A stretch of DNA of 64,000 nucleotides from Hyaloraphidium curvatum SAG 235-1. Its lineage: Eukaryota > Fungi > Monoblepharomycota. The DNA is taken from assembly GCA_025558095.1 (NCBI GenBank), contig JAIVFI010000004.1:620001-684000 (forward strand), in the 5' to 3' direction. The position numbers and the translations under genes are program-made. The first letter of the stretch is position 1. The number at the start of each line of letters is the position of its first letter. The notes beneath the pieces were generated by a model, which had not been told where the DNA came from, ran no database searches, and was given only the letters and a program-made list of their open reading frames with translations. This document shows, piece by piece, positions 1 through 64,000 of this stretch.

Positions 1-878
1 TCTCCGCTCTTGCCATCCCACTCGTATCCAGCAATATCTTCCGCCCGGTGGTTCAAATATGGCCGATGGAGCCTCGAGTGGGGAGGCTTTGAAGTGGTTT
101 GGATCCGCGATCCTGCGTCAAGTGAGTGAACGACTTTGCGACCGCCAGACACCGCCTACCGCCTTCCGTTTCGGTGATCTTGTTGAGAACTCCACCGGGC
201 GCGCTCGGCATGCTGGCGGGGGTACCCTTGAAGCCTTTGCCGGCCTCCTCGGGTTCGGTCCCCATCTTGGTCTCCTTCCGCTTTCCATCGCTCCCGACAC
301 GGAAGATCCACGTGAAGTCTCGCTCAGACCTCTGACGGAGGCACAGATCGGAAGTCGGACCCGGCGGAGGGCAAGGAGGCGGCTCATTCCTTTTACGGTG
401 ATGAGCTGGCACCGCGCCCGGCGGACACCGGTACAACAAGCGAACGCGCTGATCGAGCGTCCACTCCAACGAGCCAACACGCTGATCGAGCGTCCATCCC
501 CAACGTTGTCTTCCCCGTGTCCGCATTCACTAGCTGGCATCCCACATGGCGAGTTCGTCGCTAGGAAACGCCTACATCCCATGCACCCCGGAAGGGTGAA
601 AGCAGACAGGATGGAGATGGCACGACCGAGTCAGAACATATGAATAAACAGTTCTCAGTGTTCGATTGCTGGCGAATAGACACCGCTGTGAACCTCCGGA
701 ATGACGAAATGGCACTGCTATGTGGTGTTCGAAAACGGGCTGAGCAGTATTACCCGCCGCGGATCTTCCACCTGGACCCGGTGCGGCCCCGCCGCAGCAC
801 GCCGGGCCACATAAAAGCGGTACGGCGACACTGCTCTCCACCGCGCGACACACTCCGCCTCGCTCTCCGCCAACCGCA

Positions 879-1489
879 ATGGGTCTCTACGATGATGATA
901 ACGCTGATATCACGAGCGGCGACCTCGTCGACGTTGGTTACTGGCAGGTGAGCGCGTCGCGTCGCGGCGGAGTTGACCAGCGGACTAAACGGGTGTTCCG
1001 CAGGCCAAATTCGAGGCCGAACGGCTCGAGGCAGCGCTGAAGAGCAAGCAGAACGAGGGCTACATCCGCACCCTCCTCCCATCCGTGATCTCGCTCTCGG
1101 CGGACGTGCTGCGCACCTACCCGAACCACGCCGCCGTCAAGGGCTGGAAGGAGAAGGCGGAGAAGATCCAGCCGAAGATCAACCCCAGTGCTCTTGAGGA
1201 GCCAGTCAAAGATAACTTCAAATATTGGAAAGTTCAATGTCGACCGCTCTCTGTGATCGCGGCCCCTGACACACGCTGCAGGGGTCAGCACAGCTACGAG
1301 GCTGGCTACCGGCACTCCGGCATTGCTCGCTGCGCTGCCGCCGACGGCCAGGGGACCCTGGCAAAGTCGCACGCGCGCGACGCTGTCACCCAGCTCACCC
1401 GCGCCGAGGCCGCCATGGAGAGCTGGCCCGAGGACGTGCAGGCCTGGGTCAAGAGCACGCTGGCGGAGATGCAGAAGATCGTGGGCTGA
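879..1489 (+). CDS. Small helical hypothetical protein (~165 aa, 1-2 introns)
   Basis: ATG 879 (MGLYDDDNADITSGDLVDVGYWQ), GTGAGC..CTAAAC..CAG intron ~948-1003, then joins the frame of ORF 1085..1489. A possible second in-frame intron lies at ~1232-1288. Codon usage is host-like. Confidence 0.7.
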
Positions 1490-1567
1490 GAGTGATGGGC
1501 TGGATGCCGCCGAAAAAGCTCGTGATACCTTGTATCCCATCGTTGATCTCCGTAATCTATTGATCCT

Positions 1568-4500
1568 TTACCGCTTCGCCTTGCGGGCAAACTTGACCTT
1601 GGACGACGCCTTCTTCACCCCCCGCTGCGCGGCGCCGACGATCTTCTTGAACGTCGCTGCGGCCTTGACGCCCTTTCGCTTGTTCCCCACGATCGTCCGC
1701 GTCAGCGGGATGTAAGCGTGCGGATCCGGCATCCCCGCGCGCTTCACGTCGCCGCTGGCCTTCTTGGCCTTGTATTGCTTGCCCAGCATCCGCGCGACGT
1801 CGGGATTGTCCAGCAGCTTGGACTTCTTGGCCGCGCGCCTCGCGTCGAACGCGTTCTGTCGCTGCTCGGGCCAGGCTCCCTTGCCGGGCTTTTCAGGGTC
1901 GGCGTCGAAAGTCTCGGCCGCCTTGCCCTTCTTCTTGCCCGTCGAGAACTTGACCCTGCCCTCGCTCGTCCGCGCAAACGACGCCTCGCCCGTCATGGCT
2001 TCCGTGTAATAGTCCGCCTCGCCATCCGCGTCCGCCATCTCGACGTCGCCCTTGGCGCGTTTCCTGTCCCTCTCCTCGTCCGACTCGTCTTCGATGACGA
2101 GCCGGCCGTCCTCGGCGTGCTCAAAGTCGTCGTCCCGGTTACGCGCGGTCCGTTTGCGCGGGCGCGCCGTGACGACTTTGGAGACGAGCCGGGGATCCAG
2201 CAGGTCCAGGACGTCGGCATCGGCATCCTCGCGGATGTAGGTCGCCTTCTGGCCCTTCTGGGACTGTACGGGCGGGCATCGATCAGCGACCGAAAAAGCA
2301 GCAAAGGGGCAGACGCACCTTGCGCCCGGGCTTCTCCTCCTCCTCGTCGCCGCTTGCTTCGCTGTCGGTATCCGCCATGACCTCCTCGAACGTCCTCCCC
2401 CGCACGCGGGCGCCGCGCTCCTCCTCGTCGTCGGCCTCGGCGCCACTGCGCCTCCGCTTGGCCCGCTCCTTGCGCTTGCGGATGTTGGCCAGCAGCTTCC
2501 TGTCCTCCTCGGGCACGAATCCCTCCACAGCCTCGTAGCTGAAGCGGCGGATGAGCCGCTCAAAGATGTGCTTGGTCTTGCTCTTGAAGTGCGACTGGTG
2601 CTCCCGCGAGTGCGCCAGCAGCGCGCCCACGACGCGCTCCAAGTGCTCCTCGAGCAGCTCCTGCGGCAGCGAGACCACGGCCACCTTGACGAACCCCAGG
2701 CCGGCCTTGGCCAGCTCCCTGTTGCGCGACTCGGCGGCAAACAGCGCCGACTGCACCACGTCCGAGATGAGGGTGTCGGGCATGTCCCCGCGGAACTCGA
2801 ACAGCAGCCTCGCCAGGCACGCCGCCGCGGCCGCCTGCATCCCCGCGCTTTCGGCGTCCAGGCCGGCCGCCACCATCCGGAAGAACTCGGTGGCCCCCGC
2901 CTCGCCCTCCCCCCCGCCCGCGCGCACCATCCTCCTCCCCAGCTCCACGAGGCACTCGAACCCCGCCGCCCGCGCCTTTTCGCCTGCCTCCTTGGTCCCC
3001 AGCATGGCCTCGGGCAGCACCTCGGGCACGAACCGCAGCAGCATCGCCCCGCCCTCGGCCGTCTCGGGCACCCTCCTGACGAGCGCAGAGAGGCACACCA
3101 GCCTCGCCTTGCGCGCGGCGGGGTGCACCGAGGCCGACAGCTCCGCGTCCACGAGGCCCTCGAGCACCGCCGACAGCCGCGCGGCGTCCAGGTAGCCCGA
3201 GGCGGCCGCGAGCCCGCGGTACCCGCGCTTCTGCGCGCCCCCGTCGGGGTCCTTGACCTCCCCCGCCAGGAACCTCAGGTAGGCATCCAGAGTCGGCCTG
3301 TCTCCCTCCCTCGCCAGCTCCGGCAGGTGCGGGAAGAGGATCCCCAGCAGCTCGCACCCGTTGCCCCTCTCGTCCTTGTCCCCGCCCTCCTCGAGCCCGC
3401 TGCGGACAAGCGACGCCACCAGCTGCACGAAGTAGGCCCGCACGTCCTCGCCCCCCGCGATCCGGAGGAAGCTCCCCACCGCCTGCCGCACCCTGTTCCT
3501 GAGCGCCTCGGCGCGCTCGTCCCGCTTCCCCTGCCGCGGCGCCGGCAGGGAAGTGAAGAGCGTGCACAGCGCGGCGAGGATCTTGTTGGCCTGCTTCCCG
3601 ACCGCCGCGAGGTTTTCGGCGGCCTTGGCCCGGTCGGCCTCGCTGCCCTCGGCGAGCACGCGGCGCTGCCCGTCCACGAGCTGCGAGAGCGACTCGCACA
3701 CCGTGCCGAGGCGCTCGTCCGCCTCTTCCTCGGTGGGGAACGCCGCCTGCCGCTTCAGGATCTTGCCCCAGGAAGACGACATGAGCCCGGCGAAGCGCTC
3801 CGCCACGTCGCGCGGGTTGCCGGCGCACGCGCCGGGGCAGAGCGCCCAGATCTGGGAGGCGAGGGTCGCGTGAAGCTTCTTGGCGACGGGGTTGGCGGAC
3901 GAAGCCGACAGGGCGGATTCGCCGGCGGCGAGGGACATGAGCGTGCCCTGCAGGAAGGCGAGGGTGTCCGGGCCGAAGATTGCCGAGGGCGGGCGGGAGT
4001 CCAGGGCGGCGCGGAAGGTGGTCAGGAGGTACGCCCGCGGCGGGCTGCCGGGGCCCTGCTCCTCGCGGCGGAGGTTGAGCGGGGCGGCGTCGAGCACGGC
4101 GGCCATGCCCGCGGCGCGTACGGCCGAGGCGAGGCACTCCTCCAGCTCCTCCTTGGAGTCGAACTCGGAATCATAGTCGACGTCGTCGCGGAAGCCGATC
4201 AGCGTGGGGAGCGAGTTGGCGACGAGCACGGGGAGGGCGGGCGACGAGGCGAGCGAGGCGTAGAGCGGGCCGAGGAGGCGGAGGAGGTTGCCGGTGGTGC
4301 GGCGGAAGCGCACGGTGCCCAGCGAGCCGGCGATCGAGGCGATGATGGACTGGAGCGCCGGGTGCGGCGGGTCGGCGAGTGGGCCGAGTGCCGACGAGAG
4401 GACCAGGGCGAGGGCCGAGGTGGCGGCGTTGAGCACCGCGGGCTTGGCCGGGTTCGCCGCGGCGAGGAATCCGTCGAACGCCGCGGCAAAGAAGGCGGAC

Positions 4501-5591
4501 ACGAGGCCGGCGAGAGTGTCGACGTAGGGCGACGGCCCCTCGGCGTCCTCGGCCGCGCGGGCCACGGCCGACGCCATGCGCACCAGCCCGCGCGAGACCA
4601 CGTCCATCCACAGCGGGGCCAGCTGCGCGTCGCGGTCGTTGGGCCGCACGTCTTCGAGCAGCGCGCGCAGGATCTCGCCCAGCATCTCGGGGTCGAGCCT
4701 GTGATCCTCGTCGTCGGGGGTGGAAAAGAGCGCGGCAAACACCGAGTAGACGTGCGCTGCGGTGGTGCCGTCGCGCGAGCGGGCGGGCAGCGCGAGCACC
4801 TTGGCCAGCAGGCCCCGCAGGGAGGCCACGGCGGCGGGGGCCGAGGCGCCGCGCAGCAGCAGCGGCAGGGTCGAGGCCAGGAAGGCGAGCATGTGCAGCG
4901 TGTGCGCGTCGCGGGCGTCCTCGTTGGCGGACCCGCCGGGTGCGGCCTCCAGGCCCTTTGCGACAAAGTCGAGCACGGCTGCCGAGCCGGGGTGGTTTGT
5001 GACTGGCGTGGGCGGGCGCGACAGCACCAGGCGCACGCCGTCCGCGGCCCGCTTGCGCACCTTTGGACGCGGGTCGGCTGCGAGCAGCAGCAGCACGCGC
5101 CACACGCGCTTTGCGGCGGCGTCCGCCAGCCACGCCGACAGCGGCAGCGCGAGCAGCAGGTGCGCGAGGCACGCGGTCAGCGACCGCAGCAGCGGCGGGG
5201 CAGCGCCGGGCAGCAGCGAGGTCAGGCGGGCGGCGAGGGCGCCGCTCTGTGCGCGCACCAGCGGCGCCGGCGCGTGCGGGAACACGGCGGCGAGCAGGTA
5301 CGCCACGGCGGCGAGCGTCTCCCCGGCGTCCGCGTCTCCAGCCACCCGCTCGAGCACGCCGGCGAGCCCCGCAAAGTACGCGCCGGCGGAGAGCGGCAGC
5401 GCCTCGCCCGCGTCGGCCGCCGACTGCTCGAGCGCGAGGAGCACCGCCGCCGGCCGGCTCTGGTTGGCGAGCCCCGAGCTGCGCTGCGCTCGGATGCGCG
5501 CCAGCGTCGACGCGAGGTCGCCCGCCGCGCCGAGCCCGTCGCCGCCCTCGGTCGGCGATGGAGGCGCCGTCAGGGACGCCTGGGCCGCCAT
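1568..5591 (-). CDS. RRP12: Ribosomal RNA-processing protein 12 (HEAT/NUC173)
   Basis: ORF 2283..5837 (likely start MAAQASL at 5591) has DPRPKVRK, EAMLGTKE, ALGFVKV, SHFKSKTKHIFERLIRRF motifs. After an intron at ~2265-2318 the C-terminal exon reads GKQYKAKKASGDVKRAGMPDPHAYIPL. Confidence 0.93.
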
Positions 5592-5661
5592 CTTCTCCGG
5601 CGTGTTTGTCGGTTTGTTTGGGTGCAGAAACCCCGTGGCGTCGATCGATCGCACAACGCAT

Positions 5662-5889
5662 CCCGTAGCTCCGGGGTCGCCGGCGGCGGCCGAGGCCGGG
5701 CTGCACGTCGGACTGCTCGGGTCGCTGGCGGGGGTGAGGGAGGCGAGGGTGCGGTACCTGGGGTTCGCGGTGGATTTCGGGGTCGTGAGGACGCCGGCAG
5801 TGACCCTGGTGACCGTCACGGTGGGGCTGTGGTCCATCTTCCGGGGTCTGGGGGTCTACGCGACGTGGAACAGCTTTTGTATTCCGTGA
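5662..5889 (+). pseudogene. Orphan 3' fragment of a membrane protein gene (GR/DUF3537-like last TM segment)
   Basis: Reads ..ARVRYLGFAVDFGVVRTPAVTLVTVTVGLWSIFRGLGVYATWNSFCIP*. It has no start, and the upstream space is occupied by RRP12 on the opposite strand. Confidence 0.5.
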
Positions 5890-6222
5890 TCCGATGAGAT
5901 GATTATTGTTGAAAGCCCCGGATCTCTCACCGAAGCCTACGCGCGGCCGCACGGGAAGCTAGTGAAAGCCTCGCCTATTCGACGAGAAGGCGCGCAAGCT
6001 CCATCGGTCCGACCCCACGGATCTTAGCCGGGCGAGCAACAGGAAGCGCAGGCATGCATTAGCCATGTCCCCGTGCGTGCGCAGAATTGGCTCACGGCAA
6101 TTGGCTCGTGCGTTCGATGCAACCGGTGGGATGCCGAACTGTGACCGCTCGTGACTAACCGCGAGCCAAAAGCTCAGCAGGGCACACCTTCATTCACTCT
6201 TCTGCAGCCGCAGTTATCCGTC

Positions 6223-8051
6223 ATGAAGCTGGGAATGGTAAGGACCGCGCTGCCGTTGTTTGCCCCGGCCTGCGGCGGGACGTTGACGCGGGGCACGCCG
6301 CGCGGCAGCTTCCCCAAGTCGTCCTCGCCGCGGCGTCGCTCCTCGCGGCGCTAGCCCCGGTCCAAGCAGCACCTGCCAACGCCACAGACCGCTCGAAGCG
6401 GTACCTGTTCTACTACAACCAGCCCTACCAGATCCGCAGCAAAATGGACGTCAACCAAGCCCTCTGCTGGCAGGCCGTCCGATACGTGGGCAAGCGACCC
6501 ACCCGGCATGCTCGCCCAGCTTGCTGACTACCGCTCCCAAGACCGACGGGTACCTCCACGTCACCAACCAGCTGTGCAAGCCCGGCGACCCGTGGCAGAC
6601 CTTCATCATCACCCGCAACATGCAGATCCGGCGCTACGATGGCGAAGCGCAGGAGTGCGTCGTGCCGGCCAACTTTGGCACCGGCAACGGCGTCAAGATC
6701 CTCGCCAGGCCGTGCGGAACGGGCGATGCCTGGCACTGGACGGTTCACGATGGCCTCAAGTTCGAAAACAACTGGGCAAACGACAAGTGCATCGACGCCA
6801 CGGGAGGCAGGAGTCAAGCGAGACCGGACCAGGAGCTGCAGCTCTGGAGCTGCGTCGCCGGACTCCTCGACACGGGGTGGTTCGACGAACCCTCGGCCAG
6901 GCAGTGGGGCCTAGTGGGCGTCGACGTCGTCGCGGACTGCAACCGGTGCGGCTCCGGCAGCTACGCTTCGGGATGCGGCGGCAGCGAAAAGGGGACGTGC
7001 TACAGCTGCGGCTCGTGCAGCGCCGGGACGCAGAGAACGGGCTGCGGCGGGAGCAGCTCGGGCACGTGCAGCGCATGCAGCACCTCGCTTCCTTCGGGAG
7101 CATCGTGGACGACCGGGTGTAGCTACGAGTTCTGCGCTTCGGGACTCATGAACTGCGGCTCGAACTACGAAAAGGTAACGATGATTGGATGATCGCTGGT
7201 GAAACAGCGCTCACCATCCCCGATTACAATCAGCTATGCATAGACCCCAACATGGACTCGAAGAACTGTGGTGCCTGCGGTGCATCTTGCAGCTCGGACC
7301 CGGTGGGTTGTCGCGATCCGATCGCGGGACAAGGATCTTGATCTTGAGCCCCATCAGTGCATCAACGGCAAATGCCAGGTTCAGGACACAGGTTCCAGCT
7401 CCGCACCCTCGCCACCGGCTTCAGGCAGCAACATTTCGGCCTCCTCATCTGCCTCCGCGTTGCAGGATGCTCCGTCCGGCAGTACGGCCCTGTCGACCGG
7501 TGCGATCGCCGGCATTGCCGTCGCTGGCGCCGCCGTCCTTGCCGCCGCGATCGCCGTAGCCGTCTTCTTCGGCAGACACTCCACAAGCAAGGCCCAGGAT
7601 CCGCAGATGCCTCCCGCGAATGATGACGCCGTAACGGCGGCGCCGAACGAGCTGCCCCAGCGAGTTGCCTCGCTCGGCGGCGGACCCACTGTGTTTTCGC
7701 TCTTCGGGGGAACCAAGGACGTCGCCTCCGTCCCGATCAAATCATTCGGCGTTGCAATAGGCGATTACGTGCCCTCGAACCAGGGCGAGATCGCTGTGCA
7801 TACTGGAGGTGGGGCTTCCACTTTGGTGCCGTGCCCCGAGATCATTGCTGACCCACAAGATCCCAGATCGCATCTTTGGCGAGTCCGTGTCGGCCAACGG
7901 CTGGGCAAGCGGCTTTAATGCCGTGACGGGGGCCGAGGGCTTCTTCCCCGCCGACCTCGTCGCTTTTGCAGGCACGCTCGCCCAGCCCAACCCGGTTTCG
8001 GCCAGGCCGGGGCCCGTCGGCGCCGGCCTTCCAGCCTACGAGTCCACCTGA
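6223..8051 (+). CDS. Single-pass surface protein: signal peptide, ricin-B-like lectin, Cys-rich/Stig1-like repeats, S/T linker, TM, cytosolic SH3
   Basis: Spliced model with introns at ~6238-6308, ~6486-6541, ~7175-7233 and ~7808-7867. Signal VVLAAASLLAALAPVQA; KCIDATGG..ELQLWSC; DSKNCGACGASC; TM AIAGIAVAGAAVLAAAIAVAVFF; SH3 AIGDYVP..EIAV..GWASG..EGFFPADLV. Confidence 0.8.
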
Positions 8052-8211
8052 GCGGCCACGGTCTATGAGCAAATTGTATATAATATCATAGTTGTTGGAG
8101 GCACGGTTTCGGCAAGGATCTAGCTGATCGTGATCTTTCGTTCCAGAGTTCGTGGTGGCGGCTTTCCCATACGACACCTCATCCCCAGCATTCCCCCCGC
8201 GAACCCTCAAA

Positions 8212-9292
8212 ATGACTGGCCAAGTCGAGGTCGCCTACCATGTATACGTCCGTGACGCCCCGAAGGACGCGCCTCCGTTCCGCACCGCGCTCCTGCCTGC
8301 CGTGTCGCTGCCTCTGAACGCACCGGCCGACCTCCTCCCCCGCATCCCGCAGTTTCCCGCGTGGAAAGCGCAGGCCGCAACCGCAGGCCTCATGGAGTGT
8401 TCCTCCTGCGGAAAGCCTGCGACGGCCTCTGTCGACGGCTGCGTTGTGCGGCGTGCCGCCCGCGGCGGCGGGACTCGGGTGTGGGTCGGGACGGTGCCGC
8501 ACTGCGCAGACGACGCGATGTGCGCCGAGGTCGCACGGAAGGTGTACGAGAGCCGCTTTGCGATCGACACCGGGGAGCCCGCGGGCGCGGCCGCACAAAT
8601 GCGGTTGGGTTGACGCCACGTTGCTCGTCTGCGTGCTCGGCCCGGGCGTCAAGAAGCTCGCGGAACTGCACGATTTCGACACGCTGGTTGGCCTTGGCAT
8701 CGATCCCAAGAAGATCGGCGCGGTCGCCTCGGCGGGCATCGCGGTCCGCATCCCGGCAACGACGGACGTGCATGGCGGACCCCAAACCAACAAGATCATC
8801 GACAGCACCGCCGCGGAATACGTCAAGTCCATCGGAAGCCGCCTGTCTTGCTTCGAATGCGGCCGCCCGGCGGTAGGCCACGCGTCCGGTGCGAACGCCT
8901 TCGAGGCGTGCCCCGAAAGACACCGCGTCGCCGGCAACGTCCTCCTGCTCGCCAAGGCCGTCACTTTCTGCGAGAGGGAAACATGCCAGCGCGATTCCAA
9001 TGTATGGCTGCGAAGGGGCCACAACATCGTCGGCAAGGTGCCTTCGGGCTGGGAGGGCCAGTTCAAAACGAGGTGCACGTTCTGCATGACGCTGCAGAAC
9101 GATGCCAAGGACAACCTGAAGGTGAGTGGACACAAGTGTCGATTGGCATCCCGTCCAGCTGATCGGTGCCTCTTTCAGAGGTGCGGGCGGTGCAGGACTG
9201 TGGCCTACGGCTCCATTACCTGCCAGAAGGCGGATTACGCGTTCCACAAGGACAGCTGCCGGCGCCTGGCCGAGATGAAGGAGTCCAAGTAA
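8212..9292 (+). CDS. MYND zinc-finger protein with duplicated Cys-cluster N-terminal domain (frame change near 8600)
   Basis: Two CxxCG(K/R)PA..C..C units (ORFs 8152..8613 and 8444..9292) and a C-terminal CTFC..RCGRCRTVAYGSITCQKADYAFHKDSC. Intron at ~9122-9178. Confidence 0.7.
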
Positions 9293-9395
9293 CCGATTGG
9301 GTGTTTCGGTGGCGTAGTTGAAAGATCGACCTGCAGTCCGAACAGGCAGATCGACCAGGTAGTCGTCCCCGAATCTGAATCCACGAACTCGGCAC

Positions 9396-9953
9396 ATGCT
9401 CGCCTCGGACGGCGCCGCAGCCGCCGACCGGCCCATGAAAATCGCCATCATTGCCGCACTGGCGCGCAACCGCGCCATCGGCCGCGGCAACGCGCTCCCC
9501 TGGAGGCTGCCCGACGACCTCAAGCGGTTCAAGGCCCTCACCACCGGCCGCGCGTGCGTGCAGGGCCGCAAGACATTCGAGAGCATCGGGCGGCCGCTGC
9601 CCAACAGGCTCAACATAATCGTCTCGCGCGACCCGGCGTTCGCGGCGCCGGGGTGCGAGGTTGCCCGGTCGCTCCCGGACGCGCTTCGGGCGGCCCGCGC
9701 GGCGGGCGGGATCGAGAAGGACGCGGTGTTCATCTGCGGCGGGGGGGTGCTCTACGAGGAGGCGGTGCCGCTGGCGGACGTCATGTACCTGACGCGGGTC
9801 GAGGCGGACGTGGAGGGGGACGCGTTCTTCCCCGAGTTTGACGAGGGGGAGTGGACCGTGGTGGAGGAGGAGCGGCACCTGAAAGACGCGAAGCACGATC
9901 ACGACTTTACGTTTGTGACGTACGTTCGGAAAAGGGCGGATGGGTCGGCGTAG
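9396..9953 (+). CDS. DHFR: Dihydrofolate reductase, bacterial FolA-like, intronless (alternative start 9435)
   Basis: IIAALARNRAIG..LPWRLPDDLKRFK..GRKTFESIGRPLPNRLNIIVSR..FICGGG..YLTRV..GDAFFP. Confidence 0.96.
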   Translation: MLASDGAAAADRPMKIAIIAALARNRAIGRGNALPWRLPDDLKRFKALTTGRACVQGRKTFESIGRPLPNRLNIIVSRDPAFAAPGCEVARSLPDALRAARAAGGIEKDAVFICGGGVLYEEAVPLADVMYLTRVEADVEGDAFFPEFDEGEWTVVEEERHLKDAKHDHDFTFVTYVRKRADGSA

Positions 9954-10006
9954 AGAGGGCGGTGAGCATGTTTGAACGCGTGAAAGGCGAGCCTCGTTGG
10001 GGATCA

Positions 10007-11279
10007 CTACAACTTCTCCTTGGCGGCGAGCTCCTCCATCACAGGCATCAGCTTCTTGCGGCTGATGGTGTCGTTCATCTTGTACGCCTTCACCGTCCAT
10101 CGGTCCCCGTCAGCAGAGGCCGGCAGCCCCTCGACCTCCTTGGGCTCGAGGCCAATCACGGCGTTGGCCTCCATCCGCTCTACCAGATGCCGCATGCCCG
10201 CGTCGTCCCTGGCGAAAACGACCAGCAGCTCGCGCTCGAACCCGCGCGCGGTCGAATACTCGTACGCGGTCATGACGACCTCCATGGCGAGCCGCTCCTC
10301 CGCGATCCACTCTGCGATCGCGCCCAGCACCGCGTCCGCGCCGCGCGAAAACAGCCCGTCCAGGTGCCACGTCACGGTCGACAGCCCGATGAGGCCCTGC
10401 GGCGCGGGCATGGTCTTGTAGTCCTTGCGCAGAAGGTCGCGCGTGGTCATGCCCGACACGTCAAACTTGGCGCCCTGCAAAGCGTCGAAGAGGTCCTTCT
10501 GCCACTTGCCGCGGTCTGCGGGGGCGACCCCGAGGAGCGAAAAGAGGTAGTCGGCCGCGGCAACGTCGACGGGGAAGCACCGGCCCAGCGCCGGGTCGAG
10601 GTTGATCGTGTCCACAAGGATAGCCGAGAGCATGAGAGTCCAGAGCGGCGCGTCCGACGGGCCCGCGGGCGGCTTCGGGAAGGCGAGCTGCCACTGCTCG
10701 GCCACCAGGCTCGTTGCCGAGCCGCACGAGATCTCGATCCGGCGCAGCTCGGTCGTGTCCGTGTACTTTTTCTGGTCCGCGTGGTGGTCCACGATCGCGA
10801 CCACCCTGATCGGGGCCGGCAACGCCTCAAACGAGGGCACCAACGCGTTGTGGTCGGTCAAAATCACGTCGGGCGGCGGCGAGATCGCGGCCAGGTCCAG
10901 GTCCGAGGCGAACACGAGGTCATCCGTCGCCGCGGCGGCGTCGGGGCCAAAGGCGCGGCGGATCGCGCCCACGGCATCGGGCCGCAGCGCTAGATCGGCA
11001 CGCGGGATGTTGATGAGCGGCAAGAAGCGCGGCTTCGCCTCGGCGGCGACCTTCTGGCGGAGGTACGCCAGCGACAGCGCCGATGCAATCGAGTCGAGGT
11101 CCGCGCTCTGATTCACATCGTAAGTGCCGGCACGCTTACATGCGGAGTCGGACCCTGAGGTCACCCACCTCATTGCCCGTCACCACGACCAGCGGGGCCC
11201 GCGCAGCGGACGCGGCGCGTTTTAGACTATTGACGAGCCGCTTTGACGACGCGATGAACTCGGCAAACGTCGCCGCCAT
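10007..11279 (-). CDS. PPX1: Exopolyphosphatase (DHH/DHHA2, Prune-like)
   Basis: VVTGNE|SADLDS across one intron, LTDHN, IVDHH, GSATSLV, ILVDT, DLLRKDYK, SRKKLMP. Confidence 0.92.
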
Positions 11280-11413
11280 CGGAAGAGGACCCGGGGGACC
11301 CCGCGATTTCTGAGAAGCGCTCGCTCCGCGCGCGCGCCACACGTCGGCACTTCCTGCGGCCCGTCCGGCAGCTCATCGACAGCTCGGCCCGTTCCTGAAA
11401 AGGCCTCGTCACG

Positions 11414-12273
11414 ATGTCGCTGCTCTACAACCTCGTGGGGCTCAGCACCGGCCATCTGCCCTCCGGAAGCTGACCTCCATTCGAGGTCTTCACGATTCTG
11501 ATAGGGGAATGCTCGGTCTTAACGGTGTTCCTACTCCCACTGCCGCTCTCCATGAGGAAGAACGCGCTGAAGTTCCTCAGCACGAACCCGCTCGTACAGC
11601 AAGTGCTGTACATGGTCCGGATTTCATTCATCGGGGTCGGACTCTTGATGCTTGACGCGTGGCGGGTCGTCTACGCCGAGTCGGCGCACTCGGGGCACGA
11701 CGAGGACAGCATGGAGTCGATGGGGAAGAAGGCCAAGGCGGCGCACTACGCGCCGGGTTACGAACCCCACGCCCGGCTCTGGCGCGCTCAGCGTAACCTC
11801 TGTATGGACCCTCGTCGCTTTTGTTCGGCAGCACCTTGGATGTTCTAACCACCTACTTATGGTCAGATCTGACGGGTTTTACCTTATTCCTTGGAATCGT
11901 GCTCTACCGCTTCTTCGGAACGCTTCTTGAGCTCCAGCAGCACGAGGACAAGGCAGCGGCGGTCAAGAAGCAGGCCGAAGGGGCGCGGAAGGAGTACGAG
12001 TGGGTGATCCTTTGATCCAGGATTGCTGCAGCTCATCGCGGTGACCGTGCCCGCAGCCGAATGCTGGACGAGGTCAAGAAGAAGGATGACAAGATCCGCG
12101 AGATGCTTGAGAAGGAGGAGACGCTGGTCGCCCAGAACAAAACCTTCAAGGCGGACTTTGAGGCGATGAAGCGGCAGTCGGAGAACCTGTCCAAAGCTTA
12201 CGACGACCTGAGCACCCTGCACAACGAGCTGGAGAAGAAAACGAGGGGGAGCGGTGGCGGGAAGGCGGACTAG
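11414..12273 (+). CDS. BAP31/BAP29 (Yet1/Yet3) ER membrane protein
   Basis: MSLLYNL|VFTILIGE..LLPLP, RAQRNL(Y)LTGFTLFL, coiled coil DFEAMKRQSENLSKAYDDL. Three introns. Confidence 0.9.
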
Positions 12274-12491
12274 AGGCGCCGGGCAGATTGTCTTGAGCTC
12301 AGAACCTGATCATCAATGCATGCTGCTGTAGAGACCGTCCACTGTTTCGATGGTCTTCTGATGAATGCGGAGAAACAGCCAGGAACAGGGGAGGAGTATA
12401 CTAGGCGAGGGCTTGGCGACCAGGCGGCCCGAATCAGCGACCTGCTCACGAAACTCCGTCGACCGACTTCTTCGCCCCTCCTACCCTCATT

Positions 12492-13701
12492 ATGGAGGAG
12501 CCGCATTATCCTGACCCTGTTCGAGGCATCCGCGCCTGCGGGCACACCCACCCGTCGCCGACCGAGGCTCCCCATGAGGCCGTGTCCCCCGCATCGCCGA
12601 CCGAGGCCGAGGGTGCCCCTGATGCCATGTCGTCCACGTCGGACCCGACGTTCGACCTGCCCATTTCCTACAGAAACACATTGCTCGGCGTCCCAGTGAC
12701 CGCCGCGACCTTGGTCGGGGAGCTCAAGGCGATGATCTCGGATCTGACGGACATCCCGCCGTCGGCGCAGAAGCTGTCCCACAAGGGCAAGCTCCTCGGT
12801 GCCGACAAAGACGGCGCCACGTTGCGCGAGGCCTTTGCTTTCGCTGGCGACGAACCGAAGCCGCTTCCCAAGCTGCTTCTGGTCGGGACGACGGCCAGGT
12901 CCATCGAGGAGATCCAGCGGGAATCGGCGCGGATCCTAAACACTTTGGCGAACCGGAAGAAGTACTTGGCAACGGCTTCGATGGCTTCTCGACCCGTGAG
13001 GACGCTCGGGGATGATCCGGAGGCGCAGTACACATTCCTGTCGACTTCAATCCTTCCTTCGCCGCCATACCCCAATCCCGGAGGTGCGCTGGCCATTCTC
13101 GACCGAATCAGGGACGATCCCGGCATCCGGCACATTATGCGAGAGCACAAGTTCACCATCGGACTGCTGAGCGAGCTCTCGCCGTTCGAGCGCACCATCC
13201 TGGGTTTCAACAAGAACAAGGGCCAGGAGATCTCCTTGCGCCTTCGTACGGACAACTTGGAAGGCTTCCGGTCTTACGGTGCCATTCGGCGCGTGTTGAT
13301 CCATGAGCTCACACACTGCGTTTGGAGGTAAGAGCCCAATGGCACGGGATTCATTTGCGACGATTAACGCAACGTTTGAAAGCGAACACGATAATAGGTT
13401 CAACGAGCTGAATTCGCAGCTGACGAAGGAGCTGATGGCTTTCGAGCGTCGGATGAAGCAGGATGGTCGCACGTTGGGTGCGATCGAGTACCATTACGAG
13501 CCCGAAGACGAGGGCGGGGAAAAGGAAGCGATCGACTCGCATGGGTACGAGGGTCAGGCAGCTGTGGAACTGAAGGCCGAGGCGGGCGGACTGAGGGCCG
13601 AGGAATGGAGAGAACGGGAGCGGAACTGGGACCGCCGGGAGGTTTTGCGGCTGGCGACGGAGCAGCGCCTCAAGAAACCGTCACAAGGTGGAGGATCGTG
13701 A
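12492..13701 (+). CDS. Ubiquitin-like + WLM metalloprotease (Wss1 family)
   Basis: UBL (LTDIPPSAQKLSHKGK), DPGIRHIM, LGFNKNKGQEISLRLRTD, HELTH zinc motif, and HDNRF after an intron. Confidence 0.9.
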
Positions 13702-13957
13702 TAGCGAATGTTAGGTCTTTCGCGACGACATCGATCTCCCCGATCTGCCCGATCTCGTCCTGCGTCCGTCGAGCCGGGAGAGGGAGGTGATGCGAGAACC
13801 CAAAACAATAAATCAGAAGCTTCCCAACATGCTCTACTGAAGCCGCCTCCCGACTGCGCACGGCCGAGCGTTGTTTGGAGAAGCTGAAATGAGTTACGAA
13901 CTCGCCATCGAATCATCTTCATAGCGGGAGCTCGTTGAGGACGCGGGTGGTGAAGCA

Positions 13958-16900
13958 ATGGACGCGCAAGGTGCGTCGCCTCTTCCCCATGCGGGTTCAC
14001 CGTTTCGGCGACAGAGCGACTAACGCGACGTCGATTCCGCTGCTTTTGAACTGCTCTGCCGGTGATCAGCGCTGGCGAAGGTGCAGGAGGCGCTCGAGCT
14101 CATCTTCAACCCAAGGACACCGAACGACCAGCGTGTCGCCGCACAGAAGGTACGCAACCGCCGCGCTAAAGGAGCTGCATCATATGTTGATGACGCACGT
14201 GCTTCGATGGCATTCAGTTCACCGAGGAGTTCAAGGCGCAGCCATCGGGACCTCTGTTCGGCTACCACCTGGCCCACAGGAACGGCGGCCAAAGCGAGAA
14301 TGTCCGCCACTTTGGGCTCGGCTGCATCGAGTATGCCATTCGCTTCAGGTGGACCGAGTACGGGACCGATGAGAGGACGAAGCTGCGGGATCTGGTTGCG
14401 GACCTCCTCCGGACTGTGGGATCCGGAAAGCACGACTGGCGACCACATCCTGAGCCTTGTTTCCCGCAGGGAACGGATGCACTTGTTTACCAGAAGAAGT
14501 TCCTCAAGGAGAAGCTCGCGACGATCGTCGTCGAGATCGCCAAGAGGATGTGGCCTCTGGAGTGGACGGACTTTGAGACCCTGCTCCAGGAGCTCTATGC
14601 CAGCGGGGTAAGGCGTCTCCGACTGGACGGAGGTCGGCGATTTGCTCACATTGTTCGCCCTTCTAGCCTGGTGGACAAGATCTCGTCCTCTCCATCTTGA
14701 GGTCGTTGGGCGAGGACATTTACGTCTTCGACAACGTCGTGCCGGGCCAGCGAAAGAAGGACCTTTCCACCGCGATCACCGCAGTCACCGTGAGCCGTCG
14801 GATCGTGGATGAAGTGGTGGCGAAGCCGGACAACGCCGCGCTGCTTCAGTCCATTGGACTCGGTCCTGCGAACGACGGCTGGCTTGCCAAATGGACACTG
14901 GGGATGGTCGCGCTCCAGGCCGAGTACGAGTCTGCGGTCCGGGGCGGAGACAAAGGGAGGGCAGAAGCGGCGGAAAGGTTGGCATCGTCGATGATCCAGA
15001 CCATCGCAGTGACATTCGAATGGGTGCTTTTGAGGTGAGATCTCCGGCGTGTCTTTCCGGACGCGTATCTCATAGCCGATCCCACGGCAGGGCCATAATC
15101 GAATGCCAGACGGTGCTCCGCATGTTCGACGCCCTCCTTTCCGGGAGCATGAAGATACGGACCGCTGCGGCAGAGGCTCTCGTCGTCCTCTTTTCTCGCA
15201 ACCTGCACCAAACGGACGACAATCGCCAGGCCTGCATTCTGGATCCGATGTTCGACGCCGGGGGTTTCGAGAAGATGTTGCAGGCGTGGGCGACGGCCCA
15301 TGGTGCCGGACACCAGGGCCTCGCCGCCGTCGGAAACGTCGAGATGACGAAGCTCGTGGACGACGAGGCCGACTATCAGCTCGCACAACGAATTGTGCAG
15401 GCTTTTGCGGCTCTTGGCGAGACGCACATCTGCTTCAGAAAGCGGGCAAAGAGCATCCCCAACGGGTTCGACAAGTACATCCAGTTCATGCTTGTCGTGA
15501 GCCGGCATCCGTCGACCATCGTTTCTTCCATCGCGTGCCAGTTCTGGCTGGAAGCTCTGAAGCACGAGGTCGTGAAGGAGACTCCGGAGCTCGCGGCGGC
15601 GCTGCCGGCCCTCTTGGAGACCATTTTCGCGCGCCTCATGGTGCTTGATCACCCCGAGAGCGCCGATCCTCCGTATCGCCACTACAACGACATTGATTTC
15701 GATTCGCCGTCGGAGATGATGGTGTTCTTCGCCCAGTACAAGAACAAGCTGCTTGAGTGTGCTCGGATCATTGCCGCTCTCAAGCCTGTCGAAACGATCA
15801 CCTGGGCCGCGACTCGGATTCAGGTCCGCCTTGCGTCGAAGCCGGGCGCCGGGGACTTTCTCGTGCCGGATGCCCCGTGGCTGAAGGCCCTCGAGGCCGA
15901 CTCTCTGCTTTTCAGCAGCGTCGTTTCCGCGGTGCCGGATGGATTGCTGGATCAGGGGAAGGCTCAGGGACAGGACAATGCCGGTCACACCCAGATCGTT
16001 GCGGCGCTGGTGGCGGTGTTGCAGCAATTGGTCGCTTTCGATACCCAGGATCCCCTGATCGTGAGGCAGCAACTCCCCATGATTGTTTCTTGCGCGGAAG
16101 CAATGGCCGTGCAGTCGGATTTGTTGCTTCAGTCTCTCCAAAAGGTTCGTTCTACTTCGGTTTGGGCCTTATCTGTTCTAAACTTTTCTGCCGCAGCTCT
16201 TTACGTTCACCACCTTTCGCATGCCGGGCGAAGATCCAGAATTGGCGCAGAGGCCCGAGTCGAAGGAGCTCCGCTACAGGGCTCTGTCCTCCTTGGTCAA
16301 GCTTGCCATTGCGATCCCCAATGTTCTGATTGTGAGTTGCTCGTGCGTGGCTGCCTCGTCCTAGGTTGTTGACCGGTCACGCCAGCAACTGTATCAGGAC
16401 ATCGCCGCCTCGATCAAGAATCTCGTGGACCAGAACCTGCTTCGCGAAGGCGAAAAGACTTTCCTCATGGAGTTTGCTGTGTGCATCGTCTTCAACGCTG
16501 CAGTGCCCCCCGAGAGCAAGATCCCGCACATCCATGCCATCATGGAGCCTTACGTCTCCGAGTTCTCGAGCAACGTGCTGGCCAACGGTCCTTTGCTGGG
16601 TGCACCGTCCTTCCTCGAGTTTATCGGGATAGGTGGAATGGCGCAGGCGCTTGCCCAAGCAGGATCGTTCCAGACCAGCGTTCCGTTGCTGGGTCCGGCG
16701 ATTGCGAAGCGGGCCATGGACGAGCGGCAGAACAGGGCTCGCCTCTACGCCTTGGTCAACACGTTCACGAGTTTCCTGCGGCGCACCGTCGACGTCAGGG
16801 GGAAGGCCAAGTCCGATGCCAAACTGACGGATCTCGTGTGGAATCCCTACATTCCTCGGATAGTGCCCAACCTTTTCAGGGCGATCAAAGTCGTTCACGA

Positions 16901-18400
16901 TGCCTGGGATCCTCAACACTGGCAAGGGCTGCCGGTCGAACTGCAGTACGTTTTGCGGATGGGTCTGTTGGAGAAGAAGCAAGCCATGGGCGGGTCCTCT
17001 TTTGCCCCGCCGTTGGACGACTTCGCGGATGAGTCGCTTGCCAAGCACCTGGACAACATACGATCCTGGCTGGTTGCGTACCGTGAATCGAGGTGGGCGG
17101 TCCTCACCGTCCTGTCGGGCCTTGCGTGACCAGTGTCTCCAGCTACGCTTCTCTCGGTCTTTTGACATACCTCGGCGAGTTCTTCTCCGTGCCGGATCTC
17201 TCGCAGATGATTCTGCAGGGCTTGTTTGGTTCGGCCGAAGTCATGGAAAACCGGCACTGGAAGAGCCTCATCGGATCGGCAATGAGACCGATGATCAGCA
17301 ACTGCCCGCCGCAGTTCCTCATGAAAGTCTTGGGACCCATTTTGCCGGCATTCTTCACCTTCCTGTCCAACAAGCTGGAACTGGAGTGGAAGGCTCGGAT
17401 GGAAAAGGGGACGCTCGTCGATGAACAGGAGATCGAGGCACGGACTATGGACGGCGACGGGAGCGGTGCCGGCAGCGACTTCATCGAAGTCGAGGACATG
17501 TCGGAGGAGATCATCAACGAGAAAGTCCTGCGCCTCCTGACGAGGGCGTACAGCGACCTCATGGTCAGCATCTTCGCTCCCGCACCACCGGCACCGCGCG
17601 ACGGTCGAGAAGCGGGCCGGGACAAGACTCGTGAGTTTGTGACGGACACTCCCGTGGCTCCTCTTACGCCTTGCTTCCCTAAGCCGACGGCAAGCGCGTG
17701 CCGAAGGTGTCCAACCCGATCGACGACTTCCTGAACAAGGAGTTGGTGCAATTCCTTATCACAAACATGGTAAGGCCCGCTGCTTGATCGATTTCTGCCT
17801 CCCTGACTTCCTCCTTGTTAGCCCATCGCGCAGCCTCTTCTCCTGTCGCTGTCAAACATGGTGCACTATCCCGATCTGCTCTCCGCGAGGCGAACCCTCG
17901 GCATCTCCTCCCGCTTGATACCCCTTCTCGTCAAGCAAGGCCCCTCGTACCACGAGTACGTTGCCAAAGAGCTCCTGGTCTCCGCGCTCAAGGCCTTGCA
18001 CGATCCATACCACACGGAGGCTCACGGAGAGATCATAACCCTCATCACCGAGATCTACATGGCGCTCCGTCCCCTCACGACGCTCCCGCTCGAGACTTTC
18101 TCGCAGCTGCCGGACGTTGACGCCAGCAAGATTCAGCAGTTCGAATCGGAGCTGGGTCAAAAGACCCAAGCAAAGGACCAGCAGGCCGTGGTCCGAGCTT
18201 TTCTTGCAAACTTTGCCGGAGTGGCTGTCTCGCAGCTCTTTGGCACCAAAAGCTCCTTTGCCCTTGCGAACGTCAAGAAGTCCGTTTTCCGGACCCTTGC
18301 TGATCGCGGCAACACCCATCGCAACGATCTGCTGAGCAAGGACTCCTCCGACGGGGAGGAGAATGGGGGACACGGAGCGTTGAATGGCCTCTTCGGTTGA
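13958..18400 (+). CDS. MSN5: Exportin-5 / Msn5
   Basis: Multi-exon importin-beta-like HEAT protein: ALELIFNPRTPNDQR, VRHFGL, KEKLATIVVEIAKRMWPLEW, RHPS..FW, MSEEIINEKVLRLLTR, ALHDPYH. Confidence 0.85.
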
Positions 18401-18575
18401 ACAGGCAACGAACCAAAATGAACTCATGCATGGAACCTGAGTCTGATGACGTGCGCAACGAAATGTAAAGCCCAGCTGATTCTCATACCCTTCGGCAAAA
18501 CGCGTGGACTTGTAGCAAAGGAGATTGAAAGAGATTTATGAAGGAACGGGTATAAGTTCGAATTCTGTTCGAAAA

Positions 18576-19767
18576 CTAAGAGCCCGTTGCTTGTCGTGCG
18601 GCCAATTTACGCGTGAGCTCGGACGCGAGGTTCCTCTGCTTTGCAGCCTCCTTCAACGAAACAGTGCTTCGCAAGTCGTTGACGATGTCTTTCGACTTGC
18701 CGAAGTATATGTCCTGCGCGCGCGGTCACTCAAGAGTCGTTAACTTGGGCCAAAAGACAACAAACCTGCAGGGAATTCCGCATACGCAGCTCCATGTCTT
18801 CGACCATTCTCCCGATATTCGCGACGTGCGCTGCGTTGACGGCGTCCTGCCCGGCACCGATAGCTTCCAGAGCCGACTCCTGCTCCACCTGACGCGTGAG
18901 CGAGCCTCCAAGGTTCAACTTGCCAAGCTTCTCCCGTTCGGTGTTGAGGTACAGGAGAACCGTGGAAGTCAGCTTGTACGTTGCAGATCGCGCCGCACCC
19001 TGCGGAACCTGGACCTCCACGACGTGGATCGAGTCCCAGGATCCCTTGAAGCCCGAACTGCCGGCGTCGTCCGCGGCTGTCGGCGCCGGCAGGTCAGCAA
19101 CCTCGAACGGATCGCAGACAACGTGGAGAAACGGACTCTTCTTGATCAGAATGACGGCGGCAAACCCGTCCTGGAGATCCCACATGTAGACAGACGAAAC
19201 TCCGCCTTCAAAGTACCTGCCCGCAAAGGGAGCGTCAACACCCGGCACAAGGGGTCGCCACGGCAAGCAGCGCACAATTCGCGGTACGTGTCGAACGCCG
19301 CGTTCGCCGCCACCTCCATCTTCCGCAGCTGCGCTGAAGGCTGGGTTCCGTCGGCCAGCGGAGGGTCGTACTCGTTGGACCACGGTGATCTGTCCGAGAA
19401 ACGCGACGCGCCCGCGCAGCGGCTCATCAGCACTACTGGTGGCTCCCACAATGCCTTGCTGTGGGATCCCGACCTGTACGAATCGCCGTCCCGGTTGTAG
19501 TCGCACAGCAGGTAGTCCCTCCCGGTCTTGGCGTCCTTTGCGACGCGGAGGGGCTGGTCCACGGCCGACAGGAGATCCTCCGCGAGCTCCGGCGCGAGAT
19601 CGATGAGCTTCTTCAGGTTCTTTTCGACGTCCTGGGGCGGCAGCCGCCGCATGAGGTCGAGCGCGCAATCGAGTGGGTCGGCTGCTCGGCACGTGCCCGT
19701 CCACGGACGGCAGCCAATCAGACGATAGTTGCACGCGTCAGACGCGTCAAGACATGCCTGCAGCCAT
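18576..19767 (-). CDS. CAP2: F-actin capping protein beta subunit
   Basis: [86 protein letters not shown]. Confidence 0.96.
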
Positions 19768-19910
19768 CGTGGAGAGGACTAGGGCCGGGGTGGACGCGGA
19801 GTAAGACGCCCTAAAAAGCGCGATCGTCGTGTTGTCCGATCACGCGTCCCTCCATCAACCCGCGCGCGCCTCCATATCTGGGTTCGCGCCGCTAGGCGTC
19901 ATTTGACGCG

Positions 19911-21688
19911 ATGAGCGCGATGGACGCCACCGACGTGCTCATCAGCGTCGTTCTACCCCTGATCGGCGCGACCCTGCTCCCTACGCCCGGGGAACTGGCT
20001 CGCGTGGCGTGGTCCGCCATCGGCGCGGTCGGAGGGACGTGGCTCATCATCGGAGCGGGCTATGTGCTCGCCCAGATGAAGTGGATTTCGCCTCAGACCA
20101 ACAAGGAGCTCTCCAAGGTCACGCTCTACCTTTTTTCAGGCTGTTTGATGGTATTTAATCTTGGCGATGGCATGAGTCCCGAGCTCTTCCGCGAGGCCTG
20201 GCCGATACCAGTGTTCGTTGCTGTTTTCTACCTCATTACATGGACGCTTTCGTTCCTGGGCTGCTTCATGCTCGGAGTTCAGGAGCACCGACCCTGGGTC
20301 ACTGCCTCCATCAGTGGGTTCGAGCGGTTGGCAGACCAGAACCTGGCTAAGAGCGCCGCGCAGTGTTCGGCAACACCAACAACTGGCCCGTAGCAATCGT
20401 CTATGGTGAGACATGTGACCGGTTGGTTGCGGAGGAGCTGCATCGAGCTCATACTTGCCGTCGAACACAGCCCTGGTCTACGAAAGGAACAAGTATCTCG
20501 CGCTGCCAGGCAAGAAGGAGACCAAGACCGACATCCTGACTCGTGGCCTCTCGTACGTCTTCCTCTACGCCTTCGTCAGTAACCTCGTGCGGTGGTCGTA
20601 CGGCTACAACCTCCTCGCGAAACCCCCCGCCGGCTCCTCGGAGCCCACCTCCCCGCGCCGAGTGACCCTCAACGTCCCCGAGGACGACCGCTCGCCCCCC
20701 CGCCGCAAGTCCGTCGGCATGGGCACCGACGAGACTCCCTACGCGTACCAGCCGGACTCGGCGCCGTCGACGCCCCCGCGGCGGCCCTCCCACGGCGCCG
20801 CGGGCGGCGAGCCGTCAGAGAGGACGCCGCTGCTGTCGGGGGCGATGGTCGCGGAGCCGACGGACATGGAGGGCTACGTGCCGGAGGCGGGCGGGGATCG
20901 GGGACCCGCGGCGGCGGCGCCGGCCGCCCCGCGGAAGAGCTGGTTCGCGGAGATCGCGGAATCGCGGGCGTATCGCGTGGTGGCCGCGATCCTGGAGCCC
21001 TTTAGCAACCCACCGATGGTAGCGTCGATCGCGGGGGTTACGATCGGATTGGTGGCGCCGCTCAAGGGGCTCATTTTTGGCAACGACGCGCCCTTCAAGA
21101 GCCTGATCGGGATCCCGCTCCGCAAGTGGGTTCCCCCTTCCTCGATGCCCGCGCCTTCGCTGATTCCGCGGTGCCGGACGCAGCTGCGGCGAGGCCTCCG
21201 TGCCCCTCACCCTCGTCGGCCTCGGCGTCACCCTGCGCAAGACGCTTGCCAAGCAGTCGCAGCCGCACGGCCTACCGGCGCCGGGGGCGCCCGCCCGGCC
21301 GCGCCGCGTGGGGGTCGCGGTGGCGTGGATCTGCTTCGTGCGGCTGTTCCTCATGTGCCCGATCGGGATCGCGGCTGTGTACGCGGCGCGGGCGTGGGGG
21401 GTGCGGCTCGCCCAAGAGGACCCTTTGGTGGGTGGGCCGCCGTGGACGAGGCGCCCCGCTGACCGTGCCATGCGTCCCGCGCAGTTCGTCCTCGTCATGC
21501 TCATCCTCGGATCCAGCCCCACGGCTGTCAACCTGACGCAGATCGCCGCGGTCCACGGACACTACGAGGACGAGCTGAGCCTGACGCTGCTGTATGTCTA
21601 CGGGCTCACGCTGCCCGTGCAGACGCTGGCGTGCACGGGTTACCTGGTGCTGGTGTCGGACTACCTCAAGTTCGCGCGGCCGGCGTGA
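19911..21688 (+). CDS. Auxin efflux carrier (Mem_trans, PILS/ECM3-like) transporter
   Basis: N-terminal TM bundle, FGNTNNWP, central hydrophilic loop with ERTPLL, NPPMVAS, VPLTLVGLG, SSPTAVNLTQI. Confidence 0.88.
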
Positions 21689-21792
21689 AGCAACGATGAA
21701 TCGAGTTTCGAATTGGAAATGACCAGAACCAACAGCAACGAATGAATGTACACGCATCTCTGTCGCGATAATGGGAATGGCAACGCAGCCGA

Positions 21793-22428
21793 TCAACGGA
21801 GCTTCGTGGCCTTTGCCTCGGCCTCCAGGACCCGGGCGACCTTCTCTGGCGACGGCTCCGGATCGGGTTCCGAGAGGAGGATGCTGCCCAGGATCGCGGG
21901 AAGCAGCAGAACGACCCAGATGCCCGCGAAGCTGCAGCGGGGCGTTTAGCAGGGCGTCGTCAAACTGCAAGGTGTCGCAGCTCACGCGAAGGCCTTAGCG
22001 TTGCCCCATGCCGAGTAGATTGGATCGAGGATGCTCTCCCCCGCGGGCGTCGCCGGCCAAGCCTTCCTGCGCGCGAGCTTCCGCGGCGTTGCGCGCTCGT
22101 AGTATGCATTCCGCGGCGCCATCGAGTACGACGGGGGCTTCGCAGCCGGCACGCCGATCGCGTCCGATTCGAGGTTCCGGAGAGCCTCGCGGTCCTTGCG
22201 GCGCGCCTCAGCCTCGAGCGCGTGGCGCCAGCTGGCGGGCGACGCCAATTGCGAGAGCCTCTCCGACTCAGGCACGCCGACGCCGACGTCCTCGAGCAGG
22301 AAGGCGCGCGAGCGGGGAGCGGGGCCGGTGCCGAAGCGGCGGGGGACACCCGCCGGCGTGCGGGCTGCGGGCGGACGCGGGGGCCGTGCAGCCAGGACGG
22401 CGGCGACCGCGTGTCGCAGCGCGGCCAT
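21793..22428 (-). CDS. Hypothetical protein, probable mitochondrial presequence plus C-terminal TM
   Basis: Arg/Ala-rich N-terminus MAALRHAVAAVLAAR. One GTGAGC..CTAAAC..CAG intron yields FAFAGIWVVLLLPAILGSILL..KLR*. Confidence 0.65.
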
Positions 22429-22535
22429 TGTTTGTTTGCTGGAGGCGGGAGCGGGGGCGGACGCGGATCGGGGACGCGGGGCACGCCCCATCAGCGGGGC
22501 AAGGCCAGCGTGAACACCCGACGCGTCTCGCCACG

Positions 22536-23526
22536 ATGACCGCGACGGCGTATCTCGCGCTGCTCGTTGCGCTGCTCGTCGCCATCGCCGCGCTCGGTGG
22601 GCATCGCCGGCCCCGCCCCGCCCCCGCCGCGCCCCGCTGACGCCCCGCAGCCGCCGTGCTCACGCGGAGAAGACGGCCGGCGCGCGACGCGTTCCTCCTC
22701 GCCGGCCCGTCGGGCGGCGGCAAGACGACGCTCTTCGTCAAGGCACGTCGCTCCAACGAAACCGTCGCTCCTCCGCTGGCTGCTGACGCGTCGGCAGCTC
22801 CGCTACGGCAAGGCCGTTCCGTGCTACCCCTCGATCAAGGAGAACGAGGGCACCTTCCCGCCGCATTCGTCGGTGGGCTGTTCCCCCTGTGGGCCCTCTC
22901 CCGCCTCTGATTGCCCCCCCGGTGTGCCAGCCCGACGTGCGGCCGCTGCACGTCGTCGACCTCCCCGGCCACCCGCAGCTCCGCTTCCTCACCTCGCAGT
23001 TCCTCCCCATCGCCGCCGGCGTCGTCTTTGTCGTCGACTCGTCGTCCTTCTCCAAGTCAGTGAGGGAGACGGCCGAGGCGCTGTACGACGTGCTGGCGGA
23101 CCCGCGGATGCCGCGGAACCTGCTGGTCGCCTGCAACAAGCAGGACCTGTGGACGAGCTGGGGCTGGGAGAGGGTCAAGGAGGAGCTGGAGAAGGAGCTG
23201 TGGGTTCCCCTTCCGGCGCCATGCGGGCGCCATCCCCAGATCATCCTGACCGCGATCGGCCGCCTCGCCCCAACCTCCCTTTCTGAACCTTCCCCCCTCC
23301 CCTGCATAACAGAGACTCGCTGCGGGCGACGCGCACCGCCTCGGTCTCGACCCTCTCCCCCGAGGCCTCGAGCGAGTACCTGGGCGTGGAGGGCCAGCCG
23401 TTTGCGTTCGACCAGCTCGACTGCGCGGTCGAGTTCGCCGAGATCGCGGCGGCGTCGGCGGACAGGGAAGAGGAGGGGCTGGAAAAGGTCGTGGACTGGA
23501 TGGAGGGCGTGAGGGCGGGAAGATGA
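22536..23526 (+). CDS. SRP102: Signal recognition particle receptor beta subunit
   Basis: N-terminal TM, GPSGGGKT, DLPGHPQLR, VVFVVDS, ACNKQDL, LEKEL, YLGVEGQPFAF. Confidence 0.92.
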
Positions 23527-23628
23527 TACCGACGCCTTACACAGGCGGTCTGCTCCTCCCGCTTTGAGACGGCTTTGAGACCTCCCAGGATCTCGTCGTC
23601 GAAACGGGCACGTTCTACGGAGGCCGCG

Positions 23629-25011
23629 ATGAGCCTGGCGAAGAACCGCCATTCGGCCGTCGCGGTCGAAAACATCCCCGGGCGCGGCCGCGGTCTGGTC
23701 GCGTCCAAGTCCCTCGCGCACGGCACGCTGCTCTTCGAGGAGGCGCCCTTTGCCGCTGTAATCGACGATGCCCACGCGGCGACGCATTGTTCGGCCTGCT
23801 TCCGCGAGCTCGCCGCCGAGTCCAAGCTGCGATGCAGCGGCTGCCGCTTCCCGCACTACTGCTCGGCCGCGTGCCAAAAGAGCGACTGGGCCGCGGGACA
23901 CAAGGCGGAGTGTCTTGGCTTGAGAAAAGTCGCCCCACGGCGGCCGCCGACGAGCGTGCGGCTGGTCGCGCGGGTGCTGGAGCGGCGCGCCCGGGAACCG
24001 GGGGCGTACGAGGCGTCTGGGATGGCTGGACTGGAGGGCCACAGGGCGGACCTCGGGCAGGATGAGCTGGAGAGCTTTGCGCAGCTTGCGTTCGTCGTGA
24101 CCTCCATTCTCTCGCCGGCAGCGGCGGAAGCCGGCAACGCGGACGTGCTGGACGTCATCGCGCGCTTCTCGTGCAACGCCATGTCGCTCACGGCCCCGGG
24201 AAGCGACCTAGTGAACGTGGGCGTCGCCATGCTGCCATTTTCCGCTCTCGCGAACCACTCGTGCGCTCCCGACGCCGCTCTGATGTATGTGCGAGACGGC
24301 AGCGGCGTCCGGGCGCAGGTGCGGACGATAACGGGCGTGGCCGCGGGCGAGGAGATCTGCCTGTCGTACATCCCGTCGGAGGTCACGCCCCGGAAGGAGC
24401 GGATCGAAGCCCTGCGGAAGCAGTACCGCTTCACCTGCACCTGCCCCGCGTGCAGCGCGGCCTGCGACCCTCTGGCCGCGCTGCGGTGCGCAAAATGCGC
24501 GCACGAGTTTGAGGTGCTGCCCGGGGACGCCGAGAACGTGTTCTGCCCCGTGTGCGGGTCCTTCGTCGTGGCGGCGGCAACGTTGGGCGAGGCACTAGCC
24601 GAGGCGGCGGTGATCTTTGCGGCGAGGGATAGAGGCGAGCTCGCCGACCCCGCCGCGGTCCGCGCGTGCCTGGAGAAGCTCGAGGGCTTGCGCTGCCTCG
24701 GGGAGCGGCATTTCGGCCCGCTGGGCCTCCGGACGCTGCTGTACGATCTCCTCATATCTAGGGGAGAGTATGCGGAGGCGTACGGCGAGTCCCTGCGGAT
24801 CTCCAAGATCTTGCAGCCTCCCTTCGTGGCCGAGTTCCACCCCGCGCGGACGCTCCGCCTGTTGCTGACGGCCAAGCTCGGTGCCTACGGTTCAATGGAC
24901 CTGGACCAGATGCGGGACCTCGCCGACCGCGCGCTGCGCGGCGTCAAGGTCGCGTTCGGCGAGGGGGAATTCTACCGAAGGTGTCTCGACGAACTCGGTC
25001 TGAGCACATGA
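23629..25011 (+). CDS. SMYD-family SET and MYND domain methyltransferase
   Basis: GRGRGLVA, MYND (CSAC..CSGC..YCSAACQKSDW..HKAEC), NHSCAP, GEEICLSY, post-SET YRFTCTCPAC. Confidence 0.93.
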   Translation: MSLAKNRHSAVAVENIPGRGRGLVASKSLAHGTLLFEEAPFAAVIDDAHAATHCSACFRELAAESKLRCSGCRFPHYCSAACQKSDWAAGHKAECLGLRKVAPRRPPTSVRLVARVLERRAREPGAYEASGMAGLEGHRADLGQDELESFAQLAFVVTSILSPAAAEAGNADVLDVIARFSCNAMSLTAPGSDLVNVGVAMLPFSALANHSCAPDAALMYVRDGSGVRAQVRTITGVAAGEEICLSYIPSEVTPRKERIEALRKQYRFTCTCPACSAACDPLAALRCAKCAHEFEVLPGDAENVFCPVCGSFVVAAATLGEALAEAAVIFAARDRGELADPAAVRACLEKLEGLRCLGERHFGPLGLRTLLYDLLISRGEYAEAYGESLRISKILQPPFVAEFHPARTLRLLLTAKLGAYGSMDLDQMRDLADRALRGVKVAFGEGEFYRRCLDELGLST

Positions 25012-25018
25012 AGAAAGC

Positions 25019-27740
25019 CTAAAACATGAATCTGTACCCGATGTAGGCGCCCACGAGAACAACAACCATCACGCCCATGCTCGCAACCATGCCCAGTCCC
25101 CGGCGCCGGCCGCTGAATCCTCTCCGGCCGATGACCACCGAGTGCTTCGTCAGACGTCCCGCAGCTCCGCCAGCCGCTCCGTCGACCGAGGAAAGGAGGC
25201 CGACGCGCTCGTGCTCCGAATCGTCCACGCCCATCCGTCGATCCGGTGTATGGCGGTCCCCGTCCGCCCGCTCGCCGTCCAGCGGGCATCCGCAGTCCCA
25301 CACGAGCTTGAGCACGGTTTCCGAGGCGCTGGGGCCCTGGGAAGCCACCTGCTCCTCCACGATCTTCCACTTGCCGTGCGACACCTTGACGAGCACGTCC
25401 GCCTTGGTCGGGTAGTGCCACCTGGGCAGGAAGATCTCGGTCGTGCGGCTCTTGAGCGGCGCCACCCCTTCCTCCTCGACGTCGTCACCGCCGCCGGTGC
25501 GGTGCTCAAACTCAAACTCGAAGCGCTTGTCCGCCATATCGAAATTCGACCTCGTGGGCGTCCCAGCCACGGCGGATGCAAAGGGCCGGCACACGGCGTT
25601 GAGCGCTCGGCCGCCGCGGTCGAGGGGGCTGAACCCGTGCGGGACGGTCTCGGCGGTCGGCTCCATCGACGGGTGCACGTCGAGCGAAAAGATGGACAGG
25701 TCCTCGCCGTTCCAGTTGTCGCCCCACTCGTTGCAGTTCGACGCGCAGTAGCACCAAAGAGCGGTGTCCAAGAGGGTGTGCTCCATCTGGAGGCGACTTC
25801 GCCATCAGGCCCTCAGCAGGAGCAAATCCGACAGCGAAACATACCGCGTTGAAGTAGGCGTCGAGCGCCGTTTCGTGCAGCGCATAATCTCCGGTCCTGT
25901 ATGCCAGCTTCTGCATCATATCGTACGGAAGCCCGTACTCGCCAAACACCACGGGCACCTCGCCCTTGAGTGCATTCCATCCATACTCGGCAAGGCGGCG
26001 CACATTGTCGGCAAAGACGTGGCGCACGTAGTACTCGCCGAGACGGATGATCTGGTAGAACGGCAGCGACAATCCGTGCTCCTCGGCGCGCAGGAACGAG
26101 AGGGCATCCACGTTGAACCTGGGGAAATCAATCAGAACATTGGAATCCACAAGCTTCCCATTCGCCGCAGACGCACCAAGATCGGAACTGCTTGTTGACC
26201 AGGGTCAATCCATCGTACCAATGCGGTGTGTAGGCGATCCGGCGGTCACCAAAGTGAACTTCGAGCGTGACCTCCTTGGAAAGCCCCGCCCCGATTGCGG
26301 CGCGCGTGACGCCGTCCTGCGCACCGTACTCGGCGACGGTGCGTTCGTCCCACCCGTCCGCAGGGGGATTCATCACCCTGGGTTCGATCAGGATTATGGC
26401 ATCCGCCTGGGCGCTGCGGACGGTCGCCGCATATCGGTAGAAAAAGGGCTGCAAGAAGTCGGCGTCCAGGTCGATCGCCTTGCCCGTGGAAGGATCCTTG
26501 GTGAAATAGTCCGGCACCAACAGTTCGGCGCCGCGGACTCCCTGCGGGCCAACGACGTCCTTTGGTTCGCGAAAGGTCCAAACACCGTGCTGCTTCCAGA
26601 CACATTGGTGCCCATCCTTCCAAGCTCGCAGTCCTCTGGGATCAACGACCTTGCGGGCGGACCTGTAAGGCCCAAATCCGCCCATCCCCCACACGTCCAC
26701 CTCGCAAGCCAGGCCCTCCCCAAGGCACATGGCTTCGAATGGTGTAGGCGACGTCCCGTTCCGTGCGCTGCCCGACATCTGCTGCGAAAGGTCCTTGGTG
26801 CCCAGCAAACCTTCGTTGGGCTCGTTGAACGTGTCGTACCCGATCACGCAGGAATCCTGGAGCCCGGCTTCGACGATCGCTCGGGCCATGAGAAGCATCG
26901 ATCGGAGGAACGACATCTGCAGATAATCCTGCACATTGATTTTTTCGCTCGTGCCCGCCCACGGCGGCGGATCGACGAGGAACTTGGGGGCAAAGGTCCT
27001 GCCCGCCCAAAACAGCGTGAACATCGTAAAGGCGGCGAGCTTCCGGTAGTTTGTCGGCCAGATCATCATGGGAAAGTGGTGCTTGTCCCCTTCGTAGGTG
27101 TTGTGGACAATAGCGGCGCCCGTGGCGTTGAAGTTGGAGGGTTTGAAGCCGACCAGGTCAAGCGTCCACAGCGGCGCTCCATCGCCGCCGCTCCACCGCG
27201 ACCAGACTAAACACGCATCCATCAGCAAACACATTCGGGAACCAAGGTTAGGCACGCACCATCTTGGTGTGGGTCGATGAAGCACCGGACGCCGTGATCC
27301 CGCGCTTTTCGCAGCACCGCGACCACGTACTCGATGTACGCCGTGTCGTAGACGCCCGGTCCACCGTGCTCGATAGCTTCCCACGTGATCTGATGATTCA
27401 TAACCATCATCAGCGCTTACGAGAACGCCGAAAAGCCGTCACGCACGTTGAACCGGACAAAGTTGAAACCCCACCGACGGAGCCGCGCAAAGTGCTCGTC
27501 GGCCTGCTCGAGCGGGAACGGCTGCCCGACGAAGCTTGCACTCTTTCTCTGCCATTCTGCGTCGAAAAACTCCTCGCCGCCGACCTGCGACGGCTGGTTT
27601 GCCGGCGTCTTGGCGTTGGGCGCAACGTTCACCCCGCGCAGGTGCACCGCCCGGCCGAGGTTGTCCCGGAAGAATCTGCCCCGCGTTCGGAGCGCATCGG
27701 GCGGCAGCGATTCCTCGAGCGTGACCGGCGCCGTCGGCAT
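25019..27740 (-). CDS. GH5 endoglycoceramidase-related / sterylglucosidase (EGCrP/Egh1-like) with C-terminal TM
   Basis: LRGVN, FVGQPFPL, ITWEAIEHGGPG, IDPHQD, WSRWSGGDGAP, catalytic NEP, PHWYDG, GEYG, WGDNWNGEDLSIFS. Confidence 0.92.
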
Positions 27741-27965
27741 CGTGCGAGGCGCCCCGGTGGCTCGGCGGCGAAGGCGATCGAAGGATTTCGGGCGGGTAAA
27801 CAGTCACGGACCGGACGACGCGCAAGCTTCCAGATTTCCAAATCTCCGACCACTCAAAACCATCAGTTTGCCGTGAAAAACCACAGCAAACGCCCTATAT
27901 ACGGTCGCGCTGCCGGTGCATCGTGCGTTAACGAGCCCCGTGGACCACTGAAGAACCCCGGAACG

Positions 27966-28526
27966 ATGGAGCTTCCGACCCTCGGCGTGCACTGCGCGGC
28001 CGAAGGCTGCCACCAGCTCGACTTCCTGCCCTTCTTGTGCCCCCATTGCCCTCCTGAAGAACTTGATGCCGGCGATGGGCATGCCACCACAGGCACGACG
28101 GTCGTCCGGGCCGGTCGTCGTCACAAGGTGTACTGCGGAGATCATAGGACCGAGCATGCAGGATGCACCGGACGGCGCAACTACGTGGTACCCACCGTCC
28201 CCTGCCCTCTCTGCGCCACTGTGCTGCCCGTGCGGCTTGCCGCCACCGGGACTTTGGGATCTGAAGCAGAGCCTCCCTCGGAAAGCGACATCAAGGCCAC
28301 CGTAGAAAAGCACATTGTCGCGGGCTGCAAGTCGAAGCCTACTCAATGCCTCGCCCCTCGTTGCAAGGAGAAGCCGAACCCGGCCATGACTTGCAAGCTC
28401 TGCACGAAGACGCTTTGCACGAAGCACCGTTTCCCGGAAATGCATAGCTGTGCGGCTGCCGCCAAGGCAACGCTCGTCCCATCGCAAGCTGCGGCCTTGG
28501 CGAGGAAGGGAATAGCCGTGCGATGA
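27966..28526 (+). CDS. AN1-type zinc finger protein (ZFAND2/Cuz1-like)
   Basis: MELPTLGVHC..CHQLDFLPFLC..YCGDHR..H.C, CPLC..H...C, CKLC..LCTKHRFPEMHSC. Confidence 0.9.
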   Translation: MELPTLGVHCAAEGCHQLDFLPFLCPHCPPEELDAGDGHATTGTTVVRAGRRHKVYCGDHRTEHAGCTGRRNYVVPTVPCPLCATVLPVRLAATGTLGSEAEPPSESDIKATVEKHIVAGCKSKPTQCLAPRCKEKPNPAMTCKLCTKTLCTKHRFPEMHSCAAAAKATLVPSQAAALARKGIAVR

Positions 28527-28676
28527 CAAAGGCCGGACTCTGCGTCTGTGACGGCCATGTAAGTCTACCAACAGAAGGAGGGACGAAAGAGGGACGCTTC
28601 GGCGCCAATCACAGCAAGAATGTATTCAGATCGTTTGGGCTCCAAAAGAAGCTCCTCAAAAGAAAGTACTCAGGAA

Positions 28677-28984
28677 TCAGAGTTTGGGCTTGCCGTCGGA
28701 AGCTTCCTCGGCCGGGTGCACCTGGGAGAGCCATGAGCACGACCGTTGTGCAGCAGGTCGTGGCTGTACCTTCTTCAGCTCTTCCTCTTCTTCGCCCTTG
28801 ACCGCATCGACGTGCTCGGGAGAGTTGTCCTCGTCCGAAATGTCCTACAGCTTAACACGTCACCCACGGCAAACACACGCCCCAGAACCGGCGCCGCGCG
28901 CACTTCGGTGTTCGGGCGAGCCGGCTCGTCCTTCTTCGCGTCTCCCGCCGTGACCTTCGCGCCTTTGGGAGTGTCGTCGGCCAT
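28677..28984 (-). CDS. Small acidic hydrophilic protein (~66 aa, 3 exons) ending GKPKL
   Basis: MADDTPKG..PNTE|DISDEDNSPEHVDAVKGEEEEELKK|VHPAEEASDGKPKL*, with two phase-0 GT-AG introns. Confidence 0.7.
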
Positions 28985-29121
28985 TTCGATTTAGTCGTGG
29001 AAAGTGATGACTCGACACGCATCGTCACACGGGCACGAGACCTTGATTCAATTACGGCAAAGCACATCCTATCTCCCGACGAAACCTAATTGGTTTGGCA
29101 CCGGTAACCAAGCAATCACGA

Positions 29122-29835
29122 CTAGAGCTTGCTCTTCCGCTCGGGGGGCACATCGGGGCCCTCCTTGATCTAGAAACGGACAAGCGATGTAGCAAATGGT
29201 CTTCCACCAAGATACGATTTCGTTACCTTCTTGAGTTCAGTCTCTGCCGCCGGGTCCGAAGAGGCCTGCTGCACCTTCTTCGCCGTTTCGCCACCGTCGA
29301 CGATCGCGTTGTTCTGAACATCTTCCGAAGACGACTGATCGGAAGAGAACGCCGTCTTCACAGCGACCTTGGCAGTCTCGAAGCCGGATGAGATCGTTTC
29401 CTTCGCGCTCTCGTATGCGCCCCGCATCGTGTCGAGGGCTTGCCCTCCCTTCTCCTTCAGGGCATCCGCCGTAACAGCCTTCTGAGCGCTCTCGATTCCG
29501 TCGCCGACCTTGTCCTTCGCTGTCTCGTACGTCGCCTTCACGGTTTCCTTGACGTTGTCCGGAGGCAGCGCCTTTCCAGCAGCATCGAGGCCTTCGCCAA
29601 CTTTTTCGCGCGTCGCGTTGGCAACTGATTCGGCGGCCTCCTTGGCGGCAGAAGCAGCCGAGCTGATGCTGCCGGAAAGCGTAGACGGTTGTCCCGAACC
29701 AACAGTGTTCTGCGAATCCCGTTAGCGACGAGGGAAAGTGGGAGGGGAGTTCGGGTAGCGACGCCTCACCGGACTCCCGGCGCCCTGTTCTCCCGACTTG
29801 GGCGCGTCCTTCGGGGCGTCCGGGTTCTTGGGCAT
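29122..29835 (-). CDS. LEA/hydrophilin-like protein (3 exons) ending RKSKL (PTS1)
   Basis: MPKNPDAPK..GSP|..AKEAAESVANATREKVGEG..YETAKDKVGDG..YESAKETISSGFETAK..ETELKK|IKEGPDVPPERKSKL*. Confidence 0.8.
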
Positions 29836-29979
29836 CGTGTCGGACATCCGTCAAGGGCTGGAAGGACAACGGGGTGGGGGGGTGGCCGAAAGGTTTGGAG
29901 AATGTGTGACGGATGAATGACGTGGCGTTTCCTCACTTCCAATTGTTGAGACCATCTGTTTTCCTGGGCCACAAGCCAT

Positions 29980-32900
29980 CTAGCCAAAAGCAGCTACAGG
30001 TTCGCTGCGTATATCCGCATCCGTCTTGAGCAGCTTCCCGGAAGCACGCCCAGAGCCCTCGCAAAGTAGACATGCCAGCGCCAAGCGAGCCAACCGCCTC
30101 CTTATGCGATACGATTCCGAGCCACGTAAAGTCCGCAATCCTTCGTCGGGCTCTTCGGAATCACCCAACATTCTTTCGCTGCCCGCGTAAATCGAACGAA
30201 GCCGACGGCGCACCGACTGCAGGTAGTCCTCCCGGCTGTCTGCAAGGTACGAGTCCTGCTTGCTAGGCCCACTGCCCGCCGAGGACAGCAAACATCCCGA
30301 ATGGAACCAATCGCGGCAGTCAAACACGATGGCAGCCTCGTCCGAAACTTCGCCGCCGGCGCCAGCTGAAACAATCGGCAGGCCACAAACCGAACAAACC
30401 ACGGAGGAGGGTTCCGCTACCAGCAGACCACGCATCTGCAAAGATACCAAGGCTTCCAAAAGGCCCAGCGTGTCCGCTTCCTGGATCTTCCCGCAACCCT
30501 CGCGCAGGAGCGCCTGCGCGCCGTAGTCCTCCAGCAGGCGCAGGACTGCCCCTTTGAGCCCCATCACGGGGAGCCCGTCGGGAATGCGCCGGACAACGTC
30601 CGCAGGATCGAGCATCGAAGTCCCTACATTCTCCAGAAGCCCGAGGATGAAGGGCGGCTTGTCCATCGAGTACGTGACGAGGTCCTCCCACAGCGCCGGA
30701 TCCCCCTGGTCCTTGGCGAACGCAATGGCCCCCCGCACGTCGGCCATGCGTTCGATGATGAGTGCCAGTGCCTTCTTGTTGTCCCCCATCTTCCCGAGCA
30801 GAAATACCATCTCCGGAACCATGTCGCGCTGCTGGCAGACTTCGTACGCCACCGAGACCGAGTAGCCATTGGACGCGCGGAGGAAGTCGAGCAGTCGCAG
30901 GGGATCGTACTCGGCGTACAGCTCGACCTGGAGGTTGTGGTAGGCCGAGCCTTCCAGCCGCAAGTCGCGCCGGGGCCGCTCCGCCTTCCACAATGCGTCA
31001 AGGTAGATGTGCAGGAAACCGGAGTAGTCCTTCATGGCATCCACCACCACGGCCGGCGGGACCTGCTCGGTGCTGGCTACTAGCAGCTGTACGGCCGGGC
31101 ACAACGTTGCGGCACGGATGCGTCCGAGCGGCGACTTGATCGACAGGGGTTCGAGCTGGCCACCCTCTGCCTTTTCCTCCTGCAGCAGCTCCTCCTCGAT
31201 ACGCTCCGCAAGGGCCGCATCCGTGTCTAGAAGCCGCTGGTCATACTCGAATAGTAGCTTCAGCATAGCGGGATCCAATCCGTGCAGCAGATTGTGCCGC
31301 GTGATGGAGCCCAAAGCGTTGGGAGACCCCAGCCCCAGGGCCAGCCGCGCGTAGGCAATCCAATTGTTCGCGTGGCCGTACAGCTCCATGGCGGCTTCCA
31401 TCAGCACCAGGTCCCCCGGTTCCCGGCGCAGCGCCTCTTCAGCCGCCGACAACAAGGTGCGCAGGTCGTAGCATGTCGGGGGCCAGGCGCGAGCCAGGCG
31501 GAGCAGAAGTGTTCTGTCATTCTCGACTGCAAACATCATCACCGCATCGTAGCACTTCTGTGCCAGGAGCGGCTTGGCGGTAGGCATGTACGGTGCCAAG
31601 TGCGCGACCTGGCCTGCCTCCGCAAATGTGAACACCCACTGTTCCCAAAGAACGGGATCCTGCCGAAGGATCTTTGGGCACAGGGAGGCGGCTTCATCAA
31701 AGTTCCCCTGGGCGACGAGAGCCTGCAGATACTTCTGGCCGATCTCCAATATGTCGTCCACCTTGAGCCGCCCTTTCACGCTGTAGTCGTCCCCGGCCGA
31801 CTCGGCGGCATGAAGGGCCTCCGCGTACTTCTGCCGTTCCAAAAGCCATTCGATGTGGTCGGCCATGTCCCTCGGGCGGGCAACGATGATGTCTTTGGGG
31901 CTAACTAGGTAGTACGTCTGGTCAAAATCGAGGTAGTCCAGCCGGTAGTCGTTCGGCTGGTAGATCTCGTGCCCGACCACGTTCGCCAGGACATCGTTTG
32001 CGACTTCCCTGCCCTCGTAGTCGACGACGCGTATTTCGGGCGGCCGGTTGCCGGGGCGTGTTTCGGTCGCACCTGTCGGCCTCGGCATGGACGCTGGTAG
32101 GACATCCGGGCTGCTCAGAGCGCCGGCGTCGACGTCCACTGTCAGCAGTACGAGGAGTTCCTTTCCCTTGTGCTGGAAAGGGGCGATCCCGCAAACGACA
32201 TAGTCGGTCTTGAAGCTGGTTGAGATGGCAGCTTCCGTCAGCACCGACCGCAGATAGGCGAGCAGTCGGACTCACGAGGACTTGATCGTCGGGACGAGGT
32301 CCGTGGACTTGGCCACCTTGTCCAGCCCCACAGCCGACGCCACGCCCAGCGATCTCGAAGGTGTCGACCTCCCAGATGCCGCAGGTGACGACTCTGTGAC
32401 GTCCTTGATCCCCACGACCGTGACCGAGTTTGCCCACCCAATGAGCAGCTCCCTGTCCGTTTTCCAGAAAAGGTGCGGCCTGAAAAGGTCCGCTCTAGGG
32501 CTCCCTCGCCTCCTCTTGACGTGGCCTAAACGCCTGGAGGTTGACATGTCGTACAATTGGACGCCCCGTTCGTTGGCCCAGGCGACGAGGCTGCCCCTCC
32601 ACTTGACGGTGAACACGATGCCTTCTCCCGAGTGCAGGGTCGTGTTGCTCGTGGCGCCAAACCAGTTCTTCGAGGACAGGATCAGCTGCTCGTTCCGGCC
32701 ACCGCTGATGATCGTCCGCGCGGAGCTCTTTGCGTAACCCGGTTCCAGAGCCACGGCCTTGACGGGCCGCCGGAAATCGTACGCGGTGCTCTCTGCGAAA
32801 AAGACCGAATTCACCACCACGCGACCGTCGTCCGAAGAAGAAGCGAGGTAGTCGGCACTTTCGTCGATTGAAATCTCGGTTACCGAAGCAGAGTGCGCCC

Positions 32901-33662
32901 GGAAGCGCTTGATGTCGTTTCCCGTGAGGTCCAGGATGTGGATGTGCCCGCCGTGAGTCCCGACAACCTACAAAGACAACGAAGCACTCTCAGCAATCGA
33001 CACATTAGTCGACCGGAGGGACGAACCAAGAATCGGTCCGAAACGCATATGCAGCTGACGTTGTCCTTTGCGAGCACGTTCCCCAGCGTTCCGCTGAGTC
33101 TCGAGTACTTCAACAGCGGTTCCGCATCTTCGTCGTTTTCATCTTCCGCGGCCATGTCACCGTCCGCGCTTGCCTCGGTGGGGACGCTCTCCGAGGCATC
33201 CCGTCGCGAGTCCACGTCCGGCGGCGAGAGAAAGGCGTTCGCTGGACTGTCCTCCAAAGCATGCCTCGATCCGGCATCCGAATCCCCCAAGCCAATACCG
33301 GTTACCGGAGTTGCGGAACGCTCGTCCGCGGCCGAGGCGTGTACATCTTCAGGCTCGACGACCGGCTCGGGGACGGGTTCCACGACCGATGGAACATCGT
33401 CTAGTCCGGCGACGTTGTCCACCGGCGATTCCCGGATAGGAACGCGCTTTTTGAAGGTCCGCGATTGCTCGTTGAGCGCTTCAGCCTCGGCCTGCAGATC
33501 ATCGAGGTCCAGCGGGGCCGCAGCCATGTCCGCAGGTTCCTGTTCGCCGCCAGCCCGGGATTCACCCCCGGCAGAAGCAACATTATCCACATGTTGTTCC
33601 GGAGCGCCGAGTCCTTCATCGCCACCGGACATGTCGCCGCCAGGCCCGTCCGGCGCCGACAT
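29980..33662 (-). CDS. VPS41: HOPS subunit Vps41
   Basis: EPLLKYSRL, WD40 (RRPVKAVALEP, LLIGWA), YLVSPKDIIVARPRD..DHIEWL, clathrin repeat (VELYAEYD, EMVFLLGKMG), degenerate RING. Confidence 0.94.
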
Positions 33663-33725
33663 TGGGCTCGAAGTCGCGATCGAAAGCGCGATCGGAACAA
33701 TGACTCAATTGGCGAGCTAGATTGA

Positions 33726-36001
33726 CTACGCGGCCTGCGATCTACGAGCCAGATTGCTGCGAGTCTTCCACTCCTTCGCACCCGCCAAGCCGTGATCACC
33801 CATGAGCATGGTGTACGGCACGGGCTGGCCTTGATCACCCAGCCCTCTGATCCTCAACTCCACAGGAACTTCCATGTCGGCGCTGCGTAAGACGAGGGTG
33901 CACTTCCGTGCAGCGTTCAACTGGATAGGCGTGACGATGTGCAGTGTCTGTGATGCAAAGTCAATCGCGCGCACAATGCCCAGGCCAAGCACGTGGTGCG
34001 CCGTCGTCACCGGACTGCGAATGTGTCTCACGGTGCTCGCAGCGACTTCGCCATCAGCCGCGCCATCCATCCCTTCGCATAAAGCAACCACGGCACCGTT
34101 GATTGCCCGGAGAATGTCCCTTTCGCTGACCTCCGCGTGAATAAGCCCCACAGCAACCAGTCCCCACGGTACGGCCAGAGGTCTCCGGACCGTCACGGGC
34201 ACATCAAAGTCCCAGTACCGCTCCAGAGTATCAAGGCTAGCAAAGGTCATTGCTGCGAGGGAGCTGACGGATGTTTGATGGAAGTAGCTTGTCAAGGCGA
34301 CCTGTCGGAGCTCCGCTGCGTGTTGGCGGCGCCTGCCCAACGTTTATGAGCAACGGTTCGGTGCCGTGTCGTTCCGAGAACCTACCCGGCGGCCGTGCCG
34401 GCAGCGGGAAGTGCAATAGCTTCGCACCCACCTCCGCGCACGCCGACACCCAGCACGACCGGTGAAACGTTCCTAGTGTCGTCTCCGTCGAACCGAAGAT
34501 CAACAACGTGGGTCGGTGACAAGAGGTCGACGAGCGCCATCAAGATGTCGAAGCCCATGCCTTTGACCCATCCGTGCGTGTTCACAACGAGCGCCGCCTC
34601 GGGGCTGCGTTGCTCCTGGTGTGCAGATACCAACGTTCGCAAGCAATCGACGTAGTGATCTGGGTCCTTGTCCGGGGAAGAAGAGCCGACAAACAAACTC
34701 CGGCGCGCGCGAGCAAAGTGGGTGAATGGCGGACCGAGCAGCGGCTGCTTGATTTCCTGCAATGATACGCAGCCAAAAGGCGCGAATTCGGATTGTCCAA
34801 CGTCGGTATCGAGGTACTCCACGCGTCCGCTTGCCCGTTCCAGCAAGGAGTTCGTCAGCAACCTCGCAAACGTCGACTTGCCCGAGCCCTTTGGTCCCAC
34901 AACGACGACCACAATACGCTCCTCGACTGCGGCCGCTGTCAGACGATCGAGCGTCGACTTCCAAGGCGCCGCGATCTCCAAAGGTGTGCGAAGGCCCGGA
35001 TATGCCAAGCTCACATGGCAGCACAGGCCACGCACGAGAGGAAGCGAGTACCTAGGTCCGTTTGTTTCCTCGATGTCCCCAAAGAGATCGCGGTAGTTTG
35101 GCATGTCGCTCGGAGCACTCTCAAGACCGCACCCCCAAATGTCGGCCAAGACCACGACGATGGCGAACGAATGCAATCGAGTGCGGCACTCTGCGAGGGC
35201 ATCCGCGAGACTGCCAAAGCTGTCGGGGCTACCAAGGTCTTCGGTATGCATTCTGCTGTCCTTCATGCGCGGCAATGGTGCTTGGTCTGCCCCTCCGTAG
35301 ATTGACAGCAAACTCTGCGATCGGAGAGAGAACACTGGATGCAACAGGGTCCCAGCGAGTGGCGGGCTTTGGTCCTTGTCGGAAGAGAACCATTGATCCA
35401 TGTCGGCGTCCGCGACGATCTTGAAGCCAGCGACCGAGCAGACGCCGCGCAGGCAGCCCACGGCTCCGAACCCCTCCAGCACCAATCTCTCCCCTTGAGA
35501 CATGCCCAAGAATGCGAAAGAACGATCATTCCCCCCCCCTATACGCGCAATCATCGTGTTCTGTCGGGAGGGCATGGACGAGGACACTCGCACGACTGCG
35601 GGCTCGTCGCCCGGAAGATCGCGGCTCCTACGATTCTTGGCGCTAGAGACCGGGCGTTCGTCCGCTGATGATGCATCGCCTTCCGACGGTGAATCTTGAT
35701 CCACGACGTTGGCGAGATGCTCAAAAGCAGGTGCTCCAACCTCGGGTGAACCCTCCGCCAGGTCCTTCCCGTTTGGCTTGAGCCCCCGACCCGACAACCG
35801 GAAAGCGGCCAAAGCAGAGAATTGATTCCTCGAGGTAAATCCATTGCCGACTGAACCGTATGATTCGCTGCAGAGCTCCTGCTTGCTCCCGTTGACAGCG
35901 CTCTCGTCACGGCGAGGGCGCTTGCGGTCCGGAGCGTCCTCCCCCGGCAACGAGGCCGTCGCCCGATTCTCCGGCACTGTCGGCGTTTCATGTCCCGCCA
36001 T
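33726..36001 (-). CDS. GRC3: Polynucleotide 5'-hydroxyl kinase Grc3/Nol9
   Basis: GPKGSGKSTF, DTDVGQSEF, LLGPPFTH, VVNTHGWVKGMG, INGAVVAL, GLGIVRAID. One intron at ~34334-34385. Confidence 0.93.
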
Positions 36002-36287
36002 TAATCGCCGCTAGTATCCCGCGCAAATGCGGTGAGAACGGAGCGATCGCTTGCTTGCCTGTCGCGCGTCCGACGCCAGCGCAAACACAAACAATGCTCC
36101 CCTGCTCAGGTCTCTGCAGCCGATTTCCGCCACGGCTCCGTACGTGTACATTCTTGTTTTGCGCATCGTTCTTCCACCGAATCTGACGTCGGCGACTGCA
36201 CGGGGACGCGTCTGACAGTGGGACACGCACGGCATTTCGCGTCACTGGTCCATCCATCGCGCCAAGCTGGAGCCACCGGAGGTGCCA

Positions 36288-36727
36288 ATGACATTTTTCG
36301 GTTGCGGTCTTTGCGTTTCGGGGCGCGGGACATGCGATTTGGGACGCTAGTGGGCCGCAGGGCGCCCCGCAGCGCGCAACTGGACATGGGACCGCGCCCG
36401 CTTGTTCGGTCAGCAGGTTCTCGGACTGTGGTTCGCGCTGCTGGGCTCGTTGTGCAGACCCGCGGGTACAAGTTCAAACTGAAGACTCACAAGGGCACTG
36501 CGAAACGGTGGGAAGCTCCGCAACCTGCCGTTCGAGGGGCACTGACGATACATTCAACCCACAGCTTCAAGCCCCTGGCAAAGGGGGCCTTTAAACGCTG
36601 GCAGCCCGGGGCACACCACCTGAAGAGGAAGCTTCGCTTGACGCGGCGGCGTGAGAAGAGGAGAGCAGTGCTGGTGACGAACGCGACGCAGCGAAGAAAG
36701 CTCCGGCGCTTGATGCCATATGCTTGA
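36288..36727 (+). CDS. Mitochondrial ribosomal protein bL35m (start uncertain)
   Basis: KLKTHKGTAKR|FK..FKR..GAHHL..KLRRLMPYA preceded by an Arg-rich presequence. Confidence 0.85.
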
Positions 36728-37498
36728 TTCACGTTTGATGCGCTTGATGGAGCGGACGGGCCAACTTGGAAGGTCGCGTGGTCAGGCGGGTCTTGGGGCT
36801 GGCATGTATTTAGTTGACGCCGGGCACGCAAGTCCGTGCTTCCGGCAGGCCTGCCCCAGCGTCTGGGAGATGCGCTGATTCGTTTTGGGTGGGTGGGTGT
36901 GGCCGAAGGTGTGGCCAATGGTGCCTGAGGTGTGGCAATGCGTGATGGCGCGGAGCGAGCGGAAGACCTTTTTTTACTCCGAGCCTAGATCGTCATGCTT
37001 CCGACGCCGCGGTCGCTGTCCTAGCAGCAGCCCAACCCGTCCATCCGGGTCTCCTCGGCGCGAGTGAACCGCGCGAACCCTCGTCGGGGTCGGGTCAGCA
37101 GACGGATCCACTCGCGTCCTCCCTGTCGACCCGATCAGTCGAACCAGCGCGGTTGGGCTATGGGCGTGTGAGACATGCCACGGTGCGCCAAGGCGGCAGG
37201 CCCGCCCATCACGGTGCCCGCAGCGCCGCCACCGTCTGCTACGACCTTCGTAGGCGGATCACAGTGCAGGCAACGTTCATCCATGTCCCTGGCTTGTCCG
37301 ATGAGGGCCAAAGGGGGGTTTGTGCCTCCATGGCTCAGCGCCTGGTATGATCCATACTGACCCTCGAATTCGAAGGGCCGATTGATGGGGTCACCACGTG
37401 ACGGCATGGCGATCCCGAACGTGCTTTGGTTTTTCGCGGGCCTTGCCGTGGCGTGGCTGCTGGGGAGTTCGCGGCCGCCATCCCTTCCACCACCACCA

Positions 37499-38164
37499 TG
37501 AGATGAAGCTGGCAATGAAACTGAGGGCCTTCTCCTTTTGCCACCTTACTTTGATCGTGGGCTCCAACTCCTTGGATGCTAAGATCCCAGAGCCAGGTCT
37601 CCATGTTCCACTCGCGGCCCAGTGCTTCTAGTCTGGTCTGCAGCTTCTGGCACCGCTCTGCATTTTCTGCACAGTGAAACAGAAAACGTTGTTCGTCTCC
37701 AATGTGCTGAGGATCATATTTGCACATCCTCTGCTGCACCTCAAGTCCTTGGTGCCTGCCTGTCTCCACCTCCAGGTCGTGGGTAGAGCAGAGCAGCTTC
37801 TGGACATCCCTCCGGGGCTTCTCCATCCGGGTCAGCGACGGTGCAATGTGACCAAAGGTCATGTCACACATCCTCCAGAAGTGCAGCTTGTCATTGTCCT
37901 TGAGCTTCTGGGCATCGATCTCCTGAACTTGCCCTTCACAACAAGATTCCCCACAGTCTCCTTGGCCCATGAAAAAGTGTCCTTCTCCCACATCTCCCTC
38001 CCCTCCTCTCCACCATAGTACACAAGTAGTTCCCTCAGGAAGGCATCGCAGCCCAGTTCCAGCACCCCTTCAGTGCATCGATCTTGAGCTCCTTGTAGAG
38101 CAGGTACAATGCAGGGTCAGCTGCTTTGATGCGCATGAGGAACTCGAGAGCCGACTCATGGTCA
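37499..38164 (-). mobile_element. Old degenerate LINE fragment (post-RT / zinc-knuckle region)
   Basis: Reverse-complement homologue of ~46803-47463 (HDHESALEFLMRIK..ETGRHQGL..DEQRFLFHC) with indels. Confidence 0.92.
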
Positions 38165-38309
38165 TGTTGTGACGGACGACTGGTCCGGCCTCTAGCCGGT
38201 GTGGACGGAAGGATGCGTGACCCCTGTGTGTGGGGAATTCCGTCATGTTGTGATTGGAGTTGGGGCCGCTTTTCTAAGTTGCCGCCAGCCTAACAACCTC
38301 GTCACAACA
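38165..38309 (-). repeat. Copia 3' LTR (145 bp)
   Basis: TGTTGTGACG...CGTCACAACA 10-bp terminal inverted repeat. The adjacent polypurine tract is GGGGGGAG on the minus strand (38310-38317). Confidence 0.95.
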
Positions 38310-38470
38310 CTCCCCCCGAAGCGGGACCAACTCCTCCCGCCCCCCAACCTCCTTAGAGGTTTGAGCACCAAGCAGCGTGGCAAACCCGACCAAATCCACT
38401 GCTGCTGTTGTCTTTGTCCAGAGCGCCGCGGTTTTGCATATCAGGCACAACGCTCTGTGGTGCAGTCCGT

Positions 38471-39256
38471 TTATCCCCGTGCATGCTCCCCCTGCGGCAA
38501 GAACATGGTGGTATCCAGGACTCCCAGATCTGTTCGCGATGGAATGAAGCGCTCTTTCGGCTGAGCTTTTGTCATGATGTCTGCAAGTTGTTTTCCGGAT
38601 TCAATGTCCTGAACCACGATTGTTCCAAGTTCCTGTTGTTGTCGAGTCAAATGGTACCGAATTGCAATGCGTTTGGTGCGCTCATGGTGAACAGGATTGT
38701 AAACCAAGTCCTGTGCCGAAGCATTGTCTTCGTGGATGATGGTGGGGCCTGGCATTGGAAACCCCAGTTCCGCAAAAAGGGTGCGCAAGTACATCACATC
38801 CCTTGTGGCTTGTGCCAGGGCAATGTACTCTGCTTCGGTAGTGGATTGAGACACAAGGCTTTGGAGTTTTGACTTGAAGGAAAGCAGAGCTCCACATGCC
38901 ATGACGACAACGCCTGTGGTGGATCTGGCAGTGTCCAGATCACCTGCAAAATCCGCATCTGCAAAAGCTTCCAGCACCAATGGTTTGTTGCCATCAAACA
39001 CGAGTCCAAATGCCCGGGTCTGACTCAAGTAGCGCAGGATTCTCTTTAGAGCCGCAATGTGCTCCTTTCCATAGTTCTGCAGGTACCTGCTGAGGTAGAT
39101 GACAGCATATGCCATGTCAGGCCTAGTGCAAAGAGCTAGGACAAGCAAGGAGCCATTGCATCCAGAGTAGTTGAACGATGCCATGACGTCCGGATCTGCA
39201 ATGTCTGGCTTCCTAAATCTCTCGGAAGGGAGCAATGGTGATGGAGCATCCTTCAA
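38471..39256 (-). pseudogene. Copia RT C-terminus / RNase H
   Basis: CTRPDMAYAV, LKRILRYL, DADFAGDLDTARSTTG, EDNASA, RTKRIAIRYH. Confidence 0.93.
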
Positions 39257-39863
39257 AGAAATGGGAGTGGCAAACTTCTGGTTCTTGTTGAGATCGCCGG
39301 CAGCAAATTGTACTGCTTGCGTGGTGTTGGTACTGTACTTCTCCAGAATTCTGCAAAGACTGTTTGCCTCAAGATGATTCTTTTGTTGGGTCTGTCACGG
39401 ATGACTTCCACACCGCCGTGGAGCTGCACTTCACCGAGACAGCGTGATTCATATCGGTTCTCAATCAATGCAATGCACTCTCTGACGAATTCTGGTGGAT
39501 GTCCCGTGCCACACACATCGTCCATGGTCACAAGAAGGATTGCAATCTCTCCTGAGTCGCCCTTGATGCGTGTGTACATGTTGGGGTCCGTTTCGCAGTT
39601 GCGCTTTAGCTCACGCTGATACAGGTTGGCTGCCTGTTTGAGGCCATATACTCCCCGCTTGAGTTTGAGAACGGGGTCCTTGAGAGACAAGTCCCTCCTT
39701 TGGTAAGTCTCGTGCATCTCAACGTAGAGGTCCTCCTCTTCTGCATTGGAATTCAAGAACGCGTTCTTGATGTCCAAATGGTAAAGGGGCCAGTCCATGT
39801 GTGCAGCTATGGCACACTGTGATCTGAAGGCTGCATGGGTTGGCATGGCTGCAAAAGTCTCCC

Positions 39864-41658
39864 TGCTGCTGGAAGGCTCTCGCAGTTTGGATTCCGTGCA
39901 CGGAGATCGACCCTTCATGCAGTGTTCCTTGCCGAGGCACTCTTCTCCCTGGCCAAGGCACGCAAGGAGAAGCTGATCATGGTCTTTGTAGATTTCACAA
40001 AGGCTTTTGACACGGTGGAACACCCCAGGTTATGGCAGAAACTGGAGGAGATGGGTGTACCCAAACTGGTTGTTGACATGTTCGAGATGGCATTCGGGCG
40101 CGTGTGGGGACGGCTCCGGGATGAAGACGGGACCAAGTCAGACTTCATCAAGTTCCTGACCGGAGTGAAGCAGGGGGACCCTCTCTCGTCGCTGTTCTTC
40201 ATCTTGTTCATCAACGACATCACTGCTCTCATGGAGGCCAATGGTGCAAAAGGGATGGATCTGGGCATGGTGTCTAAGGAGGAAGAGGATCAGGAGAGGA
40301 TGGTCAGCTTGCTAGCTCTGTTCTTTGCAGACGACACCACTTTGATCTCGAAGACGGTGAAGGATGCCAAGATGCAGCTGGATCTTCTGTCTGCATATGC
40401 CAGTGCCAATGGGCTGGAGATCAACGTCAGCAAGACAGAGTGGATGGCCAGGAGGATACCTCACCGTGTAAAGCTCATGTACAGGGACCAGGAGCTGAAG
40501 AGGGTTGACAGCTTCAAGCTTCTGGGGTATCAGCTGACCTCAACCGGCCGGAGCAAGGACCATGTGCATGGCAGAGAGGCCAAGATGAACGCTGCTTATG
40601 GGCTCTGGCTCCGCGACTTCAGGGAGCAGCCTGGGATGAGTCCTGACCTCCAGCTCAAGCTCTACAACACAAAGGTCAAGGCAGTGGGCCAATATGGGAA
40701 CCCGTTCATTGTTGAGATGCCGAAGGAGGAGTACCTTGCCGGGGAAAGCACCAGGGACAAAGTGACATGCATGGCTCTTCGTGCCGTCACTCATCTGCCC
40801 AAGTCTACCTCCCTGGCCTGTCTGTATGCGATCACTGGCCAGTACCCCCTTGCAGTTCATGACCACGAGTCGGCACTCAAGTTCCTCATGCGCATCAAAA
40901 CAGCGGATCCTGCGCTGTACCTACTTTACAAAGAGCTCAAGATCGAGGCACTGAAGGGGTCCTGGAACTGGGCCGCCTTCCTGAGGGAACTACTTGCATA
41001 CTATGGCGGCGAAGATGGGAGGGAGATGTGGGTTCTCATGGCCCAAGGAGACTGTGGAGAATCTTGTGAATGGCAAGTTCAGGGAGATCAATGCCCAGAG
41101 GCTCAAGGACAACGACAAACTGCACTTTTGGAGGATGTGTGACATGACCTTTGGTCACATCGGACCGTCCCTGATCCGGATGGAGAAGCACCGGAGGGAT
41201 GTCCAAAAGTTGCTGTGCTCTACCCACGACCTGGAGGTGGAGACAGGCAGGCACCAAGGACTTGAGGTGCAGCAGAGAACGTGCAAGCATGACCCTGAGC
41301 ACATTGGAGACGAACAACACTTTCTGTTTCACTGTTCAGCAAATGCGGAGCGGCGCCAGAAGCTGCAGACTAGATTGGACGCACTAGGCCGGGAGTGGAA
41401 CATGGAGACCTGGCTCTGGGCTCTTAGCATCAATGTAGGAGTTCGAGCCCACGATCAAAGCGATGCGGCAGAAGGAGAAGGCCCTCAACTCCATTGCCAG
41501 CTTCATCTCAAAGTCCATGAAGGACAGGAAAACTGGGAAAATGAAAAAGACACACGAGGACGATGAACTTTGCAATTAGCAGCAAACTCATGGTGTAACA
41601 GCGGCCAAGCCAGGGGCAGGATCGGGTCACCAATGCTATTCTTCTATTCTTCTATTCT
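39864..41658 (+). mobile_element. 5'-truncated young LINE copy inserted in the copia RT
   Basis: Near-identical to ~45812-47599, with a TATTC/TTC tail. TCCC at 39860-39863 and 41659-41662 is the likely TSD, and removal restores copia YGETFAA. Confidence 0.95.
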
Positions 41659-41919
41659 TCCCCGTAGGTCCCAGGAGCCTGGCGGTTGCCATCAACCACG
41701 ATGCCATGAACCGTTTGGTGAGGTCTGGGTTGAGTTTGAGGTCGAACACGTAGTGGGATTTGAGAATTCGGTCCTCCTTGCCACGGGGCCTTTCAACCTC
41801 TTCCCAGACTTCTTTGTCATTGAAAGCTCCATCTTCCACTTGAATTGCCTCATTCCATTTTTCCCATTCGGGCAAAAGCTTTGCCTCCGCAATTGATCTT
41901 GGGATTTGAACCCCATCAA

Positions 41920-43047
41920 TCACGTGCATTGGCATTCCAAAACCTCCTTGGCTCCCAAAGTCCATGTGCACTGGTCCATGAATCCTGCCATAATTGCAGC
42001 TTGCAGTTGTGGGGCTTTCCACCATTCCCGGGGAGGCTGCTGTGCCCGAGAGGAATGACGCACAGAGCGATGACCATCGTGCTGTCCATTCTGCTGTTGC
42101 TGTTCTTGCTGCTCATGCTGTGGAAGGTTTTGCAGGTCTTGCTGCTGATGAAGATCTAGTGGCTCTTGTTCCTCCTCCCCCTGAGGCACTAGATCATCCG
42201 TTTGGATGAGATCAAGTAGATCGAACGTTGAAAGAGGTGGCCTTGCCGTGCTGTCGACAGCTTCCTTGCCTGGTTTTGAGGAAGTGGGTGCAAGGAAAGG
42301 GATAGTGCGTGCGCTATAGCGCTCATTAGGCACTATGGTTCGGACAGCCATGACTTTTCCTGAATCAATCAAACGAACCATGTGCCCTTTTGTGTTTGGA
42401 GCTCTCCCCAAGTAGATTGCTCGCGCACCACGTGGTGCCAAGGTAGTGAGTTCTCTGTCTCGCACTTGGGCCCAGCATTCCATCCCGAATGTATAGAAGT
42501 CTTCGACTGTTGGAATTTCTCCACTCCACAAAGTCAGAGGAACGGCGTTCTTTCTCCATGATTTGGTGGTTGGCACGCAGTTGAGGACGTGCCCTGCATG
42601 AGTGGCGGCAAAAGACCATTCCTCAGAGGGTCGCTGCTCCCCTAACAGCATTGCACCAATTTGAACTCCCCGTTCAGCAACGGAATTCATTTGGGGATAA
42701 CCTGGGATGATGAGTCTGAACTGAGCCCCAATCTTGTGGAGGTGTTCCTGGAGTTCCTTCGTGTTGGCTTCATTGTCCACATGAAGGTTGCCAAGAACGT
42801 ATCCGTATTGATTCCTGGCGTGTTCGCTGAATCTGATGATTGTCGATGACATTTCAGAGCGAAGGGCCAAGTTGAAAGTGGCAAGAAACTGTGTGTCCTC
42901 GTCGAAAATGATGAGAAGATGGCGCTTGCCATCTAGGGATCTAGGGAAATTCACGGCCATATCCGTATGTGCAACGTGTAATGGCCTTTTTGCCATGCGA
43001 ATCGGGTGAGGCGGGTATGGTTCTGAAACCATTTTGCCCGTATGCAC
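41920..43047 (-). pseudogene. Copia integrase
   Basis: LHVAHTDM, IIFDEDT, HVDNE, PGYPQMNSVAER, FGMECW, AIYLG..TKGH. Confidence 0.92.
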
Positions 43048-43582
43048 GAGTCGCAGTTCTCATGATCTCCTATGGCTCCCAGATCAAATTGTCAAGACCT
43101 TGGATGAGGTTGTGTAGTTTCATGCGTCAGGTCAGAGCGTGTCAAGTGACACATGGCCGAAGCGGGCATGGATGAGGCGCCGTTGATCCCTATCAGTTGC
43201 TTGAAGGACCATCACCTGTCTGCCATGAGAAGTGTCTCCGACCGTGTTGCTGTTGCCCTGCAGCACGTCTGCATTCAGGATGTATACGTTGTTCACCACC
43301 TGTGCCTTGGCACGTGGTTCACTTCCAAATGTCAGGGTTGCAAAGAGTGGTTCAGAGGGATCTGTCAGATTTTGAGGAGGTTTGGCACTGAACTCAAAAC
43401 CTTCAAAACCTTTGCGTTGGAAATGTGCAAGTGACAGGAGTCGGCAAACACTGAGGGGCATGAACAGTACGTTTGATACCAGACACTTCCTCTTCGTATC
43501 ATTGAAGTGAATCATGATTGTCCCCGCGTAGTTGGCAAATAATTGCCCTTGGACTTGGGTGATTTGAACTGGAGGACAAAGA

Positions 43583-46500
43583 CTCGACCTGCCGCACGAC
43601 CACAAGGACCGTGAGGCGCTCGTTCAGCGGACCGATGCGCTCAAGGAGATCGTGGTGGACAAGTGGTACCTCACGGGAAATCGCACCTTTGACCTCCAGC
43701 TCACGTTCTCGACCGAGGAGGACCGCGAGACGCTCATTCGGCTCAATGAGGCTGGAGCCCTGAAGCACCTGGCTGCGTACGCGAGCCGCGAGAAGACGTG
43801 GATGCAGAAGAACCGGTCTACTGCGCAGTACCACCTGGTCCAGCAGATGGAGAAGGATGGGATTCCCTTCCGCCGCGACGGCCCGAAGATCGTCTACATG
43901 CCGCCGGAAACAGGCCTGGAAACGACGCTCACCATGGAAAAGATTGAAGCAAAGTCGCGCGAGCTTTGGGAGACGCGCCAGACTGCACGCGCGAACGCTG
44001 GAGAGCGTCTTGCGCGCGGCTAGGAAAGCGAGACTCGGACATGCCTCAAGATACTGTACCAAAACGTCGAGCGGAAGCTCGAGAAGAGCCTCTTTATACG
44101 TGAGCTGCTGCTACACATTGTAGAGTACGATATGGTCGTTTTCGCTGAAGCAAGGTGGACGGGCAAAGGCGAGAAGCGGACTTGGGAGGAGCATATGAGC
44201 AACAACGACATCCGCGCAGAGGTTGCCGCGGTACTGGAAACGTTCGAGGTTTATGAGAAGAGCTGCTCGGAGCATGGTGGAGGAGGGTTGACGGTCTTTG
44301 TGCGAAAGGAGCTACCGCACACCGTACGGACAGACTTGGACCCGATCCTGGACGTCGTGCAGATCCAAGTCGGCGGAGTGAACGTGCTGGGGGCGTACAT
44401 ACCGCCGACGCCAACGCAGGACATAGTCACGCAGGACGAGATGTGGTCGAGGTTCTCAGGGATTGTGGCTGGGTGCGACATGCCGATCGTGATCGGGGAC
44501 CTGAACGCACATGTGGGGATAAGCGAGGCAAACAGCGACGTGCGTGGCACGAGCTTCGGAAAGCGTGTAATCCGGTCGGAGCAGCGCACGGATCGGAGGG
44601 GGAAACAGCTACTTGCACTGTGCCACGAGGAGGAGCTGGTGATCCTGAATGGGCGCCTCGAGCCGGGGGCAACAACTCGCGCAGGAAAGGATGGCGAGCG
44701 GGACAGCACCTTGGACTACGCAATCGTGCCGCAGAGCCGCTACGGGACGGTCACCCAGCTTGCATTTGTGAAGGAAGGCTGGGTCGTCACCTCAGACCAC
44801 ATACATGGCCCTGAGCCTGACCATCAAGGCCAACCTCGTGCGACCAGCTGCGAAGGAGAACAAGCCGCACTGCAAGCCCGTGCCGTGCGACTTCCACTTC
44901 CTCGCAATAATGCGAAACGTCTACGACAAGCCCTGGGTCAAGGAGGCAATGCAAGAGTACGAGCAACTTCAAGCTGGATCCGACAAGTGCAACCGGCTCA
45001 TCCAGATCATGGCAGGGGTGAACAAGGTCGCAAGGAAGAAGTACGACAAGGTCAGCGTACACGAAGAGGCGGACAAGTTCCTCAACGGCTTTGCGGACTC
45101 GGCAGAGAGGGCCGAGATCGATCGGAAGCTGTCACGCCTTCTTGAGCTGCGATCCCTCATGGAGAAGGACGAGTGGAAGAAGGAGTACCAGGGGAAGACG
45201 CGGGAGCTGGAGAAGGAGCGGAAGAAGTTGGAGAAGAGGATGCGGAGGGTTGCTGAGCGAGAGAACTCCAAGCTGCTAGAGCGACTCTTCAGGCGAGAGC
45301 CTAAGGGGTAATACCAGCTGCTTGGAAAGGCTCACGCAAGGCGCAAGGGCAACCCCGTGCCCTTTGCAGAGCTGGTGCGCCACATGGAGATGGTCGCCAG
45401 CGCCGAATACGTGACCAAGATCGAGGAGGATCCAAGGCTCACGTTTCCACCACTTCCCAAGGCCACGATCACGCCTTCTGGAGACCTGCTGCGCCCCATC
45501 ACCCTCAAGGAGCTGGAGAGGGTCTTGAAGAAGGCCCCCAACGGCAAGGCAAAGGACGAGGATGGGATCCGGCTCGAGTTCGTCAAGTACGGGACTGCAG
45601 TACTGAAGCAAGCTGTTGTCAACCTCCTCAACGACGTGCTCAATGGCGTCAAGATGGATGACTGGGGCCAGACACTGCTGGTGATGCTGCACAAGAAGGG
45701 GCCCAAGAACGTGGCTGGCAACTACCGAGGCATCAGCATAGAGAGGACGCTGGAGAAGGTCTTCTCCCTGGTCTGGAACGCTCGGCTAGCTCCCTGGGCT
45801 GAGTGCAACAAGCTGCTGGAAGGCTCGCAGTTTGGATTCCGTGCACGGAGATCGACCCTTCATGCAGTGTTCCTTGCCGAGGCACTCTTCTCCCTGGCCA
45901 AGGCACGCAAGGAGAAGCTGATCATGGTCTTTGTAGATTTCACAAAGGCTTTTGACACGGTGGAACACCCCAGGTTATGGCAGAAACTGGAGGAGATGGG
46001 TGTACCCAAACTGGTTGTTGACATGTTCGAGATGGCATTCGGGCGCGTGTGGGGACGGCTCCGGGATGAAGACGGGACCAAGTCAGACTTCATCAAGTTC
46101 CTGACCGGAGTGAAGCAGGGGGACCCTCTCTCGTCGCTGTTCTTCATCTTGTTCATCAACGACATCACTGCTCTCATGGAGGCCAATGGTGCAAAAGGGA
46201 TGGATCTGGGCATGGTGTCTAAGGAGGAAGAGGATCAGGAGAGGATGGTCAGCTTGCTAGCTCTGTTCTTTGCAGACGACACCACTTTGATCTCGAAGAC
46301 GGTGAAGGATGCCAAGATGCAGCTGGATCTTCTGTCTGCATATGCCAGTGCCAATGGGCTGGAGATCAACGTCAGCAAGACAGAGTGGATGGCCAGGAGG
46401 ATACCTCACCGTGTAAAGCTCATGTACAGGGACCAGGAGCTGAAGAGGGTTGACAGCTTCAAGCTTCTGGGGTATCAGCTGACCTCAACCGGCCGGAGCA

Positions 46501-47599
46501 AGGACCATGTGCATGGCAGAGAGGCCAAGATGAACGCTGCTTATGGGCTCTGGCTCCGCGACTTCAGGGAGCAGCCTGGGATGAGTCCTGACCTCCAGCT
46601 CAAGCTCTACAACACAAAGGTCAAGGCAGTGGGCCAATATGGGAACCCGTTCATTGTTGAGATGCCGAAGGAGGAGTACCTTGCCGGGGAAAGCACCAGG
46701 GACAAAGTGACATGCATGGCTCTTCGTGCCGTCACTCATCTGCCCAAGTCTACCTCCCTGGCCTGTCTGTATGCGATCACTGGCCAGTACCCCCTTGCAG
46801 TTCATGACCACGAGTCGGCACTCAAGTTCCTCATGCGCATCAAAACAGCGGATCCTGCGCTGTACCTACTTTACAAAGAGCTCAAGATCGAGGCACTGAA
46901 GGGGTCCTGGAACTGGGCTGCCTTCCTGAGGGAACTACTTGTATACTATGGTGGCGAAGATGGGAAGGAGATGTGGGAGAAGGACACTGTCTCATGGCCC
47001 AAGGAGACTGTGGAGAATCTTGTGAAGGGCAAGTTCAGGGAGATCAATGCCCAGAGGCTCAAGGACAACGACAAACTGCACTTTTGGAGGATGTGTGACA
47101 TGACCTTTGGCCACATCGGACCATCCCTGATCCGGATGGAGAAGCACCGGAGGGATGTCCAAAAGTTGCTGTGCTCTACCCACGACCTGGAGGTGGAGAT
47201 AGGCAGGCACCAAGGACTTGAGGTGCAGCAGAGAACGTGCAAGCATGACCCTGAGCACATTGGAGACGAACAACACTTTCTGTTTCACTGTTCAGCAAAT
47301 GCGGAGCGGCGCCAGAAGCTGCAGACTAGATTGGACGCACTAGGCCGGGAGTGGAACATGGAGACCTGGCTCTGGGCTCTTAGCATCAAGGAGTTCGAGC
47401 CCACGATCAAAGCGATGCGGCAGAAGGAGAAGGCCCTCAACTCCATTGCCAGCTTCATCTCAAAGTCCATGAAGGACAGGAAAACTGGGAAAATGAAAAA
47501 GACACACGACGACGATGAACTTTGCAATTAGCAGCAAACTCATGGTGTAACAGCGGCCAAGCCAGGGGCAGGTCCGGGTCACCAATACTATTCTATTCT
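43583..47599 (+). mobile_element. APE-type non-LTR retrotransposon (LINE), near full length, inserted in the copia protease
   Basis: ORF1 remnant, APE (YQNV, FAE, YIPP, GDLNAH, STLDY, SDH), RT (NYRGIS, QFGFR, FVDFTKAFDTV, GVKQGDPLS, FADD), C-terminal knuckle and (TATTC)n tail. TSD AAAGA at 43578-43582 and 47600-47604; removal restores MWPLCPP. Confidence 0.97.
45357..47531 (+). pseudogene. LINE ORF2 reverse transcriptase and C-terminal domain (cut off from APE by a frameshift at ~44800 and TAA at 45309)
   Basis: 724-codon open frame with all RT motifs; the upstream lesions are visible in the sequence. Confidence 0.9.
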
Positions 47600-48169
47600 A
47601 AAGAGGCCACATCTCCATAAAATCAGACAGGTCTGGAGACGAGTTGAATGATGCACCAGAGTCGAGCAGGATTCCGTGGTGCTTGTCAGGCTTGGCTATT
47701 CCTGCTAACTGCAACTTTTCCATGGCAGCTGTGATCTGAACAAATTGATCTGGAGGGTTGATTGGATCCCAACTTGCCACCTGGGGGACACTATCATCAA
47801 TGTCTGCCAAGGTTGCCTGCAAGAAAGGCTCTGTGGGAATCATATCTTCCATCTCTGTGAGGATATCACGTTAGTTCGATTCCATGAATCACATCTCAGC
47901 AAGTCACATTGCTGCCATGGCATGCAATCTGCTGATGCACCCAATAGGCCATGGTGGTACTCCCATCCATGCCTTTCCGCCGGTTCTCCTGTGCGGGCCA
48001 TCATGGTTCTCCCACGCATGGTCTTTGCCTCTCTCGCCGGTGCTCCTTTCTCATCTCTTCGCCGGTACTCCCGTGCGACTGCAATCACGTGCACCCAAGG
48101 CGCCATCACTTCATTTGCTTTTGGAGCTTGCATCTCTATGCAGCTCATGTTCCACATGTCTCTCCATTC

Positions 48170-49163
48170 TCACGCCTGGTCATGGCCAAACCCAGCATCG
48201 GTCTGCCTCTTTTCGTCTCCATCCTCTGTGCCGCCGACCATCTCGGCCATGAACTGCCTCCCGGTTGAGTCGGTGAGGCAGAAGCGGGTGCAACGGCTGG
48301 CGCCACGGCCACGGCCCCTATTCCCGGTGGGGGCACTCCAGCAGTCCACCGCGCGATGGCCCGGCTTCCCGCAGTTGTAGCAATCGCCGTTGAAGTAGGG
48401 TGACGCGCGTCGTTTGCCTCGCTCGTTGGCACGCGCGCCACGGTACGCGCCGCGGAAGCCTCCGTGCCCGCGTTCCGGTCTGCCTTGAGCAACGAATCCA
48501 AAACCTTCGCGCTGCTGATCAGACGCGTCTTCGCGTTTCTCGAGCTTCATTCATTCGTCTGCTTGGTGTATCTCGTCGAAGAGGGCCTTCGCTGTGCAGT
48601 CGCCCGCGGCGTTCTTTTCGTTCGCGTCGAATGCGCCCGGTACCTTCATCCTCGTGGAGAGGGTCTGCAGCTGGTACATGTACTTGACAGGGACACGCAT
48701 CTGCGCGTCAAGAAGGATGTCGAGCTGTACCTTGTCTGAAACGGGGGATTCCGACGATTTCCGCCATTTGGACCTTCTTTAGGAAGTCCTTCGCGTTCGC
48801 TTCGGAATCGACTTCCGGGTTCCACTCCCAGCGCTGAATCTTGGACTTTGCCATGCGGCATTCATTCGGATTGAGTTGTTGGCATCTCTGCTGGATCCAC
48901 GTCCAGAAGTCGGCCGGGGTGCGGCTCTCAATGTCCTTGTGCCAGCTCGGGTCCGTGAGCATCTGCAGGTACCCCTTTGCCTGGCTGACAGCAATCTCGA
49001 ACTCTCCTTCCTTCATGTGCTGAGGCCTGTTGTTGCTCTTGAGGAGAGGCCCAAGTTTGACCATGCGGATGTACTGTTCGGCCTTCGGCAACCACTTGAC
49101 CCAATTGCCGCCCTGAATTGCCAGGACCTCGACCTTGGCATCGCGGAGCGGCGATGTTTTCAT
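48170..49163 (-). pseudogene. Copia gag (frameshifted)
   Basis: NWVKW..YIRM..LG N-terminal gag pattern and a CCHC knuckle at ~48340-48385. Confidence 0.8.
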
Positions 49164-49306
49164 CGTGATTAGCACCCTTGGCGGCACGCTGAGGCGCTGG
49201 ACGCGAGATGTCGTGAGGGGGTTGGCGGGGCGCAGCGTGGCGGCCGGGGTCGTGCACGCGTCAACGCAAACACCCATATAGTCCAAGGGAGCCTCAGGGA
49301 AGGCTT

Positions 49307-49318
49307 GGGCTCATAACC
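49307..49318 (-). promoter_or_regulatory. Primer binding site GGTTATGAGCCC (internal tRNA-iMet half-molecule type)
   Basis: Immediately inside the 5' LTR; same motif as the Ty5/copia PBS. Confidence 0.9.
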
Positions 49319-49319
49319 C

Positions 49320-49464
49320 AGTTGTGACGGACGACTGGTCCGGCCTCTAGCCGGTGGGGACGGAAGGATGCGTGACCCCTTTGTGTGGGGAATTCCGTCA
49401 TGTCGTGATTGGAGTTGGGGCCGCTTCTCTAAGTTGCCGCCAGCCTAACAACCTCGTCACAACA
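49320..49464 (-). repeat. Copia 5' LTR (145 bp)
   Basis: Matches 38165-38309 with 5 substitutions counted by eye. Confidence 0.95.
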
Positions 49465-50097
49465 TATCCCATCCTCATCCGCTGCCCTGCCGTTAGGAGC
49501 CTTCTTCAGGACCTTCTCGAGCTGCTTGAGAGTGATGGGGCGCAGCAGGTTCCCAGGAAGCGTGATCATGGCTTTGGGAAACGGTGGGAACGTGTGCCTG
49601 GGGTATTCATCGATCTTGGTCACGTACTCGGCGCTGGCCACCAGCTGCATGTGGCGCACCGGCTCTGCAAGGGGCACAGGGATGCCATGCGCCTCGGGTA
49701 TGGCTTTTGCAAGCACCTGGTAGTGTCAGGACGGGCCTTGGGAGATGGCCTAGTCATGGGTTGGTTAGGGAGAGCATATGGGGCAGCCCAAACACCATGT
49801 ACCCCCACTGCTTCTCACTGTGTACATAGACATCCCGCCACCTCGATGCTGTGCAGTCCCCGCTAGGGCCCAGCTGGCCCCTGGGTTCCTGACAGGTAGT
49901 ACACTCTTGCCGCCTGAAGAGCAGCAGCTCCAGGAGCTTGGTGTTCTCCCACACAGCAATCTTCTGCATCTTCTTCTCCAGCTTCTTCCGCTCCTCTTTG
50001 TAGAGTAGGTATAGGGTGGATCGGAATCGGCTGTTTTGATGCGCATGACGAACTTGAAAGCCCACTTATGGTCATGCACTGCACTGCAAGAGGGTAC
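49465..50097 (-). mobile_element. Old scrambled LINE fragments (pre-RT linker and post-RT pieces)
   Basis: Homologous to ~45210-45570 (KKLEKKM..LLRPITLKQLEKVLKKAPNGRAADEDGI) and ~46787-46880. Confidence 0.88.
49724..49894. mobile_element. Solo LTR of a second family (171 bp)
   Basis: TGTCAGGA...TCCTGACA termini and a 5-bp TSD GGTAG at 49719-49723 and 49895-49899. It splits an old LINE fragment. Confidence 0.85.
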
Positions 50098-50980
50098 GAG
50101 AATGGAACAGTATTGGTGACCCGGACCTGCCCCTGGCATGGCCGCTGTTACACCATCAGTTTGCTGCTAATTTGAAGTCTGTTGTCGTGCATCTTTTTCA
50201 TTTCCCCCGTTTTCTGTCCTTCATGGACTTTGAGAGATGAAGCTGGCAATGAAGTTGAGGGCCTTCTCCTTCTGCCGCCTCGCTTTGATCGTGGGCTCGA
50301 ACTCCTTGATGCTAAGAGCCCAGAGCCAGGTCTCCATGTTCCACTCCCGGCCTAGTGCGTCCAATCTAGTCTGCAGCTTCTGGCGCCGCTCCGCATTTGC
50401 TGAACAGTGAAACAGAAAGTGTTGTTCGTCTCCAATGTGCTCAGGGTCATGCTTGCACGTTCTCTGCTGCACCTCAAGTCCTTGGTGCCTGCCTATCTCC
50501 ACCTCCAGGTCGTGGGTAGAGCACAGCAACTTTTGGACATCCCTCCGGTGCTTCTCCATCCGGATCAGGGATGGTCCGATGTGGCCAAAGGTCATGTCAC
50601 ACATCCTCCAAAAGTGCAGTTTGTCGTTGTCCTTGAGCCTCTGGGCATTGATCTCCCTGAACTTGCCATTCACAAGATTCTCCACAGTCTCCTTGGGCCA
50701 TGAGAAAGTGTCCTTCTCCCACATCTCCCTCCCATCTTCGCTGCCATAGTATACAAGTAGCTCCCTCAGGAAGGCAGCCCAGTTCCAGCACCCCTTCAGT
50801 GCATCAAGGCCCTCAACTTCATTGCCAGCTTCATCTCTCAAAGTCCATGAAGGACAGAAAACGGGGGAAATGAAAAAGATGCACGACAACAGACTTCAAA
50901 TTAGCAGCAAACTGATGGTGTAACAGCGGCCATGCCAGGGGCAGGTCCGGGTCACCAATACTATTCTACTTCTTCTATTC
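50098..50980. mobile_element. Fold-back unit of two head-to-head LINE 3' ends
   Basis: 157-bp perfect inverted arms at 50109-50265 and 50806-50962, a 540-bp LINE spacer, tails at both outer ends, and GTAC on both flanks. Confidence 0.9.
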
Positions 50981-51100
50981 GTACTCCTCCTTCGGCTTCT
51001 TGACATTGAACGGGCTTCCATACTGGCACATACTGGCCCACTGCCCTGACCTTCGTGTTGTAGAGCTTGAGTGGAAGGTCAGGATTCATCATCCCTGACC
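50981..51100 (-). mobile_element. Old LINE fragment
   Basis: [22 protein letters not shown], homologous to ~46570-46679. Confidence 0.8.
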
Positions 51101-51656
51101 AGTGCTTCCTTGGTTGCACATCCCAGCACCGAATTGCTTCTTGCACCAACCAACCCCATCTGGTGCCAGCCGCTGCAACGCAAATGCCTCCCTCCACTCG
51201 CCCTTTATTCGGGCTGCCTGGTCCATCGGGCAACAGCCTATCGGGGCGGCCGACTGGGGTGCGGTTCGGGTGCGCGGGGTTTTCCGGCCAACCCATCACA
51301 AGCATCTGCAACGCAAACGCATTTGGCACTAACAAGGGAGTGGAGCACGACCAAGCGTCTCCATCTTTTGCCATACTGATCGCTAGGTCACCGCAAACTG
51401 GAATGGGAAGCCCCCTTTGGTCCAAAACCTGCGGGAACCACGCCACCAGAGGCGTCCCCGGATTCAATGACATGTACTTGGTGGCAACGCGCGAGCGAGC
51501 GTATTCAGATCGGCCGCAGGGAGCGGTGTGTTTTGGTCGTGATTCGGAGGGTGCTCGAAGGCATGAGCGCGGCACTGAGGCCCTCGATCAGGGTGCGACC
51601 TTGATCGTCGAACGCGTCGACCGCCGGCGCGTGTCAGGCGTCAACGGCCCGGCGGA

Positions 51657-53281
51657 ATGTCGTCAGATAGATACGTCAAGAGCGAGAAACTCGGGGAAGG
51701 GACCTATGCCACGGTGTACAAGGTCGGAACTGCGTGCGCGGTCCCGCGGGCTGCACCGACACGCCCGTCTCCAGGGCAAGAACCGGCTGACGGGGGAGGT
51801 CGTGGCGCTTAAAGAGATCCATTTGGACTCGGAAGAAGGCGCTCCGTCGACCGCTATTCGTGAGATATCGCTCATGAAGGAGCTCAAGCACCAGAACATT
51901 GTCCGCCTCTACGATGTTATCCACACGGAACGGACCCTTACGCTGGTGTTTGAGTACATGGACCAGGATCTGAAGAAGTACATGGACATTCACGGCACGA
52001 ACGGCGCGCTGGAGGCTTGCCTCTGCAAGCACTTCACGAGCCAGCTCCTCCGCGGGATCGCGTTCTGCCACGAGAACCGGGTCCTGCACCGCGATCTGAA
52101 GCCGCAGAACCTGCTCATTAACTCGCGAGGGGACTTGAAGCTGGCGGATTTCGGGCTTGCGCGGGCGTTTGGTGCGTTCGCACCGAGCTCAGGCTGGGGG
52201 TTGCTGCTGACCCTCTGTCGCAGGCATTCCCGTCAACACGTTCTCGAACGAAGTCGTGACGCTGTGGTATAGGTATGTGCTCCCGCATCCTACACCAGCG
52301 CTGCGCTGATTCCGTTTGCTGGGCAGGGCCCCGGACGTGCTGCTCGGTTCGCGCAACTACAACACGACCATCGACATGTGGTCTGCGGGCTGCATCATGG
52401 CCGAGATGTACAGCGGGAAACCTCTCTTTCCCGGCAAAACAAACGAGGACCAGTTGCTGCGGATATTCAAGCTCCTGGGCACGCCAACGGAGCAGACGTG
52501 GCCGCACGTTTCAGAGTATCCGGAGTACAAAAAGACCTTTCCCTACTACCCGCCGACACATGTCGGCACGAAACTTCCCATGATTGATCCCGTTGGGCTC
52601 GACCTGGTGCAGCGGCTCCTGCAGTACCAGCCGAACGCTCGGATTTCGGCAAAGGACGCCCTGAATCACCCTTACTTTGCGGACCTGCGGCAGGCCTCCG
52701 ACCTGCAAAGGGACCTCTTCGCCGTCGGCGCGGGACCGGGAGGCAACCTGACGATTGCCGCAGCCATGTCGGCTTTGGGACTTCGAAACGCCGCGAGCCA
52801 GCAGGTCCTGCTCTCTACCAATCTTCCGCAACACGGAGGCTCGATGGCGGCGTCTTCTGCCCAGTACATTTCGTCTTTGCCTCACCTCGCGCAATCGCAA
52901 GCGGGAATGGCGGCGTCTTTCGCGTCGTTGGGATCTGTAGCTGGCATGCAGGGCCCTGCAGGCTATGTCGGCAACGGGATGCAGGCACTCGCGCCGCAGC
53001 AGAGTGCCGCGGTCTACGGCGCGCCTGTGCCGGGTATGCCTTCGGATCGGACTTATGGGCAATCGATTCAGCAGCTGATATCGATGACGGGCCAGCAAGC
53101 CGGCCAGATGCCAACCCAGACTTTCGTTTCCGGGGCAACGGACCTTTCGGGCGGATACGCGCTGTACTCCCAGGTGCCGGCCGGTGGAGGGCAGCCCGTC
53201 CAGTATGTAGCCATGCCCAACGGTGCCATCCCGCAGCACCCTGGGGGACAGGTCAATCAGCAGGGGCAGGGTTACTACTAG
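51657..53281 (+). CDS. PHO85: Cyclin-dependent kinase Pho85 with long low-complexity C-terminal tail
   Basis: [71 protein letters not shown]. Three introns. Confidence 0.95.
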
Positions 53282-53422
53282 TAGCGGTTGAGTCGCGCGT
53301 GTTTGGGTCCAATACAGATCCATCTCTAAGTGTCGCCACGCGCAATGCACCAGGCAGTCCAGGGAGAATCAAGGGCAGGAGGGGGGGAAGGTAGGGGACG
53401 TCCGAGAGAAGAGAGTGCCGGT

Positions 53423-54728
53423 TCAAGCCTTGATGATCCCCTTTTCCAAGCAGAGCTGAGCGAAGAAACGAGTGAGCCTTGTGAAGTCCACGACAGTACA
53501 GCACCCTTCACCTCTCGCATGCGGACGCCCATCTTCGCCGGGCTAGCAACAACCGCAACTCCGGCCGCCTCCAGCGCAGCGATCTTGGCATCCGCAGTGC
53601 CCTTTCCGCCGGCGACGATTGCACCTGCGTGACCCATGCGGCGCCCAGGGGGGGCCGTCCGACCAGCGATGAAGGAGACCACGGGCTTCCCCATAGTGTT
53701 GTGCGCCTTCAGGTACTCCGCACCCTCCTCCTCGGCGGAACCACCGATTTCACCGATCATGATGATGCCTGAAAGGTATGATTAGGCCATGGCGCCAATC
53801 TGCGCGTGTGGTCGGCCTTACCCTTGGTGTTCGGGTCCTCGAGGAACACCTTAAGGCAGTCCACGAACACGGTTCCAGGGAAGGGGTCGCCACCGATGCC
53901 GACGCAGAGAGTCTGACCCAGACCAGCCTCGGTCGTCTGGTTCACAGCCTCGTACGTCAAAGTCCCGGAGCGCGACACCACGCCGATGATGCCCTTCTTG
54001 TGGATGTGCCCGGGCATGATGCCGAGCTTGCACTCCCCGGACTTGATCACACCGGGGCAGTTGGGCCCGACGAGCCGCGACTTGTTCTGCGTCTTCAGAG
54101 CGTCGACGACCTTGACCATGTCATGCTGGGGAATGCCCTCGGTGATGGCCACGATGAGCGGAATCTCGGCGTCGACAGCCTGCAGGATCGCGGCCGCGGC
54201 CCCCGGCGGCGGGACGTAGATAACGGTGGCGTCGGGCTTGACGGCCTTCATGGCCTGTAGGCGGCAGGCGGCGAAGCACCATGCAGGTTTCAGACCTCTG
54301 GGGCCCACGGAGTCGGGCAGCCGCCACGCGGCGTCCCACCTCGGAGCAGTTGTTGAACACCGGCAGCCCAAGGTGCTCCTGTCCGCCTTTCCCGGGCGAC
54401 ACGCCGCCGACCATCTTCGTCCCGTACTCGATCGCCTGTTTCGAGTGGAAAGTGCCCTGTGTGGCCGCGATGTGCCGCGAGAAGCGGCGGGTGGCTGTCA
54501 GGCCGACGCGAGGGCTGCGGGGCGCGGATACCAGCCTGCTTGCCCGTGAGGCCCTGGCAGATGACACGCGTCTCGCTGCCGACCATCAGGTTCTTGACGG
54601 TCTGCTCGTACAGGCTCGCGCCGGTCGCGTAGCCGCGGGCTGGGGGTGGCGTCGTGAGCGCGGGGCGGGCGGGGCGCCGCGGCCACGCCACCTTGCCGCG
54701 AGAGCACGGTCGCCGCCTGCTTCAGCAT
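53423..54728 (-). CDS. LSC1: Succinyl-CoA ligase alpha subunit, mitochondrial
   Basis: [57 protein letters not shown]. Confidence 0.96.
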
Positions 54729-54879
54729 CTCTGCGGGGCTGCTCGAGCGGGATGGCAGGAAAGAAGGCGATGACGCGGGAGCGGGGAGGACCGGGCCGCG
54801 CGCGAAGCCGGACGGCGGCTGGAGCAAAATGCCCTTGGATTCGCGGGGACGACCGACCCACACTTCCCCGCGCTGAACG

Positions 54880-58178
<3,299 letters not shown>

Positions 58179-58296
58179 GCAGGGGTAGGAAACTTGGGAA
58201 ATGAGAGTTGCTATTCACGCCTGAGGTCCGTGATGCTGCTGTGTGCGCGTCTCGGAAACTCCCTTCCCCGTCCCCGAATCTCGAACGCTTGCAACC

Positions 58297-59289
58297 ATGC
58301 TGAGCGACGAGGACTACCTGGAGGACGTGTCGAATGCTCCGGACAGACCGCGGGACAAACTTGACTTCGAGGACTACTCGTTGACGCCGTATCCGCAAAC
58401 GGACGACGTCCTCGACGCGGCCGTCTCGGACGAGCAGAGGCTCACGCAGGCGTGGATCAACGAACGCTGTGCCCCGGCACTGCTACCTTTCCAGCGGGAC
58501 GTTGTTGAGAATCTCAGGGAGGCGTTGGAGCTGCAGGTGCAGGGTCCGCGGCGACGTCGGCGCGCGGCCTGGAACGGCGTTTCCCGCTTCCCAGGAAAAC
58601 CGACTGGATTCCGAGCAAAGTCGGGATGTGAACGCGGATGTCGTGGCTTCATTGTGTCAGGAGGAAATGGAGCGGATCAAGTTTGTGCTCCGGAGCTATC
58701 TGCGAACGCGCATTCACAAGGCAAGTCTGCGTCATCCGAAGGTGCCCGTTGGCAATGCTGAGCTTTGCAGATTGAGGCATACTGCAAGTTCATCTTGGGA
58801 CGACCATCGGAACTGCGGAAGCTCTCGGAAGAGGAGAAGACCTACGCTCGACGGTTGTCTGCTGATGATTCTCCGGAGGGTCCCTTGCTCATCAATGCCC
58901 CCAGATATCAGGAGCTTCTGGAGCGCCATTTTCATTCTACAGTCCTTTCCGATCTGCCGGAGAACCTCCGGCAGATGGACGACAACTCGCAGGGCATGAG
59001 CATGGGTAAGTTGTCGGTCCTGGCACGTCTCATCCACCATCCGACGATGTTCCGAAAGTGAGCGCACCGGACCTCAATGCAGCGGTTTTCCTCAAGGTGA
59101 CCCAGAACTTGGGCACCATAACGGACGGACGGTGAGCAGTCTGTAGCCGCGATCAGTGTGCCTTGGATGAAAACGACTCCATCGCAACCAAGGACGCGAG
59201 TGGAAGGAATGAAGCAGGGCGGTATCTACATCATGCGCTATGCCACAGTGCAAGTGCTTTTGGAGCGCGAACAAGTAGTTCTCCTCTGA
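58297..59289 (+). CDS. SLD5: GINS complex subunit Sld5
   Basis: LTQAWINERCAPALLPF, EMERIKFVLRSYLRTRIHKIE, PDLNAAVF, IYIMRY. Confidence 0.93.
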
Positions 59290-59417
59290 CTTAAGTCGCA
59301 AATCTCTAATTTCTTTACGAAAGCAATCACGTCCATTCCATTCCTGTCATAGTGGGCACGGTACAAGCCCCGCTTCCACTCCCATGCCAAAGACTCTTCA
59401 CTACAAGGAAATGCCAA

Positions 59418-62400
59418 TCATGCACCAGATGAGGCAATTGAGATGCCGCTCTGTGTCCGGGAAAAGAACGGGGAAGATGTCGACGTCGAGCTCGACAGGA
59501 TGCTCGCAGATTCCAAGGCTCCCGAAGGGCTCCCCGCGGCAGGGAACTGCGTGTGCAGTGCGTTCTCGTCCACGTCGCGCAGCCACTCGTGCTCGAGCAG
59601 CTCCGTGGCGCTGGGGCGCGCCTTAGCTGGCCGCGCGAAGCACAGCGTCAGGAAATCGATTCCAGCTTCCGACAGTTGGGAACTGTCGGGCAGGGGCGGG
59701 TGTCGCCCCGAAATGCCGATATGGTACATCTTCACGGGGCCAGACGTAAGCAAAAGATCGGATGACATCGCGAATCCACCCACGATGGCCCATTCGTTGT
59801 CAAGATTGACCCAAGGCTTCCGCCCCGTGACCATCTCGAGAACGCAGCATCCCATGGACCAGATGTCTTGGGATCCCTTCTTCATGTCCGCGAACTGTTC
59901 TCCAGTGATGACTTCGGGCGACATGTAGTGCGGGGTGCCGATCAAGCTGTTGTGCTCGCCGTTCACAACAAGGGTCTTCTGATTCTTGTAGACCTTGGAA
60001 GCGCCGAAATCCACGAACTTGATGGCTCCGTGGCTGTCGATGAGGGTATTGGCCGGCTTTACGTCGCTATTGTTTGTCCCTGTGAGCAATCGCCCCCAAA
60101 GGCATCCGAATCGGCGGCAACTCACCGGTGTACGATGTTCTTGGAGTGTAGATACTGCAAGCCCAAGAGCATCTGCTTCGCATAGATGCGGATGACGTTC
60201 TCGTCTTCGATCCTGCCGTGCTCCAGGAGGCCCGCCAGCGAGTTGGGGCAGTACTCCATGAAGATGTACAGCTTATCCCTGTGGACTTCGACGCCGTAGT
60301 AGTTGACGATGTTGGGGTGGTGGAGCATCTGCATCACCGTCATCTCCTCCTTTATGGACCGCTTGAGGGCCTCGAGGGACGACACGTCTTGGAACTTGAT
60401 CTCCTTGACGGCCATGACGTCGCCGCTGTCCAGGTTGATGGCCATGTACACCTGCGGACTCTCACGTCAGTGCCGCTTCGAGACAACAAAGCAACAGCAC
60501 CCACAGAGCCGTACGACCCGCCTCCGAGGAACTTGCCCTGCTGCCAACGGAGCGATATGCTGCTGCTGGAGCTGGCGAGGAGGCCGATGTTGCGTTCCTC
60601 TATGTTGTGGTCGTCCAGGACCTTGCCGATGATGCGCATGCCCCGCTGGCGCTTTTGCCGCTCCTCCTCGAGCTCGGTCATGGCCGGCGCGACGTGATCG
60701 GCGGAAGGCTCCGGCTCCGGCGCGCCGCTGAGGAGCTTGGCGATCTCGGCCCGAATGAGCTCCGACGTTGCCGTAGTCTGGCGCTCTGCTTCAAGCTTGG
60801 CGCTGGCTGAAAGGGCAAACTGCCGCGTGCCTTGAATGTCGACGTGCGAAATCAGCAGCGACATGCACCGCGCGACCTGGAACTTGAACAGCCCAAACTC
60901 ATCGTCCGTCAGGTCAAAGATGCCGTTGCCGCTACGTGAATCGGGTGAGAAACGCCCATCAAAGCATGCTTCATGACCCACGTTGTGAGCTTCATGGCAA
61001 ACTCGAGCGCCACAAGCGACCACCGGTACGTTCGCTTGTCGGTGTTGACGCAGTCGACCACGACAAAGTCCAGCCACTCTATCCCCAGCCGCACAAAGCT
61101 CCTCTGCAGCGCCCTCCGCCTGGTGACGCCGCCGACGTTCCGTAGAGCCTTGCTCCCAAAGTCGCTCGCGAATGTGAACCACTCCTCGATGAGATCGTGA
61201 ACACCGCCCATCTCCCCGCCTTTGGAGTATCCCAGCTTCCGGATCATTTCGCGCACCACACGCACGGAGCCGATCACCACTTCGGTGAGGTTGTACAGAG
61301 TCCGCTTGACCCCTTTAAGCGCCATGTGCACCGAGTTCACGTGCGCACGCGCCTCCTTCTTGAGGCGCACGCAGGACGACCCGACCGCGCCTTCGAACGC
61401 GTGACGCACCGCCGGCAGAACCTCGCCATTGTCCGCCACCAGCCGCACCCGCTCGGGCTTCAGCCGATAGCCCTTGGCGGCGGCGGAGTCATTGAGCCGC
61501 ATCACCTTGCCGCCCCGCCAGGTGATGTGCTTGTCCCGTCCGGGGGAGATGATGAGCACGTAGCCCTCGCCGAGGTCCTCCTTAAAGTTCTCGTACCGCG
61601 TAAGGCAGGCACGCAGCAGTTTCCGCACGCCCGCGGGCCGGTCATGCAGGGATGGGGACGCAAACACGAGGTATCCCTGCGGGGTCACCCCCTTGCCCGA
61701 TCCCGTTACGTCCACAAGCACATGTCCGGTGGTCTGCAGCAGCGGGATGAGCTCGTCCAGGTCCAGAAGAAGGTACTCGGCCGCGAGCTCAAACTCGGAG
61801 ATGAGGCTCTTCATGAACCGCAGGAGCTTCCTCGACCGCGCCCGCACATTCTCGAGAACGCGAGACTTGTACCACCTCGCGAGGTTGGCCTGTGGATTGT
61901 TTAAAGACGGCGAAGGCACGGCAAGGGAGGAAGGCGATTGTTCGTCGCCCCCACCGCCCTGCTGCACAAGGGAACCGGGAGCGACGCTCATTTGCGCCTG
62001 GAAGTACGAGTTGACCTTGCGCAGAAGCTCTTCTTCCAGTTTGCTGCGCGGTGAGGGCGTTTCGGTGAGGGTGAGCACTAAGAGGGCGCTTGCAGATACG
62101 TACCAGAACTGCTCCGCAATCTCAATGTCGCCGCCCTCGAGCCAGGGAGCCACCTGCTCCGTGAGAAACTCCCACTCGGTTTCAAGCATTTCGACCTCCT
62201 TGAAAAAGACGATCTCGGCCGACGACTTCAACCTCCAGTTGAGCAGGCGGAAGTAGAACCTCAAGGAAGCGAGGAAGACAGAGTCGTACGTCGGCGACAA
62301 GGAGTTCGTGATTGTCCACCCGTCCGCGGGGGTGTCCAGGTCCAGCGTTTCCTCCTTGATTCGAGCAGCCAGCCCCAGCGATATGCTCGAGTCCTCCACC

Positions 62401-64000
62401 AGCTCCGCGATCGCGCCCAGCCCGCCCGCGCCCACGGGCTTGATCAGGTTCTCGGTGTACTCGAGCCTGAGCTTGAGGAACTCCTCCATCAGGTTGCTCG
62501 GGAACTGCGCCAGCTGCCTCAGCTCCTCGATGTGGGTCGGCAACCTCATCCTCCGGAATGCGGCGGCGTTGGTGGTCATGGCGTGCTTGGTCCGCCTGAC
62601 CATGCCCTTGAGCACCGACATGATGCGGCGCTCGAAGGTGCCCTTGACCCCGGACTCCTTGAGGATCCGCTCGATGAAGGAGCGGTCGGCGCCAACCATG
62701 CTCAGGGTCTCGGAGCCCGTCCAGTTCTTGAGGATCTGCAGCTGCATCCGCAAGGAGCGCGTGATGGAAAGCCACGAGGACAGCGCGTCGAGGTTGTACT
62801 GGAAGGAGAGGGAGGCGTAGATGGGGCGGTCCGTGGTGATGGCGCGGCGGGATTGGTACATGGACTCGACGATCTCGACCTTGTCGAGGATGGCCACGAC
62901 TGGAACAACCCGATCAGGGCGATTCTCCGCCGGTCGAAAGCCCACCCACCCTGGTCGAAAGCCGACGGCGCGCCCTCGCCCTCCCTGACCTCGAACCGCA
63001 CCACCTCCTCCAGGATCTTGTCCACCTCGGCCTTGCGGAACTCGTCCACGAACCGCGTCTCGTCCTCGAGCCGCCTCCCCGAGACCGCGGCCTTGATGCC
63101 CATCCAGATCGCCAGCCTCTCTTCCGGGTCCCCGCGCTTGCGCGTCGAGTCCGTCGACCCGAGGCGCTGCTTTTCGGAGCGGATGACGTCCCCGTTGAGG
63201 ACCGAGGAGAGCATGGCCTGCCACTCGAGGCGTTCGCGGCGGCCCGGCGTCATCGGGTGGTTGGGGGCCGTGGGCGGAGCCGACGCCGACGGAGGGATGC
63301 CGGCGGCGGTCGGCTTGGAGGCCTTGAGAGCAGACGGAGGTTTGATGGGCGACGAAGGGGCAGCGGAAGCAGGTGGTTTGGCTTGCCCAGCGGCGCCGGC
63401 GGCGCTGGCTGGCGCAGGGCGCGAAGGCTGCGCCGCGGCGGGCGGTGGGGGCGCACCGTCGTCGGTCCGCGACAGGGGGGAACGCTTGTGGACCCCGTTT
63501 GTGCGGGAAGGATCCGCGGCCGCGGTGGCAGCCGGGGGACGGTCGGGCTTCGGGAGCTTTTCCGCGTGTCCGTTGGCAGTGTCTTCGGCGGCTGCTGGTT
63601 CCACCGATGGAGGAGCACTCCCAGAGGCAGGAGGAACGGGGGGTGCGGGCCGGGTGGCCTCGGTCGCGGGCACCGGCGGCGGTTGCCTGCCCACTGCCGG
63701 CTTGGAAGGAACCTCTTCCTCGCCGCTGGATTCCGACGACGAGGAACTGTCCCCAGACTTCTTGGAGAGCTTTTGCGAGAGGTAGTAGTTCTGCACGCCG
63801 ACGGAGGAGCTCGAGGAGGGAGACCGGCCCGTGGCGGTCGGCGAGTTGGACCTCCGCCGGCGGTGATGCGAGGCCACAGGCACGGGTGTCGCCCCACGCC
63901 TCGGTTCCGTTGCGGTGTTCCGCTGTCCGCCGGGGCCCACGTCCTCGTCGGGCCTCGAGACCTGGAACGAGTGGAACCGCCGCATGCCGGGGCGCACCGG
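59418..64000 (-). CDS. SSK2: Ssk2/Wis4/MEKK4-type MAP kinase kinase kinase (5' end beyond window)
   Basis: RERLEWQAMLSSVL.GDVIRSEK.RL, WQQGKFLGGGSYG, MAVKEI, LHHPNIV.YYGVEVHRDK, HRDVKPAN, VDFG, GTPHYMSPE, LDNEWAI. Confidence 0.94.

Follow-up and report, generated by a model that had tools for sequence, protein, structure and literature searches.

Background

The closest described counterparts of the locus reported here come from the human retrotransposon L1. One report, by Mendez-Dorantes et al. (bioRxiv 10.1101/2025.09.17.676864), describes cases in which one integration site underwent two reverse transcription (RT) reactions and both junctions carry poly(A). In another, also by Mendez-Dorantes et al. 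(bioRxiv 10.1101/2024.12.14.628481), the two cDNAs of two target-primed reverse transcription (TPRT) reactions recombine, and translocation junctions keep two polyadenylated insertions. The present unit was found in a stretch of 64,000 nucleotides of the fungus Hyaloraphidium curvatum SAG 235-1 (contig JAIVFI010000004.1, positions 620,001 to 684,000), hereafter the window; positions given without a contig refer to it. With the human double events of Mendez-Dorantes et al. and Zumalave et al. (bioRxiv 10.1101/2024.08.27.596794), the unit would share two cDNAs, each started from a separate DNA 3' end and then connected to one another, a tail at either outer junction, and either a target duplication or a deletion between the priming sites. 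The L1 events carry poly(A) tails, were observed in reporter assays and tumours, and join mostly distant sites. Unlike these, the present unit arose naturally and is fixed in a microbial eukaryote; it is associated with a microsatellite tail and a 3' stem-loop, and both of its cDNAs would stem from the same source, with priming sites 0-107 bp apart.

Classical L1 twin priming (Ostertag and Kazazian 2001, Genome Res 11:2059) is comparable in that the 3' end of the second strand primes RT and part of the insert is inverted. There, the second primer pairs with an internal stretch of the RNA, what lies upstream of the direct part becomes inverted, and a single tail results. In the present unit, by contrast, the 3' terminus itself is inverted and overlaps the direct part, and both outer ends have a tail.

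Two further types of loci offer partial likenesses. Transposon inverted-repeat loci that produce hairpins for RNAi resemble the unit in their long perfect repeat, which would yield dsRNA if transcribed, but the stem is short here and the unit is a single accident. Zepp and ZeppL of green algae form one nested LINE cluster per chromosome, at putative centromeres (PMC3446292, PMC8226300). The H. curvatum LINE is Zepp-like in its setting and not in the fold-back: it inserts into itself and occupies about one island per chromosome-sized contig.

The LINE family and its retroelement nest

A retroelement nest of 13 kb occupies approximately 37.5-51.1 kb of the window. Two young copies of one LINE lie there, beside LINE fragments of greater age and a Copia-like element; the first of the two was used as reference (positions preceded by A refer to it):

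43583-47599, plus strand: LINE copy A, young, reference copy; APE endonuclease ORF, RT ORF, 3' stem-loop, (TATTC)n tail
39841-41665, plus strand: LINE copy B, young, same LINE as copy A

The two ORFs of copy A were matched by the Pfam domains Exo_endo_phos_2 and RVT_1, and its 5' start was placed at 43583, the point from which other copies align. The family belongs to the APE type and has a 3' stem-loop and a (TATTC)n-like tail; searches of PDB and Atlas for its clade returned generic RT matches only.

At the 3' end of the LINE stands a conserved module, after which comes a (TATTC)n-like tail that is short and variable. Among 43 distinct 3' junctions compared, tails varied between insertions, which argues that each initiation generates its own tail. 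A non-LINE retroposon (locus L070) carried only the final ~49 nt of the LINE, and a stem-loop immediately preceding the tail was predicted for the LINE, for the arm of the unit and for this retroposon. The common ~49-nt end, together with the predicted stem-loop, suggests that RT initiation is specific to the LINE 3' module. The retroposon itself lies on the minus strand, at ~620-960 of the reverse complement of L070 (contig 39, near 250078). It displays GCTAAACAAACCAATGG upstream of the ~49-nt LINE end and a different, ACCAT/ACCCAT-like tail, and is likely a SINE-like partner of the LINE. Its upstream sequence was also encountered in a high-depth contig of possible RNA run X3, a loose end at window position 50916.

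Insertion of the LINE into its own copies was very common, and nesting of this kind runs through the whole family, which accounts for a LINE having landed in a LINE at the locus studied. Very short 5'-truncated pieces, of 34-49 nt, were also present. A 26-nt motif of the LINE 3' end, GCCAGGGGCAGGTCCGGGTCACCAAT, had 128 matches genome-wide, grouped in one or two tight clusters per contig. This clustering looks like about one LINE island per chromosome-sized contig, and the islands are candidate centromeres.

Other arrangements of the family were observed outside the window. On contig 12 (C12:481400-492250; loci L019, L023-L025 and L030), a head-to-tail array with a period of ~2029 bp comprised at least six repeats, each unit being made of a young LINE 3' fragment (A 47594 to 46361) and an older piece (A 46153 to 45579). 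In L003:917-1482 (C43:221486-222051), an antisense LINE piece ends at A 46653 and is followed, 34 nt on, by a sense piece from A 46573 to 46658; this inversion with a small overlap resembles classical twin priming.

Anatomy of the insert

The insert measures 883 bp (50098-50980) and has the element 3' terminus and a tail at both of its outer ends. It is made of two pieces joined head-to-head:

50098-50805, minus strand: long piece, 5'-truncated young LINE, 708 bp including its tail (LINE A 46890-47599)
50806-50980, plus strand: short piece, a second, inverted LINE 3'-terminal copy, ~175 nt with its tail (equivalent of LINE A 47430-47599)
50109-50265, minus strand: left arm of the exact 157-nt inverted repeat; ORF2 end and 3'UTR, variant subfamily
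50806-50962, plus strand: right arm of the exact 157-nt inverted repeat, located by script and repeat search
50098-50110, minus strand: left tail, 13 nt, reading CTGTTCCATTCTC on the LINE sense strand
50961-50980, plus strand: right tail, 20 nt, reading CTATTCTACTTCTTCTATTC
50805/50806, no strand: inner head-to-head junction of the two pieces, microhomology 0-2 nt

The long piece contains the left arm and a 540-bp spacer. It was 95.6% identical overall to LINE A 47599 to 46890 (50099-50805, blastn) and matched amino acids 511-704 of ORF2 at 95% (tblastn); identity to copy A reached 98% over 50234-50805. A preliminary description of the same DNA had reported exact inverted arms covering the ORF2 end and 3'UTR of the LINE, a spacer close to the young LINE, and a TATTC-like tail followed by GTAC at each outer end, and these features were all recovered. 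By script, 50109-50265 and 50806-50962 were exact reverse complements over 157 nt, with no extension either way, and the repeat search delimited arms at 50105-50265 and 50806-50966 (161 nt, 99% complementary, 540 nt apart). Alignment and blastn placed the arms at the ORF2 end and 3'UTR of the LINE at 43.6-47.6 kb. The value of 98% for the spacer was obtained with the inner part of the left arm included (50234-50805), and each arm ran outward to its tail and then to GTAC. The left and right tails were unlike in both sequence and length.

At the inner junction, ordinary copies continue as ...CAGTGCCTC/GATC (or AATC) on one side and as GGAG/AAGGCCC on the other, the slash marking the breakpoint. 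Logan contigs from four runs were aligned on 49700-51400; these contigs are short and no listed record bridges a junction. One of them, a 90-nt contig of run X1, matched the arm variant at 50838-50928 without substitutions.

Host fragment and target site

Left and right of the insert lies a single old LINE fragment, whose two parts are collinear and share one orientation:

49994-50097, minus strand: old host LINE fragment, left part (LINE A 46880 to 46787, ~80%)
50981-51090, minus strand: old host LINE fragment, right part (LINE A 46679 to 46580, ~80-81%)
50094-50097, no strand: left target GTAC, last host bases before the insert, aligned to the LINE A GTAC at 46787-46790
50981-50984, no strand: right target GTAC, aligned to the LINE A GTAC at 46676-46679

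No paralogue of the host fragment closer than 81-87% was found in the genome. The host lacks LINE A 46680-46786, between the GTACs at 46676 and 46787, so that the ~110 bp reported missing beforehand amount to 107 bp. Either these 107 bp were lost in the event, or they were previously absent and GTAC represents a 4-bp target-site duplication. Among the insertions of this LINE family, a deletion of 107 bp would stand out as large, the others having changed their targets by about -6 to +7 bp.

Both priming ends finish in GTAC, for which the chance is ~1 in 256. An endonuclease preference for this motif was considered and rejected, as none was seen at the other junctions examined (43 distinct 3' junctions). 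The idea that the host flanks were a mutated part of the same event, through editing or a RIP-like process, was also discarded: the differences are mixed substitutions and indels. A separate observation concerns L062:1204-1392 (C37:324511-324699), where a 190-nt 3' piece of the arms' variant 3'UTR subfamily sits 1-3 nt from the equivalent GTAC (A 46787-46790) in a different LINE copy; to the left, the piece adjoins an unrelated LINE piece (A 44949 to 44603).

Source of the arms

The 3'UTR of the arms differs from those of copies A and B at many positions. An alignment of distinct 3' ends revealed at least nine other genome copies of the arms' 3'UTR type, with identities of 87-90%. Three motifs had been described beforehand as private variants of the arms. 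They proved to be confined to the two arms within the window, but genome-wide they are partly markers of a subfamily; GACTTCAAATTAG was also present in two of the at least nine other copies of this 3'UTR type. A 56-nt arm probe found exact matches only in the two arms, and three further copies with 3 mismatches.

Four to five changes were nevertheless confined to the two arms among the copies examined, including ACTTC for ACTCC, a TC insertion, GGGGG, and CATGC for CAAGC. Since these changes are common to both arms and absent from the other distinct 3'UTR copies examined, both arms come from one source element. An element with the exact arm sequence was absent from the assembly. Within the unit, the ORF2 part (50234-50805) was 98% like the young copies, and the 3'UTR part (50109-50233) belonged to the other subfamily, with 88% identity to copy A; by these alignments the source element looks like a mosaic of two subfamilies.

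Proposed origin of the unit

The insert is probably the product of one aberrant retrotransposition of the local LINE, reverse-transcribed from both sides of one break. Both strands of the old LINE fragment would have been cut. The 3' end of the plus strand (...GGGTAC) would then have primed at the 3' tail of a LINE RNA, giving a cDNA of 708 nt that extends to A 46890. The 3' end of the minus strand normally begins second-strand synthesis. Here, that end (...GGAGTAC) would likewise have started RT at the 3' tail, on an RNA of the same source, and synthesis would have proceeded for ~175 nt, to about A 47430. Head-to-head joining of the cDNA 3' ends at 50805/50806, with 0-2 nt of microhomology, and subsequent filling in would leave each outer end with a tail and produce the perfect 157-bp inverted repeat. 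With recessed 3' ends on both sides and a distance of 107 bp between the cuts, the strands in between would have been flaps and would have been lost; alternatively, cuts 4 nt apart, the usual stagger, would have duplicated GTAC. The order of these steps, the use of two RNAs (or of one RNA twice) and the joining pathway are what we infer; copying the same 160 nt twice requires two RNAs or the re-use of one, and such use is an assumption.

The structure agrees with that of a double-tailed insertion in several respects. The element 3' terminus and its tail abut the target at each outer end, and the target is collinear on both sides, with a deletion or a duplication. The tails, of 13 and 20 nt, differ in sequence and were made independently; their difference, taken with the variation of tails from one insertion to another in the family, points to two separate RT initiations. 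The inner junction links two 5'-truncated ends with 0-2 nt of homology (CTT in the second example, L065, described below). An RT limited to its own 3' end would explain why the 3' end, and not an internal part, was duplicated at the second priming. Target-primed RT from both ends of a break, one of the two origins put forward in the preliminary description, is therefore supported by true 3' termini, differing tails, common private changes, a collinear host and a second example.

Recurrence of double-tailed insertions

The loci examined were scanned for an antisense piece that starts from the tail and is linked directly to a sense piece with the tail at its end. This head-to-head scan recovered the unit under study and one independent case, on contig 42:

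L065:959-2520 = C42:333553-335114: double-tailed LINE insertion

It consists of GAATAGAATAG and 40 nt of antisense 3' end, joined by the CTT microhomology to a 1522-bp sense copy with its tail. The host is again an old LINE, in antisense orientation and collinear on both sides (A 45855 and A 45851 at the two edges of the insertion), from which CGATCT or part of it was lost (3-6 bp). The 5' end of the sense piece (A 46088) lies 2-3 nt from the insertion point of another LINE in the same host copy (A 46086).

A third candidate is ambiguous. At C1:390883-393270, an antisense copy of 2287 bp meets a sense 3' end at 393169/393170; the 3' motif lies at 393229, and the tail of another LINE follows within ~20 nt. 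According to motif positions, eight further pairs of outward-facing 3' motifs within 4 kb are candidates:

Pairs 1-4: C22:406398/407712, C41:94215/95253, C41:98729/102180, C41:102815/106496
Pairs 5-8: C32:245722/248347, C18:426544/429940, C29:317227/320997, C6:567768/570972

The occurrence of a second example in ~43 junctions hints that double-sided events are not rare in this LINE family.

Other possible origins

An inverted duplication at the DNA level, in which a 5'-truncated LINE was inserted and its terminal 160 bp were later copied in reverse by a template switch or fold-back repair, is in keeping with arms that are perfectly identical over 157 nt. However, the copy stops at the element 3' terminus and is then followed by a different, longer tail. 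A DNA copy would keep the same tail and run past the 4-bp GTAC into the left flank, whereas the flanks differ after GTAC. The fold-back template switch, the other origin proposed beforehand, does not survive this comparison, as a DNA copy would include the tail and the two tails differ. Moreover, L065 repeats the terminus-to-terminus build at another site, and a DNA-level origin appears improbable. Still less probable are two independent insertions, namely a 708-bp copy followed by an opposite 175-bp copy placed exactly at its 5' junction, with arms homogenised by gene conversion or issued from the same master. The LINE does insert very often into its own copies, and very short 5'-truncated pieces (34-49 nt) exist, but such a history needs a hit at exactly one nucleotide position, with no duplication or loss, and the same rare source twice, and the same coincidence must recur in L065.

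It is very unlikely that the inverted piece is an assembly artefact, coming from a chimeric long read or from a collapse in a repeat-rich island. The region is indeed a nest of near-identical LINE copies and is covered here by short Logan contigs only, with no spanning read shown. Artefactual palindromes, however, are symmetric and have no spacer, and the unit is asymmetric (708 versus 175 bp), with biological termini, distinct tails and arm-specific changes. In addition, the 90-nt contig that matches the arm variant without substitutions comes from another data set, and L065, on another contig, is built similarly with a different junction. Two other arrangements were also rejected. A nested insertion of a short sense LINE into a longer antisense LINE, as in L041 and L043, conflicts with the right tail, which adjoins the 80% host and not the 98% copy. 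A classical 5' inversion by twin priming conflicts with the inverted last ~175 nt, which lie wholly inside the coordinates of the direct segment, and with the two tails; the contrast that had been drawn with L1 twin priming, on account of the duplicated 3' end, thus holds and extends to the number of tails.

Mobile element or hairpin-RNA locus

It had been proposed that the unit could be a bidirectional non-autonomous element, and that it could fold into a long hairpin supplying siRNA against the family. Copies of the unit or of its junction with other flanks were searched for, and none was found among the 40 best candidates per search. With the whole unit as query, the only match of this kind was the unit itself, the rest of the 40 best candidates being ordinary LINE 3' ends that correspond to one half. 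An 80-nt junction probe likewise gave one full match, the others among its 40 best candidates stopping at position 40-42. By these searches, whose outcome is strong though not exhaustive, the inner junction occurs once in the 32-Mb assembly and there is no second copy of the unit, which speaks against a bidirectional mobile element.

The proposed folding fared better, in that the long stem was predicted as expected: RNA of the plus strand would form the full stem, at -496.6 kcal/mol versus -276 for shuffles (z -19). Piwi-domain genes are also encoded in the genome, with three loci above the Pfam cut-off:

C5:597912-598970: Piwi-domain locus
C17:196959-197677: Piwi-domain locus
C17:210684-211795: Piwi-domain locus

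The two loci of contig 17 are 13 kb apart, in opposite directions. Such matches indicate that Argonaute-type proteins are encoded. Furthermore, the LINE 3' module, which is used by the non-LINE retroposon too, would form the end of transcripts from both strands. We nevertheless regard it as highly unlikely that the unit acts as a hairpin-RNA locus whose siRNA targets the LINE family, or that either of its strands is mobilised as a non-autonomous element. It is a single copy with a unique inner junction, none of the runs on record as RNA contained the stretch, possible RNA run X3 had no contig on the arm-specific stretches 50156-50212 and 50840-50896, and inverted LINE copies in these islands amount to many kilobases, next to which a stem of 157 bp is short. 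The unit is rather a single-copy, dead-end by-product, an inert rearrangement among LINE copies.

A wider reading would make double-sided priming a regular, RT-specific outcome, affecting a few per cent of insertions, because an LINE RT of the stringent type starts only at its 3' stem-loop and tail; hairpins of the islands would then give rise to siRNA that silence the family or mark the islands. We hold this to be very doubtful. If it were true, the unit would be one of a class of self-made silencing triggers.

Conclusions

Returning to priming from both sides of one break, the unit would represent a known kind of event in a new setting, that of a different LINE in a microbial eukaryote, and a one-off by-product. 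It is only recently that two-sided priming has been demonstrated as a step of LINE integration, for human L1 in reporter cells and tumours. The unit would be a clean, fixed natural record of RT primed from both sides of one target site, and the duplication of the 3' end at the second priming fits an RT that needs its own 3' stem-loop and tail to start.
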